A stretch of 64,000 nt of DNA from Thermodesulfobacteriota bacterium (GCA_965216785.1 OZ244197.1:704001-768000); one strand, 5' to 3'. Shown: positions 1 through 64,000, counted from the stretch's first letter. Notes: generated by a model from the letters alone, not told the origin. A program made the numbers and translations.

Positions 1-402
1 ATGAAAGAAGACAGTAAGACAGAGAGGGTTACAACGCGCTCCGAGATCACGTATATCACGAGAAGGCAGTCATTAAGAATACCTTTCAATATGAGGATCA
101 AATACGGCCTGATCAGAAACGATATTTATAAAGAGCACTCAGAGCCCAGGTTGGGCGGATTCGCAATAAACCTCTCACAGGACGGTATTGGAATTGAAGG
201 TCTCAGGGGACTACCTCCGGATTCTAAAATAAGGGCCAGTCTGTTTACGGGCGATTCGACTTTGAAATTTGAAGGAAAAATAAAGTGGTCGGACATGAAT
301 AATAAAGATAAATGTAAAATGGGGATAGAATTTACCGGACGGTCCGACAAAATTAAGGAAATGTACACAAGAACACTGTTTAAAAACCGCTTCGGCCTCT
401 AA
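1..402 (+). CDS. PilZ domain protein (c-di-GMP receptor-like); may be 5'-truncated by window edge
   Basis: RRQSLR (RxxxR) and NLSQDG (D/NxSxxG) motifs, plus GKIKW..GIEF beta-barrel pattern. Confidence 0.75.
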   Translation: MKEDSKTERVTTRSEITYITRRQSLRIPFNMRIKYGLIRNDIYKEHSEPRLGGFAINLSQDGIGIEGLRGLPPDSKIRASLFTGDSTLKFEGKIKWSDMNNKDKCKMGIEFTGRSDKIKEMYTRTLFKNRFGL

Positions 403-444
403 CCAAAGGGGCTAAACATTTGTTTACCTTTAACCGGCAACACG

Positions 445-2148
445 TCAAACGCTGTTACTAATATTCGTAAGCTTATCCTTTATATCGTTAACTCTGCCAA
501 GAGACTCTGTAAGCTTACCCTTTTCCATTTGATAAAAATTCCTGAGCGGGACGAGAGAGTCTAATACCTGCATTTTAATACCGTCTAAATCACGCTCGAG
601 CTGTGAACTCACACTTGTGGTAATCTCCTCGATCAGCGCGTCGACTTTGGTACTGAACTCCTTCATAGCGTCCCTTCTTTTCTTAGGAAGTATTGCAAAA
701 GCGGTGGCCATCAGCGCCAGGGTGGCCAAAATGCCCGTGACATCCACTATGATTGATGAAAAAGCAGTCACGACAGCTGCGCCGAGGGCAAGCGTTCCCG
801 CTTGCACACCGAGAACCGAAGCCACTGCCCCTCTTGCGGAGTCTACAAGGTTGCCCCCCAGGAGCGCCGGGTCAATCTCTTTTCTTTTTTTCTCAAGCTC
901 AGCCCGTACCGTATCTATGAGTCTGGTTCTGTCGTAAGTAAAAGCCGTTCCCGGTGACGAGGATTCGGGTCTTATCGATTCATTATAGAATTCAAGGGCG
1001 CTGTCCAGTAGAGTCCTTGCGGAGCGTTCGGTCCACATTACCATAGCGTCTAGGTCCTTTTCGAGCTCTTCTACTGTCTGGCGGGACACACGGTATTCGA
1101 ATTCCTTAGCGACTTTGGATTTACTCACGAGCTTAAAAATGTTTGAGAACCGGATGAGGTCGTCAATATACTCAATTCCCCTGGTCTTAAACTCGAGGAG
1201 CCTGCTTCTTATTCTCTCTGTAAACTGAGCCGAGTTCCCCACGATTTCATTTCTCATACCTACAAGCTTGGTCTCATACTCACCGAGGCGGGCCTCATCG
1301 TGGGAAATCTTGTCTATGTCCACTTTAAGCGCATCCTCAGTCTCAGAAGATAAACTGGCAGCGAATTGAGAGGTGCTCTTTATTTTCATTTTAATACGCT
1401 CTTCTTCTCCGAGCGTATTGAATATGTAGCTCTCTAGCTCCTTAAACCCGCTCTTTTGATAAAGCGCCTCGTCAGAGGTAGCGCGCGCCTCACGCGCGAG
1501 CTTAGCGGAAACCGGGATCAGCTGCGGCTCGAAATTGAAATTGCGCTCAAGCTCGCCCCTGGTATGACGTATCAGCGCGTCCAGCTCTTCAGTATCTTTA
1601 GCAATATCCGTCTTGTTCAGTAAAAAGACGATGTTCTTAAGCCAATCCTCTTTTATGAACTCGATGAGCTTTGCCTCGCTGCCCGTAACGGCGCGCTCGG
1701 CGCCTATGGTGAAAAACACTATGTCTGCCCTGGGAATAAAATCCTGAGTGAGTTTTTCATGCTGCTCCAGTGTCACGTTGGTCCCGGGAGTATCCACAAT
1801 GTATATACCCTTTAGCCTTTCCTGGGTGAGCGGGATATGACGGGTACCGTCATGCGCTTCCTGCCCACCCGCGTCCCCGTACTTCAGGATCGTGATTTCA
1901 TCGGTTGTGGGAGTAATGCCCTCTGCAAGAATTTCTTCGCCCAAAAGTGCGTTTATGATAGAGGACTTCCCTGTACTGAACTCTCCGATAAATACGATTG
2001 AAAATAAATTCTCAAGGTTTTCCTTTACCGTGAGAAGCTTTTTGAGCAGCGCTTCACTCGACAGCTCTTTGATTTCGACCTCTAGGGATTGAAGGAGGAG
2101 CTTTTCTTCGAGAACAATATCGGAATACTTTTTATCTAGTAATTGCAT
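445..2148 (-). CDS. Bacterial dynamin-like GTPase
   Basis: G1 GEFSTGKS, G2 PTT, G3 DTPG, G4 NKTD; long helical region; hydrophobic hairpin near C-terminus. Confidence 0.85.
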   Translation of the reverse strand: MQLLDKKYSDIVLEEKLLLQSLEVEIKELSSEALLKKLLTVKENLENLFSIVFIGEFSTGKSSIINALLGEEILAEGITPTTDEITILKYGDAGGQEAHDGTRHIPLTQERLKGIYIVDTPGTNVTLEQHEKLTQDFIPRADIVFFTIGAERAVTGSEAKLIEFIKEDWLKNIVFLLNKTDIAKDTEELDALIRHTRGELERNFNFEPQLIPVSAKLAREARATSDEALYQKSGFKELESYIFNTLGEEERIKMKIKSTSQFAASLSSETEDALKVDIDKISHDEARLGEYETKLVGMRNEIVGNSAQFTERIRSRLLEFKTRGIEYIDDLIRFSNIFKLVSKSKVAKEFEYRVSRQTVEELEKDLDAMVMWTERSARTLLDSALEFYNESIRPESSSPGTAFTYDRTRLIDTVRAELEKKRKEIDPALLGGNLVDSARGAVASVLGVQAGTLALGAAVVTAFSSIIVDVTGILATLALMATAFAILPKKRRDAMKEFSTKVDALIEEITTSVSSQLERDLDGIKMQVLDSLVPLRNFYQMEKGKLTESLGRVNDIKDKLTNISNSV

Positions 2149-2266
2149 GGATAATCCTAAGCTAAATTATAACCAAGAAAGGATATTATGAATATTACGG
2201 CGCAATTTAAAGCAGTCAAATAAACTCCTACATTGAAAGTTGTATCGTATATACTTAGAGATCACT

Positions 2267-4504
2267 ATGCCAAACAACTTAAACATCCAACCGGAGCTTA
2301 GGGCGAAATATATAATAGCTGGTATTCTAACTTTACTGTTTCTATTATGCCTGTATGACACCTCTTTAAGCTCGGCAAAAGAAGGAGCAGATGCCACTAA
2401 CATGAAAAAGCAAAACAGACTAAAAGACGAAAAGAGCCCATATCTGCTTCAGCACGCTGATAACCCCGTTGATTGGTACCCATGGGGGGACGAGGCCTTT
2501 GAGAAAGCCCGTAAGGAGCAAAAACCGATCTTGCTATCTATCGGATACTCGACCTGCCACTGGTGTCACGTGATGGAGCATGAGTCGTTTGAAGATGAGG
2601 AAGTGGCAAAGCTGATGAACGAAACTTTTATCTCGATAAAAGTAGACCGCGAGGAAAGACCTGACATTGACAATATCTACATGACGGTATGCCAGATGCT
2701 CTCAAAGGGCGGCTGCGGCTGGCCCTTGAACGTGTTTATGACACCAGACAAGAAACCTTTTTTCGCGGCCACTTACATCCCCAAGGAAACAAGGTTCGGG
2801 AGGGCCGGAATGCTTGACCTCGTGCCGAGAATAAAAGAGCTGTGGGAAAACGACAGAGAAAAGGTGCTTGAGTCTGCGGAGAATATTACAGAAGCTGTTA
2901 TAAAAGCGACCGATGCAACAGAGAGTGGTGAGAGTGAAGACCTGACAGTCTCCACACTGGGAGCCGGATACAATCAGCTCCTTGGAAGATACGATGAGAA
3001 AAACGGGGGTTTTGGAAGCTCCCCTAAGTTTCCAACACCGCACAACCAGCTCTACCTGCTTAGATATTGGAAGCGTACCGGGGACGAGCAGGCACTTGAA
3101 ATGGTAGAGAAAACTCTAGAGCAAATGCGCCGGGGCGGAGTTTATGACCATGTGGGTTTCGGATTTCACCGCTACTCGACTGATCCCGAATGGCTTTTGC
3201 CTCACTTTGAGAAAATGCTCTATGACCAGGCGATGATTGCTATGGCGTACATAGAGGCTTATCAGGCAACTGGCAACAAAGAATACGCAGAAACAGCGCG
3301 TGAAATATTTAGCTACGTAATGAGAGATATGACATCTGAAGAGGGCGGGTTTTATTCAGCGGAAGACGCCGACAGCGAAGGTGAGGAAGGGAAATTCTAT
3401 GTATGGGAAGAGGAAGAGATAGTAGAGGTACTCGGGAAAGAAGACGCTGAGTTGATAATAGGGACTTTTAACGTAACCAAGACCGGAAACTTCAGCGACG
3501 AAGCGTCCGGCAAAAAAACAGGCGCGAACATACTGCATCTTAAAAAACCGATGGCTGAGATCGCGGCTTCATACGACATGAGTGCGCAAGAGTTTAGCAA
3601 GAGAATTCAGACCTTAAGAGAAAAATTATTCAATGTACGTGAAAAGAGGGTACACCCACATAAGGATGATAAGATTCTAACCGATTGGAACGGCCTTATG
3701 ATAGCGTCGATGGCCAAGGGCGGAAGAGTGACGGGCGAGTCTCAATACACTGAGGCAGCGAAAAAGGCCGCGGACTTTATATTGAGCGACATGCGCAAGA
3801 GTGACGGCACGCTCCTTCATAGATATAGGGACGGTGAAGCCGGGATTGACAGTAATATTGACGACTATTCATTTTTTATCTGGGGGCTTCTTGAGCTTTA
3901 TGAATCGACATTCGACATTAAGTATCTTCAGGCTGCTATCGAGCTTCAGAATGAGATGATTGAGCATTTCTGGGACGAAAAAAACTCAGGATTTTATTTT
4001 ACTTCCGACAGCGCCGAAGAGCTCATAGCCCGCCAAAAAGAGATATATGACGGCGCTATCCCCTCGGGGAATTCAGTCGCTATGCTGAATCTTCTAAAAA
4101 TCGGGAGGATCACGGGTAACGCTGAGTTTGATAAAAAAGCGGCAGAGCTCTCAAGCGCTTTTTCAAACACCATTGCACAAGCCCCAATGGCATACACGCA
4201 GTTCCTATGCGGCCTTGATTTCGGTATCGGCCCCTCATATGAAGTGGTCGTGGTAGGCGATCCCGAAAAAGAGGATACGAAGACAATGCTTAGGGCTCTG
4301 AGTCAAGACTACTCGCCTAATAAGGTTGTCCTACTGAAAGGACCTGGGAGCGAATCTGAAATTACTTCGATCGCTGAATTCACAAAAGGTCAGGCTCAAA
4401 AAGACGAGAAAGCTACAGCTTATGTGTGTCTAGATTACGTTTGCAAGCTCCCTACAACGGACGTGGATAAAATGCTCGAGCTATTGGCGGAGGATAAATC
4501 TTGA
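2267..4504 (+). CDS. Thioredoxin-domain / (alpha/alpha)6-barrel protein, YyaL/SSP411 family, with hydrophobic N-terminal extension
   Basis: [49 protein letters not shown] motifs; start placed at first ATG (2267), uncertain. Confidence 0.9.
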
Positions 4505-4674
4505 GTGGATTATAGGACATAGGGAAATTGTGAATGCTTATTGCTTTTCACATACATAGTCTTATAATGTTGCTAAGAGCAGGAATCTGAACTGCCGTTT
4601 ACATTTAAGCATTTGTATCGCATAAGAAAATTTATTGGCTATACTATAAATGACTTAATTTTTCAGGGAGGAAA

Positions 4675-4845
4675 ATGAGCGTGGCAAGAAAAGGGCGTAA
4701 AAAAATAAAAGATCTCGTCGATATGCTCGAGGATCCGGAAAACTCAGGTTATATAGGCGGAGATTACGAAGATATGATGGAGCTTTTAGAGCAGGAACTC
4801 AACGACTCTGATGATGATGAACAGGATCAGGAAGTAGTGGAATAA
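4675..4845 (+). CDS. Small hypothetical protein, 56 aa, basic N-terminus and acidic remainder (not in ORF track)
   Basis: GGGAGG RBS at 4666-4671; [23 protein letters not shown]...DQEVVE; GTG at 4681 is an alternative start. Confidence 0.6.
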
Positions 4846-6740
4846 ACCCCCTCTTGTGTTTTAATACTATCCCTTTTTAGATACACCATGAGAACAGAAA
4901 CCGCGGCGGGCGTAATGCCGGATACCCGGCTTGCTTGACCTAGAGAGTCCGGGCGGACGTCCGAGAGCTTTTGGACTATCTCTCTTGAAAGCCCCGGTAT
5001 ATCCTCATAGGAGAAACTCTCGGGGATTCTCAGATTCTCGAGCTTCTTAAACTTGTCTATCTGCTCCTTTTGCCTCTTTATGTATCCCTCGTATTTAGCA
5101 TCCATCTCGATTTGAGAAATTACGTCATCTAATATATCCTGGGGCATCGAAGCCTGTTCTATTGAGCCAAGGTCACGGTAAGAAATTTCAGGGCGCCTTA
5201 GTATCTCTTTTAAGCTCTGAGGCTTTTTAAGCGCGGATGAGCCGAGCTCCTCTAAAACACGGTTTATTTGTGGTCCGGGAGTTAGTTTTGTTATCTCCAA
5301 TCTGCTAAGCTCTTCTCTGATGCTATTCTTTTTATCGAGAAATTTGCCGAGCTCTTCATCGGTGTGAAGCCCAAGAGCGTATCCTTTCTCGTATAACCTC
5401 ATATCGGCATTGTCTTCTCTTAAAAGCAGCCTGTACTCTGCTCGTGAGGTAAACATACGGTAAGGCTCGTCCACTCCCTTGGTAACGAGATCGTCGATTA
5501 ATATGCCTATATAGGCCTCTGAGCGGTCAAGTACGAGAGGCGGCTCGCCCTTTACACGAAGAGCTGCGTTAATACCGGCTATGAGTCCTTGGCTTGCGGC
5601 CTCTTCATAGCCCGTCGTGCCGTTTATCTGACCCGCGAAATAGAGATTATCCACAAGTTTTGTCTCAAGTGTGGGCTTTAACCCTGTTGGGTCAACGTAG
5701 TCATATTCGACAGCATAGCCCGGGCGCATTATCTCTACCTCATTCAGCCCCTCTATTGTCCTCGCTATCTCGTACTGGACCTCGAGCGGGAGGCTTGTCG
5801 ATATGCCGTTTGGGTAAATCTCATATGTACTAACGCCTTCGGGCTCTAAAAATATCTGATGCCTGTTCTTATCTGGAAACTTTACTACCTTGTCTTCAAT
5901 CGAAGGGCAGTACCTTGGACCAACGCCCTGAATTTCTCCTGAATAAAGAGGGGATTTGTCCAGGTTATCGCGAATTACCTTGTGGGTGTTTTCATTTGTG
6001 TATGTGATGTAGCATGGAAGCTGAGTGAGCTCTGGTGAAGAATTTGAAAAAGAAAAAGGTTTTGGAAACTCATCTCCCGGCTGAAGCTCTAGCATATCCC
6101 ACTTTATAGTCCTGCCGTCAAAACGGGGAGGAGTACCGGTCTTTAACCTGCCCACATTAAAACCGAGTGATCCGAATGAGTCGGATATACCCAATGCCGC
6201 GGCTTCTCCCGCTCTTCCGGAAGATATCTTGGTGCGTCCGATATGTATAAGACCGTTAGGGAAAGTACCCGGTGTAACCACGACAGTATGGGAGTAAAAA
6301 TGCTCCCCGAGTGTCGTCTTTACCCCTAACACTTTCCCTCCTTCAACCAAGAACCCTTCGGCCATCCTTTGCTTAATATCAATATTGCTCTCTGACTCGA
6401 GTTTTTCCTTCATGTAGGCTCTGTAAGCTTGCCTGTCTGCCTGTATACGGGTTGCCTGTACGGCAGCGCCCTTGCGCGTATTAAGCCTTCTGAACTGTAT
6501 CGCCGCGTGATCGGCAGCCTTTCCCATCTCACCACCGAGAGCATCCACTTCCTTTACCAGATGACCTTTACCGACGCCGCCTATAGACGGATTGCACGAC
6601 ATTAGACCTATGGTATCGATATTTGCCGTCAGCACCAGGGTCTTAAGACCCATTCTCGCCGGCGCAAGAGCTGCCTCGCACCCTGCGTGGCCCGCGCCTA
6701 TTACGATCACGTCGTAAACTTTTCTGTTACTCTTATCCAT
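4827..6740 (-). CDS. mnmG: tRNA uridine-5-carboxymethylaminomethyl(34) synthesis enzyme MnmG (GidA)
   Basis: [62 protein letters not shown]. Confidence 0.98.
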
Positions 6741-6874
6741 TATCTAATATCTCACCATGAAAAAATCATATGAATTGTAAAGTTATAAGTGCCTTGCGTC
6801 AATGAATAGTTTTGGTATTGAACCTACTTAGATGGTAAACTGGTTTTCCATTCTATTAGGGAGAATATTAAATA

Positions 6875-7210
6875 GTGCCTACGACCAGAGACATATTCGA
6901 GAAGGTGGATAGAAAACTCAGGGAGCGCTCGCATGAGTTTTCGGAGCTTAGCGCCGTATATAAATTCATACTTAAAGGCCCTGACGGCGGAACATGGATA
7001 GTAGATTTGAGGCAGGAGAGCTACGGTGTAAGAGAGGCTGAAGAAGAGGCGCAGTGTACGTTTAAAGCAAGCGATCAGAACTTTATTAACCTTGTTACAG
7101 GTAAGCTTCGCCCTGAGAGCGCGCTGCTTACTGGTAAGATTAAACTTGCGGGAGACATCGGGCTGGCGATGAAGTTCGGGGAATTAATAAAGGGTTCGTC
7201 TTCGGGTTAA
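6875..7210 (+). CDS. SCP2 sterol/lipid-binding domain protein
   Basis: GGTW.VD, GKL.PE.A..TGKIKLAGD..LAMK pattern; GTG start with GGGAG RBS. Confidence 0.85.
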   Translation: MPTTRDIFEKVDRKLRERSHEFSELSAVYKFILKGPDGGTWIVDLRQESYGVREAEEEAQCTFKASDQNFINLVTGKLRPESALLTGKIKLAGDIGLAMKFGELIKGSSSG

Positions 7211-7266
7211 AGATATAACTCTATTTCTTGATTGGGATTAACCGTAATTTCAAATGAGACTAGGAA

Positions 7267-8136
7267 TTAATAACCATACGCTTTTAAAATCTCAGCATTA
7301 TCCTTTGTAAACGCCTCAAGCTCCGGCTTGTTACGATAAGCGTATGCGCGGCTTTTATTTATATCTTGTGTAAGTTCTAGTATATGCTCTGGACTTGCAT
7401 CCAATCCCACAAATTCGGACAATTTCTCGACAGTGCCTCTGGGCTCATACAGAAAATCCTCATACTTTATCTGAATCGCTCGCTCGCCAAGCCCTTCAAC
7501 GTGCGACCGGGCTTCCTCCATATACTCCTGCCACATCACTAGACCCTCTTGAGGCGAAGCACCTCTTAAGTCTATGAAGACTCTTTTACCCGGTATGAAC
7601 TTCTGCATCAGATAGTACCAGTAAAGACCTCTCCAGCTCCTGTGTTTTTCACTTAAGCGCAAGAGCCCTCTTTTTCTTCGAGTGCTCAGGCTATTTACTA
7701 TATCCATCGGGTGACGGTAAATATGAATTACTTTAGCGTTAGGGAATATATCGAGCCAAAAAGGCAGGGTGAAGGTGTTACGGGGATCTTTCCATCCCCA
7801 CGGTAAATCTAGGTTGGCAGGGGTTCTTAAAGTTAAATACTTACTCAGTCCAAGGTATGAAATCGCTTTATGGCTCTTCATCGTGAAAGTGATAAATTCG
7901 GCAAAGAGTTTGCGCGCCTCACCGTCCTGCAGCAGATATTTAATTGCGCCCGGGTTCTCTAAGCCCCCGCTGCACTGTGCGAGCAGCCAATCGTTTATCT
8001 CACGGAAGAATATTGCTTCATGGTTATTCGTCAACCTACTTCCGCAAAACAGTCCCAGAGACCCGAGCATCCTTGTGAGCATACTCGTGCCGGAACGGCT
8101 CATTCCAATTATTATGACAGGGGGTGAAGACTTCAT
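7267..8136 (-). CDS. Sulfotransferase family protein
   Basis: PAPS-binding GMSRSGTS; WGWKDPR; IYRHP.D...S; IKYEDF motifs. Confidence 0.88.
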   Translation of the reverse strand: MKSSPPVIIIGMSRSGTSMLTRMLGSLGLFCGSRLTNNHEAIFFREINDWLLAQCSGGLENPGAIKYLLQDGEARKLFAEFITFTMKSHKAISYLGLSKYLTLRTPANLDLPWGWKDPRNTFTLPFWLDIFPNAKVIHIYRHPMDIVNSLSTRRKRGLLRLSEKHRSWRGLYWYYLMQKFIPGKRVFIDLRGASPQEGLVMWQEYMEEARSHVEGLGERAIQIKYEDFLYEPRGTVEKLSEFVGLDASPEHILELTQDINKSRAYAYRNKPELEAFTKDNAEILKAYGY

Positions 8137-8281
8137 TGCTATATCCTGAAATTACACTATATCGCTGGGAATGACAATGCCGAATATGGCAAAGCTCCGC
8201 AACAGGATTGAGATGTTATAAATGTTGATGGAATTGAAGCTAAGGCAGCCAAACAGCCCTTGGAGCGCTAAACGCCCCCCT

Positions 8282-9487
8282 TTATCTGGCTAAGAAACTT
8301 CTTAGAACATCACCCATATCGGATGCAGCCAGCTTCTCAAGAGCTCTTTTTTCAATCTGCCTAATACGCTCCCTTGTGAGGTCAAACCTTCTTCCAATCT
8401 CATCGAGCGTGTAAGTGCTGTCCTGGTCTATACCGAAGCGTAGCCTTATTATCTCTTCCTCTCTCGGGGTCAGCACGTTCAGCGCATCTCTGATTTCATG
8501 AGTAAGCGCAGTCGTGGCCATAACCGAATCGGGAGCGGGTGAGCTATCATCGGAAATGAAATCCAGAAGAGTTGTCTTCTCTCCGTCTAAAATAGGCGTA
8601 TCGAGCCTGGCAGCGTCGTTGGTCGACTCAAGTATCCTCTTCACTCCCTCAACCGAAATGCCCGCAACCTCGGCTACTTCATCCGGCAGGGGCTTTCTTC
8701 CCATTTCCTTATGTAGTAAAGAGCTTATTCTGTAGACTTTGCTTGCCTGCTCGAGAACATACACCGGGACTCGAATGGTGCGTGTCTGATCCAACAGCGC
8801 CCTTGAAATCGCCTGGTGTATCCACCACGAAGCATAGGTGGAAAACTTGTAGCCCTTAGTATGGTCGAACCTTTCGACCGCTCTCATAAGACCGACATTC
8901 CCTTCCTGGATTAGATCCGTTAACGGAAGCCCGCGGCCCATGTAGCGTTTCGATATACTCACTACTAGTCTTAAATTGGCTTTTACAAATCTTTCTTTAA
9001 GCTCTGCAGCACGTCTTGAAAATACACCTATAAAAGTGCTCAGGCTGTCTATTCTTTTTGTTAAGTCTTTTTCACTGACGCGGTTTTTAATATTTCCGTT
9101 TTTATTCCTTTTAATAAGGCTTTCTCTTCTCTTATTCAACTTATCAACATGTATGGTAAACGCAAAAGACTTAGCCTCGCACTTCTTTATCTGAGCAGAG
9201 ACTTCCACCTCTTCCTTCGCAGTTAACAGAGACTCGATAGCCATGTCCTTAAAATACACATAAAGAAGCCTGAACTGTTCATCAGGCGTCCATTCCTCTT
9301 CTTGGTTAGTCTCTTTAGGCAAATTGGCTTCGACCTCGAAACCGAAATCGGAGTCGTCACTATCGATCGCTACATCACCACCCAAACCAATTGACGAATA
9401 GGACTCGTTATCCTGTGAATCGAAATTCTCCATAGTCTCCATATCGGAGCTTACCTGCTGAACATCTCTGTATTTTCCTGACTTCAT
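8282..9487 (-). CDS. RNA polymerase sigma-70 family factor, RpoD/SigA-like (probably non-primary)
   Basis: ANLRLVVSI.KRY, DLIQEGNVGLMRAVERFD, KFSTYASWWI, TRERIRQIE. Confidence 0.92.
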   Translation of the reverse strand: MKSGKYRDVQQVSSDMETMENFDSQDNESYSSIGLGGDVAIDSDDSDFGFEVEANLPKETNQEEEWTPDEQFRLLYVYFKDMAIESLLTAKEEVEVSAQIKKCEAKSFAFTIHVDKLNKRRESLIKRNKNGNIKNRVSEKDLTKRIDSLSTFIGVFSRRAAELKERFVKANLRLVVSISKRYMGRGLPLTDLIQEGNVGLMRAVERFDHTKGYKFSTYASWWIHQAISRALLDQTRTIRVPVYVLEQASKVYRISSLLHKEMGRKPLPDEVAEVAGISVEGVKRILESTNDAARLDTPILDGEKTTLLDFISDDSSPAPDSVMATTALTHEIRDALNVLTPREEEIIRLRFGIDQDSTYTLDEIGRRFDLTRERIRQIEKRALEKLAASDMGDVLRSFLAR

Positions 9488-9611
9488 TCTCGCACCTTCT
9501 ATTCCAAAGAATAATTTTCTTGAGATTAATTGTACTGCAATTTTTCAAAATATGTATTAAATTAGCTCACACCCATCACATAAAAAGCAAAATCTGCAGA
9601 ACAACCTTATT

Positions 9612-9640
9612 ACTATACGGCTTAGATATCAAAAAGTCAA
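9612..9640 (-). promoter_or_regulatory. Sigma70-type promoter for the sigma factor gene
   Basis: Minus strand TTGACT-17 nt-TATAGT. Confidence 0.6.
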
Positions 9641-9776
9641 GTACTTTTGTTCGCAGATGCAAAAAAACGGCTGTTTCTTAAAATTTGCAGTAATTACAAG
9701 CAATAACAAGGGGAAAACAATGTATATTTACGCATTAGCTAACAAAAAATACGAGATATTGCACACTTAAACATTT

Positions 9777-10553
9777 CTACTGTTCCGATATTTCCTGCTG
9801 ACCCCATGATTCATTAAATACGGTTCCCTGCTCAATTGTTTCAACATAAGCCTCTAAGCCTTCTCTATTTTGAAAATAAGAGGCATAGCTCCACGCCTGA
9901 TCGATAGTATTAAACTTGCCTATTTTGACCAAGTTCCACTTTTCTCCCCTAGAATTTTCAATAGGGACGAGATAGGCTTCATAACCTTTAGATTTATATC
10001 CATCTACAACACCCTGAGCTTCTTCTGCAGTCGAAAATGCGCCTACTTGAAGAGTGTATCCGTTTGTTGAAGTAACGGTGTCCTCAAGCGCAGCATCGTG
10101 CTCGTTGTCAGGCTCAACCGTAAGATTATTAGCCGCCAGAACCTCTTGGGGAACATTATCTGCATCACTTATAACCAACATTTGATCTACTTCGTCCGGA
10201 GCCTCAATCTGGGAACTAGCTGTGTCTCCTGCTAATTCGTCACCAAAGAGCCCTTCTTCGGCTAAACTCTCTTGAGCTTGTGTTGCCTCTGAACCTTCAC
10301 TATATAGAATATCCCTTTTTTCATCCCCGGAGTCATTCTGCTCAGCGGATACAGCCAGCTCCTCTATAGTGCTAACAGGCTCTGGGTTTTGCGTTCTTAC
10401 CTCCGGCGTCCCGGTCCCTAATAGATAATCACCGTATTTGTAGCCTGCGTAAAAACCTAGTGCGAATATAACCAGCACAGTGATAAAAGTACCGAAACCC
10501 CGCCTCTTTTTGCCCGGGCTTGTAATAATAAGTCTAGGTTTTAACTCTGCCAT
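9777..10553 (-). CDS. SPOR domain (peptidoglycan-binding) membrane protein
   Basis: N-terminal TM helix, acidic linker, C-terminal YTLQVGAF...G.EAY...W..VKIG.F SPOR pattern. Confidence 0.85.
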   Translation of the reverse strand: MAELKPRLIITSPGKKRRGFGTFITVLVIFALGFYAGYKYGDYLLGTGTPEVRTQNPEPVSTIEELAVSAEQNDSGDEKRDILYSEGSEATQAQESLAEEGLFGDELAGDTASSQIEAPDEVDQMLVISDADNVPQEVLAANNLTVEPDNEHDAALEDTVTSTNGYTLQVGAFSTAEEAQGVVDGYKSKGYEAYLVPIENSRGEKWNLVKIGKFNTIDQAWSYASYFQNREGLEAYVETIEQGTVFNESWGQQEISEQ

Positions 10554-10628
10554 GAGAATCCTCGACTATATTCAATATAATTATCTCAAACATACCGCCG
10601 TAATAATTGAGATTTGAATAACTTATAT

Positions 10629-10716
10629 TGGTGCCGAAGGGGGGATTTGAACCCCCACGAGCTAATGCCCACTGGAACCTGAATCCAGCGCGTCTACCAT
10701 GTTCCGCCACTTCGGC
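10629..10716 (-). tRNA. tRNA-Leu (anticodon CAG)
   Basis: Minus strand GCCGAAGTGGCGGAACATGGTAGACGCG-CTGGA-TTCAGGT-TCCAG, long variable arm, GGGGGTTCAAATCCCCC, ends CTTCGGCACCA. Confidence 0.97.
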
Positions 10717-10847
10717 GTTGGTTAACTAAACCCATTACCCGCTCGTAATATTATCACACTTGGATAGCGCTCGCTAGTGGCTACTACAGCGTTTTGATTA
10801 AAAACTGCGAGCAATATATATTGCTAGAGCTATAGGAGGCCTTCTGA

Positions 10848-12041
10848 CTAAAATATTTGCTTCTCGGAAAAGAGAACAAGCACGCCTGTATATGTGAATA
10901 GGTGATTTTTACTGCTGAGAGGAGCGAACTCTGCGTTTCCAAAGAATCCGGCAATGGGTACGTCCCCAAGCGCGTTATTTATATATGCAGTATCTATGCC
11001 CTCAATACCGTAAAGTGAACGCCCTCTGGCGCAGCAGTTGAAATAGAGCCCAAATTTATAGGGATTTTCGGGCTTTTGGGAAGCGTTTACACGCTCTAGC
11101 ATTTGCTTTAAGTCTTCACGCGCAGCTTCAGGGTTTCTTGTAGTAAACGATATTATCTGCCCTTCCTCCACATTTTCAGAAACAGCTATAGCGCCAGTTT
11201 CAGGGTCAAGGCCAATCAGGTTCCTGACTAAATAATCGCTTCCTAAGATTTCTGTACCACCGCGGGCTGGCGGAAACGCGACATATATTAAACGCATAAT
11301 GTTAAGCGGGTCGGATATGAGAGAGTCCGGTACTACTTTCTTCAGCACTTGTAGTGCCGGCTCTCCGTTGAGCTCTGTGATCACGTTCTTATTACATTTT
11401 GTAATCATACAAGTTTCCCCAACAAGCTTGCACCCCTGGGTTATATCGATCTTATAGGAAAATTCTCCGCTGAACAAAAAGCCCGAAGCCGCCCCCGAGG
11501 CTACCGTGTCTCTGTAAAATTCAAAAGTATCGTTAATCCTTGGGTCCTCTGAAGCGGACGCTCCCACAATCGGAATATCCCCGATCTTTGACTTAATACC
11601 CAGAAACATGAGGTCCGGGTGTATATGAAAAGGATCCGGCAGAAGAGTGAGGAGTGAGGCTTTGTCAGCGATGGATTTGAGCGTGTTGCCGATTTCCTCT
11701 CCCGCTTTCAGCCCACCTGCACCTAACTGGTGTACTATGAAGGGCTTAGCGTTAATTTCATCTGAAGAAACAGCTAAAACTACGATCCCAGGCTGAGCCT
11801 CAGTCTCACCTGCGTTTGAAAGCACACCGAGCGCGCTGCACCCGCTGAGGTTTTTGGTTTTTGTTATTTCACAAACGCACTTAAGTATTTCTTCATAGTT
11901 TGCTCTGTGCGGGAATGTGCAAAACACCATTGCCCAATCACACTTTTTGACGGCGGCTCGCTGCATCGCCATCTGAGCCGCCTCTCGTGCGGCTTGAACG
12001 CTGTTTTCTATGACGGAGTTTCCTACTCCTGCTTTAATCAT
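10848..12041 (-). CDS. FIST N-/C-domain signal transduction protein
   Basis: LSGCS..G, TQGC..VG, ELNGEPAL, YFNCCARG, AGFFGNAEF, HLFTYTGV motifs. Confidence 0.88.
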   Translation of the reverse strand: MIKAGVGNSVIENSVQAAREAAQMAMQRAAVKKCDWAMVFCTFPHRANYEEILKCVCEITKTKNLSGCSALGVLSNAGETEAQPGIVVLAVSSDEINAKPFIVHQLGAGGLKAGEEIGNTLKSIADKASLLTLLPDPFHIHPDLMFLGIKSKIGDIPIVGASASEDPRINDTFEFYRDTVASGAASGFLFSGEFSYKIDITQGCKLVGETCMITKCNKNVITELNGEPALQVLKKVVPDSLISDPLNIMRLIYVAFPPARGGTEILGSDYLVRNLIGLDPETGAIAVSENVEEGQIISFTTRNPEAAREDLKQMLERVNASQKPENPYKFGLYFNCCARGRSLYGIEGIDTAYINNALGDVPIAGFFGNAEFAPLSSKNHLFTYTGVLVLFSEKQIF

Positions 12042-12178
12042 GACAGTTCAATTACCAATTCCGCTTAATTTAATATTTGCAACTGTATTAACAATAACGA
12101 AACTCTATGAATACAGATATGTATTGTAATCTTAATTACTCTTATCCGAGAATCGGACAATAGATATTACCCGTCCTT

Positions 12179-12622
12179 TTAGCCAGAAGTAATATCTCCC
12201 CAGGAAACTATGCGGCGCGGGGATATCTTTATGATAGGAAGCCCGAGATTCAAAAGATCCATATCTCTGTATTGAGAATATTTTTCACAAAGACTCAATA
12301 AAGAGTTTTCATACTCCTCACCCTCCTCTATCAAGCTTGCGAGCCCTGCGATTTTAAGAAAATAGAGTCTGCTCCAATCCTCGTAGTACTTATCGATAAT
12401 AAAAGATACGTTTGGATTTGAGCGTATATTACTAATCCGCTTGAGAGTGTTTACAGAGACACTCTTTGGTTTTTTATCAATCGGAGTATAGATCAGACCC
12501 GAAACAAATACATAGCAAATAGGGACTATGTGGGGCTTTCCGGCTTCATCCACGGTAGCCATTCTTGCAACTCTGGCGGACTCTAAAATCTCTCCTTGTT
12601 TTCTGCTTGGCTCTACAATCAA
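12179..12622 (-). CDS. Pyridoxamine 5'-phosphate oxidase-like (PPOX class) flavin/F420-binding protein
   Basis: ARMATVD..G.PHIVP, YTPID.KPK, NI..NPNVSF..D.Y.EDW..L; start uncertain. Confidence 0.8.
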   Translation of the reverse strand: MIVEPSRKQGEILESARVARMATVDEAGKPHIVPICYVFVSGLIYTPIDKKPKSVSVNTLKRISNIRSNPNVSFIIDKYYEDWSRLYFLKIAGLASLIEEGEEYENSLLSLCEKYSQYRDMDLLNLGLPIIKISPRRIVSWGDITSG

Positions 12623-12651
12623 ACTATTTTCTCCCGCATTTTGCTATCATC

Positions 12652-12679
12652 TTGAATTATCCAATATCTACTTTATAAT
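12652..12679 (+). promoter_or_regulatory. Sigma70-type promoter upstream of prs
   Basis: TTGAAT-16 nt-TATAAT. Confidence 0.55.
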
Positions 12680-12799
12680 ACCTTGTTTTATTTTATGAGG
12701 GGGGCAGACGGGAGTGCGAAGCACGATCCGGGGGAAGGAATAAAATTAGAGCAAGCGTTTTACTGTAATACCAGGTTTATTAATTACAAGTGAAATTTC

Positions 12800-13741
12800 A
12801 TGGATAATGCAAAGGTCTTTTGCGGGACTTCAAACATCCCGCTTGCCACATCAGTATGTAAATATCTAGACATAGCTCTTGGAAAAGCTGAGATTAAAAG
12901 ATTCAGTGACGGGGAGCTTTCGGCTGAAATATCTGAAAGCGTACGAGGCTCGCACATCTTTGTAATTCAATCTACCTGCCCGCCAACAAACGAGCACATA
13001 ATGGAGCTGCTGATTTTATCGGACGCTCTTAAAAGAGCTTCGGCAAGGGAGATTACCGCGGTCATACCATACTACGGTTATGCCAGACAGGACAGAAAAG
13101 TAAAACCAAGAGCGCCCATCTCAGCCAAATTAGTAGCCGATCTTATAACAACAGCTGGAATAAGCAGAGTCGTTACGGTAGATCTGCATGCAGGACAGAT
13201 ACAGGGTTTCTTTAATATTCCCGTCGATCATATTTATGCGACGCCCGTATTCATAGACTATATTAAAAAGATAAGGAACGGTAACGATACTGTTATAGTA
13301 TCACCAGACGCCGGGGGAATGGAAAGAGCAAGGCAGTATGCCAAAATACTTAACGCAGGGCTAGCGATGACGGATAAGAGGCGTCCGAACCCTAATGTAG
13401 CCGAGATAATGAATGTAATCGGAGACGTTGAAGGAAAAAACGTAATTGTGGTAGATGACCTGGTCGATACAGCGGGTACTGCTGTACAGGCGGGGAAAGC
13501 TCTTGTGAGAGAAGGAGCCAAGAGCGTCAGTCTTTGCTGCACACACGGTGTGCTCTCAGGAAAAGCGATTGAAAATATACATGATTCTGTAATACAAGAA
13601 GTCATAATAACGGACACCATACCGCCTAGTGAAGAGGCTGCGGCTTCTGATCGAATCAAAGTGCTCAGTATTGCAAATCTACTGGGCGAGGCAATAAAAA
13701 GAATAACAAAGGGAGAATCTATTAGCACGCTTTTTAACTAA
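12800..13741 (+). CDS. prs: Ribose-phosphate pyrophosphokinase
   Basis: FSDGE, PYYGYARQDRK, DLHAGQIQGFF, VSPDAGG, VDDLVDTAGT. Confidence 0.98.
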   Translation: MDNAKVFCGTSNIPLATSVCKYLDIALGKAEIKRFSDGELSAEISESVRGSHIFVIQSTCPPTNEHIMELLILSDALKRASAREITAVIPYYGYARQDRKVKPRAPISAKLVADLITTAGISRVVTVDLHAGQIQGFFNIPVDHIYATPVFIDYIKKIRNGNDTVIVSPDAGGMERARQYAKILNAGLAMTDKRRPNPNVAEIMNVIGDVEGKNVIVVDDLVDTAGTAVQAGKALVREGAKSVSLCCTHGVLSGKAIENIHDSVIQEVIITDTIPPSEEAAASDRIKVLSIANLLGEAIKRITKGESISTLFN

Positions 13742-13774
13742 AGCGAAGCTAGATATATAGAAGGAGTAAGAACA

Positions 13775-14446
13775 ATGGCACAAAGCACATTAAACGTATC
13801 AAAGAGAGTTAGGATGGGGAAAAGCGGAGCGAGGGCTATTAGAAATGAAGGCAATGTCCCGGCTATACTTTACGGAAAAGGTGAAGAGCCTTTAGCGCTT
13901 GTCATCAACCCCGGCGAATTGAAGCAAGCTCTTTCAACCGAAGCCGGGGAGAACACTCTTTTAGAAATAGTCGTTAAAAACGATTCTGAAGAAATAAAAA
14001 AACTATCGCTACTAAGAGAAATACAATACGATTATATAACAAGTAAGCCTATACACTTTGATTTTCAAACGCTAGATGTCAGCAAGAAAATAACTGTAAG
14101 CGTCCCTGTATTGATAAGCGGCAGATCTAAAGGTGTTAAGGAAGGCGGTATACTTGAGGAAATATTAAGAGAAATTTCAGTAGAATGTCTACCAACAGAT
14201 ATCCCAAATTCATTCGAAGTAGATGTGACCGAGCTTGAGATCGGACACTCGATACACGTGAACGCTTTAGAGGTAACGGAAGGAGTTAACATATTACACG
14301 ATGACGAGGATACAATCGTTACTGTCCAGGCGCCTAGAGTAGAGGTAGTTGAAACCGAAGAAGAGGAAGTTGAAGGTGAAGAGGGCGAAGAGGGGGCCGA
14401 GGCTCAAGAGGGAGAAGATACTCAAGAAGAAAGCGGCGACGAGTAG
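13775..14446 (+). CDS. rplY: 50S ribosomal protein bL25 (CTC-type, long form)
   Basis: GKSGARAIR..G.VPAILYG, HFDF, GVKEGG, LPTDIP; position between prs and pth. Confidence 0.95.
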   Translation: MAQSTLNVSKRVRMGKSGARAIRNEGNVPAILYGKGEEPLALVINPGELKQALSTEAGENTLLEIVVKNDSEEIKKLSLLREIQYDYITSKPIHFDFQTLDVSKKITVSVPVLISGRSKGVKEGGILEEILREISVECLPTDIPNSFEVDVTELEIGHSIHVNALEVTEGVNILHDDEDTIVTVQAPRVEVVETEEEEVEGEEGEEGAEAQEGEDTQEESGDE

Positions 14447-14454
14447 TCAGCAAA

Positions 14455-15057
14455 ATGATATTGGTAGCAGGTCTGGGGAACCCAGGTAAAAAATATAGCA
14501 ATACGAAGCATAACGTTGGTTTTTTAGTTGTGGACGAGATAGGAAAAAGGGTCGGAATAGAGTTAACAAAAAATAAGTTTAAGGGCATTTTCGGGGAAGG
14601 ATTCACAGGCGGCAACAAGCTTGCGCTGTTAAAACCCGAAACCTATATGAACCTTAGCGGAGAATCGGTTTCAAGTGTAAAGAACTTCTACGACATTCCG
14701 ACTGACAATATTATAGTGGTGTATGATGAGATGGACTTGCCCCTTGGAAATATCAGGATAAAATCTGGGGGCGGCAGCGCCGGGCACAACGGCATAAAAT
14801 CTATAATTTCCTCACTTGGCTCAGATGAGTTCACTAGGGTCCGGGTAGGGATTGGAAAACCGCTGATGAAAGATAGTGGAGCGGGCCATGTGCTTAGCGG
14901 ATTTAGGAAAGAAGAGGGTGAGATAGTTAAAAGCTCGATAATACGCGCGGCGGACGCCGTTTTTGCAATTATCGAGGATGGATTAGAAAGAGCAATGAAT
15001 GAATACAACACGAAAAATAAACAAAAAGAGAATAGTAAGGAAATAGATTCTCATTAA
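14455..15057 (+). CDS. pth: Peptidyl-tRNA hydrolase
   Basis: GLGNPG..Y..TKHNVGF, KPETYMNLSG, GGSAGHNG. Confidence 0.97.
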   Translation: MILVAGLGNPGKKYSNTKHNVGFLVVDEIGKRVGIELTKNKFKGIFGEGFTGGNKLALLKPETYMNLSGESVSSVKNFYDIPTDNIIVVYDEMDLPLGNIRIKSGGGSAGHNGIKSIISSLGSDEFTRVRVGIGKPLMKDSGAGHVLSGFRKEEGEIVKSSIIRAADAVFAIIEDGLERAMNEYNTKNKQKENSKEIDSH

Positions 15058-15075
15058 ATAAGGAGGTTTAATCAA

Positions 15076-17115
15076 ATGGGTGAAGTAATAGCTGCCTTAT
15101 TCGGGCTTATCTTAGGGGTAATCGTTTTAGGCTATGCCTTTTTCGTTTACCGCGAAATAAAGTCCTTGCCCGAAGGCAATGATAAAATGAAGGGAATCGC
15201 CGCTTCTATTGAAGAGGGGGCAATGGTGTTCCTTAACAGGGAATACAGAATTATCGGAATTTTCGTACTGGTCGTATTTATTTTATTAGGACTATTTATC
15301 GACTGGAGAACGGCTTTAGCTTATGTTGGGGGCGCAGTCTGCTCCGTTCTGGCAGGCTTTTTCGGAATGAAATCCGCAACTAAAGCAAACGTAAGGACCG
15401 CTCAGGCAGCGGCTGAGGAAGGACCGGGAAGAGCGCTTGCTGTCGCATTCAAGGGCGGAAACGTTATGGGGCTTTCAGTAGCAGGCCTGGGTCTACTTGG
15501 ACTTTCGGTTGCGTTCACATTTGGTATAGGGCTCCCGGACAACCCGGAGGATGCCGCCGGACTTGCCGGATTTGCTCAGCAGTTTGGTGAGATAATCGGT
15601 GGGTTCGCGATGGGCGCAAGCTCAGTCGCGCTGTTTGCCAGGATCGGGGGCGGTATTTTCACGAAGGGCGCCGACGTTGGCGCTGACCTCGTTGGAAAGG
15701 TGGAGGCCGGAATCCCCGAAGATGACCCGAGAAACCCCGCGACAATCGCTGATAACGTAGGTGATAACGTAGGTGACGTGGCGGGAATGGGAGCTGACCT
15801 TTTTGAATCCTATGTAGGCGCTGTAATCGCTACAATAGTTATTGGAGCTGGAATGGGTGCTAATGAAATAGCCTATATGTCCATACCAATTGTTCTTATA
15901 GCAATCGGAAGCTTCTCTTCCATAATAGGCTCAAAGAGCGTTGAGTGGATGAAGGACCTCGAGCCGCAGTTAGTACTGAGACGCGCAACATTTTATGCTG
16001 GTGGAATTTATTTAGGACTCTCTCTCATTATTCTTCTAATGGTGGGACTCGTAGATGGAGTAGATAAAATTTTGTGGATATGGCTTGCATCCGTATTAGG
16101 GTTACTTGCGGGTATTTCAATTGGGCTATTGACCGAGTACTACACTTCGGGCTCGCCTGTAAGGAAAATTGCAGAGGCCTCTCAGACAGGTGTTGCAACA
16201 AACATCATCGAAGGGCTTTCCGTGGGTATGGTTAGCACAACTCTCCCTGTAATCACAATTGCTATAGCAATCGGCCTTTCCTTCGCATTCGCCGGACTAT
16301 ACGGGATAGGAATTGCGGCAGTCAGCATGCTTGCAACTATCGGTATTACGATGTCGGTTGACGCTTACGGCCCAGTGGCTGACAACGCCGGAGGTATTAC
16401 GGAGATGTCTGAGCTTGGAGACGACGTAAGAAAAATAACGGACAAGCTGGACTCACTTGGAAATACAACAGCGGCAATCGGAAAAGGCTTTGCGATCGGC
16501 TCCGCAGCGCTTGCGGCTCTCGCGCTTTTCGCAGCTTACACAAAAGCTGTGGGACTCACATCGATTGACCTTACGCACAGTAATGTGGTCGTCGGATTGC
16601 TTCTCGGTGGAACACTGCCATTCCTGCTCGGAGCACTAACAATGGGTGCTGTAGGAAGAACAGCGCAGAAAATGGTAGAGGAAGTAAGAAGACAGTTCAG
16701 AGAAATACCGGGGCTATTGGACGGCGAAGCTAAACCCGACCACGCTAGATGTGTTGCTATTAGCACAGATGCCTCACTTAGGGAAATGGTAATTCCCGGA
16801 GTGATCGCTGTGGTAGCGCCTATAGTAATAGGCCTTATTCTAGACGCGGAAGGCCTGGGTGGATTCCTGGCCGGTGCTATCGTATCGGGCGTCATGCTCG
16901 CTCTTATGATGGCAAACTCGGGCGGAGCCTGGGATAACGCGAAGAAATATATTGAAGAAGGTAACTTGGGCGGTAAGGGATCCGATGCTCATAAAGCCGC
17001 TGTCGTAGGTGATACGATCGGCGATCCTTTTAAAGACACGTCGGGACCGGCAATGAACATTTTGATTAAGCTCATGTCAATCGTTTCGCTCGTTATTGCA
17101 CCGCTTTTAATTTGA
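15076..17115 (+). CDS. hppA: Membrane-bound pyrophosphatase, K+-dependent, likely Na+-translocating
   Basis: [36 protein letters not shown] (Ala = K+-dependent), [17 protein letters not shown]. Confidence 0.95.
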
Positions 17116-17130
17116 CGTAAACTAAAAACA

Positions 17131-17165
17131 AAGGATGCGGTTTATAATGTGTAAACCGCATCCTT
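17131..17165 (+). terminator. Hairpin/terminator after hppA
   Basis: Perfect 14-bp inverted repeat AAGGATGCGGTTTA / TAAACCGCATCCTT; U-tract weak. Confidence 0.6.
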
Positions 17166-17244
17166 ACCCCCCTGTTAACAAATCCTCGCACACCTATTCA
17201 CAAATAGAATATTACAGGTAGAATAAGTTAGCTTTTTACAGAAT

Positions 17245-17305
17245 CTGTCGTTCTGTGCTTGCCCCAATAGGTAGTGTACAGAACCCTAAAGTCCAAGACA
17301 GGAGG
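17245..17305 (+). promoter_or_regulatory. Probable S6:S18 autoregulatory leader RNA
   Basis: Nested stems CTGTC/GACAG and GTTCTGTGC/GTACAGAAC with CCC at the bulge, abutting the GGAGG RBS of rpsF. Confidence 0.55.
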
Positions 17306-17313
17306 TATTAAAC

Positions 17314-17931
17314 ATGGCTTTAAAGCCTAATTATTACGAAACCCTCTATGTGGTCAGACCTGACCTCAAAGAAGAAGAACTCAGTAAGATCCAGTCAAAA
17401 CTACCCCAGTTCATAGAAGCCCACGAGGGTGAAATAATGAAATCTGATAAATGGGCCGAGAGGGAGCTGGCTTATGAAATATTAGATCATAAAAGGGGAG
17501 TCTATTATATTTTAGTATTCAAAGCTCTCCCCACTGTTACAAGAGACATTGAAAAACATCTTCGGTTTTATAATACCGACGTGCTCAGGTTTATGACTGT
17601 GAAGATTACTGAGGAAGTAGCAGTAAGGGAAAAGAATGCCGCTGAAGAAAAAAGTAGCTCTGCAGAGCCCGAAGCACCGGCAACTCCCCCTGCAGAGACG
17701 GCTCAAGCCTCGGAGGCACCTGCACAGCCGGCAACTGCCGAGGAACCAAAATCTGAAACAGCAGAAACGGCGGCAGATCAGCCGGAAACTCCACAGGAGA
17801 CGGCGGAACAGCCCCAAGCTCAAAAACAAGAGGCTACCAAAGAGGAAACTACGGAGCCGCAGGAGCCTGAAGCAGCAACCGAGGTGCAAAGCGCACCCGA
17901 AACCGCAGAAAAAGAAGGAGGAAAAGAGTAA
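17314..17931 (+). CDS. rpsF: 30S ribosomal protein bS6 with long low-complexity acidic tail
   Basis: [30 protein letters not shown]; upstream of rpsR. Confidence 0.93.
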
Positions 17932-18167
17932 TGGAATCTCCAAGAAATAGAAGATATTTCTCTAAAAAGAAAATATGCAGGTTCTGCACAGAACCCCTTG
18001 AAATAGACTATAAGAACGTAGATTTAATGTCGAGATTTATAACGGATAGAAAGAAGATAGTGCCGAGAAGAAACTCTGGACTCTGCGCGTATCATCAGAG
18101 ACAGCTCGCTACAGCCATAAAGAGGACACGCTACATGGCCCTTTTGCCCTATACAGTGCTTCATTAA
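17931..18167 (+). CDS. rpsR: 30S ribosomal protein bS18 (Zn-binding C+ form)
   Basis: [36 protein letters not shown]. Confidence 0.97.
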
Positions 18168-18256
18168 ACAGGCGGATGTTAGGCGGTTGAAGTGAGTGAT
18201 TTAATGATGTTATTAAAAAAGAGTAATAACCAGAATTATCGGGAGGTTGTCAAAAA

Positions 18257-18868
18257 ATGAAAGTAATATTGACTACTGATGTCGACTCATTAGGTAGAGA
18301 GGGCGATATAAAAGAGGTTAAGAGCGGGCTTGCCAGAAACTTTCTCCTGCCAAAAAAGCTTGCAGTTAGAGCAACTCCGGGAAATCTTAAAATCTGGGAG
18401 CAAAAAAGCGGAATAATTAAGAAAAAACAGGATGAGAAACAGGGTGAGGCCGAGGGGATAGCCCAAAAACTTGAGGGAGTCACTTTACTCATCCCGGTTA
18501 AAGTTGGGGAAGAGGAAAAGCTTTTCGGCTCAGTAACTTCTCAGAATATTTCAGATGAGCTGGCTAAGCAGGGGTTAGACATAGATAAGAAGCACATAGC
18601 TCTTGAAAGTTCTATTAAATCATTGGGCACATATGATATCAAAATAAAACTCTACCACGAGGTGGCACCGAGCATTACAGTGCATGTAGTAGACGAAGAA
18701 AATCCGGTACCCAAAGAAGATAAAGAAGAAGAGAACATAGAAGAAGTAATAGAGCAGGAAGCGGCCGCAGAAGAAGAGTCCCAGGAGCAAGAGGTAGTGG
18801 AGGAATCAGAAGAAGTGGCTGAGCGGACCGAAGAAGAGAATACAGAAACCCCTGAAGAAAAAGACTAA
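18257..18868 (+). CDS. rplI: 50S ribosomal protein bL9 with Glu-rich tail
   Basis: MKVIL..DV..LG..GD..EVK.G.ARNFLLP, KLFGSVT, IKSLG.Y. Confidence 0.97.
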   Translation: MKVILTTDVDSLGREGDIKEVKSGLARNFLLPKKLAVRATPGNLKIWEQKSGIIKKKQDEKQGEAEGIAQKLEGVTLLIPVKVGEEEKLFGSVTSQNISDELAKQGLDIDKKHIALESSIKSLGTYDIKIKLYHEVAPSITVHVVDEENPVPKEDKEEENIEEVIEQEAAAEEESQEQEVVEESEEVAERTEEENTETPEEKD

Positions 18869-18937
18869 GAGATCTACAAAAAAGTCAGATAATTAGAAAG
18901 GCTCTCTTATAGTAGCCCTATAATCTAATTAGATCCC

Positions 18938-19705
18938 TTATTGTCCCTGCTGATTTACAATATCCTGATACGTAATCCTTTGATAACCTGCCGGGGGCTG
19001 AAACTCGCTTGCCGGCAGCTTCTTACTCTGAACGCTCAGAATTTCTTCTATGACAACAGGGCTGCCGTCTTCAGTGTGATATATGGTTTTAAGCGGATAG
19101 CCATTTTGATAAATTTCCCTGAATATCTGATACTCTTGATCGGAAATAGAAGCTGAGCCTCCAACAGTCTGGCTTATGTTTTTTACGTCGTTCATGAGCT
19201 TAGCCATCTTCTCAAAATTGATCTCATTATTAAACCCGGGCTCATTGCTAACCCAATATTCCGTCGCTAATTTGCCGTTTTCAAATATCGTATATTTCGT
19301 CGTGTTGTATCCTGCGATCTTGACAGATTCATCGGACTTTTCAAGAGTCAGCTTTTTGGCCGCTTGCTCACCTTCTTTTGTCTGCTTCATCATAGCTTCA
19401 AACGATTTTAGATGCTCTTCCATCGTAAGGTGTATATAAACCTTATTTTCATTGTTCACAAGAGTTATGTTGCTCGCCCCCAAATCAAAGATGACCGTGG
19501 GTTGGTTTCTATCACCTTTATCCACTTGCTTTAGCTTATTGTCTTGAACGTAGAGAGTAGACTGCTGCTTATTCGAAGAACCTTCTTCATAGACAACCTG
19601 TTCCATTATAAGACCCGAATACGCAACATTTGGCAGAACCATGAATATAGTAAAAAAAATGGATGATATTATAAAAAATGCCGTTTTATTGATCTTACTT
19701 AACAT
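18938..19705 (-). CDS. Secreted DUF4412-like protein
   Basis: Signal peptide; KIAGYNT.KY, G.PLK and F..P.GY motifs; start set at ATG 19705 after GGAGGG RBS. Confidence 0.7.
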   Translation of the reverse strand: MLSKINKTAFFIISSIFFTIFMVLPNVAYSGLIMEQVVYEEGSSNKQQSTLYVQDNKLKQVDKGDRNQPTVIFDLGASNITLVNNENKVYIHLTMEEHLKSFEAMMKQTKEGEQAAKKLTLEKSDESVKIAGYNTTKYTIFENGKLATEYWVSNEPGFNNEINFEKMAKLMNDVKNISQTVGGSASISDQEYQIFREIYQNGYPLKTIYHTEDGSPVVIEEILSVQSKKLPASEFQPPAGYQRITYQDIVNQQGQ

Positions 19706-19900
19706 GTAACGTCCCTCCGAGAAATTGGCAGTAATGACCGTAATTAAAGTACAAATAAGATAACCTAAGTTTACGGCATTAGCCAACAATTAATAAATAC
19801 AAACCTCAAAAATGAGTAGTTAGAATGTCTCTATTGACCCAGTCCCTATCTATGATAGAGTAAAACGGTTAAACGAGATATTTTACGGAGGTAGTAATTC

Positions 19901-20722
19901 ATGGCAGAGATAAAAAGTAATTTTGCACCAATCGGAGAAAAAGAGGTAACAAAGGCCATAGTCGAGGGCTTTGCAGACGAATTCACAGAATACATTTCAA
20001 GCGATGTGATCGTTGTAGGGGCTGGACCGAGCGGTCTTGTAGCGGCAAAGGATATAGCAAAAAAGAAATACAAAGTACTTTTGGTTGAGAGAATGAACTA
20101 TCTCGGCGGCGGTTTTTGGATAGGCGGATATCTGATGAACAAGGTCACGGTTAGAGATCCCGGACACGAAGTGCTGGACGAGATCGAAGTGCCGTATGAG
20201 GAAGTCGAAAAAGGGCTTTATGTAGCCGACGGACCTTACGCATGCTCAAAGCTCATAGCGATGACATGCGAGGCAGGGGCTAAGATTAGAAACATGACTA
20301 TGTTCGATGACCTGGTTTATAGGGAAAACGGAAGAGTTGCGGGAATAGTTATAAACTGGACGCCTATTGCGAATATGCCAAAAGAGATCACTTGTCTTGA
20401 CCCGATCGCGATTGAGTCAAAGCTCGTGATCGACGCTACCGGGCACGACGCGTATTGTGTCAACAGACTGTCCCAGCAGGGACTCTATAAAAAACTTCCG
20501 GGCCACGGCTCCATGTGGGTCGAGAAATCAGAGCAGGCGCTCGTAGAGTATACGGGGCTTGTACACCCGGGGCTTATCGCTTGCGGTATGTCTGTTAATA
20601 CAACATACGGACTCCCGAGAATGGGACCTACGTTCGGCGGTATGCTGCTTTCAGGAAAGAAAGCCGCACAGGTGGCAATAGACGTACTCGAAGGAAAGGA
20701 ACAAGAACAAGCAAGAGCGTAA
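19901..20722 (+). CDS. thi4: Thi4-family thiazole synthase (Cys-type, archaeal-like)
   Basis: DVIVVGAGPSGL, GGGFWIGG, TCLDP, IDATGHD, PRMGPTFGGMLLSG. Confidence 0.92.
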   Translation: MAEIKSNFAPIGEKEVTKAIVEGFADEFTEYISSDVIVVGAGPSGLVAAKDIAKKKYKVLLVERMNYLGGGFWIGGYLMNKVTVRDPGHEVLDEIEVPYEEVEKGLYVADGPYACSKLIAMTCEAGAKIRNMTMFDDLVYRENGRVAGIVINWTPIANMPKEITCLDPIAIESKLVIDATGHDAYCVNRLSQQGLYKKLPGHGSMWVEKSEQALVEYTGLVHPGLIACGMSVNTTYGLPRMGPTFGGMLLSGKKAAQVAIDVLEGKEQEQARA

Positions 20723-20740
20723 ACACAAAACTACAATACC

Positions 20741-20774
20741 GGGAGGCTCAAATAGCATGGGCCTCCCCTTTTTT
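20741..20774 (+). terminator. Intrinsic terminator after thi4
   Basis: GGGAGGCTCA...TGGGCCTCCC followed by T-run. Confidence 0.75.
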
Positions 20775-20775
20775 C

Positions 20776-21558
20776 TTACCCGTTAATCAATTTCAGACAT
20801 AGATCACAAGGCTTTCCCTGATACTGTACTGTCAGCACTTCCTCCTGCCAGTGTGAGTTATAAAGGCAGCACTCCTTATTATCACAAAAAGCTTTTCCGC
20901 TTATATGGTAGAAGAGGGCTTGAAGCGCGTATGAATATAGTATGGAGGAGATTTTAGGGTCGTCGTATTCTACAAATCTTCCCCTGTACATTTCATCTAG
21001 CACACCCACGTCCTTACCGCTTTGAACCAAGCCGCCTTTTATAAAGTAATATTCCCTGGGCTTTGCCGGAGCCTCGACCAGTCCCGAAGTGGATATCAAG
21101 GAGGGAACCCCGGTGAGCACTACTCGCGCGTGATATCTTCTGTCTTCAAAAGTCCCGAATAACCTTGAGGTGAATATGAGGTGTAGATAATCGTCCCCTG
21201 ATTCAAGAGAGACTTTCTCACTCATCGCTCTATGAAATATCCTCTGAAGCCAATATCCGTCGTAAAGTACACCCTTAGGATCTTCTTTACCTAACAGTCT
21301 ATTCATTTCGGAATTTACTTGGGTACTGTTCGGGACGAGAAGATTGACTAGATCCGACGATATATCATCTACCACAGCGCCTGAGAGTTTTTCAGCAATA
21401 GCTCTGATGCTATCATTGGATAGTCCGAGAAAATCGATGACGTTACCGCAGTCCTCTGTTTGAAATCCGTAACTTGCAAGATTGTCATGTATATGAGAGA
21501 TATCGAGCGATTCTGACGGGTAGTCAGAATAAATATAGATTTTTATTTGACGGCTCAT
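20776..21558 (-). CDS. DUF6775-like putative metallopeptidase/Zn-finger protein
   Basis: YDGY.LQR, RYHAR, ISTSGLVEAPAKPREYY, C-terminal FC.N.EC.L.NSHWQEE...C..C. Confidence 0.65.
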   Translation of the reverse strand: MSRQIKIYIYSDYPSESLDISHIHDNLASYGFQTEDCGNVIDFLGLSNDSIRAIAEKLSGAVVDDISSDLVNLLVPNSTQVNSEMNRLLGKEDPKGVLYDGYWLQRIFHRAMSEKVSLESGDDYLHLIFTSRLFGTFEDRRYHARVVLTGVPSLISTSGLVEAPAKPREYYFIKGGLVQSGKDVGVLDEMYRGRFVEYDDPKISSILYSYALQALFYHISGKAFCDNKECCLYNSHWQEEVLTVQYQGKPCDLCLKLING

Positions 21559-21593
21559 GTAATGTGTATGGGTGGTGCAGGTAGTGTAAAGAT

Positions 21594-22067
21594 TTAACCT
21601 GAAATTTGAGCTATAACTTCTATTTCAACAGGCGCGTCAAGGGGAAGCTCCGAAACGCCTACTGCAACACGCGCATGGCGTCCAGCCTCACCGAAAACCT
21701 GAAAAAAAAGCTCAGACGCCCCGTTCATAATATTAGCCTGTTGGTTAAACCCCGGAGCGCTTGCTACATATCCTGTGATTTTTACGATCCTCTCGATCCG
21801 GTCTAGGTCTCCAAGCTCATTCTTCAGTACGGCGACAGCGTTCACAGAGGCTCGCCGCGCTGCTTCCATGCCCTGCTCTAAGGATATTTCAGATCCTACT
21901 TTCCCCTTTAGAGTCAGCTCCCCACTAACCATGGGGAGCTGGCCGGATATATAGATCAAGTGTCCTGTAATAACCGCAGGCACATACGCGCCCAGCGGTG
22001 TTTGAACCTGTGGGATATCAATCCCAAGCTCTTTTAATCGGTCCTCAGCCTTAATTGTCATCGGCAT
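21594..22067 (-). CDS. RidA/YjgF/UK114 family protein
   Basis: GAYVPAV..G.LIYISGQLP, NGASELF..VFGEAGRHAR.AVGV..LP. Confidence 0.92.
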   Translation of the reverse strand: MPMTIKAEDRLKELGIDIPQVQTPLGAYVPAVITGHLIYISGQLPMVSGELTLKGKVGSEISLEQGMEAARRASVNAVAVLKNELGDLDRIERIVKITGYVASAPGFNQQANIMNGASELFFQVFGEAGRHARVAVGVSELPLDAPVEIEVIAQISG

Positions 22068-23478
22068 CCGCTTTTAGTGCTACGTAGATAGTGTTGGATC
22101 CGCGCTGAATTAAAAAGAGCACGTTTTGCCCGGGATCTGTGGAGTCCATTGTATTTCTGTAATTATCAAGATTAGCTATTCGGTTCTTGTTTATCTCAAG
22201 TATCACATCTCCTGCTCTGAGCCCGGCAACTGCCGCCGCGCTCCCATTCTGTACATCCGTAATAATCACGCCCATGGAATGCTCAACGCCAAAGCGCTTC
22301 TTCACACGAGGGGTAATCTCTTGAACTATAAGACCCAGATTCTGCTCAACCGCCTTCCCGGGAGTACGCCTTGAGCTCTGAGCGACCTCGTCCGGAAGCT
22401 CACCGAGCTTTATCTTCAGAGTCTTCTCTTTTCCGCCTCTTATTACCTTTACCTTAGTTTTAGTGCCCGGCGCGTAAGAAGCCACGGTTTTGGGCAGATC
22501 GGGCATTTCTTCTATCGTCGTCCCGTTGAATTCGACTATTACGTCTCCTCTCTTCAAACCCGCCTTGTCTGCCGGGCCATCGGGACTGACGTCTGCTACA
22601 AGAGCACCCTTCTCACCATTTAAATTGAGCCCCTCGGATATCTCGGGTGTAACCTCCTGTACGTACACGCCGATCCATCCCCTGACTACTTTGCCTGAGT
22701 TGCGGAGCTGCGCTACCACGTCCTTTGCCATATTGATTGGTATGGCAAAACCGATCCCCTGCCCTCCCGCTATAATAGCGGTATTAACACCGATTACCTC
22801 ACCGTCGAAATTAAAAAGAGGCCCGCCGCTATTGCCGGGGTTAATTGCAGCGTCCGTCTGCAGGAAATCGTCATATGAGCCGAGCCCCAGTGATCTACCC
22901 TTGGCGCTTATTATTCCCGCTGTTACCGTGTGCCCGAGACCAAAGGGGTTTCCAATGGCTAAAACCCAGTCACCTATCTCAAGCCCCTGAGAGTTTCCGA
23001 ACTTCACAGCCGGCAGCTTAGTTTTGGGCTCAATTTTGAGCAGCGCTAAATCTGTTTTAGGATCTGTTCCTATTACCTCTGCCTGATAACTGTCTCCGTC
23101 TTGCATTATTACCTTTATATCAGTTGCTCTTTCCACTACATGGTTATTTGTAATGATGTAGCCGTCTTCACTAAATATGAAACCCGAGCCGAGGCCCTTT
23201 CTCTTAAATTCCTGCTCAGGTGCGTCGCCGAAGTAACGCTTAAAAAAGTCTTGAAACGGGTCTCCCTGCTCATCTCCGCCGAAAGGAGATTGATATGAGA
23301 AGCTTCTTCCTTTACTAACGCTAGTGGTACTGATGTTTACAACCGAAGGACTGAGCTTTTTAACAAGTGGCGAAAGGGATTGATACTCACCGCTCTGGGC
23401 TAAAGCCTCCATTTGAGCTCCTGAAAAACCTACAAATAACACCGTGATTAATATGAGAATTCTTGCCAATTTCGGCAT
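22051..23478 (-). CDS. Periplasmic HtrA serine protease (DegP/DegQ, two PDZ domains)
   Basis: GSGFI, TNNHV, TDLAL, QTDAAINPGNSGGPL; signal peptide; two PDZ repeats. Confidence 0.95.
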   Translation of the reverse strand: MPKLARILILITVLFVGFSGAQMEALAQSGEYQSLSPLVKKLSPSVVNISTTSVSKGRSFSYQSPFGGDEQGDPFQDFFKRYFGDAPEQEFKRKGLGSGFIFSEDGYIITNNHVVERATDIKVIMQDGDSYQAEVIGTDPKTDLALLKIEPKTKLPAVKFGNSQGLEIGDWVLAIGNPFGLGHTVTAGIISAKGRSLGLGSYDDFLQTDAAINPGNSGGPLFNFDGEVIGVNTAIIAGGQGIGFAIPINMAKDVVAQLRNSGKVVRGWIGVYVQEVTPEISEGLNLNGEKGALVADVSPDGPADKAGLKRGDVIVEFNGTTIEEMPDLPKTVASYAPGTKTKVKVIRGGKEKTLKIKLGELPDEVAQSSRRTPGKAVEQNLGLIVQEITPRVKKRFGVEHSMGVIITDVQNGSAAAVAGLRAGDVILEINKNRIANLDNYRNTMDSTDPGQNVLFLIQRGSNTIYVALKADADDN

Positions 23479-23694
23479 GGCTATAATACCTCCGACATAT
23501 ATTATTATTGATTAATTTATAGTGGTTAAATTAACTACCGCTCCCATCATATATAAATAATCTATATGCTCGCGCACACGTATCTATAAAAAATGTATGA
23601 ATAAAATTATAACTGATGATTCCCTATCTTGAAGAAAATATTCACACCGAGAATTGAACGGGATGGGGCCTGTGTTATGCGGATATTAGAAGAA

Positions 23695-24885
23695 CTATAT
23701 GGGTTCCTTAAGCATGCTGTCCCAATAGTTGAAATGAATTTTTTGTGAATATAGCTTGAGTATGAGGTTTCTAAAAGAAGAAACAAGCTTATTGTCTGCA
23801 TAGGCGAATTTGCCCATCATGCGAGACTGGTTTTGTATTTTATCTACCCGTGAGCGTCTCCTAGTCATGTGCGCCTCAAGAGTATGACTTATGTATTTTG
23901 AATCGGCCCTGCATAGCTCATCCGCCATGACAGCCGCTGATTCCATGGCCATCGTTACCCCGCCGCCTGCAGTGGGAAGAACAGCGTGTGCTGAATCCCC
24001 TATGAGCGCGACTCTCCCGTTATACCACTTGTCCATCTGGAGATCGTAATAATCACTATGATATATGGTAGTTGGGTCATCTAAATAGGAAAGTATCTCT
24101 GGTACTATTCCGTTAAAATCCTTAAAGTTCTCCCGTATTCTGTCAATTCTCCCCTCAAGTGGGTCGGGAATACCTTCAGGGCTTCTGATGCTGGTGAATA
24201 CGGACAGGCGGCCTTTTGTGGGCCATATGCCTAGGAACTTGCCCGTTCCCCAGTACTCGGCAATCTGATTGGTATCTAAAATCCCGGATTTAACCCAAAA
24301 GTTCCATCCCGTCATACCGCCGAAGGTCGGCTTAACTTCCCCGAATATTTGTCTCCTGGTCTCAGAATTTACTCCATCACAACCGAGCACGAGGTCATAT
24401 GTCTGCTCTGTTCCGTCGCTGAACGTAACAAATACCTCATCGTTTGTCTGATTAATATTCTGAACATGTGTATCCATAAGAATATATTCAGGATCGACCG
24501 CTTTTCTAAGAACGTTTATGAGCTCGGGCCTGTAAATGCTTATCATAGGACCGTACTTTTCTGTTACAGGAAGTACCGAATAGGAATGGAGCATTTCTCC
24601 GCTATCGTTCCACACATTGTATTTTGTGAACGGAAGCCCCGCTTCAAGTAATTCCTCATAGATACCTAAGCCCTTTAAGATGCGGCTTCCGGCTGGCCAG
24701 AGTACAATGATATAACCAACGTTGCCGTACTCGGGAATACGCTCTACAAGCGTAGGTTTGAACCCTCTCTGCTGTAGCAGTCCCGCAAGAGTTAGTCCTG
24801 CTATACCTCCGCCTACTATGAGGATGCGCATATCTGTGCCGTATCTGACTGGCAGGCTGTATTTTTCGGTATCTACCATGCTCAT
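23695..24885 (-). CDS. FAD-dependent monooxygenase (UbiH-like fold)
   Basis: GGGIAGL, GCDGVNS.TR, GRVALIGDSAHA..P..GGG..MAME. Confidence 0.88.
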   Translation of the reverse strand: MSMVDTEKYSLPVRYGTDMRILIVGGGIAGLTLAGLLQQRGFKPTLVERIPEYGNVGYIIVLWPAGSRILKGLGIYEELLEAGLPFTKYNVWNDSGEMLHSYSVLPVTEKYGPMISIYRPELINVLRKAVDPEYILMDTHVQNINQTNDEVFVTFSDGTEQTYDLVLGCDGVNSETRRQIFGEVKPTFGGMTGWNFWVKSGILDTNQIAEYWGTGKFLGIWPTKGRLSVFTSIRSPEGIPDPLEGRIDRIRENFKDFNGIVPEILSYLDDPTTIYHSDYYDLQMDKWYNGRVALIGDSAHAVLPTAGGGVTMAMESAAVMADELCRADSKYISHTLEAHMTRRRSRVDKIQNQSRMMGKFAYADNKLVSSFRNLILKLYSQKIHFNYWDSMLKEPI

Positions 24886-25020
24886 TATTCTATCCGCCTA
24901 TTATTAAATTCATATGAATAAATTGCAACTTTTACTACACCTATGAATATATACATAAATCAGGATTTTTAAAGGCTTTTATTTTCTGAGTATTGATAAA
25001 AATGAGGATACATACCGGCT

Positions 25021-25458
25021 CTAATATTGTGGAATTTCATTTTCTGAAGCCATACAGATTTCAAGCTCGAGCCCGTCTGGATCTAAAAAGTGGTAAGCTG
25101 TGATTTTCCCGCTCTCGTCCTTCTTTTCTTCAATAAATCTGATCCCCTTTTCTTTTAATAGCCTGCTTGATTTCTCCAGATCCCCGACTAAAAAAGCTAG
25201 ATGGTTCACACCCTCAACATATGCCGCGCCGCGTGCCGCGCGATTCTTATCCTCTGTCAACGCTATCAGCACTTGCTTCTTAGTTCCGAGGAAAGATTTT
25301 TTCTGCTCCCCGCTCTCTCGTCCGTCAAGTATAACGTCTAGTCCAAGCACATCTGAATAGAACTCAATCGCTCTGTCTATATCGCTCACGACAATTGCGG
25401 CGTGGTCTATTTGTTTAATCAAGCCGTCCTTGCCTATAAGTTTTCTAAGCCATTCCAT
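25021..25458 (-). CDS. VOC/glyoxalase family protein
   Basis: IDHAAIVVSD..RAIEFY..VLGL, NHLAF.V, FLDPDG.ELE; start set at ATG 25458. Confidence 0.85.
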   Translation of the reverse strand: MEWLRKLIGKDGLIKQIDHAAIVVSDIDRAIEFYSDVLGLDVILDGRESGEQKKSFLGTKKQVLIALTEDKNRAARGAAYVEGVNHLAFLVGDLEKSSRLLKEKGIRFIEEKKDESGKITAYHFLDPDGLELEICMASENEIPQY

Positions 25459-25508
25459 TCTGAGCTCTACCCCTGAACATAATGAAAAAAAGTATATCAA
25501 CTGAGACA

Positions 25509-26735
25509 CTATATCATATTGAATTTACCCAGGATAACCCAGCTGGCCACAGCAATAACAAGTAATACGACAAAAGAGGTAATCCAGTAGCTCCCGACCA
25601 GAGAGCGCAGGAGACCCTCTCTAACCTTGACTAACTTTGTATACGTCTCATATTCGGTACTGGCCTGATCGTAAACTGGCTCTTCAATATCAACTATCAC
25701 AGATAAAAGCAGGGGTTGGTACCCCGCTTTTACAGGTGTCACATACCACTGCCATTTTATATCCTCAACCGGTGCAACGGACTCGGACCTGGCGCCGTGG
25801 TCATCGGGAAAGAGCTCTCGTGAGTTAAACGATTCCTCAACCGGCTGTACTTCAAAGCCGTTTCCCGTAAGTAGTACCAGCATGTCCTGGCTCAGTTTCA
25901 GTTTATCTGCCTGGGGTTGATCATTGAGAGCGGATGTAAGCCCGTCTATAAAGCTTTTGCTCACCAGAGCTTCGACGAGGTATGTACCCTGGAGCAGCAT
26001 GCTCCTGGGCGGTTCAAAAATGATCTCCCCAGGAGCGCTCTGATTAATTTCGCTTCCGATCAATTTAAGCAGAGAGGGCGGCGGCGTGGGTGGAGGAGGC
26101 TTTGGGGTTGCTACGGGCAGGGGAGCCTCTGCCGCGGTTAATTCTGAATCAGCTTCATCCGTGTCAGTAGCCCCTTCATCTGTCTCTTCCCCAAGAGGTT
26201 CTTGTATAGCAGTCTCAGTAGTGAAGGTCTCTTCAGACGTTTCTTCCTCGACTACAGGCTCGTGTGCAATAACGACCGGAATGTTGTATATGAGCCGCAC
26301 TCTTCTGTTACTGGCAAGGGCTTCCCGGGTCTCGCCCGATGCAAAGCGGTCGGTACCTCCCTTGGGCACTATGCTCAAGTTTTCCGATGGGACGCCCAGA
26401 CTGATTAAGTAGTCCTTTACGGACTGAGCCCTTTGCCCTGAGAGGGCAAAATTGTAATCATCGCTGCCCGTTGAGTCGGAGTAACCTTCAAGAGTAGCTA
26501 CTATCTCAGGATTACTTATTAAAGAATCCGCATGTTGGTTCAACCCATCTTTGGTTTCGGAGCTGATATCATTATTATCCGCCTCGAACAAAACGTCGAA
26601 TATAACTTGCTCAGTTTGTACATCCCCGCTTTGGGTTTGCGCCCAGGTAATTCCATATCCGGATGTTAAGAAGATATAACAAACCACGAGGGATATGACG
26701 ATACTTATGTTTAATATTTTTGAAGCTTTATTCAT
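25509..26735 (-). CDS. OmpA-C (peptidoglycan-binding) domain protein with Pro-rich linker and C-terminal TM helix
   Basis: LEGYSD.TGS..YN..LS..RA.SV..YL...G...NRRV; PKPPPPTPPP linker; hydrophobic C-terminus. Confidence 0.8.
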   Translation of the reverse strand: MNKASKILNISIVISLVVCYIFLTSGYGITWAQTQSGDVQTEQVIFDVLFEADNNDISSETKDGLNQHADSLISNPEIVATLEGYSDSTGSDDYNFALSGQRAQSVKDYLISLGVPSENLSIVPKGGTDRFASGETREALASNRRVRLIYNIPVVIAHEPVVEEETSEETFTTETAIQEPLGEETDEGATDTDEADSELTAAEAPLPVATPKPPPPTPPPSLLKLIGSEINQSAPGEIIFEPPRSMLLQGTYLVEALVSKSFIDGLTSALNDQPQADKLKLSQDMLVLLTGNGFEVQPVEESFNSRELFPDDHGARSESVAPVEDIKWQWYVTPVKAGYQPLLLSVIVDIEEPVYDQASTEYETYTKLVKVREGLLRSLVGSYWITSFVVLLVIAVASWVILGKFNMI

Positions 26736-26906
26736 TCTGCGATCAATGACCCGGTAGCCGGAATAGTAAATATGCTACTCAGAAATTTACCCTATGTGCT
26801 GTGCAATCTAAACCGTCAATTATTTACTTACACTCCGCTGTAGGTGCTATACTAATTTATGTTAGCGCTCAAGTGCTAATATAACTCACATATAGCCGGG
26901 TTAATA

Positions 26907-28061
26907 ATGGATAAAGATATTCAGATAAAAGTTCATAATTCAATTTCGGGTATAGATAGAGAGCAGTATAACGCTATTGTGGACTCACAAAACCCCTTCC
27001 TTGAATATGAGTTTTTAGAGGCTCTCGAGAAATCTGGCTGCGTTGGGGAGGGAACTACCTGGAACCCCCGCTATATAGTACTAGAAGACGGGGGCAGGAT
27101 AGTAGGCGCCCTCACTTCGTATGTAAGACTCGACTCTTACGGTGAGTATATATTTGACTGGGAATGGGCGCGCGCTTTTGAGAGCTCGGGACTGAGCTAT
27201 TATCCGAAGATGGTTGTGGCAATCCCCTTTACCCCCGCAACAGGGGTCCGGATACTGGTGCATCCTGAGTATCTGTTTGAGGATTGCGCGGAATATCTGG
27301 TAAAACGCCTGATTGATGTTTCAATTGAGGAAAACTGCTCATCGATACACTTCTTGTTTTTAACCGATAAGGAAAAAGACTTCCTTCACAATATGGGATT
27401 TATGACCAGAAAGACCCACCAGTACCACTGGAAGAACAATGGGTATAAGAGTTTTGACGATTTTCTCTGCGATATGCGCTCGGGCAGAAAGAAACAGATA
27501 AGGAAAGAAAGAAAGTATTTAGAAGAGTCCGGGCTTGAGATAAAGATCGTTGAAAAAGACGAGATCAGTGATGAGCATATGGACGCGATATGGGAGTTTT
27601 ATATGGACACCCACTCAAGAAAGTGGGGAAGCGCTTATTTAAACAGAGAGTTCTTTGATTTGATGTACAAGAATTTCCGTCACCGTATTGTCCTTGTAAT
27701 GGCAAAAGACAGGGATGTTTGGGTGGGCGGTACATTCAATATAGTAAAGAGTGAGAGTCTTTTCGGGCGGTATTGGGGAGCTTTATACAACTATAAGAAT
27801 CTCCATTTTGAATGTTGTTTCTACAAATTAATAGATTATTCTATAGATAGGGACGTTCAAGTATTTGAAGCCGGGGCTCAGGGTGAGCATAAATTTTTAA
27901 GGGGTTTTGGAGCGGTGCCCACGTATAGCTCACACTATATATTTCACAGGGGAGCCTCTACTGCGATCGAGGATTATTTAAGGGGAGAAACAGAGTATAC
28001 GGATAACCTGATCAGACAATATAACAGGCAGTCGCCGCTCAAGTATTTATACGGAAAGTAA
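26907..28061 (+). CDS. FemAB-like / GNAT-fold protein (DUF482 type)
   Basis: NPFL...FL.ALE.SG, SYGEYIFDWEWA, YYPK..VAIPFTP.TG, LFGRYWG, LHFECC.Y, EAGAQGEHK..RGF. Confidence 0.88.
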   Translation: MDKDIQIKVHNSISGIDREQYNAIVDSQNPFLEYEFLEALEKSGCVGEGTTWNPRYIVLEDGGRIVGALTSYVRLDSYGEYIFDWEWARAFESSGLSYYPKMVVAIPFTPATGVRILVHPEYLFEDCAEYLVKRLIDVSIEENCSSIHFLFLTDKEKDFLHNMGFMTRKTHQYHWKNNGYKSFDDFLCDMRSGRKKQIRKERKYLEESGLEIKIVEKDEISDEHMDAIWEFYMDTHSRKWGSAYLNREFFDLMYKNFRHRIVLVMAKDRDVWVGGTFNIVKSESLFGRYWGALYNYKNLHFECCFYKLIDYSIDRDVQVFEAGAQGEHKFLRGFGAVPTYSSHYIFHRGASTAIEDYLRGETEYTDNLIRQYNRQSPLKYLYGK

Positions 28062-28067
28062 TAGAGA

Positions 28068-28409
28068 ATGGAAGACGGAAAAATTAGACCTGAAGACCTG
28101 GAAGGAAGCCTTCTTACCGAGGAAAGGCACAAGGTAAAGAAGCCCGATATGTACAGGGTCGTACTTCTAAACGACGACTATACGCCCCGGGATTTCGTGG
28201 TTTGGATACTGGTAAGAGTATTTTACAAAACCCAGCAGGAATCGACCAGGATCATGCTGGAAGCCCATACGACGGGGAAAAGTAGCGTGGGTGTGTATAC
28301 TTATGATGAAGCGACAACGAAAATTGAGCAGGTAGACAAAATAGCAAAACAGTACGAGCACCCGCTCCAATGTGTGCTGGAAGTGGAGAGCGGCGGTGAG
28401 GAAGAATGA
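28068..28409 (+). CDS. clpS: ATP-dependent Clp protease adaptor ClpS
   Basis: YRVVLLNDDYTP.DFV, MLEAH..G, A.TK, HPL.C. Confidence 0.95.
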   Translation: MEDGKIRPEDLEGSLLTEERHKVKKPDMYRVVLLNDDYTPRDFVVWILVRVFYKTQQESTRIMLEAHTTGKSSVGVYTYDEATTKIEQVDKIAKQYEHPLQCVLEVESGGEEE

Positions 28410-30661
28410 CACTATCAAGAGAGCTTGAAAACACTCTAAGACGGGCGTTTGACCAGGCAAAAGCCAGAAAGCACGAGTATATTACGCTTGAGCACATACT
28501 GCTGGAGCTTACATATGATCCGGACGCCTCTCCCGTACTTATCGGCTGCGGCGTGGACCTTGACAACTTAAGAGATTCGCTCGATAACTTTATGAACGAA
28601 AACATGCCTCCGATCGAGTCCGAGTACCTCGGCGAGCCCGAGTATTCGGCTGGAAGCCAGTTTGTGCTGAGACTTGCCGCAATGCACGCTGAGTCTGCCG
28701 ATAAATCGCAGATAAACGGCAGCAACATACTGATCGCGATGTTCAGGGTGGACGAATCGCACGCTGTGTACATACTCAATCAGCAAGGGGTTAGCCGATT
28801 TGACGTGGTACGTTACGTTTCTCACGGGGGCGGGGAGCAAACTAGAAAAGAGGGTTCTACAAGCATCGCCAAGACCGATGTCGACTCACAGCAGCAAGTA
28901 AAAGACCCTCTTAGCGAGTACTGCACGAACCTCGTGGAAAAAGCAAAAGATGGAAAGCTGGATCCTCTGATCGGAAGAGAAAGTGAAATCGACCGTACAG
29001 TGCACATACTGGCCAGGAGAAGGAAGAATAACCCAATATTCGTGGGGGATGCGGGGGTCGGGAAAACTGCTATCGCGGAGGGGCTTGCGCTAAGAATAGC
29101 TGAGAAAAAAGTGCCGGGGGCGCTTGAAGAAACAGACATATACGCTCTCGATATGGGTTCTCTCACAGCCGGGACACGTTACAGGGGTGATTTTGAAGAA
29201 AGACTCAAATCCATAATAGACAGCGTGAAAGGGGATGATAAAAAAGTTCTGTTCGTAGACGAAATACATACGGTAATCGGCGCTGGGGCAGTGTCCGGAG
29301 GCACGCTCGACGCATCGAACATGCTAAAACCCGCCCTTTCAAGCGGGGAGATCAGGTGCATCGGAACCACCACTCTTAAAGAATACCGGGGTGTTTTTGA
29401 AAAAGACCACGCGCTCGCCAGAAGGTTTCAGAGAATAGACGTTTTCGAGCCGAGCGAAGACGAATGCCTTAAGATACTCCAGGGACTAAAGAAATACTAC
29501 GAAGAATTCCACGGTGTAAAGTACTCGACCCCGGCGCTTAAAGCGGCGGTCGAGCTTTCGGCAAAATATATGAACGACAGAAGACTGCCGGATAAGGCGA
29601 TTGACTTGATAGACGAAGCGGGGGCGGCGGTTAAGCTCAGAAAGTACGACGCTGAGGTGAAGCAGGTCACTGTCAAGGACATTGAAGCCCTCGTATCCAA
29701 GATCGCCAAGATTCCGAGCAGGACGGTCAAGGTAGACGACAGAAACAGGCTTATGACTCTGGCAGGAGACCTTAAAAAGGTTATATTCGGTCAGGACGAG
29801 GCTGTGGATAAGCTCGTTACAGCAATACAGATGTCCCGCTCAGGCCTGAGCGAGCCCAATAAACCCGTAGGGAACTTTATGTTCGCCGGACCCACAGGAG
29901 TGGGTAAGACAGAGCTTGCAAAACAGCTTGCAGAAGCTATGGGGATTGAATTCATACGTTTTGATATGAGCGAGTATATGGAAAAACATACGGTATCTCG
30001 CCTCATAGGATCCCCGCCCGGATATGTGGGTTACGACGAGGGCGGTCAGCTGACCGAAGCTATACACCAGAACCCGCACGCAGTATTATTGCTCGACGAG
30101 ATAGAAAAGGCCCACGAAGACATATACAACGTACTACTTCAGGTAATGGACCACGCCACCCTGACCGACTCAAACGGAAGGAAGGTCGATTTCAGACAGA
30201 TCGTGCTGATACTGACCACAAACACAGGTTCCAGGGAAAGCAGTCAGAGAACAGTAGGGTTTGAAAAAGACGAGTTTGAGGATAAGAGCCTTATTGCCAT
30301 AGAAAAATTCTTTAGCCCGGAGTTTAGGAATAGACTTAACGCCACGCTTCATTTCAGCTCACTTACTAAAGAAGTGGTCGAGAAGATAGTGGACAAGATG
30401 GTCGGGCAGTTGGCGGAGCGGCTGAAAGCTAAAAAGGTAACGGTCGAGCTTACTCCGAAAGCAAGGACTTATATTGCGGAGAAGGGCTACGACAAGCAGC
30501 TAGGAGCAAGACCCATACAACGGCTGATAGACAGCGAGATTTCGCAGAAGCTATCTAAAGAAATATTGTTCGGAGATTTGTCTACAGGCCGGGGCGGAAA
30601 GGTGAAGATAGTTGTTAAGAAGGGAGCGCTGGGGTTTGAATTCGGAGACAATCTGCATTAG
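28406..30661 (+). CDS. clpA: ATP-dependent Clp protease ATP-binding subunit ClpA
   Basis: HEYITLEH, RRRKNNP, GDAGVGKT, GPTGVGKT, RFDMSEYMEKH.VSRLIG; no middle coiled coil; follows clpS. Confidence 0.96.
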   Translation: MTLSRELENTLRRAFDQAKARKHEYITLEHILLELTYDPDASPVLIGCGVDLDNLRDSLDNFMNENMPPIESEYLGEPEYSAGSQFVLRLAAMHAESADKSQINGSNILIAMFRVDESHAVYILNQQGVSRFDVVRYVSHGGGEQTRKEGSTSIAKTDVDSQQQVKDPLSEYCTNLVEKAKDGKLDPLIGRESEIDRTVHILARRRKNNPIFVGDAGVGKTAIAEGLALRIAEKKVPGALEETDIYALDMGSLTAGTRYRGDFEERLKSIIDSVKGDDKKVLFVDEIHTVIGAGAVSGGTLDASNMLKPALSSGEIRCIGTTTLKEYRGVFEKDHALARRFQRIDVFEPSEDECLKILQGLKKYYEEFHGVKYSTPALKAAVELSAKYMNDRRLPDKAIDLIDEAGAAVKLRKYDAEVKQVTVKDIEALVSKIAKIPSRTVKVDDRNRLMTLAGDLKKVIFGQDEAVDKLVTAIQMSRSGLSEPNKPVGNFMFAGPTGVGKTELAKQLAEAMGIEFIRFDMSEYMEKHTVSRLIGSPPGYVGYDEGGQLTEAIHQNPHAVLLLDEIEKAHEDIYNVLLQVMDHATLTDSNGRKVDFRQIVLILTTNTGSRESSQRTVGFEKDEFEDKSLIAIEKFFSPEFRNRLNATLHFSSLTKEVVEKIVDKMVGQLAERLKAKKVTVELTPKARTYIAEKGYDKQLGARPIQRLIDSEISQKLSKEILFGDLSTGRGGKVKIVVKKGALGFEFGDNLH

Positions 30662-30663
30662 AT

Positions 30664-31332
30664 ATGAATAAAAAATTTCAAGAAGGTGTGAAAATAAGAG
30701 AACATTTTTCTGTATTAAAACAAAGAGACGGGGAAAATATAGGTTATTCTGAATCCGATCGAGAAGGCACTACCGCTTCATCATATATTAACGAACACGA
30801 CGACATAGAGTTTAAATTGGAAGGGAACTCTCCGCAAGGCGAACAAGATACCTTGAAGGTTTGCCAAATACTTCTGAATGTTCTAAATCAAAACGGTGGG
30901 AACTGGTCGAATCCCAAAATGAGTGATCGCGGAGTGGATTGTGTATCTGAAAACTTAAAAAATTCCTCTGAAATACTTGAAATTCAAGTTGTCAGAGCTT
31001 CCACAAACCCAGAATTATGGAAAAGCCTAGCAAACAAAGGACAAATAAACAATGAAAGAATATCTACCAGTGAAATAGTATCAGAAATTAAGAAATCTAT
31101 TGAAACTAAAAGTAACGAGCGAACAATCCCTAGCAATATTCGCCAAAGCATTACACTCGCGCTTGACGCAAATCGCTTATCTGCTTATACACTGGATAAA
31201 GTAGTAAAAAAGTTTCACGAGAAATATGCCAAAGAAGTTATATCATTAGGGTTCAAATCTATTTGGATTGTCGGACCACGAGAAGAATTGACACACCGTT
31301 TAGACATACTCCCTGAAGAAAGTGACGACTAA
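30664..31332 (+). CDS. Hypothetical protein, possible PD-(D/E)XK nuclease-like fold; AT-rich
   Basis: GVDC...EIQVV spacing and C-terminal GFKSIWIVG; composition differs from flanks. Confidence 0.45.
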   Translation: MNKKFQEGVKIREHFSVLKQRDGENIGYSESDREGTTASSYINEHDDIEFKLEGNSPQGEQDTLKVCQILLNVLNQNGGNWSNPKMSDRGVDCVSENLKNSSEILEIQVVRASTNPELWKSLANKGQINNERISTSEIVSEIKKSIETKSNERTIPSNIRQSITLALDANRLSAYTLDKVVKKFHEKYAKEVISLGFKSIWIVGPREELTHRLDILPEESDD

Positions 31333-31422
31333 AAATAGAGATAAGAATAATGCCTATAATATTTTTGTATATTTTAAGCATTTGAATGTTTAGATTAACC
31401 AAAGACAATGGAAATCTCATAA

Positions 31423-32151
31423 ATGGCTAAATATGTTGCTCCTAAGGTAGATATTTCTGCATTTAATTGTCCACATTGTAACGCATATGCACAGCAACAC
31501 TGGTACGACGTTTTTATCAGCATGTCAAGTTTGGGTAGATATACGTCTTTTCCTAGCGCAAGAATAAGCCAATGTATAGCTTGCGATGACTACACTCTAT
31601 GGTATCGATTTACTCTTAAAAGTAATACTACAACGACAAGGAATACTTCTCCGGGAATAGGTATAGAAAGCCCAGAAGTACTCGAAATATTCAAAATAGT
31701 ACTTCCTAAAAACTCAACAGCTCCACTACCCACAAAAGACATGCCTGATGAGATCACGAATATTTATAATGAAGCGAGAAACATATTAAATGAGTCACCA
31801 CGTGGAGCAGCAGCATTACTACGACTATGTGTTCAAAACCTCATACCACACTTAGGTGGAAAAGGTGAAAATATTAACAACGATATAGGTGAATTAGTAA
31901 AACAAGGATTAAATCCAATAATACAAAAATCGTTAGATTCATTAAGAGTAATAGGTAACAACGCAGTACATCCAGGCCAGATTGATTTAGAAGATGATAT
32001 AGACACTGCAAACAAGCTTTTCAAATTATTGAATACAATCGTAGAATTGACAATTACTAGAAATAAGTTTGTTGAAGAAATTTATGAGGAACTACCAGAA
32101 GATGCAAAAGAAGCAATAAAAACAAGGGACGAAAATAATGAAAAAAAATAA
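31423..32151 (+). CDS. DUF4145 (HEPN-like) domain protein with N-terminal Zn ribbon; AT-rich
   Basis: CPHC...CIAC; YNEAR...SPR.AAALLRLC; LRVIGNNAVH (RxxxNxxxH). Confidence 0.82.
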   Translation: MAKYVAPKVDISAFNCPHCNAYAQQHWYDVFISMSSLGRYTSFPSARISQCIACDDYTLWYRFTLKSNTTTTRNTSPGIGIESPEVLEIFKIVLPKNSTAPLPTKDMPDEITNIYNEARNILNESPRGAAALLRLCVQNLIPHLGGKGENINNDIGELVKQGLNPIIQKSLDSLRVIGNNAVHPGQIDLEDDIDTANKLFKLLNTIVELTITRNKFVEEIYEELPEDAKEAIKTRDENNEKK

Positions 32152-32479
32152 GATTATCCCTATTGTGATGATAATGTTATTAACCCAATGCAGTTTTGCA
32201 ATCCTATCTCATGCCGGAAGCAAATCAAGCGGGAATGAGGCTGTACAGAAGATCCACGACGGACTTGTGCTGAAGGGGATGACCAAGGCAGAGGTAGTGG
32301 AAGCTATCGGAGAGCCATGGCAGAAGGACACAACTCCAGTAAAAGCCCGCTACGGTGAGAAGTGGATATACAGCTGTGAGACCGACAAAGGGCTTACATA
32401 TGACTGCGTGTATCTGTATTTTATGGGCGGCAAGGTCAAAAACGTAGGTACTTTTTTCAATATGCCAAATGAGTACTAA
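32138..32479 (+). CDS. Small secreted protein, SmpA/BamE-like fold
   Basis: Signal peptide; GMTKAEV.EAIGEP...EKWIY...YLYF.GGKV. Confidence 0.6.
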   Translation: MKKNKIIPIVMIMLLTQCSFAILSHAGSKSSGNEAVQKIHDGLVLKGMTKAEVVEAIGEPWQKDTTPVKARYGEKWIYSCETDKGLTYDCVYLYFMGGKVKNVGTFFNMPNEY

Positions 32480-32553
32480 GAAGCTTTAACTACAACCTGC
32501 AATTGTAGTATACTTCCTCTTACAACCCAATAATTTATAAAAACGGAGATGCG

Positions 32554-33102
32554 ATGAAGAACTGTCCTAAATGTGATATTGAGCTAAAGGTGAAGGTAAT
32601 AGGCGATGTTGACGTTGACGAGTGCGAGCGCTGCGGAGGGGTGTGGTTTGACCGGGGCGAGCTTAGTGAAGCCGAAGAAGTAGCAGACCCGAATCTTGGG
32701 TGGATGGACTTTGAGATTTGGAAGCACCAGGAGCATTTTAAGGCCAAAGATACCGAGTTTAAGTGCCCTGTTGACGGCACGAATATGATAAGTATCGAAT
32801 ACGGACACACCGGTGTTAGAATTGACCACTGCGGCTCGTGCCACGGAGTATGGCTCGACAGGGGCGAGTTCTCTAAAATTATCGAGTCACTCGAAGACGA
32901 GCTTAGTAATAAATCTTTCTCTGAGTATTTACATGAAAGCATCGAGGAAGCAAAGGAGCTTGTAACAGGCGATAAGCCCCTATCGACAGAGTGGAAGGAT
33001 TTTACATCCGTGCTCAAGCTTATGCAGTACAGGCTTTTTGTCGAGAAACCCAAATTTGTCGAAACGCTAAGAGAGCTGTACGGACTAAACCCGTTTAAGT
33101 AA
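32554..33102 (+). CDS. zf-TFIIB-type double zinc-ribbon protein
   Basis: Two repeats CP.C/D...D.C..C.GVW.DRGE. Confidence 0.82.
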   Translation: MKNCPKCDIELKVKVIGDVDVDECERCGGVWFDRGELSEAEEVADPNLGWMDFEIWKHQEHFKAKDTEFKCPVDGTNMISIEYGHTGVRIDHCGSCHGVWLDRGEFSKIIESLEDELSNKSFSEYLHESIEEAKELVTGDKPLSTEWKDFTSVLKLMQYRLFVEKPKFVETLRELYGLNPFK

Positions 33103-33226
33103 TTTTCTTCACCAAAAACTTAAGAGCGGATAATTTTATTTTCATGCGGCGCTCATAAATACAACCTGACAAAAAAATCACGGTTATAATTTTTATGAGT
33201 TTAATAAAGAGGAGGATCCAACGAAT

Positions 33227-34177
33227 ATGAGAATTCTACTATCTAAAGCTACGGCGCTATTACTCACTGCAGTATTCGTAATAACTTTTGCTATTTCTTG
33301 TGATGAGAACAATAAAATGATCGGACCGTCAGACGATACGGATGATTTAATAGGCGAGGCCCCATCCCCCGGGAATGAGTTTGATATTGACACCGCAACC
33401 GAGCTTATGAGGCTCAGTCTCCAGGCATATCAGATGCTGATCGACTCTAATAATGGTGTGACTTTCACACTGCCAGAGCCATATACGCTTATTATACAGT
33501 TTCTTACGGGCGAGAATTTTTTAGGTATTGGACTCGAGCAAGAGGTCCCGATTGCATTCATAGCAACGGCGAACAATAACATATACGTTGTTTTCAGAGG
33601 AACTAAAACCATAGACGAATGGATAGCCGACGCCGACTTCCCGTTCGTTCCGTATACGAACGTGAGTAACGGTGGTATGACGGAGAAAGGTTTCACGGAC
33701 ATTTACGAGAGCCTGGGAATAGTTGAGGAGGTAAACAGCCTCGCAAAAATGGGGGACTTTGACAATGTCTATATAACAGGCCACAGCCTTGGCGCGGCGC
33801 TTGCCGGGCTGGCGCTGCCCGATATAGCCGCAAACACTGATTTTAACGATCCCGTAATCTATAGCTTCGCAAGCCCGAGGGTTGGGGATAGTGATTTTAA
33901 GAGCCGCTACGACGGTTTTGACACTGAAAGCTGGAGAGTATTTAATACGAACGACGAAGTACCCAAGCTCCCCCCGAGCGCGCTTGGTTATACGCATGTA
34001 AACACCGGGTTCCCAATCACGTTCGGAAAGCCTGTGTCGGGTCCGTTCGACTTTAAGGACATAGCGTTTAATCACGAGGGGTGTAACTACTACAACACAC
34101 TCTGTGGTATGACTAGCGACCCCACTACGTGTATGCAGATGGCGGACGGCGCGGACGGCTGTAATGCCGGCATGTAG
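33227..34177 (+). CDS. Lipase class 3 family, probable lipoprotein
   Basis: VVFRGT, YITGHSLGAALA, FASPRVG, NDEVP.LP, catalytic H in FNHEG; lipobox-like AISC. Confidence 0.88.
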   Translation: MRILLSKATALLLTAVFVITFAISCDENNKMIGPSDDTDDLIGEAPSPGNEFDIDTATELMRLSLQAYQMLIDSNNGVTFTLPEPYTLIIQFLTGENFLGIGLEQEVPIAFIATANNNIYVVFRGTKTIDEWIADADFPFVPYTNVSNGGMTEKGFTDIYESLGIVEEVNSLAKMGDFDNVYITGHSLGAALAGLALPDIAANTDFNDPVIYSFASPRVGDSDFKSRYDGFDTESWRVFNTNDEVPKLPPSALGYTHVNTGFPITFGKPVSGPFDFKDIAFNHEGCNYYNTLCGMTSDPTTCMQMADGADGCNAGM

Positions 34178-34187
34178 ATAAGTCTAA

Positions 34188-34652
34188 TTATAGAAGCTTG
34201 TCCAATATATCTGACGTGCTGTCGTTCCCGACCTCGCCGCTACGGTCGTAAACGACCTCCCCTGTTTTACTAACAATGGTTACGTGGGGAATGTAATTTC
34301 TGTAGTGCTTCTTTACGAGATTAGTCTGCTCTTTTGACCTGGGCGAGTCGAGGTCTATGATTATGAAATCTACCTTGCCCATGTATTTATCATATAGCTC
34401 AACTGTGCGCCTGGCCTGGCGCTTGGAGTTATAGCACTCACGATGATAGAAAATTATGTAGGTGGGTTTGCCAGCCTTAACTACACCGTTCCGCATATCT
34501 TTGCCTGTGATCAGCGGACCGTCGTTAGAATCGCTAGAGTAGTTAAGGTGCGGGTTTAATTTGAGGTCCGTTGCGGCAAACACCTGTCCTGAAATAACTG
34601 TTACAAAAATAATAAAAATAAGCGAAATAGCAGCTGTACGTAGCACCGTCAT
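34188..34652 (-). CDS. Secreted thioredoxin-like fold protein (single-Cys CxxS)
   Basis: Signal peptide; IIFYHRECYNS; cis-Pro-like YIPH. Confidence 0.55.
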   Translation of the reverse strand: MTVLRTAAISLIFIIFVTVISGQVFAATDLKLNPHLNYSSDSNDGPLITGKDMRNGVVKAGKPTYIIFYHRECYNSKRQARRTVELYDKYMGKVDFIIIDLDSPRSKEQTNLVKKHYRNYIPHVTIVSKTGEVVYDRSGEVGNDSTSDILDKLL

Positions 34653-34717
34653 GAATGAGTTCTCCTTTATATGATGTGTCCCTGAAATATATTCAAGATC
34701 ATGTTAAAGGATTAGAT

Positions 34718-34746
34718 AAAAAAAAGGCGCACCTGGGTGCGCCTTT
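34718..34746 (-). terminator. Intrinsic terminator after Met-rich gene
   Basis: AAAGGCGCACC/GGTGCGCCTTT with A-run (U-tract on minus strand). Confidence 0.8.
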
Positions 34747-34776
34747 CTTGAAATTTAGATAACTATAGCTGTAAGT

Positions 34777-35199
34777 TTAATATCCGCTTTTTTCCTTCAT
34801 TTTATCTGCGGCGTCATCCATCATACCTTTCTTCTCTTCCTCTACCATGCCGGCCTCGTCTTTCATCATATCGCCGCCTTCTTCCACAGCTTCTTCAGGA
34901 GCGTCAACCTTTTCTCCAGCTTCTTCCGCCATGCCCTCTTTCTCTTCCTCAACCATACCAGCCTCATCCTTCATCATACCTTCTGCCTTATCCATCATCT
35001 GATCGCTGGCGTCGTCAACCATACCTTCGCCCTTTTCCATCATCTTATCACCGGCATCCTTCATCATACCTCCCTGCTCTTCCTTGACCATGCCGGCTTC
35101 GTCTTTCATCATATCGCCGCCGGTCTCGTCTGCCGATACCGTCAGCCCGGCGAATGATACCGAAAATACTACCGCAAAAACAAAGAGTAAATTTCTCAT
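34777..35199 (-). CDS. Secreted Met/acidic-rich repeat protein (MXKDX-like)
   Basis: Signal peptide; MMKDEAGMV.EE..GM repeated three times. Confidence 0.75.
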   Translation of the reverse strand: MRNLLFVFAVVFSVSFAGLTVSADETGGDMMKDEAGMVKEEQGGMMKDAGDKMMEKGEGMVDDASDQMMDKAEGMMKDEAGMVEEEKEGMAEEAGEKVDAPEEAVEEGGDMMKDEAGMVEEEKKGMMDDAADKMKEKSGY

Positions 35200-35391
35200 A
35201 ATGAACTCCTCCTGTAGGTTTTTGATTCCAATAATAACATACGAGGATAAGAAATGTGCAGTTTTATCGGAATTAAAGTAATTATACTACATATAGTCTA
35301 AAGGTTTAGCTCACAAACTCAGTTGTGTTATCATATGTGACGCATAAAGAGCTATATATACCCTATCACCACTTAAGAGGAAGGAAGAACT

Positions 35392-36015
35392 GTGGCAAAA
35401 TCAAAAGCACGAATCGCTTCGAACGTTAAAGACAAGGAGCTTATAAATACCAGACGCGGAGAGCTGGTGAACGCGGCCGTAAAATTATTTGTGAAGAAGG
35501 GATTTCATAAAACCACTGTTAGAGAGATTGCGAAAGAGTTCGGTATGAGTATGGGAGCCCTTTACGATTATATTAGGACTAAAGAAGACATACTTTTTTT
35601 AGTCTGCGACCACATACACCAAAGTGTAAGGGACAAGCTCGAAAGATCTTTAAGCAGTGACAAAGACTCTAGAGAAAATCTGAAAAACGCAATAAGAGAC
35701 TACTTTACTATTATTGATGAAATACAGGACTATACGCTTCTTCTATATCAGGAGACAAAATCCCTTAAGCACAAGGACAGGAGCTATATACTGGCCAAAG
35801 AGATGGAGCTTACAAATATGTTTGAGAATATTATCGCTCGGGGGATAAAGGATAAAACATTTAAGATATCGAAACGTACAGCAAAAATCGTGGCCAATAA
35901 CATCATGGTTGAAGGGCAGATGTGGTCTTTCAGGCGGTGGGAGACACAGAAGAACTATTCACTCAGGAGCTACATTAATACTCAAACCGAGCTCATCCTG
36001 AACTCGCTCACGTAA
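35392..36015 (+). CDS. TetR/AcrR family transcriptional regulator
   Basis: AAVKLF..KGFH.TTVREIA...GMS.GALY.Y..TKEDIL HTH. Confidence 0.93.
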   Translation: MAKSKARIASNVKDKELINTRRGELVNAAVKLFVKKGFHKTTVREIAKEFGMSMGALYDYIRTKEDILFLVCDHIHQSVRDKLERSLSSDKDSRENLKNAIRDYFTIIDEIQDYTLLLYQETKSLKHKDRSYILAKEMELTNMFENIIARGIKDKTFKISKRTAKIVANNIMVEGQMWSFRRWETQKNYSLRSYINTQTELILNSLT

Positions 36016-36020
36016 ACAAG

Positions 36021-36070
36021 TTGACATGGGCATTAAATGGCATTACTATTAAACCGAGCAAGCGCTCGGT
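36021..36070 (+). promoter_or_regulatory. Sigma70 promoter and adjacent palindromic operator for the acyl-CoA dehydrogenase gene
   Basis: TTGACA-17-TACTAT (36021-36049); ACCGAGC-N4-GCTCGGT (36053-36070). Confidence 0.7.
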
Positions 36071-36099
36071 CGGTTTGCTAAACAGGGGGTGACGTTTTA

Positions 36100-37251
36100 A
36101 TGCCAACAATCAACATAACCGAAGAGCAGGGGATGGTAAGGAAAACTGCGCATGAGTTTTCCGAAAATGAGATAAAGCCCGTTGCTTCGGAGAACGACAA
36201 GAATCATACATTCCCTAAAGATATAGTCGACAAATTGGGAGAGCTAGGCTTTATGGGAATGGTGGTACCCGAGGAGTACGGTGGGAGCGGTTTTGACTAT
36301 TTGTCATATATCATAGCTCTGGAAGAGATATCCCGTGGCTGCGCTTCGACCGGAGCCATAATGTCAGTTAACAACTCACTCGTATGTGATCCAATAAATG
36401 TATTCGGAGATGAAAAGCAGAAAAAAACCTACCTGCCGGCGCTAACTGCGGGTAAAAAGCTCGGCTGCTTTATGCTGAGTGAGCCCGAAGCAGGCTCTGA
36501 CCCAGCTAGTATGCATACCAGAGCGGTTAAAAAAGGAAAGGATTACATCCTGAACGGAGTCAAATGCTGGATAACAAACGGAGCCGAGGCCGACTTGGCC
36601 GTGGTGTTCGCTTCTACGGACGCGACAAAAAGAAATAAAGGGGTTTCCGCGTTTATTGTGGAAATGAACTCCCCGGGAGTAATAGTCGGCAAACTGGAAG
36701 ACAAATTGGGCATAAAAGCAACAAGCACAGCCCAAATATTTTTTGAAAACTGCAAGATACCGAGCTCTAACATACTTGGGAAAGAGGGAGACGGTTTTAA
36801 AATAGCCATGCACACGCTCGACGGGGGAAGAATAGGGATTGCAGCTCAGGCAGTTGGGATCGCTCAGGCCGCTCTTGAAGACTCGGTCAGATACGCGAAG
36901 GAACGAAAGGCGTTCGGAAGGGCGATATCGAATTTTCAGGGGCTCCAGTTTATGATTGCGGATATGGCGACCAGGATCGAGGCTTCGAGGCTTCTCACTT
37001 GGCAGGCCGCAATGATGAAGGAAAACGGAGGGAAATATTCTAAGAATTCGGCTATGGCTAAGCTCTACGCGTCAGAGACCGCAATGTGGGTTACGACAAA
37101 AGCAATTCAGATTCACGGTGGTTACGGCTACACCACAGACTATCAGGTAGAAAGATATTTCAGGGACGCGAAGATAACGGAAATTTATGAGGGCACTTCG
37201 GAGATACAAAGAAATGTTATTGCCCGAGAGACGCTCAAAGAGATTCAATAA
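36100..37251 (+). CDS. Acyl-CoA dehydrogenase (short/branched chain type)
   Basis: LSEPEAGSD, LNG.K.WITNG, LDGGRIGIAAQA.G, QIHGGYGY, ERYFRDAKITEIYEGTSEIQR. Confidence 0.96.
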   Translation: MPTINITEEQGMVRKTAHEFSENEIKPVASENDKNHTFPKDIVDKLGELGFMGMVVPEEYGGSGFDYLSYIIALEEISRGCASTGAIMSVNNSLVCDPINVFGDEKQKKTYLPALTAGKKLGCFMLSEPEAGSDPASMHTRAVKKGKDYILNGVKCWITNGAEADLAVVFASTDATKRNKGVSAFIVEMNSPGVIVGKLEDKLGIKATSTAQIFFENCKIPSSNILGKEGDGFKIAMHTLDGGRIGIAAQAVGIAQAALEDSVRYAKERKAFGRAISNFQGLQFMIADMATRIEASRLLTWQAAMMKENGGKYSKNSAMAKLYASETAMWVTTKAIQIHGGYGYTTDYQVERYFRDAKITEIYEGTSEIQRNVIARETLKEIQ

Positions 37252-37288
37252 AAAAAGGAAGCCCTTAGAACTTCCAAGGGCTTCCTTT
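37251..37288. terminator. Bidirectional terminator hairpin
   Basis: AAAGGAAGCCCTT/AAGGGCTTCCTTT; longer U-tract on minus strand. Confidence 0.75.
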
Positions 37289-37434
37289 CCTAAAGGAGGA
37301 GGGTATAGGATGTCATCTTACTACTATACTCATTAATGCTTACATATATTCAGATACTCAAAAAAGTGAAAAGGATTCACCTTACATAAAACCACCAGAG
37401 TCTATCATCCTTTATCGGACTCTCTAGTCTAAAT

Positions 37435-37461
37435 AAAAAAAGGGAGCCGAAGCTCCCTTTT
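37435..37461 (-). terminator. Intrinsic terminator of IPTL-CTERM gene 1 (UUCG tetraloop)
   Basis: Minus strand AAAAGGGAGC-TTCG-GCTCCCTTTTTTT. Confidence 0.85.
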
Positions 37462-37494
37462 ATGTTTTCTAAATGTTATAAATCTAGTTTCTGA

Positions 37495-38037
37495 TTAAGC
37501 ACTTACTTGCCTGCGGCGTAGGATCACAAAACCCGCTATTCCTAAAACTGATACCATCGCAATGAGACCCCACTCTGAAAGCGTTGGAATTGCCTCGGTT
37601 CTGGAATTAATAAATGTGCAACCAAGAAAACTGGGCTCGTTACAAGTGAGAGTTACACCTGAATCGACAATTGAATAACTTACACCGTTTTCTATAAAAG
37701 GCGCCTCAGCCTCGTTCTCTGCCATACCATTAAGCCCGCCACCGCAGCTTATGTCTCTGAGCACCCATCCGTTTACATCTCCCTGCGTCACCGTTACTGT
37801 ATCACCGAACGGAATAAGGACCAATCCATCATACGGTAGAGCGAAGGGTGAAAGAGTGAACTCGCGTTCCTCAGCACCAGTAACGGTATACGGGAACTCC
37901 GTCGAGCTTTCGGGTATCGTTTCAACTCCTATCATGATGGTGCAGCCACGTTGTTGGGCGTTCACATCAGAGTTAAAAACGAGCGCGCCGGATGACGCAA
38001 TAATAGCTAGAAACAAGAGATTTATTATATACTTCAT
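37495..38037 (-). CDS. IPTL-CTERM surface protein 1 (single CnaB/prealbumin-like domain)
   Basis: Signal peptide; GWVLRDISC...CTFIN; C-terminal AIPTLSEWG-TM-RRR. Confidence 0.88.
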   Translation of the reverse strand: MKYIINLLFLAIIASSGALVFNSDVNAQQRGCTIMIGVETIPESSTEFPYTVTGAEEREFTLSPFALPYDGLVLIPFGDTVTVTQGDVNGWVLRDISCGGGLNGMAENEAEAPFIENGVSYSIVDSGVTLTCNEPSFLGCTFINSRTEAIPTLSEWGLIAMVSVLGIAGFVILRRRQVSA

Positions 38038-38127
38038 TGTATCCTCCTTTCCTTGTAGTGGGCTTTATTATAACACGACCTTGGATATATGAAATTTTTG
38101 TTATTTCGATTCTCAAGGCTATAAAAT

Positions 38128-38155
38128 AAAAAAGGGAGCCGAAGCTCCCTTTTTT
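38128..38155 (-). terminator. Intrinsic terminator of IPTL-CTERM gene 2, same hairpin as gene 1
   Basis: AAAGGGAGCCGAAGCTCCCTTT duplicated from about 37439-37460. Confidence 0.85.
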
Positions 38156-38187
38156 AATCTTTTTAATTTTGTGAATTTAGATTCTGA

Positions 38188-38670
38188 TTAAGCACTTACT
38201 TGCCTGCGGCGTATTACGAAATATCCCACTGCGCCTAAGCCCAGAACTAGAGCTACCAATCCCCATTGGGAGATAGTCGGTATAGCCTCTGTTTGGGAAT
38301 TGATAAAAGTACATGATGCGAAACCGCCATTTTGAAGGCACTCAAAACTAATACCCGAGCCTACTTTGGTAATATTCATGTTGTTAATGTTTTCGCAGTC
38401 AATATCTCTGAGCACCCATCCTGCAACATCTCCCTGCGTTACCGTTGTTATATCGGAAGCCCCAATCTTCCTGGCTTGGACGGGATTGATAGTAAACTCC
38501 TCAGGGAATTCACCTGTAACCGTATACGGGAAATCTGTGTCGCTTCCGGGTATCGTATCTACGAATATAGTAGCACTACAAAAATTTTGGGCCTTTACAT
38601 CAGCACTGAATAAAAACGCGCCGGATGACGCAAGAACAGCTACAAATAAAAGATTTACTATGTATCTCAT
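38188..38670 (-). CDS. IPTL-CTERM surface protein 2
   Basis: Start ATG 38670 after AGGAGG; GWVLRDIDC...CTFIN; AIPTISQWG-TM-RRRQVSA. Confidence 0.88.
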   Translation of the reverse strand: MRYIVNLLFVAVLASSGAFLFSADVKAQNFCSATIFVDTIPGSDTDFPYTVTGEFPEEFTINPVQARKIGASDITTVTQGDVAGWVLRDIDCENINNMNITKVGSGISFECLQNGGFASCTFINSQTEAIPTISQWGLVALVLGLGAVGYFVIRRRQVSA

Positions 38671-38797
38671 AATTATATCCTCCTTAGGTTGATTGGGCTT
38701 AACTATATCACAATAAACCCATTCTGCATAGAAAAACTTAGTAATAATGAGCAATAAAGAGGTTTGTTATTAACAGTTCGGGTTAATTTAAATTTAT

Positions 38798-39298
38798 CTA
38801 AGCATTAATCAGCCTGCGGCGAAGAACCATAAACCCCGCTAAACCTAAAACGGCTACGAGTGCTATGACGCCCCACTGAGAAAATGTCGGAATGGCTTCT
38901 GCGGCAGTGTTCGAAAAGGTGCAAAAAGCCTGGCCACCACCCTCATCGCAAGTGATATCAGCATTCTTAGCCGCAGTAGATACTGTTGTGCCTCCATTAG
39001 TCCTGCAGTTTATGTTTCTGAGTACCCAACCCTCTGGTGTATCCTCAGCTACACTTACAAAATCACCAACCTGGATATCGAAAAACTCCGTATTTTCAGG
39101 CTGAACTAGTATTTCTCTGCTTAAATCGCCCGAAACCGTGAACCTGAACAATGTACCGTCATCCGGAAACGCCTCTTTTGTTATTCCTACTTCGCATACA
39201 GAGTCTTGTGCTCTTACATCAGCACTAAACACTAAAGAAACTGAAAAAATAGCGAGTGTTATGACAAACACACCTACGAATCTATTTACATATCTCAT
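38798..39298 (-). CDS. IPTL-CTERM surface protein 3
   Basis: Start ATG 39298 after GGAGG; GWVLRNINC...CTFSN; AIPTFSQWG-TM-RRR. Confidence 0.88.
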   Translation of the reverse strand: MRYVNRFVGVFVITLAIFSVSLVFSADVRAQDSVCEVGITKEAFPDDGTLFRFTVSGDLSREILVQPENTEFFDIQVGDFVSVAEDTPEGWVLRNINCRTNGGTTVSTAAKNADITCDEGGGQAFCTFSNTAAEAIPTFSQWGVIALVAVLGLAGFMVLRRRLINA

Positions 39299-39402
39299 TT
39301 TATCCTCCAATTGTTTTACTCGGTTAAATCTTTTTAGAAACTTAGGTATGATAATACCCGACCTGGATCTAAAATATATTTTTTTTAAGAGGACGATACT
39401 CC

Positions 39403-39768
39403 ATGCCGACATTGATCGAAAAACCTGCTGTTATCGAAGCTGCGGGCAACGTGCCAAAGAAAATAGAGGAATTCGCGGGCAGGGTGAATTCAGGACATAC
39501 CGAAGCGAGTATAGCGCGCATGACCTCTCCCGAAGGGTGGATTGAGCCCGGTCAACGTCCTGAATTTCAGGAAATTACGGTAGTTCTTGAGGGAACGCTT
39601 AATGTTGAGCATGAAAATGGAGAGTTGGAGGTAATCGCGGGGCAGGCCGTAGTAACAAACCCGGGAGAATGGGTTAGGTACAGCACACCTAAAGAAGGAG
39701 GGGCTAAATACATAGCCGTTTGTCTGCCCGCTTTTTCGCCCGATACGGTACATAGGGATTCTGAATAA
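39403..39768 (+). CDS. Cupin domain protein
   Basis: PK.IEEF.GRVN, GW.EPGQRPEF.E...VL.G, GEWVRYSTP. Confidence 0.82.
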   Translation: MPTLIEKPAVIEAAGNVPKKIEEFAGRVNSGHTEASIARMTSPEGWIEPGQRPEFQEITVVLEGTLNVEHENGELEVIAGQAVVTNPGEWVRYSTPKEGGAKYIAVCLPAFSPDTVHRDSE

Positions 39769-39786
39769 ACTAAAGGAATTAGAAAT

Positions 39787-40356
39787 ATGAGCAAACGATG
39801 CGAATGGTGCGGCGATGAGCCGATCTATCTGGACTATCATGACAAAGAATGGGGTGTACCCGTACATGACGACCGTCAGCACTTTGAGATGATCATCCTG
39901 GACGGCGCTCAGGCAGGGCTAAGCTGGATTACAATATTAAAAAGAAGAGAGACTTACAGAGAGGCCTTTGACAACTTCGACGTAGAAAAGGTAGCCAGAT
40001 ACAGCGATAAAAAGATAGAGCTTTTGCTTAAAGACCCCGGTATTATCAGGAACCGTCTGAAAGTGAATTCAGCAGTAACTAACGCCAAATCATTCCTCAA
40101 GATACAAGAAGAGTTCGGCTCGTTCGATAAATATATCTGGCAATTCACAGGTAACGATACTCTACATAACTCATGGAAAGCGATGAATGAAATACCGGCT
40201 AAAACTACAGAATCTGACGCTATGAGCAAGGATCTTAAGAAAAGAGGGTTCAGCTTTGTCGGGTCTACGATCTGCTACGCATATATGCAGGCTGCTGGGA
40301 TGGTGAACGACCACGTAACTAATTGTTTCAGGTACAAACAAATTAAGAAACTTTAG
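39787..40356 (+). CDS. tag: DNA-3-methyladenine glycosylase I
   Basis: RC.W, YHDKEWG, QAGLSW.TIL.RR, IIRNRLK, FVG.TICYAYMQAAG.VNDH...C. Confidence 0.96.
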   Translation: MSKRCEWCGDEPIYLDYHDKEWGVPVHDDRQHFEMIILDGAQAGLSWITILKRRETYREAFDNFDVEKVARYSDKKIELLLKDPGIIRNRLKVNSAVTNAKSFLKIQEEFGSFDKYIWQFTGNDTLHNSWKAMNEIPAKTTESDAMSKDLKKRGFSFVGSTICYAYMQAAGMVNDHVTNCFRYKQIKKL

Positions 40357-40369
40357 GCTCTGACTAAAT

Positions 40370-41965
40370 TTAGCCGCGGCCTCTGCCCTTTTTGGCTTTT
40401 GTGATAAACGGCCCCTTACCCTTCTTTTTCCCTTTAAAGTATGAAAGAAGCACCTCTGCCTCATGGAAAGGCAGGGTAACAAATGAGAAACTGTCCAGGA
40501 TTTGTACATCTCTAATCTTTTTACTTTTTATACCGCACTTGTTCTGTATAAAGTGTGTAAGTTTCTGTGGTGTTAACCCGTCTTTCTTGCCCTGAGTTAC
40601 GAAGAGCCTTGTCTTACCTTGGGTATCAACAAGATTTGTTTCTTTGTATGGGCTTCTGATTTGAGTGTAATTTTTCTCATCCAGCTCATCCTGAAATGAA
40701 TACTCAAGCAGTGCCGCCACTATGTCCTGAGGCTCATTCGCCTCTAGAAGCTCCTGAGACATTTCTAAGTACTCGATCCTCGGACTTGCTTTCACTAAGT
40801 CGTCAAGGATATTACTTATCCTGAGCTTTTTAGACTTAATTACATCTTTAACGCCGGGGAGCTTAGCCTTTCGGATATCTGTCTTTGTTTCTCTGCTTAT
40901 ATACCTGAGTTTTCTGTACTCCTCTGGCGTGACAAATGTAATGGCGTTCCCCTCTTTTCCGGCTCTCCCCGTCCGCCCTATCCTGTGTACGTATGATTCG
41001 GCGTCCTGGGGAAGAGCAAAATTAATGACGTGTGTCAGGTCTTGGACATCAATACCTCTTGCGGCAACATCTGTTGCAACGAGTATATTAATCAGGCGCT
41101 TTTTAAATTTATTCAGTATCTTCTCTCTTTGCGGCTGAGATAAATCGCCGTGCAAAGCGTCTGCGTCGTACCCGCGCTCAATCAAGTGATTGGCAATGTT
41201 GTCAACGTCCTTTTTTGTCCTGCAGAAAACAAGGCCGTAAAACTCCTCTTCAATATCGATGATCCTGCATAGCGCTTCAAACTTATCCCGGGCTGATACC
41301 TCGAAATAGATCTGGTCCGTCTGAGATACCGTGAGCTGATCGCTCGTAACCTTTATCTCATCAAACTCCCTCATATGCTGGCTGGCGATCTTGAGAATCT
41401 CTTTTGGCATAGTTGCGGAAAAGAGAAGCGTCCTTTTCTCTGAAGCGGTATGCTTCATAATCTTTTTGACGTCTTCGAGAAAACCCATGTTGAGCATCTC
41501 ATCGGCCTCATCTAAAACAAGGTGTGAAATCTCACCCAGTTGCAGAGTTCCACGCTCTATGTGGTCATACACCCTGCCAGGGGTGCCAATGACAATATCG
41601 ACCCCTTTTTTAAGGAGTCTCAGCTGAAGGTTAATAGACTGGCCGCCGTAAATCGGGATTACGGTTAGCTTTCTCTTGCCCTTTAGGGAATGGATTTCCT
41701 CGGCCACCTGTATCGCAAGCTCTCTTGTAGGTGTCAGCACCAGGGCTTGCACGTGACCTCTGTTTTCTTCGAGAAGCTCAACAAACGGGAGCCCGAACGC
41801 GGCTGTTTTACCCGTGCCCGTTTGAGCCTGGGCCACTATGTCTTTATCCCCATCCAGTATTGCTGGAATGGTGGCTTCCTGTATTGGTGTAGGAACCTCA
41901 AAACCCTTTTTCTTAAGGACTTTAAGCGTTGATATGGATAATCCTAATTCTTCAAAAGATAGCAT
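40370..41965 (-). CDS. DEAD-box RNA helicase with DbpA-type C-terminal RNA-binding domain (DeaD/CshA-like)
   Basis: AQTGTGKT, PTRELA, DEAD, SAT, ARGID, HRIGRTGRAG. Confidence 0.96.
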   Translation of the reverse strand: MLSFEELGLSISTLKVLKKKGFEVPTPIQEATIPAILDGDKDIVAQAQTGTGKTAAFGLPFVELLEENRGHVQALVLTPTRELAIQVAEEIHSLKGKRKLTVIPIYGGQSINLQLRLLKKGVDIVIGTPGRVYDHIERGTLQLGEISHLVLDEADEMLNMGFLEDVKKIMKHTASEKRTLLFSATMPKEILKIASQHMREFDEIKVTSDQLTVSQTDQIYFEVSARDKFEALCRIIDIEEEFYGLVFCRTKKDVDNIANHLIERGYDADALHGDLSQPQREKILNKFKKRLINILVATDVAARGIDVQDLTHVINFALPQDAESYVHRIGRTGRAGKEGNAITFVTPEEYRKLRYISRETKTDIRKAKLPGVKDVIKSKKLRISNILDDLVKASPRIEYLEMSQELLEANEPQDIVAALLEYSFQDELDEKNYTQIRSPYKETNLVDTQGKTRLFVTQGKKDGLTPQKLTHFIQNKCGIKSKKIRDVQILDSFSFVTLPFHEAEVLLSYFKGKKKGKGPFITKAKKGRGRG

Positions 41966-42250
41966 TTATTATATTACTCCCTTCATACACCACCGTTTCA
42001 GTGTGTATGATTCAGTTATTGTTCTCAATTTACCGGAATTGTCATAAATTATAAGAATAGTTTTTCGGCAATGACAGTAAGTTGTTTAGTTCTGGAAACG
42101 CATCCCGCCTTAACGATCAATCTACAATAATTTACATCAATTATATTTACCACTCACTTTTTAACTTGCTACATTATACCCGATATAATATAAATATTTA
42201 GATATGACGGCTAAACCCGTTTTCGGTAATATATTGTTAGAGCGGATATC

Positions 42251-42841
42251 ATGAACCGAACCCAAACAGACCGAACAACATTTCGCCCGGCAAGGAAGGA
42301 CGAGGGCAGACTGATTGCAGAGCTTTTCAGCATAGCATCTGACGGAGTTGCCGAGTACATTTGGACCACGTACGCCGAGCCAGGTGAGGATATATTCGAA
42401 TTCGGCGCCGCGCGCTATGCTGAGGAAGATACGCCGTTTAGCTATAAAAACGCTGTATTTGCTGAGCTGAATGGTGAAGTCCTTGGGATGCTCCTTACTT
42501 TTCCGATGGAAGAGAGCGATGTGGAAGAGTCTGAAATTGACCCTGTTCTCCTCCCATACACAAAGCTTGAGCAGTACGGGAGCTTCTACATATGCGCTAT
42601 GGCGGTATTCGATGAGTACAGAGGAATGGGGATCGGCACGAAATTCCTTGAGATCGCTGAGCAGCAGGCGAAAGAAAGAGGGCTTGCGCAGCTGAGTTTA
42701 CTGGTGTTTGAGCAAAATGAAGGCGCGGTGAGGCTCTACAAACGAAACGATTTTTACGAGATCAAGCGTGAGCCGATGGTGCCGCACGAACTCATTCACT
42801 ACACGGGCGATGTGCTTCTTATGGTGAAGGACCTTAAGTAA
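42251..42841 (+). CDS. GNAT family N-acetyltransferase
   Basis: YICAMAV..EYRGMGIG; L.V...N.GA.RLY.R. Confidence 0.88.
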   Translation: MNRTQTDRTTFRPARKDEGRLIAELFSIASDGVAEYIWTTYAEPGEDIFEFGAARYAEEDTPFSYKNAVFAELNGEVLGMLLTFPMEESDVEESEIDPVLLPYTKLEQYGSFYICAMAVFDEYRGMGIGTKFLEIAEQQAKERGLAQLSLLVFEQNEGAVRLYKRNDFYEIKREPMVPHELIHYTGDVLLMVKDLK

Positions 42842-42916
42842 TTCCAGCTATTCATTTGAAAATCCAAATCCACAGTTATTTATCACAATAGATACCAGAA
42901 AAAATTAACGTTTGAT

Positions 42917-42945
42917 TTGACAGGTTTTAAATATACGCATATAAT
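42917..42945 (+). promoter_or_regulatory. Consensus sigma70 promoter of the metal-uptake operon
   Basis: TTGACA (42917-22), 17 nt, TATAAT (42940-45). Confidence 0.88.
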
Positions 42946-42964
42946 TGAGAAAGTTTCTCAATTA
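42942..42964. promoter_or_regulatory. Fur/Zur-type operator, perfect 11-1-11 palindrome
   Basis: TAATTGAGAAA-G-TTTCTCAATTA overlapping -10 and start region, upstream of a Fur-family gene. Confidence 0.85.
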
Positions 42965-43063
42965 GGACCAATCACACAATCTATTGTAACTATTTATAGA
43001 GAACGGAGCGGTTAGCACGGTCGTGTATTATCTTTAAAAAATAGGGTTTTTAAGTTAATAATC

Positions 43064-43480
43064 GTGTCAAAAGATATAAAAAGCATATTCCACGAGCAGG
43101 GACTGAAGTTTACGCCGCAGAGAAAGGCTGTACTTAAAGTCCTTCAGGATACGCACGCATATCTGCCGATAAATAAAATTCATACAAACGTAAAGGAGAT
43201 ACTCCCCGGCACAGGCCTGGCTACTGTATACCGCTCGCTTGAAACATTGGTCGATCTCGAATTAGTCGTGAAAGTTCACCTCAAAGACGGCTGCCACAGC
43301 TACGCGCTAGCACCCGAAGGGCACCGTCACCCTATTGTCTGTACCGACTGCAGTAAGGTAATCGAATACACAGAGTGCCCTATTGAGGAATTATCGAAAA
43401 AGGTATCAAAAGACACCGGCATCCCTATTCAAAACCATTTCCTTCAGCTTTTCGGGAAATGTAAGGAATGTAGGGCGTAA
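43064..43480 (+). CDS. Fur family transcriptional regulator (Zur-like by context)
   Basis: TPQRKAVL, ATVYRSL, CTDC and CKEC structural Zn pairs. Confidence 0.92.
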   Translation: MSKDIKSIFHEQGLKFTPQRKAVLKVLQDTHAYLPINKIHTNVKEILPGTGLATVYRSLETLVDLELVVKVHLKDGCHSYALAPEGHRHPIVCTDCSKVIEYTECPIEELSKKVSKDTGIPIQNHFLQLFGKCKECRA

Positions 43481-43495
43481 GGAAAATAAAAAGAT

Positions 43496-44167
43496 ATGTC
43501 ACATTTACACATACCCGACGGAGTGCTCCCCGGCTGGCTCGTATTAGCAGGCTGGTTATTCACAGCGGTATTACTCGCATTGTGTATATACAGAGTAAGG
43601 CGTGTAGAGCTGACCCGGAAGATCCCGCTCATCGGGATAATTTCAGCGCTCATGATCGTATGCATGACGCTGCCGGTGATTCCGTTTGCGTATCACGTGA
43701 ACCTGAGCGTAGTGGCCGGGATAATCCTTGGACCCGCGCTTGCGTTTATTTCAATATTCATCGTAGACCTGATAATAGCGATGTTCGGCCACGGGGGGAT
43801 AACCGTAGTCGGGCTTAATACTATTGTAGTCGGCGCCGAAGCAGTACTCGGTTATTACCTATTTCTAATGTTTAAAATGCTGATGGGTAACTATTCGGTC
43901 GGCTGGTCGTCGGGGATTGCAGCGGTGTTCAGCCTGATATTGAGCACAACATTACTAGTAGGTCTACTTTATGCAGCCCATGTGAACCCCGATCTAATGA
44001 TAGAGGCGGAATCACACGTAAAAAACGGGCTTAACATTGGCGTGTTCATAAAAACAGCCCTGACCATACTATTTTTCGGGTGGATGATCGAGGGAGTGAT
44101 TACAGGGCTCGTTATAAAGTACGTCTCGGGCATCCGGCCAGATTTGATACAGACGGACACAACATAG
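43496..44167 (+). CDS. ECF transporter S component, CbiM/NikM family, atypical N-terminus
   Basis: HIPDG.L, YH.N....AGIILGP, FGHGG.T..GLN, IEG.IT; begins MSHLHIPDG. Confidence 0.88.
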   Translation: MSHLHIPDGVLPGWLVLAGWLFTAVLLALCIYRVRRVELTRKIPLIGIISALMIVCMTLPVIPFAYHVNLSVVAGIILGPALAFISIFIVDLIIAMFGHGGITVVGLNTIVVGAEAVLGYYLFLMFKMLMGNYSVGWSSGIAAVFSLILSTTLLVGLLYAAHVNPDLMIEAESHVKNGLNIGVFIKTALTILFFGWMIEGVITGLVIKYVSGIRPDLIQTDTT

Positions 44168-44177
44168 GAAACAGAGA

Positions 44178-44981
44178 ATGGACATTGCACTAATAGATTA
44201 TTACGCAAATCATGGAAAGAGCTTTCTCCACAGCGCAGCGGCACCGAGCAAGCTACTGTTTTCAGCCCTGGTCATAGCCTCTGTAGTGATTACAGAAGAG
44301 TTTTACCTTTTGCTCGCCATTTATCTGTTACTTGTAAGCATGGCCGTATGGACAAGGCTTTCAGTTACTAAAATAATAACTATTGCGGCTTATCCTGCTA
44401 TATTCGCAATTTTATTCGTCATAGCAACCTGGGACGGAAGTCTGTTGAGAGCGGGGGTGATAATGTTAAAGGCCCTAACCGCCGCCCTTACTATGGTGAT
44501 TCTCATAGTAACCACTCCTTACCCCGATGTTTTTAAAACCCTAAAACCTATATTGCCCGGGATAATTCACGACGGGCTGTATCTGACGTACCGCTCGCTC
44601 TTCGTTCTGCTTGAAATGACCGATGAACTGGTTAAAGGTCTTAAGGTAAGAGGCGGTCTGACAAAAAAGAAATATTTCACAAACATCGCCAATTTCTCGT
44701 CCGGCATTGGGCTCGTGCTGGTAAAGGGGTTCGACATAACGGAAAAGTATTACGGTGTGATGAAAGTAAGGGGGTATACAGGGAAAATTGCGGCGGATAA
44801 AAACAGCAGGAGATTTAGTACAGAGGACTTAAGGGCAGTAGGATTTGGTGTATTAATATTCTCCGTAGCGCTTGGAGTTAAGCTTTATGGAAGTATCTAC
44901 AAATCGGGCTTATATGCGCTTATTCTTGCGGCAATCATTCTAATAATATCAATAGGATACATAGCTAAAGAGAGAAAATAA
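44178..44981 (+). CDS. ECF transporter T component (CbiQ/NikQ-like)
   Basis: SFLH.....SKL, TTPY, YR.LF.L, two xRG motifs (VRG, VRG). Confidence 0.85.
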   Translation: MDIALIDYYANHGKSFLHSAAAPSKLLFSALVIASVVITEEFYLLLAIYLLLVSMAVWTRLSVTKIITIAAYPAIFAILFVIATWDGSLLRAGVIMLKALTAALTMVILIVTTPYPDVFKTLKPILPGIIHDGLYLTYRSLFVLLEMTDELVKGLKVRGGLTKKKYFTNIANFSSGIGLVLVKGFDITEKYYGVMKVRGYTGKIAADKNSRRFSTEDLRAVGFGVLIFSVALGVKLYGSIYKSGLYALILAAIILIISIGYIAKERK

Positions 44982-44990
44982 GGAGAAACT

Positions 44991-45848
44991 TTGGAAGAGC
45001 TTGTAAAAGTAAGTAACCTGAAATTCAAATACCCCGACGGCACCTCGCTCTCATTTGACGGGCAGGAATTTACTGTGGGAAAAGGTGAGCGTGTAGCAAT
45101 ACTCGGACCCAACGGAAGCGGTAAATCTACACTTCTCTCGCTCCTTTTGGGACTATTAAAATCAACAGAGGGCGAGATCAATGTGCTCGGTGTAAACCCT
45201 GGAGCAGACTATGAGAAAGTACGCGAGCGAATAGGGGCGCTCCTTCAGAACGTGGAGCTTCAGATCATCGCCCCCCGCGTATGGGATGATATTTCATTTT
45301 CTCCACGGAACTACGGCTACGACAAGGAAGAGACAGATAAGCTTGTAGAGGAGCTTCTTGTTAAGCTCGATATTGACCACCTTAGAGATAAAGTGCCTCA
45401 TTACCTGAGCGGGGGGGAAAAAACCAAGGTTGCAATTGCGGGCGCTCTTGCCACTAGACCCGAGCTTTTAATCCTGGACGAGCCGTTCGAGCACATAGAC
45501 CCCACTTGCAGAAAAGAACAGATAAATCTGCTGAACAGCGTAAACCGCGAGCACGGAACAGCTATAGTATTATCAACACACAACATGAATACAGTGCCTC
45601 TTGTCGCAGATACGGTCTATTTGATCGGCGAGGGAGGACATATAGTTAAGAAAGGCACCCCGAAAGAGATTTTCTCTGATGTAGAGTCTCTTTCAAAATG
45701 CCATATTGAGCCTCCTATATTGGGAGAGCTCTTCTCGGAGCTTAAGAAAAGCGGCATAGATTTAGATGTATCTTTAACAGTAGAAGAGGCCGCTTGCACT
45801 TTAAGGGATATCTTGCTATCATCTAAAAACAGGTCGGACGTCGGATGA
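44991..45848 (+). CDS. ECF transporter ATPase (CbiO/NikO-like)
   Basis: GPNGSGKST, PHYLSGGEK..VAIAG, LILDEP; TTG start after GGAGA. Confidence 0.9.
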   Translation: MEELVKVSNLKFKYPDGTSLSFDGQEFTVGKGERVAILGPNGSGKSTLLSLLLGLLKSTEGEINVLGVNPGADYEKVRERIGALLQNVELQIIAPRVWDDISFSPRNYGYDKEETDKLVEELLVKLDIDHLRDKVPHYLSGGEKTKVAIAGALATRPELLILDEPFEHIDPTCRKEQINLLNSVNREHGTAIVLSTHNMNTVPLVADTVYLIGEGGHIVKKGTPKEIFSDVESLSKCHIEPPILGELFSELKKSGIDLDVSLTVEEAACTLRDILLSSKNRSDVG

Positions 45849-46183
45849 ATACAGTTAGAGAAAATATAATGAAAGGACCCGCAAGATTGTTACTGCCGAT
45901 GTTGGCAGTCATCTTCGTTATATCTATCAGCTTACACAATCATGCTATAGGTATAGACTCCGGATCTGTAATTGAGCTCTCCGACGCGGCGCCCGACACG
46001 CACCATTCGGTCCAGGATTGCTCTGCCTGTTTACTGCAGGGAAACGTTAAGCTGCCGGATATGGGTGCCGTATTCATTGCACCTATCCCGCTGATTATCA
46101 CATCCTTAGAAGAAACCGAATTTCTAATACCATCTTCATTCTTACAACTTAATAAACCCTCACGCTCACCGCCGACCGTATAG
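45845..46183 (+). CDS. DUF2946-like upstream ORF (signal-like N-terminus, His/CxxC, C-terminal RSPP)
   Basis: Hydrophobic stretch, LHNH, HHSVQDCSAC, terminal PSRSPPTV; alternative start 45869. Confidence 0.75.
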   Translation: MNTVRENIMKGPARLLLPMLAVIFVISISLHNHAIGIDSGSVIELSDAAPDTHHSVQDCSACLLQGNVKLPDMGAVFIAPIPLIITSLEETEFLIPSSFLQLNKPSRSPPTV

Positions 46184-46381
46184 CTTTCAGTTTGCCGTGT
46201 GAGCACAAGGGTGAAATGAACCGATAAATTCGCCCCAATTATACATATACATTCATATGTTCGGACTAAAGTGCGGAAGTTCCGTTTTTAGCGCCGAGGT
46301 TTTTTCTATTCAATAAGAAATAGCTCACACCGGCTGATTGGTTACCGGAATTCCATACTAATACACATTTGGAGGTGAGTT

Positions 46382-47767
46382 ATGCGTTTAAGAAGAATTA
46401 TCTTTACAGCAGTCCTAATTCTGTTTATATCTCCGGATTTTACACAGCAAGCATTTGGAGATGAGAAAAATGATGTAAAGCAGGAACTAAAAGAGCTCAG
46501 GAAAATGATGGAAACGATGCAGCAAAGAATTGATGAGCTTGAAGAGAAAAATGAAACATTGGAAAAACAAGCCAAAGAAAAAGACGAGACAATAGTAGTC
46601 GAAGAGGAAACGGATTTAACCGTGATTGAGCAGCCTGCCACTGAGCGGGAGGGATTTTTCCAGAGAGCCCTCAATACCTTTAACCCCGAGATAAGCGTAA
46701 TAGGTATATTCGCTGCCGCCTGGTATTCGCAGGACGACCCGATTGTATTCGCTGAGGCAGACCCTGAAAATACTGGCGTTAATCTACAGGAACTCGAGAT
46801 CGGATTTCAGGGCGTTATAGACTCCTACTTCAGGTTCGATGCTTTCCTCTCTTTCGGAATCGAAGGAGTGGAGCTTGAAGAAGCATACGGGACAACGCTT
46901 TTCAGCCTGCCGCTTAACTCTCAGATAAGAGCGGGAAGAATGAGGGCCAAGTTCGGCAGGATCAACCAAATCCACAGACACAACCAGAACTTCGTGACTC
47001 TGCCGCTACCCGCAGCTCAGTTCTTGGGCGAGCATCTAAACCCAACGAGCATAGAGGCTAATTTTCTTGTGCCCGTTCCTTGGTATATGGAGCTAAGCGC
47101 TCTGGGCGGAAGCCCTGACGTAGAGACACCGACCTTTGACAGGGACGAAAACGCAAACAACCTGGCAAGGCTCCTTTATATTTTCCATTTGGCAAACTTC
47201 GTTGAGGTCTCTGAGGCGCTTGGCGTAAGCTTGGGCGGCTCGTTCGCTACGGGCGCAAACAATACCGGGCGTGATGAGAGATCAAACCTATACGGTGTAG
47301 ACCTATTCGCCAAATACCGGCCGCTTAAAAATAACCCTTATCAGGAAGTGATGCTCCAGTCAGAGTTTATGTACCTAGACGCGGACACCCCTGAAGAGAA
47401 CCTCGAGAACTGGGGCTGGTACGCTCAGCTCGTTTACCGTTTCGCAAAGAGATGGAATACCGGATTTCGGTACGGGATAATCGACACGAATACACCTGTA
47501 CATGAAGAAGAGGAGCTAGAGGGTGATCCGGCCGGGCTGTTTAGTTTAATTAGGACAGGCGAGGAGGAAGAGGGACATGAAGAAGGGATGCTCGGTTTAG
47601 AAGGCAGAACGTACCGCCTATCGCCGATGCTGACTTTTAACCCGAGCGAATTCTCGCGCCTGAGAATACAGTACGACTACCTGAACCAGGACTTTGCCGA
47701 AAACCAGCACGCGATATTCCTTCAGTTCCAGTACTCGCTGGGAGCGCACGGGGCGCACCCGTTTTAA
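46382..47767 (+). CDS. Outer-membrane beta-barrel of the type associated with Zn ABC transporters
   Basis: Signal peptide, coiled coil, FNPEISVIG, EEAY, FGRINQIHRH, SEFSRLR.QY, C-terminal GAHGAHPF. Confidence 0.8.
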   Translation: MRLRRIIFTAVLILFISPDFTQQAFGDEKNDVKQELKELRKMMETMQQRIDELEEKNETLEKQAKEKDETIVVEEETDLTVIEQPATEREGFFQRALNTFNPEISVIGIFAAAWYSQDDPIVFAEADPENTGVNLQELEIGFQGVIDSYFRFDAFLSFGIEGVELEEAYGTTLFSLPLNSQIRAGRMRAKFGRINQIHRHNQNFVTLPLPAAQFLGEHLNPTSIEANFLVPVPWYMELSALGGSPDVETPTFDRDENANNLARLLYIFHLANFVEVSEALGVSLGGSFATGANNTGRDERSNLYGVDLFAKYRPLKNNPYQEVMLQSEFMYLDADTPEENLENWGWYAQLVYRFAKRWNTGFRYGIIDTNTPVHEEEELEGDPAGLFSLIRTGEEEEGHEEGMLGLEGRTYRLSPMLTFNPSEFSRLRIQYDYLNQDFAENQHAIFLQFQYSLGAHGAHPF

Positions 47768-47792
47768 GAAAACGTAATAGGAGAAAAGAGCT

Positions 47793-48776
47793 ATGAAAAA
47801 CAAAATTTCACTAAAACAATTTGCATTGAGTGTGTTATTTGCAGCGGCGGCGCTTGTTATGACCGATATACCCGCGCTTGCCCAGGTAAAGGTAGTGACT
47901 TCAGTACCGGACTTTGCCGCTATCGCAAAAGAGATCGGCGGAGACAGAGTAGAGGTAACGAGCCTCGCCAAGGGTTACCAAGACCCCCATTTCGTAGACG
48001 CAAAGCCGATTTTTATTACAAGGCTTAACCAGGCGGATATGCTTATCTATAACGGTCTTGACCTAGAAGTTGGGTGGCTGCCGATTCTCATTACTGGGGC
48101 AAGGAACTCAAATATCTCCTCTCCCCACGAAATCGGCCACTATAACGCCTCTGTATCAATTAAGGAATTTCTGGAAGTGCCCACTATACCAGTCGACAGG
48201 TCGATGGGGGACGTACACCCGGGGGGCAACCCTCACTATATGCTTGACCCCAGAAGCGGTATACCCGTCGCCAGAAGCATCGCTGCAAGACTCATACAAA
48301 TAGACACTGAGAACGCTTCATATTACGAGGAGAATTTCAACAACTTCGTCAGCACACTCAGGCTTAAGATAAGCGAATGGGAAGATGAGCTTGAGCCCTT
48401 TAAAGGCACTCAGGTCGTAACATACCATAAGCTCTGGAGCTACTTCTTGAATTGGGCGGGTTTTAAGAACGCGGGAACGATAGAACCTAAACCGGGAATA
48501 CCGCCTTCGCCTTCACACACTGCCGAGATTATAAACACGATGGAGCGTAAGAATGTCGGACTTATTATAGCGGCTAACTATTACCCGGAAAAAACGGCTT
48601 CGATTATCGCCCAGAAAACAGGCGTCATTTTCCTTTCTTTGCCTGCGATGGTTGAGGGGAGAGACGGTATAGAGAGCTATATTGAGCTATTCGACGCGCT
48701 CGTGGGCGAGATTACGTCTGCGCTTCAGAATAGGACAGGCTCGACTGAAATCAGGGCAGGATTTAATGACGGATAA
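47793..48776 (+). CDS. Zn/Mn ABC transporter substrate-binding protein (ZnuA-like, cluster A-I)
   Basis: IGGD.VEV, QDPHF, NGLDLE, HPGGNPHY.LDP, TYH. Confidence 0.9.
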   Translation: MKNKISLKQFALSVLFAAAALVMTDIPALAQVKVVTSVPDFAAIAKEIGGDRVEVTSLAKGYQDPHFVDAKPIFITRLNQADMLIYNGLDLEVGWLPILITGARNSNISSPHEIGHYNASVSIKEFLEVPTIPVDRSMGDVHPGGNPHYMLDPRSGIPVARSIAARLIQIDTENASYYEENFNNFVSTLRLKISEWEDELEPFKGTQVVTYHKLWSYFLNWAGFKNAGTIEPKPGIPPSPSHTAEIINTMERKNVGLIIAANYYPEKTASIIAQKTGVIFLSLPAMVEGRDGIESYIELFDALVGEITSALQNRTGSTEIRAGFNDG

Positions 48777-48872
48777 ATAAGTTTACATATCTCCAAAGGT
48801 GCCCCCGGGCTGCCCTTGAGAAGGGGACTCAGTCCGGGGGGGTTCTCACTTTCTAAGTCTGGGATAAAAACG

Positions 48873-49622
48873 ATGGCGAATCTCATAAAGCTTGAAAATC
48901 TAACAATAGGGTATGAAAAAAAAGCGCTCATTAAAACTTCTGATATATCCATAGACAGTGGACAATTTTGGGGAGTATTAGGGCCTAACGGGAGTGGGAA
49001 GAGCACTCTCCTTAAAACTATACTGGGATTAATACACCCTCTAGCGGGACAAGTTAATTCTAAAAAAGGTATAGTGCTGGGCTACGTTCCGCAGAGTGAA
49101 AAGTTTGACCCCATCTTTCCGGTTTCAGTGTATGAGCTCGTATCTATGGGACGATACAGCAGGGTCTCCCCCGGAAAGAGGCTCGGGATGAGGGATAGAG
49201 AAGCAATAGAGAGATCGATTGAAAAAGCGGGGATATCACACTTATCTAACCGCAAATTCCGCTCGCTTTCGGGAGGAGAGAAGCAGCGCTCGCTCCTCGC
49301 AAGGGCGATTGCTGGGGAGCCCGATATATTAGTACTAGATGAGCCAACGGCGGCGGTAGATATTAAGGGAGAGGCGCAAATAATGAGCCTTGTAAAAGAT
49401 ATAAAAAAGGAGAGCGGGCTTGCGGTTTTAATGGTCAGCCACTTTCTAAACACTATATCCGCATTTTCAGACTATATTATATTGATCGACAAGGACAAGG
49501 AGCTATTTCAGGCAGGCGAGAAGTCCGAAATTCTAAACAGCGAGAACCTGAGCGCGTTCTTCGGGCTGAACCTTGATATGGAGAGAATAAAGGAGATGCA
49601 GGCGATCGACCGCCTGACATAA
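48873..49622 (+). CDS. Metal ABC transporter ATPase (ZnuC-like)
   Basis: GPNGSGKST, GYVPQ, LSGGEKQR, LDEPT, VSH; start set at ATG 48873. Confidence 0.9.
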   Translation: MANLIKLENLTIGYEKKALIKTSDISIDSGQFWGVLGPNGSGKSTLLKTILGLIHPLAGQVNSKKGIVLGYVPQSEKFDPIFPVSVYELVSMGRYSRVSPGKRLGMRDREAIERSIEKAGISHLSNRKFRSLSGGEKQRSLLARAIAGEPDILVLDEPTAAVDIKGEAQIMSLVKDIKKESGLAVLMVSHFLNTISAFSDYIILIDKDKELFQAGEKSEILNSENLSAFFGLNLDMERIKEMQAIDRLT

Positions 49623-49634
49623 TGCTGGACTAAT

Positions 49635-50483
49635 ATGGCAACATTTGCTGAATTTATAAACAGCTACTTTCTATGGAGAGACCCTATGATAGTCGGGGCC
49701 GCCGCGGGTGCTGTGTGCGGTTTTCTCGGAGTATATGTGGTGCTGAGGCGCATAGTGTTCGTAAGCGCGGCGCTTACTCAAATATCGAGCTTCGGCGTTG
49801 GGTTAGCTTTTTATCTTGAAGCATACAGCATAGGGGTTTTCGCCTCATTATTCGATCCCTTTATACTGTCCTTGCTATTGACATGCCTGGCAGCCGTTTT
49901 CTTTTCATCAAAAAGGGATTTCTCACGGATAAGCACGGAAGGCGTTATTGCGTTTGGATTTTTACTGGCCTCGGGAGCAGTAGTTATAATAGGCGACAGG
50001 ATAACAAAAGGGGCGCATGATATAGCAAATATACTTTTCGGAAGCGCCGTTGTAGTTGACCCTTCAGACGTTTTGATAATACCCTCTGTTGCGCTTGCAG
50101 TATTTATAATTCACCTGATCTACTATAAAGATTTTGTATTCGTATCCTTTGACACCGAGACCGCGAAACTGTTTAAATATCCTGTAAGGCTGCTGAACAC
50201 CGGCCTCCTTATTACCATTGCAGTAGTAGTGGCTGTATCAACCAGAGCTCTCGGCGCGCTTCCCGTGTTTGCGTTATTAGCACTGCCGGCGCTTTCGTCG
50301 CTGCTCATAACGGAAAATCTGAAACTCGTTTTTATACTCTCCATAGTTATAGGAATCTTATCAGCAACTTTAGGCTACTTTTTCTCGTTTATTTTTTCAC
50401 TCCCGACAGGAGCGTCGATGACTGTTTGTGCGGCAATCTTTTTTCTTGTAGCGCTTGGGTTAAGGGAGTTAAGAGCAAGGTAA
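49635..50483 (+). CDS. Metal ABC transporter permease (ZnuB-like)
   Basis: LGVYVVLRR..F...AL, ILFGS, SFD.ETA, GAL.V.ALL.LP, LPTGA. Confidence 0.9.
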   Translation: MATFAEFINSYFLWRDPMIVGAAAGAVCGFLGVYVVLRRIVFVSAALTQISSFGVGLAFYLEAYSIGVFASLFDPFILSLLLTCLAAVFFSSKRDFSRISTEGVIAFGFLLASGAVVIIGDRITKGAHDIANILFGSAVVVDPSDVLIIPSVALAVFIIHLIYYKDFVFVSFDTETAKLFKYPVRLLNTGLLITIAVVVAVSTRALGALPVFALLALPALSSLLITENLKLVFILSIVIGILSATLGYFFSFIFSLPTGASMTVCAAIFFLVALGLRELRAR

Positions 50484-51023
50484 ATGAATATGCAAAGGGA
50501 ATACTTCATGGTCATGAGAATAGTACACGTACAGATAATTTTGATAATAACAGTATTATTTATAGGCTGTGCTCAATATGAAACCGCCATAGAGAAGCTG
50601 GAATGGTTAGAGCCCGACACATTTACATGCGACGTAGTGCAGGTCAGTAGCGGAGACACCTTCCTCTGCAGATTTCCAGACCTTGAAATCGATACAATCA
50701 GACTCGCCGGGATAAAAATTCCGGATAACAAAAAAAAGGAAGCTGAAATATTCACAAAGTCGGTACTAAAAAGAGGAACACTCGTAAATATAGAGCCTCA
50801 CAGGCAACAAAGAGCCGGATACGGCGGTATTTCAGCCTATGTATATGTACCGGGAGGAAAGATACTGAATATGCTTCTGTTAGAGAAAGGATACGCAGGA
50901 GTCGCCCGGGACGAGGTAAACGAAAAATACAAAGCGGAATTCATTAAAATAGAGGATAATAGGAGCGAGGAGACAGGGCTTATAGAAGAAGTAGAAACTG
51001 AAAAGAAACCCTGGGTTAAGTAA
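50484..51023 (+). CDS. Thermonuclease (SNase)-like lipoprotein, degenerate active site
   Basis: LFIGC lipobox; V..V.SGDT, IRLAGI, AYVY, N..LL.KGYA; start uncertain. Confidence 0.7.
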   Translation: MNMQREYFMVMRIVHVQIILIITVLFIGCAQYETAIEKLEWLEPDTFTCDVVQVSSGDTFLCRFPDLEIDTIRLAGIKIPDNKKKEAEIFTKSVLKRGTLVNIEPHRQQRAGYGGISAYVYVPGGKILNMLLLEKGYAGVARDEVNEKYKAEFIKIEDNRSEETGLIEEVETEKKPWVK

Positions 51024-51052
51024 TATGCAATTAATACGTAAACACTTCTTAA

Positions 51053-51313
51053 TCAGGAAAGTGATTCCAGTGATATTGACTCATCAATCAGTAAAATCGG
51101 TATTCCGTCCCTTATTGGATAGAGGTATTTACGGTCGTCCTTTTGTATGAGCCCGCCGTTTATTTTCTCTCCGACATTTTGCCCGGAGCGGTTTTTTAGC
51201 TCCCCTTCTTCTATAAGAAGATTAATCTTATCAATAAGATCAGGCTCCGCAATCACCAAATCCTGCTTGGTCTCGGGGCAGGCAACTATTTTTAACAAAT
51301 CCTCGCTTATCAT
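51053..51313 (-). CDS. Trm112-like family small protein
   Basis: LL.IVACP..K..L; YPIRDGIPILL.DE. Confidence 0.85.
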   Translation of the reverse strand: MISEDLLKIVACPETKQDLVIAEPDLIDKINLLIEEGELKNRSGQNVGEKINGGLIQKDDRKYLYPIRDGIPILLIDESISLESLS

Positions 51314-51421
51314 ACTTAAATCCGTGGCCGCAAATTGAGTTTGTAAGAAAATATAATTGGATTACAGTACATGGTAATTTAGAATACATTACATATATCA
51401 AACTCAAAGGGAGCTAAGAAA

Positions 51422-52297
51422 ATGAGAAGAACAATATTGCTGTCATTATTAAGTATTTTCACTCTTGTAGCCGTAGGAATTACGGGATGCAAACAAGAAA
51501 CAGGCGACGCAAGCAAAGAGGCTGTTGAGGATACAGCCGCAGTACAGCAAAACAACCCTGCACCTGAAACCCAAGTTGAAGAGCCTAAGGTAATAATTGA
51601 AGCAGGGGAAAGATCCCCCGCTTTCCCGGGTGCAAAAGCACTATTTGCAAATATAAAAGACGGAGATGTCCTGGAAGACAATAACGTCTCTGTAGTAGTG
51701 GACGTACAGAACTATGAGCTTGGCATACAAACAGATACCGAAAGGGCCTCTGAAATCGCAAACTCCGCAAAAGGGCAGCACGCTCATATAATTCTAGATA
51801 ACGATCCCTACTTTGCCGATTATGAAGCCGGAGTGCCCTTTGATATAGGTACGCTTGATGAAGGCGCTCATACGATCCTGGTGTTTCCGAGCCGCTCCTA
51901 TCATGAGAGCGTAAAATCAGAAGGATCTGTGGATATAGTAAATTTTTACATCGGCAAGGAAGACGGGGAGTTTATGCTCGACAAATCAAAACCTACTATC
52001 ATTTACAGCAGGCCGAAAGGCAAATATGAGGGTAAGGACGCAGAAAAGATTATGCTCGATTTTTACCTTATTAATGCTGAGCTTGGCGATGATTACAATG
52101 CTAAATACACAATCCGTAAAAATGTAGCGGACGCTGTGGAGCATTCAATCACTATGACGGAATGGACCCCCGCGTTTGTAAGTGGTCTAAGTAGCGGAGA
52201 GTATGTTATTACTCTTCAGCTTTTAGATAAAGACGGGAACCTGGTTGATGGACCTTTTAACAATACCCAAAGAACAATTTCCGTTGTTACTGAATAG
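51422..52297 (+). CDS. Lipoprotein with His-motif Ig-like domains, function unknown
   Basis: GITGC lipobox; GQHAHIILDN; FPSRSYHESVK; YSRPKG.Y. Confidence 0.65.
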   Translation: MRRTILLSLLSIFTLVAVGITGCKQETGDASKEAVEDTAAVQQNNPAPETQVEEPKVIIEAGERSPAFPGAKALFANIKDGDVLEDNNVSVVVDVQNYELGIQTDTERASEIANSAKGQHAHIILDNDPYFADYEAGVPFDIGTLDEGAHTILVFPSRSYHESVKSEGSVDIVNFYIGKEDGEFMLDKSKPTIIYSRPKGKYEGKDAEKIMLDFYLINAELGDDYNAKYTIRKNVADAVEHSITMTEWTPAFVSGLSSGEYVITLQLLDKDGNLVDGPFNNTQRTISVVTE

Positions 52298-52334
52298 TGT
52301 GGAAGGATTAAGACTGGCGTAGAAAAAAAATGAA

Positions 52335-52360
52335 GGGGAGATCCTGCTTAGAATCTCCCC
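52335..52360. terminator. Hairpin between convergent genes
   Basis: GGGGAGAT/ATCTCCCC. Confidence 0.6.
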
Positions 52361-52386
52361 ATAACTTTTCTAATTATCAGACCGAA

Positions 52387-53019
52387 CTAGTTAACATAAA
52401 GAACCCAGGCGCCCTGATCGCCCTGGATCTTACCCTGGAGCTCTACACTATTCCTGTCTGAAGTAGCTTCTAATTTACTTATTGCCTCTTCTGACCCATG
52501 TAAAGCATAAACCTGACCGCCGCTTGTGGTAACAACGTGAAGGTGCTGATCCTTCTCACCACAAGGCGATGTTGCTACAACAGGCTGTACGCTTCCGTCC
52601 TCATAATTCGGTAGCAAGCATACTAATGTGCCAGATACAGAAGCTTCCTTTGCGCCCGATTCGTCAAGCGCTGAAGCCGTTCCGAGAATCCAACCCCTGG
52701 TATGTCCGGCGATTTCACCGCTTACAGTCTGCTTTCCGCCTTTCATACCCTTCATATCGTCCTTCTTAGCAGCAACCGCCGCCGCTTTGTCGGACCCGAC
52801 CATGACTACTGTGCCTGTACACTCGGTAAACTCGGCCATTGTCTGAACATTGCCTTCCTCGTCTACCTGTACACAGATTAACGTACCTTCCATAGCCGCC
52901 ATCTTATCACCGTCTTTCATACTATCATCGGCTTTTCCCTCGTGCTGGGCAGCAAAAACCGGAAGTGCTAATGTAAGAGCTAATACTAACATTGATAATG
53001 TTAAAGCTCCTCTCAACAT
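52387..53019 (-). CDS. Secreted hypothetical protein with two Cys-containing internal repeats
   Basis: Signal peptide; GTLICVQ..G.VQ..C and GTLVCLL..GSVQ..C repeats; Met-rich linkers. Confidence 0.65.
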   Translation of the reverse strand: MLRGALTLSMLVLALTLALPVFAAQHEGKADDSMKDGDKMAAMEGTLICVQVDEEGNVQTMAEFTECTGTVVMVGSDKAAAVAAKKDDMKGMKGGKQTVSGEIAGHTRGWILGTASALDESGAKEASVSGTLVCLLPNYEDGSVQPVVATSPCGEKDQHLHVVTTSGGQVYALHGSEEAISKLEATSDRNSVELQGKIQGDQGAWVLYVN

Positions 53020-53268
53020 ATTTACGTACCTCCTAAGGTTTTTTGTTCCACATAATATCTAAACACATGATATTATCCATTACAAGCAGAATTATTCCCC
53101 CCTCTAATTCAGAATATTTTATAATAAAAACGGGGAAGAAATCCTAATTATAGGAACATACTGTAATTAGATTATAAAATCTTAGATTTGGATGCGTAAT
53201 ATTTTTTATTTACAAACAGGAAGTTTATGGGATAATATTAGGGAAATTGGGAATTTAGGGAGATTAGT

Positions 53269-53508
53269 ATGTCACAGAAATGTATGATCACAGGTAAAGC
53301 ACCGCTAACAGGCAACCATGTGTCTCACGCGAATAATAAGGTTAAGCGCCGTCAAAACCCTAACCTTCATTGGAAGCACATCTTTGTCCCTGAACTTAAC
53401 CGTACGGTCAGAATCAGGATTTCCACCCGTGCACTCAGAACTATAAATAAAAAGGGTCTCCTGCCTTTTCTCAAAGATAACGGCCTTAAGCTTAAGGACC
53501 TTACTTAG
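53269..53508 (+). CDS. rpmB: 50S ribosomal protein bL28
   Basis: C.ITGK....GN.VSHANNK.KRRQ.PNL. Confidence 0.96.
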   Translation: MSQKCMITGKAPLTGNHVSHANNKVKRRQNPNLHWKHIFVPELNRTVRIRISTRALRTINKKGLLPFLKDNGLKLKDLT

Positions 53509-53546
53509 CTTTTATACTAACAATACACCATCCTTTAGGGCAAATT

Positions 53547-53984
53547 ATGAAATCTGGAAAGACAGATTACGCCTATTTGCTTACGCGCGCAACAAAAAGT
53601 GCGGGCTCAATTCTTAAAGATACCAACAAATTGAACCGCCTTGTCGATAGTGCTACGCTCAGCATAGACTCAGGCGTAAGCCGTATGAACGGCGTAAAGA
53701 GCGATCTCAGCACGCTTCTGAGCTTGATAAAAGCATGGGCGAGAGGTGATTACACAGGGGTATCAAAAACTACTCTGCTTCTGAGCGCGGGAGCAGTCGT
53801 ATATTTCGTGAACCCCATGGACGCAATACCCGACATTCTGCCTGCTACAGGCCTGTTGGACGACGCCACTGTAATAGGGATAGTTATTACTTCTATAAAG
53901 AAAGATATCGAAAGCTTCAAGCTCTGGGAATCAGCCCGGACTGATATTGCAACGTCTAAACAACCTGAATCCGTACCCACTTAA
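53547..53984 (+). CDS. YkvA / DUF1232 family protein
   Basis: YFVNP.DAIPD.LP..GLLDD. Confidence 0.88.
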   Translation: MKSGKTDYAYLLTRATKSAGSILKDTNKLNRLVDSATLSIDSGVSRMNGVKSDLSTLLSLIKAWARGDYTGVSKTTLLLSAGAVVYFVNPMDAIPDILPATGLLDDATVIGIVITSIKKDIESFKLWESARTDIATSKQPESVPT

Positions 53985-53992
53985 CCACTCAG

Positions 53993-55945
53993 CTATTCAT
54001 TATCTTCATACTTCTCTTTGAGTTCCTTTACGACACTCGGGTCGGCAAGTGTTGTCGTATCACCCAGAACCGAGCCTTCGGCTATATTTCTTAGGAGCCT
54101 TCTCATTATCTTACCGCTACGTGTTTTGGGCAGCTCAGCTGTGAATATAATTTCATCTGGCCTTGCAATGGCCCCGATCTTCTTGGCCACGTGCTGCCTT
54201 AATTCTGCTACCAGCCGGGAGCTTGTCTCTATCCCTTTCTTGAGGGTTGTAAATGCTACAACGGCCTGGCCCTTAATTGGGTCCGCCCTTCCCACAACTG
54301 CTGCTTCTACTACTGATGGATGATCCACGAGAGCGCTTTCCACTTCCATGGTACTTAAGCGATGGCCGGCCACGTTCATGACGTCGTCCACTCTGCCAAG
54401 TACCCATATACAACCGTCTTTGTCACGCTTTGCGCCGTCTCCCGTAAAATAAATATCCGGGTATTTGCTCCAATACTGTTCTTTATAGCGTCCGTGGTCG
54501 CCGTAGATAGTCCTCAGCATAGAAGGCCAGGGACTCTTAATGACGAGATATCCCGCCCCCTCCTTAACGGTTTTACCTTCTTCGTCAACAACATCGGCAT
54601 CAATTGTAGGGAACGGGACTGTAGCTGAGCCTGGCTTCGTCTTGGTTACTCCGGGCAGAGGAGTAATCAGTATAGAACCCGTTTCTGTCTGCCACCATGT
54701 GTCAACGATCGGACATTTTTTATCGCCTATATGCGTATGGTACCAAACCCAGGCTTCGGGGTTGATCGGCTCTCCGACCGAGCCCAGAAGACGAAGCGAG
54801 CTGAGGTCGTACTTCTTGGGGTGCTCCTCTCCCCACCTCATAAACGCTCTTATCGCAGTGGGTGCAGTATATAGAATATTAACAGCGTATTTTTCCACTA
54901 TAGCCCAGAACCTGCCTATATCCGGGTAATCGGGTGCTCCCTCGTACATTAAAGACGTTGCCCCATTGGCAAGCGGGCCGTAAATAATATAGCTGTGCCC
55001 GGTTACCCAGCCTATGTCTGCAGTGCACCAATACGTGTCCTCGTCTTTCATATCAAAGACCCATTTTGTCGTGGCGTATGCCCCCACCAGGTAGCCCCCT
55101 GTGGTGTGGACAATACCCTTGGGCTTACCCGTAGTTCCGCTCGTATAGAGTACGAAAAGCATGTCTTCGCTGTCCATTCTCTCGGGGACGCAGTAAGCCG
55201 CCGCCTCATCCATGAGCTCATGCCACCAGTAGTCTCTTCCCCTTTTCATTTTTATTCTGGCTCTGCTTCCGACTCTGTCAACCACGACAACTTTTTTGAT
55301 GCTTTTAGCTTTCTTTAGCGCCTCGTCAGCGTTCTTCTTAAGAGGTACTATTTTCCCCCTTCTGTAGCCGCCGTCCGAGGTAATAAGTACTTTAGATTTG
55401 GAATCTTTTATCCTGTCGCTCAGGCTCTCGGGGCTGAATCCGCCGAACACTATGCTGTGCGGGGCACCTATCCTTGCACAGGCTAGCATCGCAATCGCAA
55501 GCTCGGGAACCATGGGCAGATATATCGTCACGACGTCGCCCTTTTTTACTCCAAGCCCTTTTAAGACATTGGCAAATTTATTTACCTCCCTGTAGAGCTC
55601 CCAATATGTAAGTGTGACAGTCTTTCCGAATTCCCCCTCCCAGATGATCGCTGCTTTATTCTTTCTGTGTGTAGTTATATGGCGGTCAAGACAGTTATAA
55701 GAAACATTAATCTTCCCTCCGAGGAACCACTTGGCATGAGGAGGCTTCCAGCTTAGCACCTTCCTCCATTTCTTAAACCAATCGAGCTCTTTCGCAAAGT
55801 CCTCCCAGAATTTCTCAGGGTTGCGCTTTGCCTTCCTATATACAGCATCTGAGCTGACATGCGCTTTCTCTTTGAATTTCTTACTCGGAGAAAATGTGCG
55901 TTTCTCTTTAAGCAGTGACTCGATAGTTTTTTCTTTTTTAGCCAT
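53993..55945 (-). CDS. acs: Acetyl-CoA synthetase (AMP-forming)
   Basis: [53 protein letters not shown]. Confidence 0.97.
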
Positions 55946-56103
55946 TGGTGCCCCCTATGGTGAATTGTAAGGAAGTAAGTTACTCAATAGTAACAAATAA
56001 AGGATTGGATTTGAAGCCTATGTTATGAAAGCGCCCGCGCATACTCCCATGAAATAGCTTTGAGACAAATGCAGTAACCTCTAATATTGTTAAAGGAATA
56101 TAA

Positions 56104-56140
56104 AAAAAGCCCCTTACTCACTAGAAGCAAGGGGCTTTGG
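56104..56140. repeat. 37-bp hairpin element (terminator of IPTL gene 4), copy 1
   Basis: AAAGCCCCTT-ACTCACTAGAAGC-AAGGGGCTTT; inverted copy at 57467-57503. Confidence 0.65.
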
Positions 56141-56174
56141 TCTTTTCTAAATTAGGTTATTTCTGTTAAGTCCT

Positions 56175-57371
56175 TTAGGCTTTCAAAGCGCGTTTTCTCA
56201 TGACTACAAAACCTACCATTCCGAGGGCCAGAGCCATAGCGATAAGTCCCCACTCAGATAATGTCGGGATTTGAGCAACACTTTCTTTGACGCCTTCTAT
56301 TGCCATCGAGCCTTGGAACTCAGGATTAAAACCAATACCGAGGGAGTCATAAAAATCTTCAACCTCACTATCTGAAACGAATATCGATGTTCTACCGTTT
56401 TTCACAAGCACTATATTGGGCTGATCACCGCCACCGTCTTCCCCGAGATATAAGTTATTCCGTTTATCCGCTGCGATTCCTCCCTCTAGGTCCGCTCCGC
56501 TTTCACCTGTCGCGTCAGTAATCTGGTCTTCTGTAACGAACACATTTGCCTGACCACTTACTGGGTTTACAACCAGCACGCAATCGCATTCTTCGTCATC
56601 CATTACATATAAAATGCCCTTTAAAACCATTCCCACGTCAAGATCATGTTGAGTTACTCCGGTCGCAGCTATTAACTGCTGTTGGGTGGTTAAGATCGAA
56701 AGACCGCTAACAGGCGAGTATTTAAATATCACGTTATTCAGGTCATTGGTGCTATCGTCGTTTGCAAAGTAGATATTGCCGAACTGATCTACGGAAAGAC
56801 CACTGTCAAGGTCTATATTGGCACCAGGTCCGAGCAGAGCTTCTATTTGGTTCTCTGTAACAACTTGGGTGATGGGTCCAAGCGGAACCGGAATACGCAG
56901 TATCGAGTTACTATCGGAGTCGTTCACATAGAGCGCGCCGTCAGGGCCGAACGCCATACCGTTTTCAAGATCAATTTCAGCAGCGCCTTGAATTGCGGCT
57001 AAGAGCTGTGCGGGGCTCGCGAACTGACTAAGTGTCCCATCGGGTGTTGCCATTAAAATACTGCCAACATCAGGATCAGTAGCACTTAAATGATCCAAGC
57101 TGAAAAAGACGTTACCCGCCATGTCTACTGCGAGGCCCGTGTTTTCACAACTGTTGCTGCCTAATCCGGTTACGGCCTCGATTTCGGCAGGGGATATAAA
57201 CTGAGAGAGGCTACCGTCCGGTTCGACTTTCAGAATCGAGCACTCGTCATTGTTTTCGGACGTGTTACCATTGTCAACCTGAACAAACAAGTCACCGTCG
57301 GCCGCAAGAGCGCCCGGGATAAATACCACTGCTAAAAGTAAAACTGTTAAAATACTCGTAAGCTTTTTCAT
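56175..57371 (-). CDS. IPTL-CTERM surface protein 4, probable six-bladed beta-propeller
   Basis: Start ATG 57371 after AAAGGAGG; six repeats like IL.V.P.G.LS.F.S..QI.A.TG; C-terminal QIPTLSEWG-TM-RKR. Confidence 0.88.
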   Translation of the reverse strand: MKKLTSILTVLLLAVVFIPGALAADGDLFVQVDNGNTSENNDECSILKVEPDGSLSQFISPAEIEAVTGLGSNSCENTGLAVDMAGNVFFSLDHLSATDPDVGSILMATPDGTLSQFASPAQLLAAIQGAAEIDLENGMAFGPDGALYVNDSDSNSILRIPVPLGPITQVVTENQIEALLGPGANIDLDSGLSVDQFGNIYFANDDSTNDLNNVIFKYSPVSGLSILTTQQQLIAATGVTQHDLDVGMVLKGILYVMDDEECDCVLVVNPVSGQANVFVTEDQITDATGESGADLEGGIAADKRNNLYLGEDGGGDQPNIVLVKNGRTSIFVSDSEVEDFYDSLGIGFNPEFQGSMAIEGVKESVAQIPTLSEWGLIAMALALGMVGFVVMRKRALKA

Positions 57372-57466
57372 GTTTCCTCCTTTAAGACACACCTCTAGAT
57401 TCTAGTGATTTAATAAAACTCATTATATCACAGATATAAATGCATTCAATAGCTAATTTAGGGGCA

Positions 57467-57503
57467 CAAAAACCCTTTCTTTCTAGTGAGTTAAGAGCTT
57501 TTG
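57467..57503. repeat. 37-bp hairpin element, inverted copy 2
   Basis: Reverse complement CAAAAGCTCTTA-ACTCACTAGAA-AGAAAGGGTTTTTG, 28/37 identical to copy 1. Confidence 0.6.
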
Positions 57504-57556
57504 TTATGATTCCTCTACTGTTTATTTCAAACATAAGCCACTGTAACAGCAAATAA

Positions 57557-59311
57557 TTATTTATCTGAACGCTCAAAGAAAGGAGGGGGCAGCAGAGGGA
57601 GTTTCTCCTTTTTAGAAGAGGTACGCTGAAACTCCATCTCGGACACTAAAATACTGGGAGCAATTGTAGAAATCGGCACGTAGCCAGACTCCGCTCCGCA
57701 AAATCCGTTAAATACAGCGTAGTCCTCGCCCGTAGCGATGATTTTGTTTATCGACACAAGAGGGGTTCCTACCATTTCTATATCCCTCACGGGGGTTTCC
57801 TCCCCAGTCTTGGGGTCTACCTTGTATATAACGGCGGGAGTGGCCCTGAACGCCTGGAAATTGTAAGAGGAAGTATTGGTCTCACCACCCTCCATTTTCT
57901 TTATTAATAGGCCAAAGGGTTTTTGCTGGCGTTTTACTTCCTTGATGAGGAGCTCTTTTAACTCCTCATTTGTGTGGGTGCTTTTAGATTCGATAATAGT
58001 ATTACTCATCCTTGCAATGGGCGCTCTGCCATAAGAGGCCCTACCGTGACCGTTTGAGCGCTGGAATCCGTTTACAGGGGTTCTTGATAGCAGGAAGTTT
58101 CTGAGCACTCCGTCCTCTACGAGCACGACCCTTTGTCCCGGTACGCCCTGGTCGTCAAACGGGTAATAGCCCATCAGATGCGTACCCTCAAAACTCTTAA
58201 GTGTCGGATCGTCAATAATGGATAGAAACTGCGGTATCACTTTCTCGCCAACTTTATTTCTGAATGTCTGCCCCTCGTTATCGTCTATCTGCCTCTCGCC
58301 TTCGAGTCGGTGCCCAACGGCTTCGTGGAACACTACTCCTGCGGCCTCGGGCTCCAGCAGCGCGGGCACGCTGAGGGGCTGAAGCACCTGGGCGTCTCTC
58401 ATACGGATAGTCTCGTCCACCATATCTTTTAACATAGATTTTAAGTCCTTAAGCGGGGGTATGTCTTCTGGGGTAACGTAGTAAAGGTTTCTGTAATTGG
58501 ATATTTCCTTCCCGTCTTTTGCCCTGGCTGACACCTGGGCGTCTATAGAGTAAAGCACCTCATCCCTCACATAACGGGTCCCTTCTGTATTGACGAAATA
58601 AACAGTTTCTTTTTGAGCCGTGACGACAACGTCGCCGTTTATGAGTTCTTTATAATTTTTATAAACCGCGGATAAATCCCTTACCCTGTTTTCCCAAAGG
58701 GCTGTATCGAACGTAAGATTGAGCTCGGGGCCGAAAAAAGTATGTCTGTCTTCCTTTGTGAAACTCTTTATATCCTCATCCTTAACCTCATGAACTATAG
58801 TGGCTTTCTTATTGAAGTACTGAGTTAGGGCTTCTTTGTACGCGTGATCCGTTACCTGCCACAGTACCGCCCTGATGGCATCGGGATCATTATCAAGAGG
58901 AACGGAAGAGGCGTCGTGGAAGGGGACGACACCGCCCGAGCGGCCCTTTATGGAGTTATCGAACTCATAGTCCCCTACGCGTACGTCTACATAGAGGCGT
59001 CTTATCCTGTTTGTGTCCGAGTCTACTATCGCTCCGTACTTGCCCTGAATGCTCGTGTAGGAGTTGTCTTTTATTTGATAGCTTATGAAATAGGGCGCTT
59101 CATACCCCTCTAATTTCAGCTTTGTTTGAGAGCGCTCGAGCTCATCCGACATTGCGTTTATTACAATGACATCGCTCCTTTCTTCACTTTCTTTCGCCTG
59201 TAAAGAGAATGCGCCTTGAGGAATAAACAATGCTGTAATTAATAGGAGAGTGAATATAGAATGTGATATAGGCCTAATAGAGCACATATATAAAAAGGTT
59301 AGCTTTGACAC
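57557..59311 (-). CDS. TldD/PmbA family metalloprotease with signal peptide
   Basis: FHEAVGHRLE, DD.GV, SNGHGR, RMSN, NGFCGAESG; start uncertain. Confidence 0.85.
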   Translation of the reverse strand: MSKLTFLYMCSIRPISHSIFTLLLITALFIPQGAFSLQAKESEERSDVIVINAMSDELERSQTKLKLEGYEAPYFISYQIKDNSYTSIQGKYGAIVDSDTNRIRRLYVDVRVGDYEFDNSIKGRSGGVVPFHDASSVPLDNDPDAIRAVLWQVTDHAYKEALTQYFNKKATIVHEVKDEDIKSFTKEDRHTFFGPELNLTFDTALWENRVRDLSAVYKNYKELINGDVVVTAQKETVYFVNTEGTRYVRDEVLYSIDAQVSARAKDGKEISNYRNLYYVTPEDIPPLKDLKSMLKDMVDETIRMRDAQVLQPLSVPALLEPEAAGVVFHEAVGHRLEGERQIDDNEGQTFRNKVGEKVIPQFLSIIDDPTLKSFEGTHLMGYYPFDDQGVPGQRVVLVEDGVLRNFLLSRTPVNGFQRSNGHGRASYGRAPIARMSNTIIESKSTHTNEELKELLIKEVKRQQKPFGLLIKKMEGGETNTSSYNFQAFRATPAVIYKVDPKTGEETPVRDIEMVGTPLVSINKIIATGEDYAVFNGFCGAESGYVPISTIAPSILVSEMEFQRTSSKKEKLPLLPPPFFERSDK

Positions 59312-59357
59312 CGGAGTATGTAAAGTAAATTCATATACCGCACCCTCAAATAACCTC

Positions 59358-60173
59358 TTAAATATGCGAGTTTTTGTATAAGTACAAAAATACTATTACC
59401 ATGGCAAGCACCAAACGATAAACGACGAAGACGTTGTAGCTTCTGTGTCTAACGAACCTGAGCAGATACTTAATGGCGAGGAAAGCAAATACTGCTGAGG
59501 CAATAATTCCTGCCGCGAACGGGAGACTTAACACAGAGGATAGCTCTAAGTGGCGTGATTCGAATACTCCGGCCCCGGCTATGAGAGGGGCAGCCAGCAT
59601 GAATGAGAATTTTGCGGCTTGATCTCTTTTATAGCCCCTGAACATAGCGCCGGTGATCGTGACGCCAGAGCGCGATACTCCAGGTACGATAGCAAAAGCC
59701 TGAGAGATACCAATGATGAGACAGTCAACAAGACCCATCTCTTCTACGGATTTACTCTTTTTCGAGTATTTGTCAGACGCGTATAGAAGCACTCCGAAAA
59801 ATGACAGAGAAAATGCCACGTAAAGCGGGTTACGCAGAATGCCCGATGCGTAACTCTCAAAAAACACCCCGGCCAGTCCCCCCGGAATGGTTGCTATTAT
59901 AAGATACAAACCCATCCTTCCGTCCGGATTGTCTGAGAAGCTCAACTTGGACAAGCATCTTAGAAATTCTCTTATTATACGAATCCAGTCCTGTCGGAAG
60001 TAGTAGATTATCGCAATCAGGCTCCCCACGTGAAGGGCTACATTAAAGGCGAGTCCCTCGTCATTCCACGAGAAAAACCAGGGCATGAGCACAAGGTGGG
60101 CCGTGCTGCTTATCGGGAAGAATTCCGTAATCCCCTGTATAGCGCCTAGAATGATAGATTGTATAAAGTCCAT
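59358..60173 (-). CDS. uppP: Undecaprenyl-diphosphate phosphatase
   Basis: LGAIQGITEFFPISSTAHL, PGVSRSG.TI, AAKFSF. Confidence 0.96.
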   Translation of the reverse strand: MDFIQSIILGAIQGITEFFPISSTAHLVLMPWFFSWNDEGLAFNVALHVGSLIAIIYYFRQDWIRIIREFLRCLSKLSFSDNPDGRMGLYLIIATIPGGLAGVFFESYASGILRNPLYVAFSLSFFGVLLYASDKYSKKSKSVEEMGLVDCLIIGISQAFAIVPGVSRSGVTITGAMFRGYKRDQAAKFSFMLAAPLIAGAGVFESRHLELSSVLSLPFAAGIIASAVFAFLAIKYLLRFVRHRSYNVFVVYRLVLAMVIVFLYLYKNSHI

Positions 60174-63005
60174 TTAATTCGCTGCCCCGTTTGATGAATG
60201 CTTTGTTTTAAGAGCGCTTTTGAGATAAGTCCCTGTGTAGGAGCCTTTTACCTTTGAAACCTGCTCCGGGGTTCCCGAAGCAACTATCCGCCCTCCCTCC
60301 TCGCCACCTTCGGGGCCAAGGTCAATCACATAATCAGCGCATTTAATAACATCGAGATTGTGCTCGATTACAATCACTGTATTACCCATGTCGGTAAGCC
60401 GGTCAAGTACCTTTAGGAGTTTTTTCACGTCATCGAAATGAAGCCCTATCGTAGGCTCATCCAGTATATACAAAGTGTTTCCTGTGTCTCTTCTGGAAAG
60501 CTCTTTTGTGAGCTTTATTCGCTGCGCCTCGCCTCCTGAGAGAGTGGTCGCGGGCTGTCCGAGCCTTATATAACCCAGGCCCACCTCCTCAAGCACATCG
60601 AGCTTTGATTTAATATGAGGCACGTTTTTAAAAAATTCTGCTGCCTCACTCACCGTCATATCAAGCACGTCGGCAATACTCTTATCGTTATATTTTATTT
60701 CTAGCGTTTCTTGATTATACCGGCCCCCGCCGCAGCGCTCGCAGGTTACGTACACATCAGGAAGAAAATGCATCTCTATCTTTTCAACACCGTAACCCGA
60801 GCAGCCTATACAGCTGCCCTCTTTTACGTTAAAGCTGAACCTGCCGGACTTGTAGCCGCGCGCATTGGCCTGAGGAAGCATTGCAAAAAGCTCCCTGATG
60901 GGCGAAAACAACCCTGTGTATGTGGCGGGATTAGATCTGGGCGTTCTACCGATAGGAGTCTGCTCGACGTGTACGACTTTATTTATGTCACCATCACCGG
61001 TTATTTTTTTATGGGCTCCCACCCTCTCCTTACTTCTGTACAGTTTTTTACTGAGCGCGTTGTATAGAGTATCTAAAACGAGCGAGCTCTTGCCCGAGCC
61101 CGAGACTCCCGTGACACAAGTCAACACTCCGATCGGGAATAGCACATTGATGTTTTTAAGGTTGTGCTCGGACGCTCCTTTTAGGGCTATCTGAGCTTTA
61201 GGCTTTCTCCTGCGAGAGGGTATGGGTATTGTAAGGTTCCCGGATAAATAACGTACAGTTATGGACTCCTTAAAACGGGAGAGCCTTTTTATATCCCCCT
61301 CAGCCATTATCTCACCGCCCTTTTCTCCTGCTCCGGGACCTATATCGACTATAAAATCGGCGTTTCTGATAGTGTGCTCGTCGTGCTCCACTACTAAAAC
61401 GGTATTTCCGCTGTCTCTTAGTGATTTCAGTGTCTCGATGAGCCTGTCGTTATCCCTTGAATGAAGACCTATCGTAGGCTCGTCCAACACATAGGTTATG
61501 CCCGTGAGCTTTGAGCCAACCTGAGTTGCGAGTCTAATTCTCTGAGCCTCACCCCCCGATAGAGTGGGCGCCGAACGGTCCAGAGTGAGGTAACCAAGCC
61601 CTACATTTTGAAGAAAAGAGAGGCGAGATTCTATTTCTTTCAAAATTCTTTGTCCTATGACAAACTCTCTTTCCTTGAGCTCTAGATTATCGAAAAACTT
61701 AATACCTCTATCTACCGGCATGGAGGATATGTCGAAGATTGATTTCCCGTCCAATAAAACCGAAAGCGATTCTTTTCTTAGCCTTGAACCTTTACAATCC
61801 GGGCACTCGGCTGTGCGCATGTATTGTGAGAGTTTCTCCCGAACCTTAGCGGAATCGGTCTCTAAGTACCACTCTGCAATAATCCCTGAAACTCCCGCAT
61901 AGGTATCCCAGTACTTGAGCACTCTGTCCCGTCTCTCCCTGTGGAACATCACCTTTTCGTCACCGGAGCCGTATATGATGAGCTTTTTAACTTTTTCAGG
62001 CAGGCTTTTAAATGGCTTACTCAGACTAAAACCATAAAAATCGGCTACTCCTTCTATAATATTTCTGAAATACCCCGAGTTTCTCCAGGGAATAATAGCC
62101 CCGTCCTTTATGGACATTTCCTCATCTATCATTAGCTCTGGGTCGCAAAACGAGGTCTCGCCTATGCCGTGACATACGCTGCAGCAACCGTAGGGACTGT
62201 TAAAGGAAAAGAGCCTTGGCGATATCTCCGGGTAGCTTAAACCGCACTCGGGACATGCGAATTTCTCACTAAATGTCATGCTCGCCCCGCTACCCGACTC
62301 AACGATGGCTACTCCGCCCGAGCGCTTAAGCGCAATTCTTAACGATTCACTCAGTCTTTCCCCTACGCCCGAGGAACGGAGGACTATCACATCCACGAGT
62401 AGCTGGATTGTGTGTTTCTTCTGTCTGCTTAATTTTATCTCCTCGTCCAGATCGTAAAGCTCACCGTCAATCCTGACCCTCAGGTAACCCTCGCCCCGAA
62501 GATTCTCAAGCTCTTTTCTATACTCACCTTTCCTGCCCTGTACTATCGGTGAAAATATGGAAACTTTCTCCCCCTCTCCGAGCTCAAGGACAGCTTCGGC
62601 CATCTTATCCAAACTCTGTGCGGATATAGGCGTTCCGCAGCTATAACAGTAGGGCTTTCCGAGACGGGCAAAGAGGAGTCTTAGAAAATCGTAAATTTCC
62701 GTTATCGTTCCCACTGTAGAGCGGGGGTTTCTCTGAAATGTTTTCTGGTCGACTGAGATTGAGGGGGATAGACCCTCTATCGAATCCACATCGGGCTTAT
62801 CGATCTTCTCAACAAACTGCCTTGCGTAGGCCGAGAGAGATTCCATATACCTGCGCTGACCTTCGGCAAATACGGTGTCGAACGCAAGCGAAGATTTGCC
62901 GGAACCGCTTATACCGGTGATTACAACAAGTTTTCCCCGGGGCAGCTTTAGAGACACGTCCTTTAGGTTGTGTTCCCGCGCCCCCGTGATCTTTATGGAT
63001 TCCAA
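60174..63005 (-). CDS. uvrA: Excinuclease ABC subunit A
   Basis: GAREHNLK, GSGKSSLAFDT, two LSGGEAQRI signatures, Zn-finger CxxC pairs. Confidence 0.98.
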   Translation of the reverse strand: MESIKITGAREHNLKDVSLKLPRGKLVVITGISGSGKSSLAFDTVFAEGQRRYMESLSAYARQFVEKIDKPDVDSIEGLSPSISVDQKTFQRNPRSTVGTITEIYDFLRLLFARLGKPYCYSCGTPISAQSLDKMAEAVLELGEGEKVSIFSPIVQGRKGEYRKELENLRGEGYLRVRIDGELYDLDEEIKLSRQKKHTIQLLVDVIVLRSSGVGERLSESLRIALKRSGGVAIVESGSGASMTFSEKFACPECGLSYPEISPRLFSFNSPYGCCSVCHGIGETSFCDPELMIDEEMSIKDGAIIPWRNSGYFRNIIEGVADFYGFSLSKPFKSLPEKVKKLIIYGSGDEKVMFHRERRDRVLKYWDTYAGVSGIIAEWYLETDSAKVREKLSQYMRTAECPDCKGSRLRKESLSVLLDGKSIFDISSMPVDRGIKFFDNLELKEREFVIGQRILKEIESRLSFLQNVGLGYLTLDRSAPTLSGGEAQRIRLATQVGSKLTGITYVLDEPTIGLHSRDNDRLIETLKSLRDSGNTVLVVEHDEHTIRNADFIVDIGPGAGEKGGEIMAEGDIKRLSRFKESITVRYLSGNLTIPIPSRRRKPKAQIALKGASEHNLKNINVLFPIGVLTCVTGVSGSGKSSLVLDTLYNALSKKLYRSKERVGAHKKITGDGDINKVVHVEQTPIGRTPRSNPATYTGLFSPIRELFAMLPQANARGYKSGRFSFNVKEGSCIGCSGYGVEKIEMHFLPDVYVTCERCGGGRYNQETLEIKYNDKSIADVLDMTVSEAAEFFKNVPHIKSKLDVLEEVGLGYIRLGQPATTLSGGEAQRIKLTKELSRRDTGNTLYILDEPTIGLHFDDVKKLLKVLDRLTDMGNTVIVIEHNLDVIKCADYVIDLGPEGGEEGGRIVASGTPEQVSKVKGSYTGTYLKSALKTKHSSNGAAN

Positions 63006-63069
63006 GGTAGTAAAGTTTACCAGTAATTCGGGCGAAAGTTATATAAACAGATTAGCGCCCAAAGCTCCT

Positions 63070-63999
63070 TTATTTGAACGATTTAATTTCCTGTACAGTC
63101 TTCTTATCGAGCTTTTGAAGTATGTTCTTAAGCAGCTTTACCGTATTGTCGAAGTCGTCTCTGTGCATGATGGCGTTATGGCTGTGTATGTGTCTCGTAG
63201 GGACCCCGAGCACCACCGTAGGGACTCCTGTCTTGTGAAGGTGAATGACCGAGCCGTCAGTGGCTCCCCCTTCCATAGTAGTGAATTGTAGTGGTATTTT
63301 TGCTTTCTTCGCCGTATCTATTACAAGGTCTCTGAGCTTTAAGTTGGGAATCATACGCGCGTCATAAAGTAGAAGAGAAGGGCCTTTACCCATCTTGGTA
63401 GAAGACTCGTCGGGCTTTATACCCGGAACGTCCCCCGCTATATCTGACTCGAGTATGAAGGCTATGTCGGGGTTTACCATTTCAACGCTTGTGGTTGCCC
63501 CTCTCACGCCTACCTCTTCCTGAACGGTAGTGACGCCGAATATTGTATTTGGGTGCGTAGGTTTCGGGAAGGACCTTAGCGCCGAGATAACGAGCGCGCA
63601 ACCGACGCGGTCATCAAACGCTTTAGACATATAGGTCTTGGTATTGGACAAAACAGAAAACTCGCTCACCGGGACTATTGGATCGCCCGGACGCACACCT
63701 GCTTTTTCGACGTCTTTTTCCGAGACAGCGCCGATGTCTATGTACATATTTTTTCTGACTACTACCTTGCCCCTTTCTTCCTGACTCAAGAGGTGGGGGG
63801 GCTTTGCGCCTATTACGCCCAGCACATCCCCTTTACTCGTTTTGATGATGACCCTCTGCCCGAGCAGCACCTGATCCCACCAGCCGCCCAACGTCGTAAA
63901 GCGGATAAACCCGTCTGTTGAGATGTGCTTGACCATAAACCCTATCTCGTCCATGTGTCCCGCAAGCATGATTTTTGGCCCTCCGGATTTACCCGGCTT
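63070..63999 (-). CDS. M42 family (TET) aminopeptidase, 5'-truncated by window end
   Basis: AGHMDEIG, KAFDDRVG, VQEEVG.RGA, GGATDG, RHIHS; frame open to window edge. Confidence 0.93.
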   Translation of the reverse strand, partial: KPGKSGGPKIMLAGHMDEIGFMVKHISTDGFIRFTTLGGWWDQVLLGQRVIIKTSKGDVLGVIGAKPPHLLSQEERGKVVVRKNMYIDIGAVSEKDVEKAGVRPGDPIVPVSEFSVLSNTKTYMSKAFDDRVGCALVISALRSFPKPTHPNTIFGVTTVQEEVGVRGATTSVEMVNPDIAFILESDIAGDVPGIKPDESSTKMGKGPSLLLYDARMIPNLKLRDLVIDTAKKAKIPLQFTTMEGGATDGSVIHLHKTGVPTVVLGVPTRHIHSHNAIMHRDDFDNTVKLLKNILQKLDKKTVQEIKSFK

Positions 64000-64000
64000 C

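Follow-up and report, generated by a model that had tools for sequence, protein, structure and literature searches.

Why do genes for a cobalt/nickel-type ECF transporter lie between a Fur-family regulator gene and genes for a ZnuACB-type importer, and which metal does such an arrangement serve? The question arises in a 64,000-nt window (OZ244197.1:704001-768000 of GCA_965216785.1), the whole stretch of DNA analysed, in which all coordinates below are positions. Here nine co-oriented open reading frames on the + strand occupy, with their promoter, 42917..50483. The promoter, operator and nine co-oriented genes listed by an initial annotation of this DNA were all present, and we amend that list by a tenth co-oriented gene, encoding an SNase-like lipoprotein, which abuts znuB. 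The features are as follows.

42917..42945, + strand: sigma-70 promoter, TTGACA-17-TATAAT, 12/12 consensus, with -35 and -10 conserved in relatives
42942..42964, no strand assigned: Fur-family operator, predicted Zur box, a 23-bp perfect 11-1-11 palindrome overlapping the -10 box
43064..43480, + strand: Fur-family repressor, predicted Zur (Pfam FUR; sensing site H87, H89, C105, H125; Cys4 site)
43496..44167, + strand: ECF S component, CbiM/NikM fold, N-terminus MSHLHIPDG (Pfam CbiM; structure model pLDDT 92)
44178..44981, + strand: ECF T component, CbiQ family (Pfam CbiQ)
44991..45848, + strand: ECF ATPase, CbiO/EcfA family (Pfam ABC_tran)
45845..46183, + strand: CruR-like leader, 112 aa, with hydrophobic segment, HxH, H-x4-CxxC, 44 residues, then RSPP
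46163..46175, + strand: RSPP codons as anti-Shine-Dalgarno strand, predicted to pair with 46369-46380
46184..46381, + strand: structured intergenic region, 198 nt, ending in the porin RBS GGAGGTGA (46371-46378)
46382..47767, + strand: outer-membrane protein with signal peptide, N-terminal coiled coil, predicted 16-strand porin and C-terminal GAHGAHPF
47793..48776, + strand: ZnuA-family binding protein (Pfam ZnuA), whose three conserved ligand positions are all His
48873..49622, + strand: ZnuC-type ATPase (Pfam ABC_tran; best NCBIfam AztA, below cut-off)
49635..50483, + strand: ZnuB-type permease, ABC-3 (Pfam ABC-3)
50484..51023, + strand: SNase-like lipoprotein, 0-nt gap 3' of znuB, found in 16/18 complete relative loci

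Gaps between the nine genes range from -4 to 25 nt with two exceptions, 198 nt between leader and barrel and 96 nt between znuA and znuC (znuC ATG at 48873), and Pfam reads along the operon as FUR, CbiM, CbiQ, ABC_tran, none for the leader, a weak OMP_b-brl, ZnuA, ABC_tran and ABC-3. The SNase-like lipoprotein gene is likely the tenth gene of the transcript. No convincing intrinsic terminator was seen within the operon, and an Rfam scan of the operon region gave no riboswitch (a single chance match); the sole cobalamin riboswitch of the genome lies ~29 kb beyond the operon. The gene order is retained in 18 of 20 relative loci from a Dadabacteria-type lineage, and since the compared genomes are kin, their counts are not independent.

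The promoter is the only 12/12 sigma-70 match within 10.5 kb; because the 19 promoter-like sites overall are not above shuffled sequence (17.5 +/- 3.9), its support is the perfect match together with its conservation. With a PWM built from 20 operators the palindrome scored 36.9 bits against 16.1 for the second-best genome site, and no other copy was found within 4 mismatches anywhere in the 3.1-Mb genome; the same PWM gave no second strong site in G000 that would mark a wider regulon, and no clear box at the COG0523 gene or the third ZnuA-family gene of the genome. The operator is conserved upstream of the fur gene in 19/20 relative loci (the remaining one has an assembly gap) and, as for Zur regulons, this predicted box overlaps the promoter of zinc-type uptake genes.

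The regulator has a Cys4 site and a D/H-x-H...C...H sensing site without canonical site 2, which is the cyanobacterial Zur type. Its offsets from the first structural Cys (-6, -4, +12, +32, +40, +43) are identical to those of SynZur (Synechococcus WH8102, PDB 7NE9, PMC9337993), and its ligand offsets match SynZur D77/H79/C95/H115 in 21/21 and 11/11 homologues. In both proteins the dimerisation domain carries the only sensing site and canonical site 2 is lacking, and an Arg between the first two ligands is common to most homologues; in SynZur Cys95 is required for DNA binding, and D77 is replaced by His in 11% of homologues (PMC9337993). The operon regulator differs from SynZur in having His for Asp77 (His3Cys), in its distant sequence (E 4e-9), in being non-cyanobacterial, and in its operator, AATTGAGAA-N-TTTCTCAATT, which is unlike the cyanobacterial box quoted in PMC9337993. 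The site of this protein, initially described as an atypical, non-canonical Fur, therefore has a precedent, having been published for SynZur. We predict from these comparisons that the repressor is a Zur, and the SynZur-type ligand spacing, with the importer-slot swaps described below, supports the zinc regulon that had been proposed.

At the far end of the operon, the best PDB matches of the ZnuA protein were the zinc-uptake binding proteins 2ov1 and 1pq4, and in alignment to these its third ligand is His, where Mn proteins carry Glu; all NCBIfam models scored below cut-off. The same autoregulated zur, ZnuABC and outer-membrane uptake gene occur in Zur regulons with ZnuABC and ZupT (PMC6103462), a review whose text makes no mention of ECF, CbiM or NikM.

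The modelled S component has a 7-helix fold with TM 0.72 to NikM2 (TtNikM2, 4M58) and 0.67 to RcCbiMQO (5X3X); a single-sequence search gave no PDB match for it, and a profile search aligned 4M58. With CbiMNQO/NikMNQO (4M58, 5X3X; PMC3945884, PMC7689651) it has in common the fold, the T and A components, a His at mature position 2, a GG loop, and the His67, Asn109 and Glu198 equivalents. It differs from them by two added residues (x-His) in the N-terminal loop and by an incomplete planar-site network, in which alignment and model show the Gln94 and His190 positions to be hydrophobic. All 21 of 21 homologues start MSHxHIPDG, which differs from the fixed-length Met1-His2-x-P-[DE]-G of CbiM/NikM, and among 150 representatives 115 N-termini were extended, 1 was canonical and 34 were unmatched by the pattern. 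Metal ECF transporters have been described for Co and Ni, their selectivity has been ascribed to this fixed-length N-terminus, and N-terminal insertions abolish activity of NikM/CbiM. Also unlike those systems, the operon has no CbiN/NikN-type partner that we could find (CbiN/NikN, PF02553, and PDGLE, PF13190, in 0/25 family genomes), and in the bacterial loci examined the lead is taken by a Zur-like gene rather than by NikR or a B12 riboswitch.

The S unit is a member of an M[ST]HxHxPDG subfamily that crosses phyla, ECFs of the M[ST]HxH type being present in Dadabacteria and in records labelled Bacillota, Actinomycetota, Deltaproteobacteria, Nitrospirota, Chloroflexota, Eisenbacteria and others. 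Outside the lineage the M-Q gap is <=60 nt in 57/63 loci; a Zur-like gene heads 28 of 66 loci, and 38 of 66 have no adjacent Fur (a cluster count, with 5 of the 38 short of upstream DNA). The heading Fur carries Cys at +11/+12 in 28/28 loci and the canonical Zur site-2 Cys in 22/28, and upstream of 17 of these 28 there is a Fur-type box, versus 0/28 control stretches and 0/36 outside loci without an adjacent Fur. No NikR-like gene was found in 119 loci, and 14 loci without Fur showed neither a cobalamin nor a NiCo riboswitch. Among relatives of the operon, where the ECF is present in 23/24 family genomes, the ECF slot behind the same regulator and operator instead holds a ZIP (G038, G025, G032, L191-193) or a second ZnuACB (G083, G040); it is empty in G051, and in L066 znuACB comes after an M/O remnant of 70 aa. 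The slot swaps and Zur-like heading genes are independent comparative evidence for the earlier suggestion of an ECF repurposed within a zinc regulon, and we consider it likely, from gene content and context, that the trio serves zinc.

An alternative is that Zur controls the operon and its second half imports Zn, with the ECF importing Ni/Co or several divalent metals (e.g., for Zn substitution or NiSOD supply). This reading would account for the CbiM/NikM fold, the Xaa-His N-terminus and the retained His67 and Glu198 equivalents. An N-terminal amine/amide/His site is better suited to Ni or Cu than to Zn (PMC3945884), and the reading has a precedent in Mycoplasma genitalium (PMC6968530), in which ECF genes are likewise under a Zn-responsive Fur-family repressor and the mutant accumulated Ni, although no S component was identified there. 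Haloarchaeal relatives (~30% identity) have the same extended N-terminus, but after a NikR-like gene and with a small partner gene; with a His -> Cys change and scores below cut-offs this NikR is an unusual one, and a ZigA-like GTPase is nearby, so the haloarchaeal case is mixed. Two of 25 family genomes have NiSOD, in both cases within 1 kb past the operon (sodN in G001 and G005), yet these few NiSODs and the lack of hydrogenase (0/25) fit poorly with an ECF kept by nearly the whole family, and in G000 (92% complete) no NiFe hydrogenase, urease, HypA, CbiC, NikR, LarA, CODH/HCP or NiSOD was found. Considering also the ZIP and ZnuACB substitutes, and the missing N-type partner that CbiM requires for Co transport (PMC7689651), we regard a Ni/Co ECF as rather unlikely. 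That the whole operon responds to Fe or Mn is very improbable: the operator does resemble generic Fur boxes, and the best NCBIfam models for the regulator are Fur and PerR, but all are below cut-off (the Zur model gives 41 bits versus a cut-off of 167), the site-2 ligands of iron Fur are missing, the solved Fe-Fur and Nur proteins have no +12 Cys, ZnuA has its three His, and separate Fur-, PerR- and MntR-like systems are present in G000. The genome's other two Fur proteins presumably correspond to iron Fur and PerR, which they resemble, and we take Mn uptake to have its own DtxR-like regulator.

The outer-membrane barrel that had been noted as ending GAHGAHPF indeed has this tail, and can be refined to a predicted porin. 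The 461-aa model (pLDDT 76) has 16 strands and no plug, and a structural search gave OprP as the best match (Z 25.4, rmsd 3.3, 305 aligned) and the first TonB receptor at Z 11.3. A TonB-dependent receptor (22 strands plus plug) was set aside on this plugless model, which predicts an OprP-like porin. OprP/OprO (PDB 2O4V) likewise have a 16-strand barrel with an inward loop; the operon porin differs in its 15% identity, coiled-coil N-terminus and HGAH tail, and its invariant acidic and His residues suggest a cation channel, unlike OprP/OprO. The family numbers ~2,000 homologues; of those listed, hardly any carries a name.

The leader in front of this porin has all its motifs in 20/20 homologues, with a CxxC-to-RSPP spacer of 44 and invariant His31, His33 and His54, and its start overlaps the cbiO stop in 18/20. 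With CruR (Bordetella) and CutF (Rhodobacter) (PMC9426467, PMC9973294, bioRxiv 2025.02.05.636593) it shares a hydrophobic stretch near the N-terminus, a CxxC set at a fixed distance from R[ASG]PP at the C-terminus, a long structured intergenic region and an outer-membrane or exported target. It differs from them in its extra invariant His, in its zinc-type cassette target, and in lying inside a repressor-controlled operon as the fifth gene, unlike the first-gene position of DUF2946 (CruR/CutF) leaders. Of the label "DUF2946-like uORF" the CruR-like motif set stands (20/20), but the leader falls below the DUF2946 HMM (PF11162; best E 0.082, in 1/20 homologues); one Atlas look-alike cluster is 12% DUF2946. 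The export signal is read from hydrophobicity alone, and the proposed envelope sensing remains a conjecture: in CruR the signal peptide is dispensable (PMC9426467). Elsewhere the leader is the first gene (G030, G087, G093, G036, G095, G037) or lies directly behind an operator-like site (G037, G074, G082, G070, G083, G040, L228); G025 is without it, and it is upstream of the porin in 41/41 metagenome loci with enough upstream DNA.

RSPP is partly permissive for translation arrest, and here its codons double as the predicted porin anti-Shine-Dalgarno; we therefore predict that a stall opens translation. The first RSPP Pro codon is CCT in 66/73 distinct loci versus a 27% background, and the second varies; the window's own Pro codon is CCG, hence one mismatch in the pairing. 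The duplex with the RBS is predicted at -16.6 versus -11.2 +/- 0.3 kcal/mol after synonymous recoding (0/300 as strong), and opening the RBS costs 12.9 kcal/mol without a footprint, 12.4 under a control one and 6.4 once the footprint covers the motif, the SD still being predicted mostly paired despite the footprint in 46/70 loci. Covariation in the helix is weak: three positions show a Watson-Crick excess (14-17 of 2000 shuffles), a fourth a marginal one (40 of 2000) and two none, kinship uncorrected. The CCT bias could reflect a tRNA preference for stalling. The codon bias and predicted pairing lend independent comparative support to the arrest-peptide gate that had been suggested for the second half. 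Set against CruR/CutF, the predicted design joins CruR polarity to CutF/SecM-type RBS occlusion, with the arrest codons themselves as anti-SD. The genome has a second leader, Cys-rich, with the same RSPP/anti-SD design.

What the leader senses is open to another reading, unlikely but a serious contender, in which it responds to copper or export/redox status instead of zinc, or has CutF polarity (metal inducing the stall). Both characterised DUF2946-type leaders sense Cu via a Cys motif (PMC9426467; bioRxiv 2025.02.05.636593), the CxxC-to-arrest spacing of 44 is close to the 45 of CruR, and the genome's Cys-rich second leader would fit as well; the three added invariant His, the constant place before a porin-ZnuA cassette and the seven loci directly behind an operator-like site argue for zinc, and a metal-induced ON state would be odd for an importer. 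As for mechanism, Rho-dependent termination like that of CruR, in place of RBS occlusion, seems improbable: the last 150 nt of the leader have C>G in 20/20 loci and the intergenic region is long, but the bias is not specific, since the porin 3' end shows it in 19/20 loci, the region is highly structured, and a Rho model leaves the codon-level complementarity to the SD without a function. The two could also act in series.

Returning to zinc sensing with RBS occlusion, we find it fairly probable that the operon answers zinc starvation and is controlled at two levels, by a predicted Zur acting on the transcript and by a predicted leader gate on porin-ZnuACB translation. Zn-loaded Zur on the -10-box palindrome would repress its own operon, and loss of Zn would free the promoter. 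The M-Q-O trio, without an N/K/L partner, would then move Zn2+ over the inner membrane. Met removal leaves Ser as the first residue of a Met-Ser start, and the resulting Ser-His-x-His start would therefore keep the canonical amine/His2 pair; His99 and a second His would join it, and the planar Ni site loses its Gln94/His190 network. A ribosome stalled at RSPP would cover the strand predicted to pair with the porin Shine-Dalgarno (the codon bias is observed), so that the porin, and likely also the closely spaced znuACB, would be translated; metal on HxH/H/CxxC would end the stall and close the porin-ZnuACB half. The porin would let Zn2+ into the periplasm, from which ZnuACB would import it. A fuller proposal, possible but to us somewhat doubtful as a whole, is that the M[ST]HxH-type ECF is a partner-free zinc importer (a new ECF substrate class and a new bacterial zinc-uptake route), and that in the His-rich RSPP leader we have the first arrest peptide to sense zinc, one that gates a zinc-selective OprP-like porin via arrest codons that double as anti-SD and serves as the sole visible cassette regulator in genomes without a Zur orthologue.

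The linkage of the two halves, claimed as part of one system, is retained in order in the 18 relative loci, but the halves are unlinked in four genomes of another family, which is part of what the initial annotation had itself named as refuting it. The two halves are separable modules, and their nine-gene combination is an assembly specific to the lineage; the broader novelty sits in the ECF subfamily and the leader rather than in that combination. Neither an ECF transporter for zinc nor an arrest peptide responding to zinc was found described in the open-access literature (RegPrecise and subscription papers were outside its scope). If our reading is true, a widespread subfamily with a long His-rich N-terminus, partner-free and under Zur-like control, would extend the metal ECF class to zinc, "cobalt/nickel permease" annotations in many phyla would need correcting, and the role of the N-terminal loop in setting metal choice could be tested directly. 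A zinc-linked leader with a defined anti-SD would mean that nascent-chain metal sensing, known from DUF2946-type leaders that sense copper, is tunable, and the ECF, leader and porin parts are all open to testing in E. coli.

Nine genes, all in the same orientation, follow a consensus promoter and a perfect operator in the window, as the initial annotation had described, and a tenth, SNase-like gene abuts znuB. The leading features are:

42917-42945, sigma-70 promoter TTGACA-17-TATAAT, the sole perfect sigma-70 match within 10.5 kb
42942-42964, operator (predicted Zur box), a perfect 11-1-11 palindrome over the promoter -10 box, without a near copy elsewhere in the genome
43064-43480, Fur-family gene (predicted zur)
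43496-45848, ECF trio M-Q-O: S component, T component and ATPase
45845-46183, CruR-like leader of 112 residues
46382-47767, predicted outer-membrane porin

Source names of close homologues pointed to Candidatus Dadabacteria, and the S-component gene was present in 23 of 24 family genomes. Twenty-five relatives gave a match, and the locus comparison covered 20 of them. The nine genes kept their order in 18 loci (three of these with frame breaks or gaps); of the other two, one is truncated where its contig stops and the second, in a different family, has fur-M-Q-O only. The operator was kept in 19 of the 20. We regard the operon as real and conserved, and are highly confident that zinc uptake is its most likely function.

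The ligand offsets of the regulator from its first structural Cys, H(-6), H(-4), C(+12), H(+32), C(+40) and C(+43), were the same in 21/21 family-level sequences and 11/11 from other families. They equal D77, H79, C95, H115, C123 and C126 of the Zur of Synechococcus WH8102 (SynZur), which is described as lacking the canonical site 2, as depending on Cys95 for DNA binding, and as having Asp77 replaced by His in 11% of homologues (PMC9337993). The solved Fe-Fur and Nur proteins have no Cys at +12. In the genome holding the window (G000), two further Fur proteins resemble iron Fur and PerR by their motifs; on the same kind of reading, a separate Mn-type ABC operon is headed by a DtxR-like regulator. 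Because of the SynZur-like offsets, the missing +12 Cys in Fe-Fur and Nur, and these other Fur and DtxR proteins, the regulator is most likely a Zur; it had been labelled a non-canonical Fur, but its sensing site has a published precedent in SynZur (PMC9337993). Elsewhere, a canonical-looking iron Fur box lies 5' of a short ORF (G000:C1:3116931-3116951).

The predicted structure of the S protein resembles NikM2 (PDB 4M58), and its N-terminus reads MSHLHIPDG. According to PMC3945884, NikM binds Ni through the Met1 amine, the amide and imidazole of His2, and His67, and added N-terminal residues abolish transport. Among 150 S representatives at 50% identity, 115 had an extended HxH start, one had the canonical start and 34 fell outside the pattern. 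A looser pattern covered 126 representatives, with Ser, Thr, Ala, Val or Gly at residue 2 in 113, Asn in three and His straight after Met in ten. Since the Met excision rule, used to predict mature N-termini, was applied to these residue-2 counts, His is predicted at mature position 2 in 123/126. This His was the only invariant column of the 112-row S alignment, a result biased by 104 rows being hand-picked full-length members of the 150. With His predicted there, the amine/His2 pair of NikM would be retained; the site has x-His and His99 in addition and lacks equivalents of Gln94 and His190.

A pattern scan for extended-start S genes returned 119 loci from many phyla (estimated total ~400), and no NikR-like gene was found in them; no metal riboswitch was found in 14 tested loci. 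Outside the lineage, 66 loci were long enough to compare; a Fur gene headed 28 of them, and these proteins carried the +11/+12 Cys in 28/28 cases and the canonical Zur site-2 Cys in 22. A Fur-type box lay upstream of 17/28 Fur-headed loci vs 0/28 controls, and of 0/36 outside loci lacking a Fur gene. Searches of 25 family genomes gave no CbiN or PDGLE domain; PMC7689651 names CbiM plus CbiN as the minimal cobalt unit.

Among 91 genomes of the phylum, 67 yielded the porin and 26 the S gene. The slot between zur plus operator and the leader held the ECF trio in the window's own family and in the relative G028, a ZIP transporter in G038, G025, G032 and three metagenome loci, a second ZnuACB in G083 and G040, and nothing in G051; in G096 the ECF precedes the leader and the contig ends before zur. 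That two unrelated zinc-type importer families occupy the same position is an argument from context, and the strongest, for the ECF moving zinc. Locus L066 (whole locus, - strand) carries zur, a 70-residue fusion of an M start and an ATPase fragment, znuACB and leader, which reads as an apparent deletion and replacement of the ECF. In G083 and G040, znuC is separated from znuB by an inserted gene whose 150-160-aa product matches no NCBIfam model (L241:8083-8565 and L242:1495-1953).

The ECF might instead import another metal, e.g. nickel. In M. genitalium an ECF module is under the control of a zinc-responsive Fur, and nickel rises on its loss (PMC6968530). In haloarchaeal relatives with the same extended start, a NikR-like gene comes first and a small partner gene is also present; this regulator, however, shows a His-to-Cys change and falls below cut-offs, and a ZigA-like GTPase lies nearby, so that the case speaks both ways (plasmid loci L259:4452-9511 and L260:1150-7706). 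Such regulators are possibly NikR paralogues sensing another metal. The two NiSOD genes of the family (G001, G005) are found close behind the operon, with a convergent gene in between, but NiSOD was not found in 23/25 family genomes, and hydrogenase, urease, HypA, CbiC, NikR, LarA, CODH and NiSOD were not found in G000 (92% complete), nor was ZIP by tblastn. We consider zinc the probable substrate of the ECF. The NiSOD position is occupied in the window by a 291-aa lipoprotein (51422-52297, +) with conserved-looking His motifs and no Pfam/NCBIfam match.

The linkage of the two halves holds in 18/20 relative loci, but zur-ECF and porin are apart in G030, G087, G093 and G084. No clear operator was found at the leader-porin-znuACB loci of G030, G087, G093, G036 and G095, and searches of G036, G095 and G098 returned neither a Zur orthologue (E 1e-30) nor an ECF. 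At such loci the leader is the only visible regulator.

The leader had been called DUF2946-like; it does not match the DUF2946 HMM, but has CruR-like motifs and spacing. Its homologues (20/20) share a hydrophobic segment, HxH, H-x4-CxxC, exactly 44 residues, and R[SA]PP near the stop, the spacing being 45 in CruR as reported in PMC9426467; RSPP is described as partly permissive for arrest in PMC12992588. It precedes the porin, 198 nt downstream in the window, in 41/41 metagenome loci with enough upstream DNA. RNA folding paired the arrest codons with the porin Shine-Dalgarno (SD) across the intergenic region, at predicted probability >0.5 in 62/73 distinct loci. As first Pro codon, CCT (complementary to AGG in GGAGG) is used in 66/73 vs 27% background, although the window has CCG; the second Pro codon varies. 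Synonymous recoding weakened the predicted duplex from -16.6 to -11.2 kcal/mol, and a ribosome-sized footprint on the motif lowered the predicted RBS opening cost from 12.9 to 6.4 kcal/mol. That cost fell by at least 3 kcal/mol in 55/70 loci vs 6/70 with a control footprint, the SD remaining mostly paired by prediction in 46/70. Stalling relieves RBS occlusion in CutF and SecM, according to bioRxiv 2025.02.05.636593 and PMC9973294. It is likely that the leader gates the porin RBS. We slightly favour zinc as its ligand, and infer this together with its sensing side of the membrane and polarity; the word 'zinc' is absent from the main text of PMC9426467, PMC12992588, bioRxiv 2025.02.05.636593 and PMC9973294.

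The barrel was modelled with 16 strands and no plug, with OprP as best structural match; in ZnuA each of the three ligand positions is a His, and the solved structures closest to it are of zinc-uptake proteins. Several separate observations were made. Outside the window, the genome encodes another CruR-like leader, which is rich in Cys (HCFCYSCC) and also carries RSPP (G000:C1:572209-572632, +); its RSPP codons likewise pair with the next gene's SD, and its target is secreted, has a GHAPIGVMGDH motif and is presumably copper-related. In a distant porin lineage (~27% identity; family f8; L243, L244, L245, L255), a separate operator-like site is present and the leader is of RGPP type (HxHxG...CxxC); znuA and a znuB-like gene come next. 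A small, His-rich protein of outer-membrane-like character is encoded beside a lone ZnuA-family gene (G000:C1:2044970-2046617, +), directly following two tRNA-like sequences, and a search for an operator there gave none. Three tandem secreted paralogues (window 37495-39412, -) end in an IPT[LIF]S[EQ]WG-type sorting motif, which we take to be IPTL-CTERM.

The text of a Zur review makes no mention of ECF systems (PMC6103462), and our targeted search of the main text of open-access papers found no description of a zinc ECF or a zinc arrest peptide. What merits testing in this operon is the ECF subfamily and the leader.
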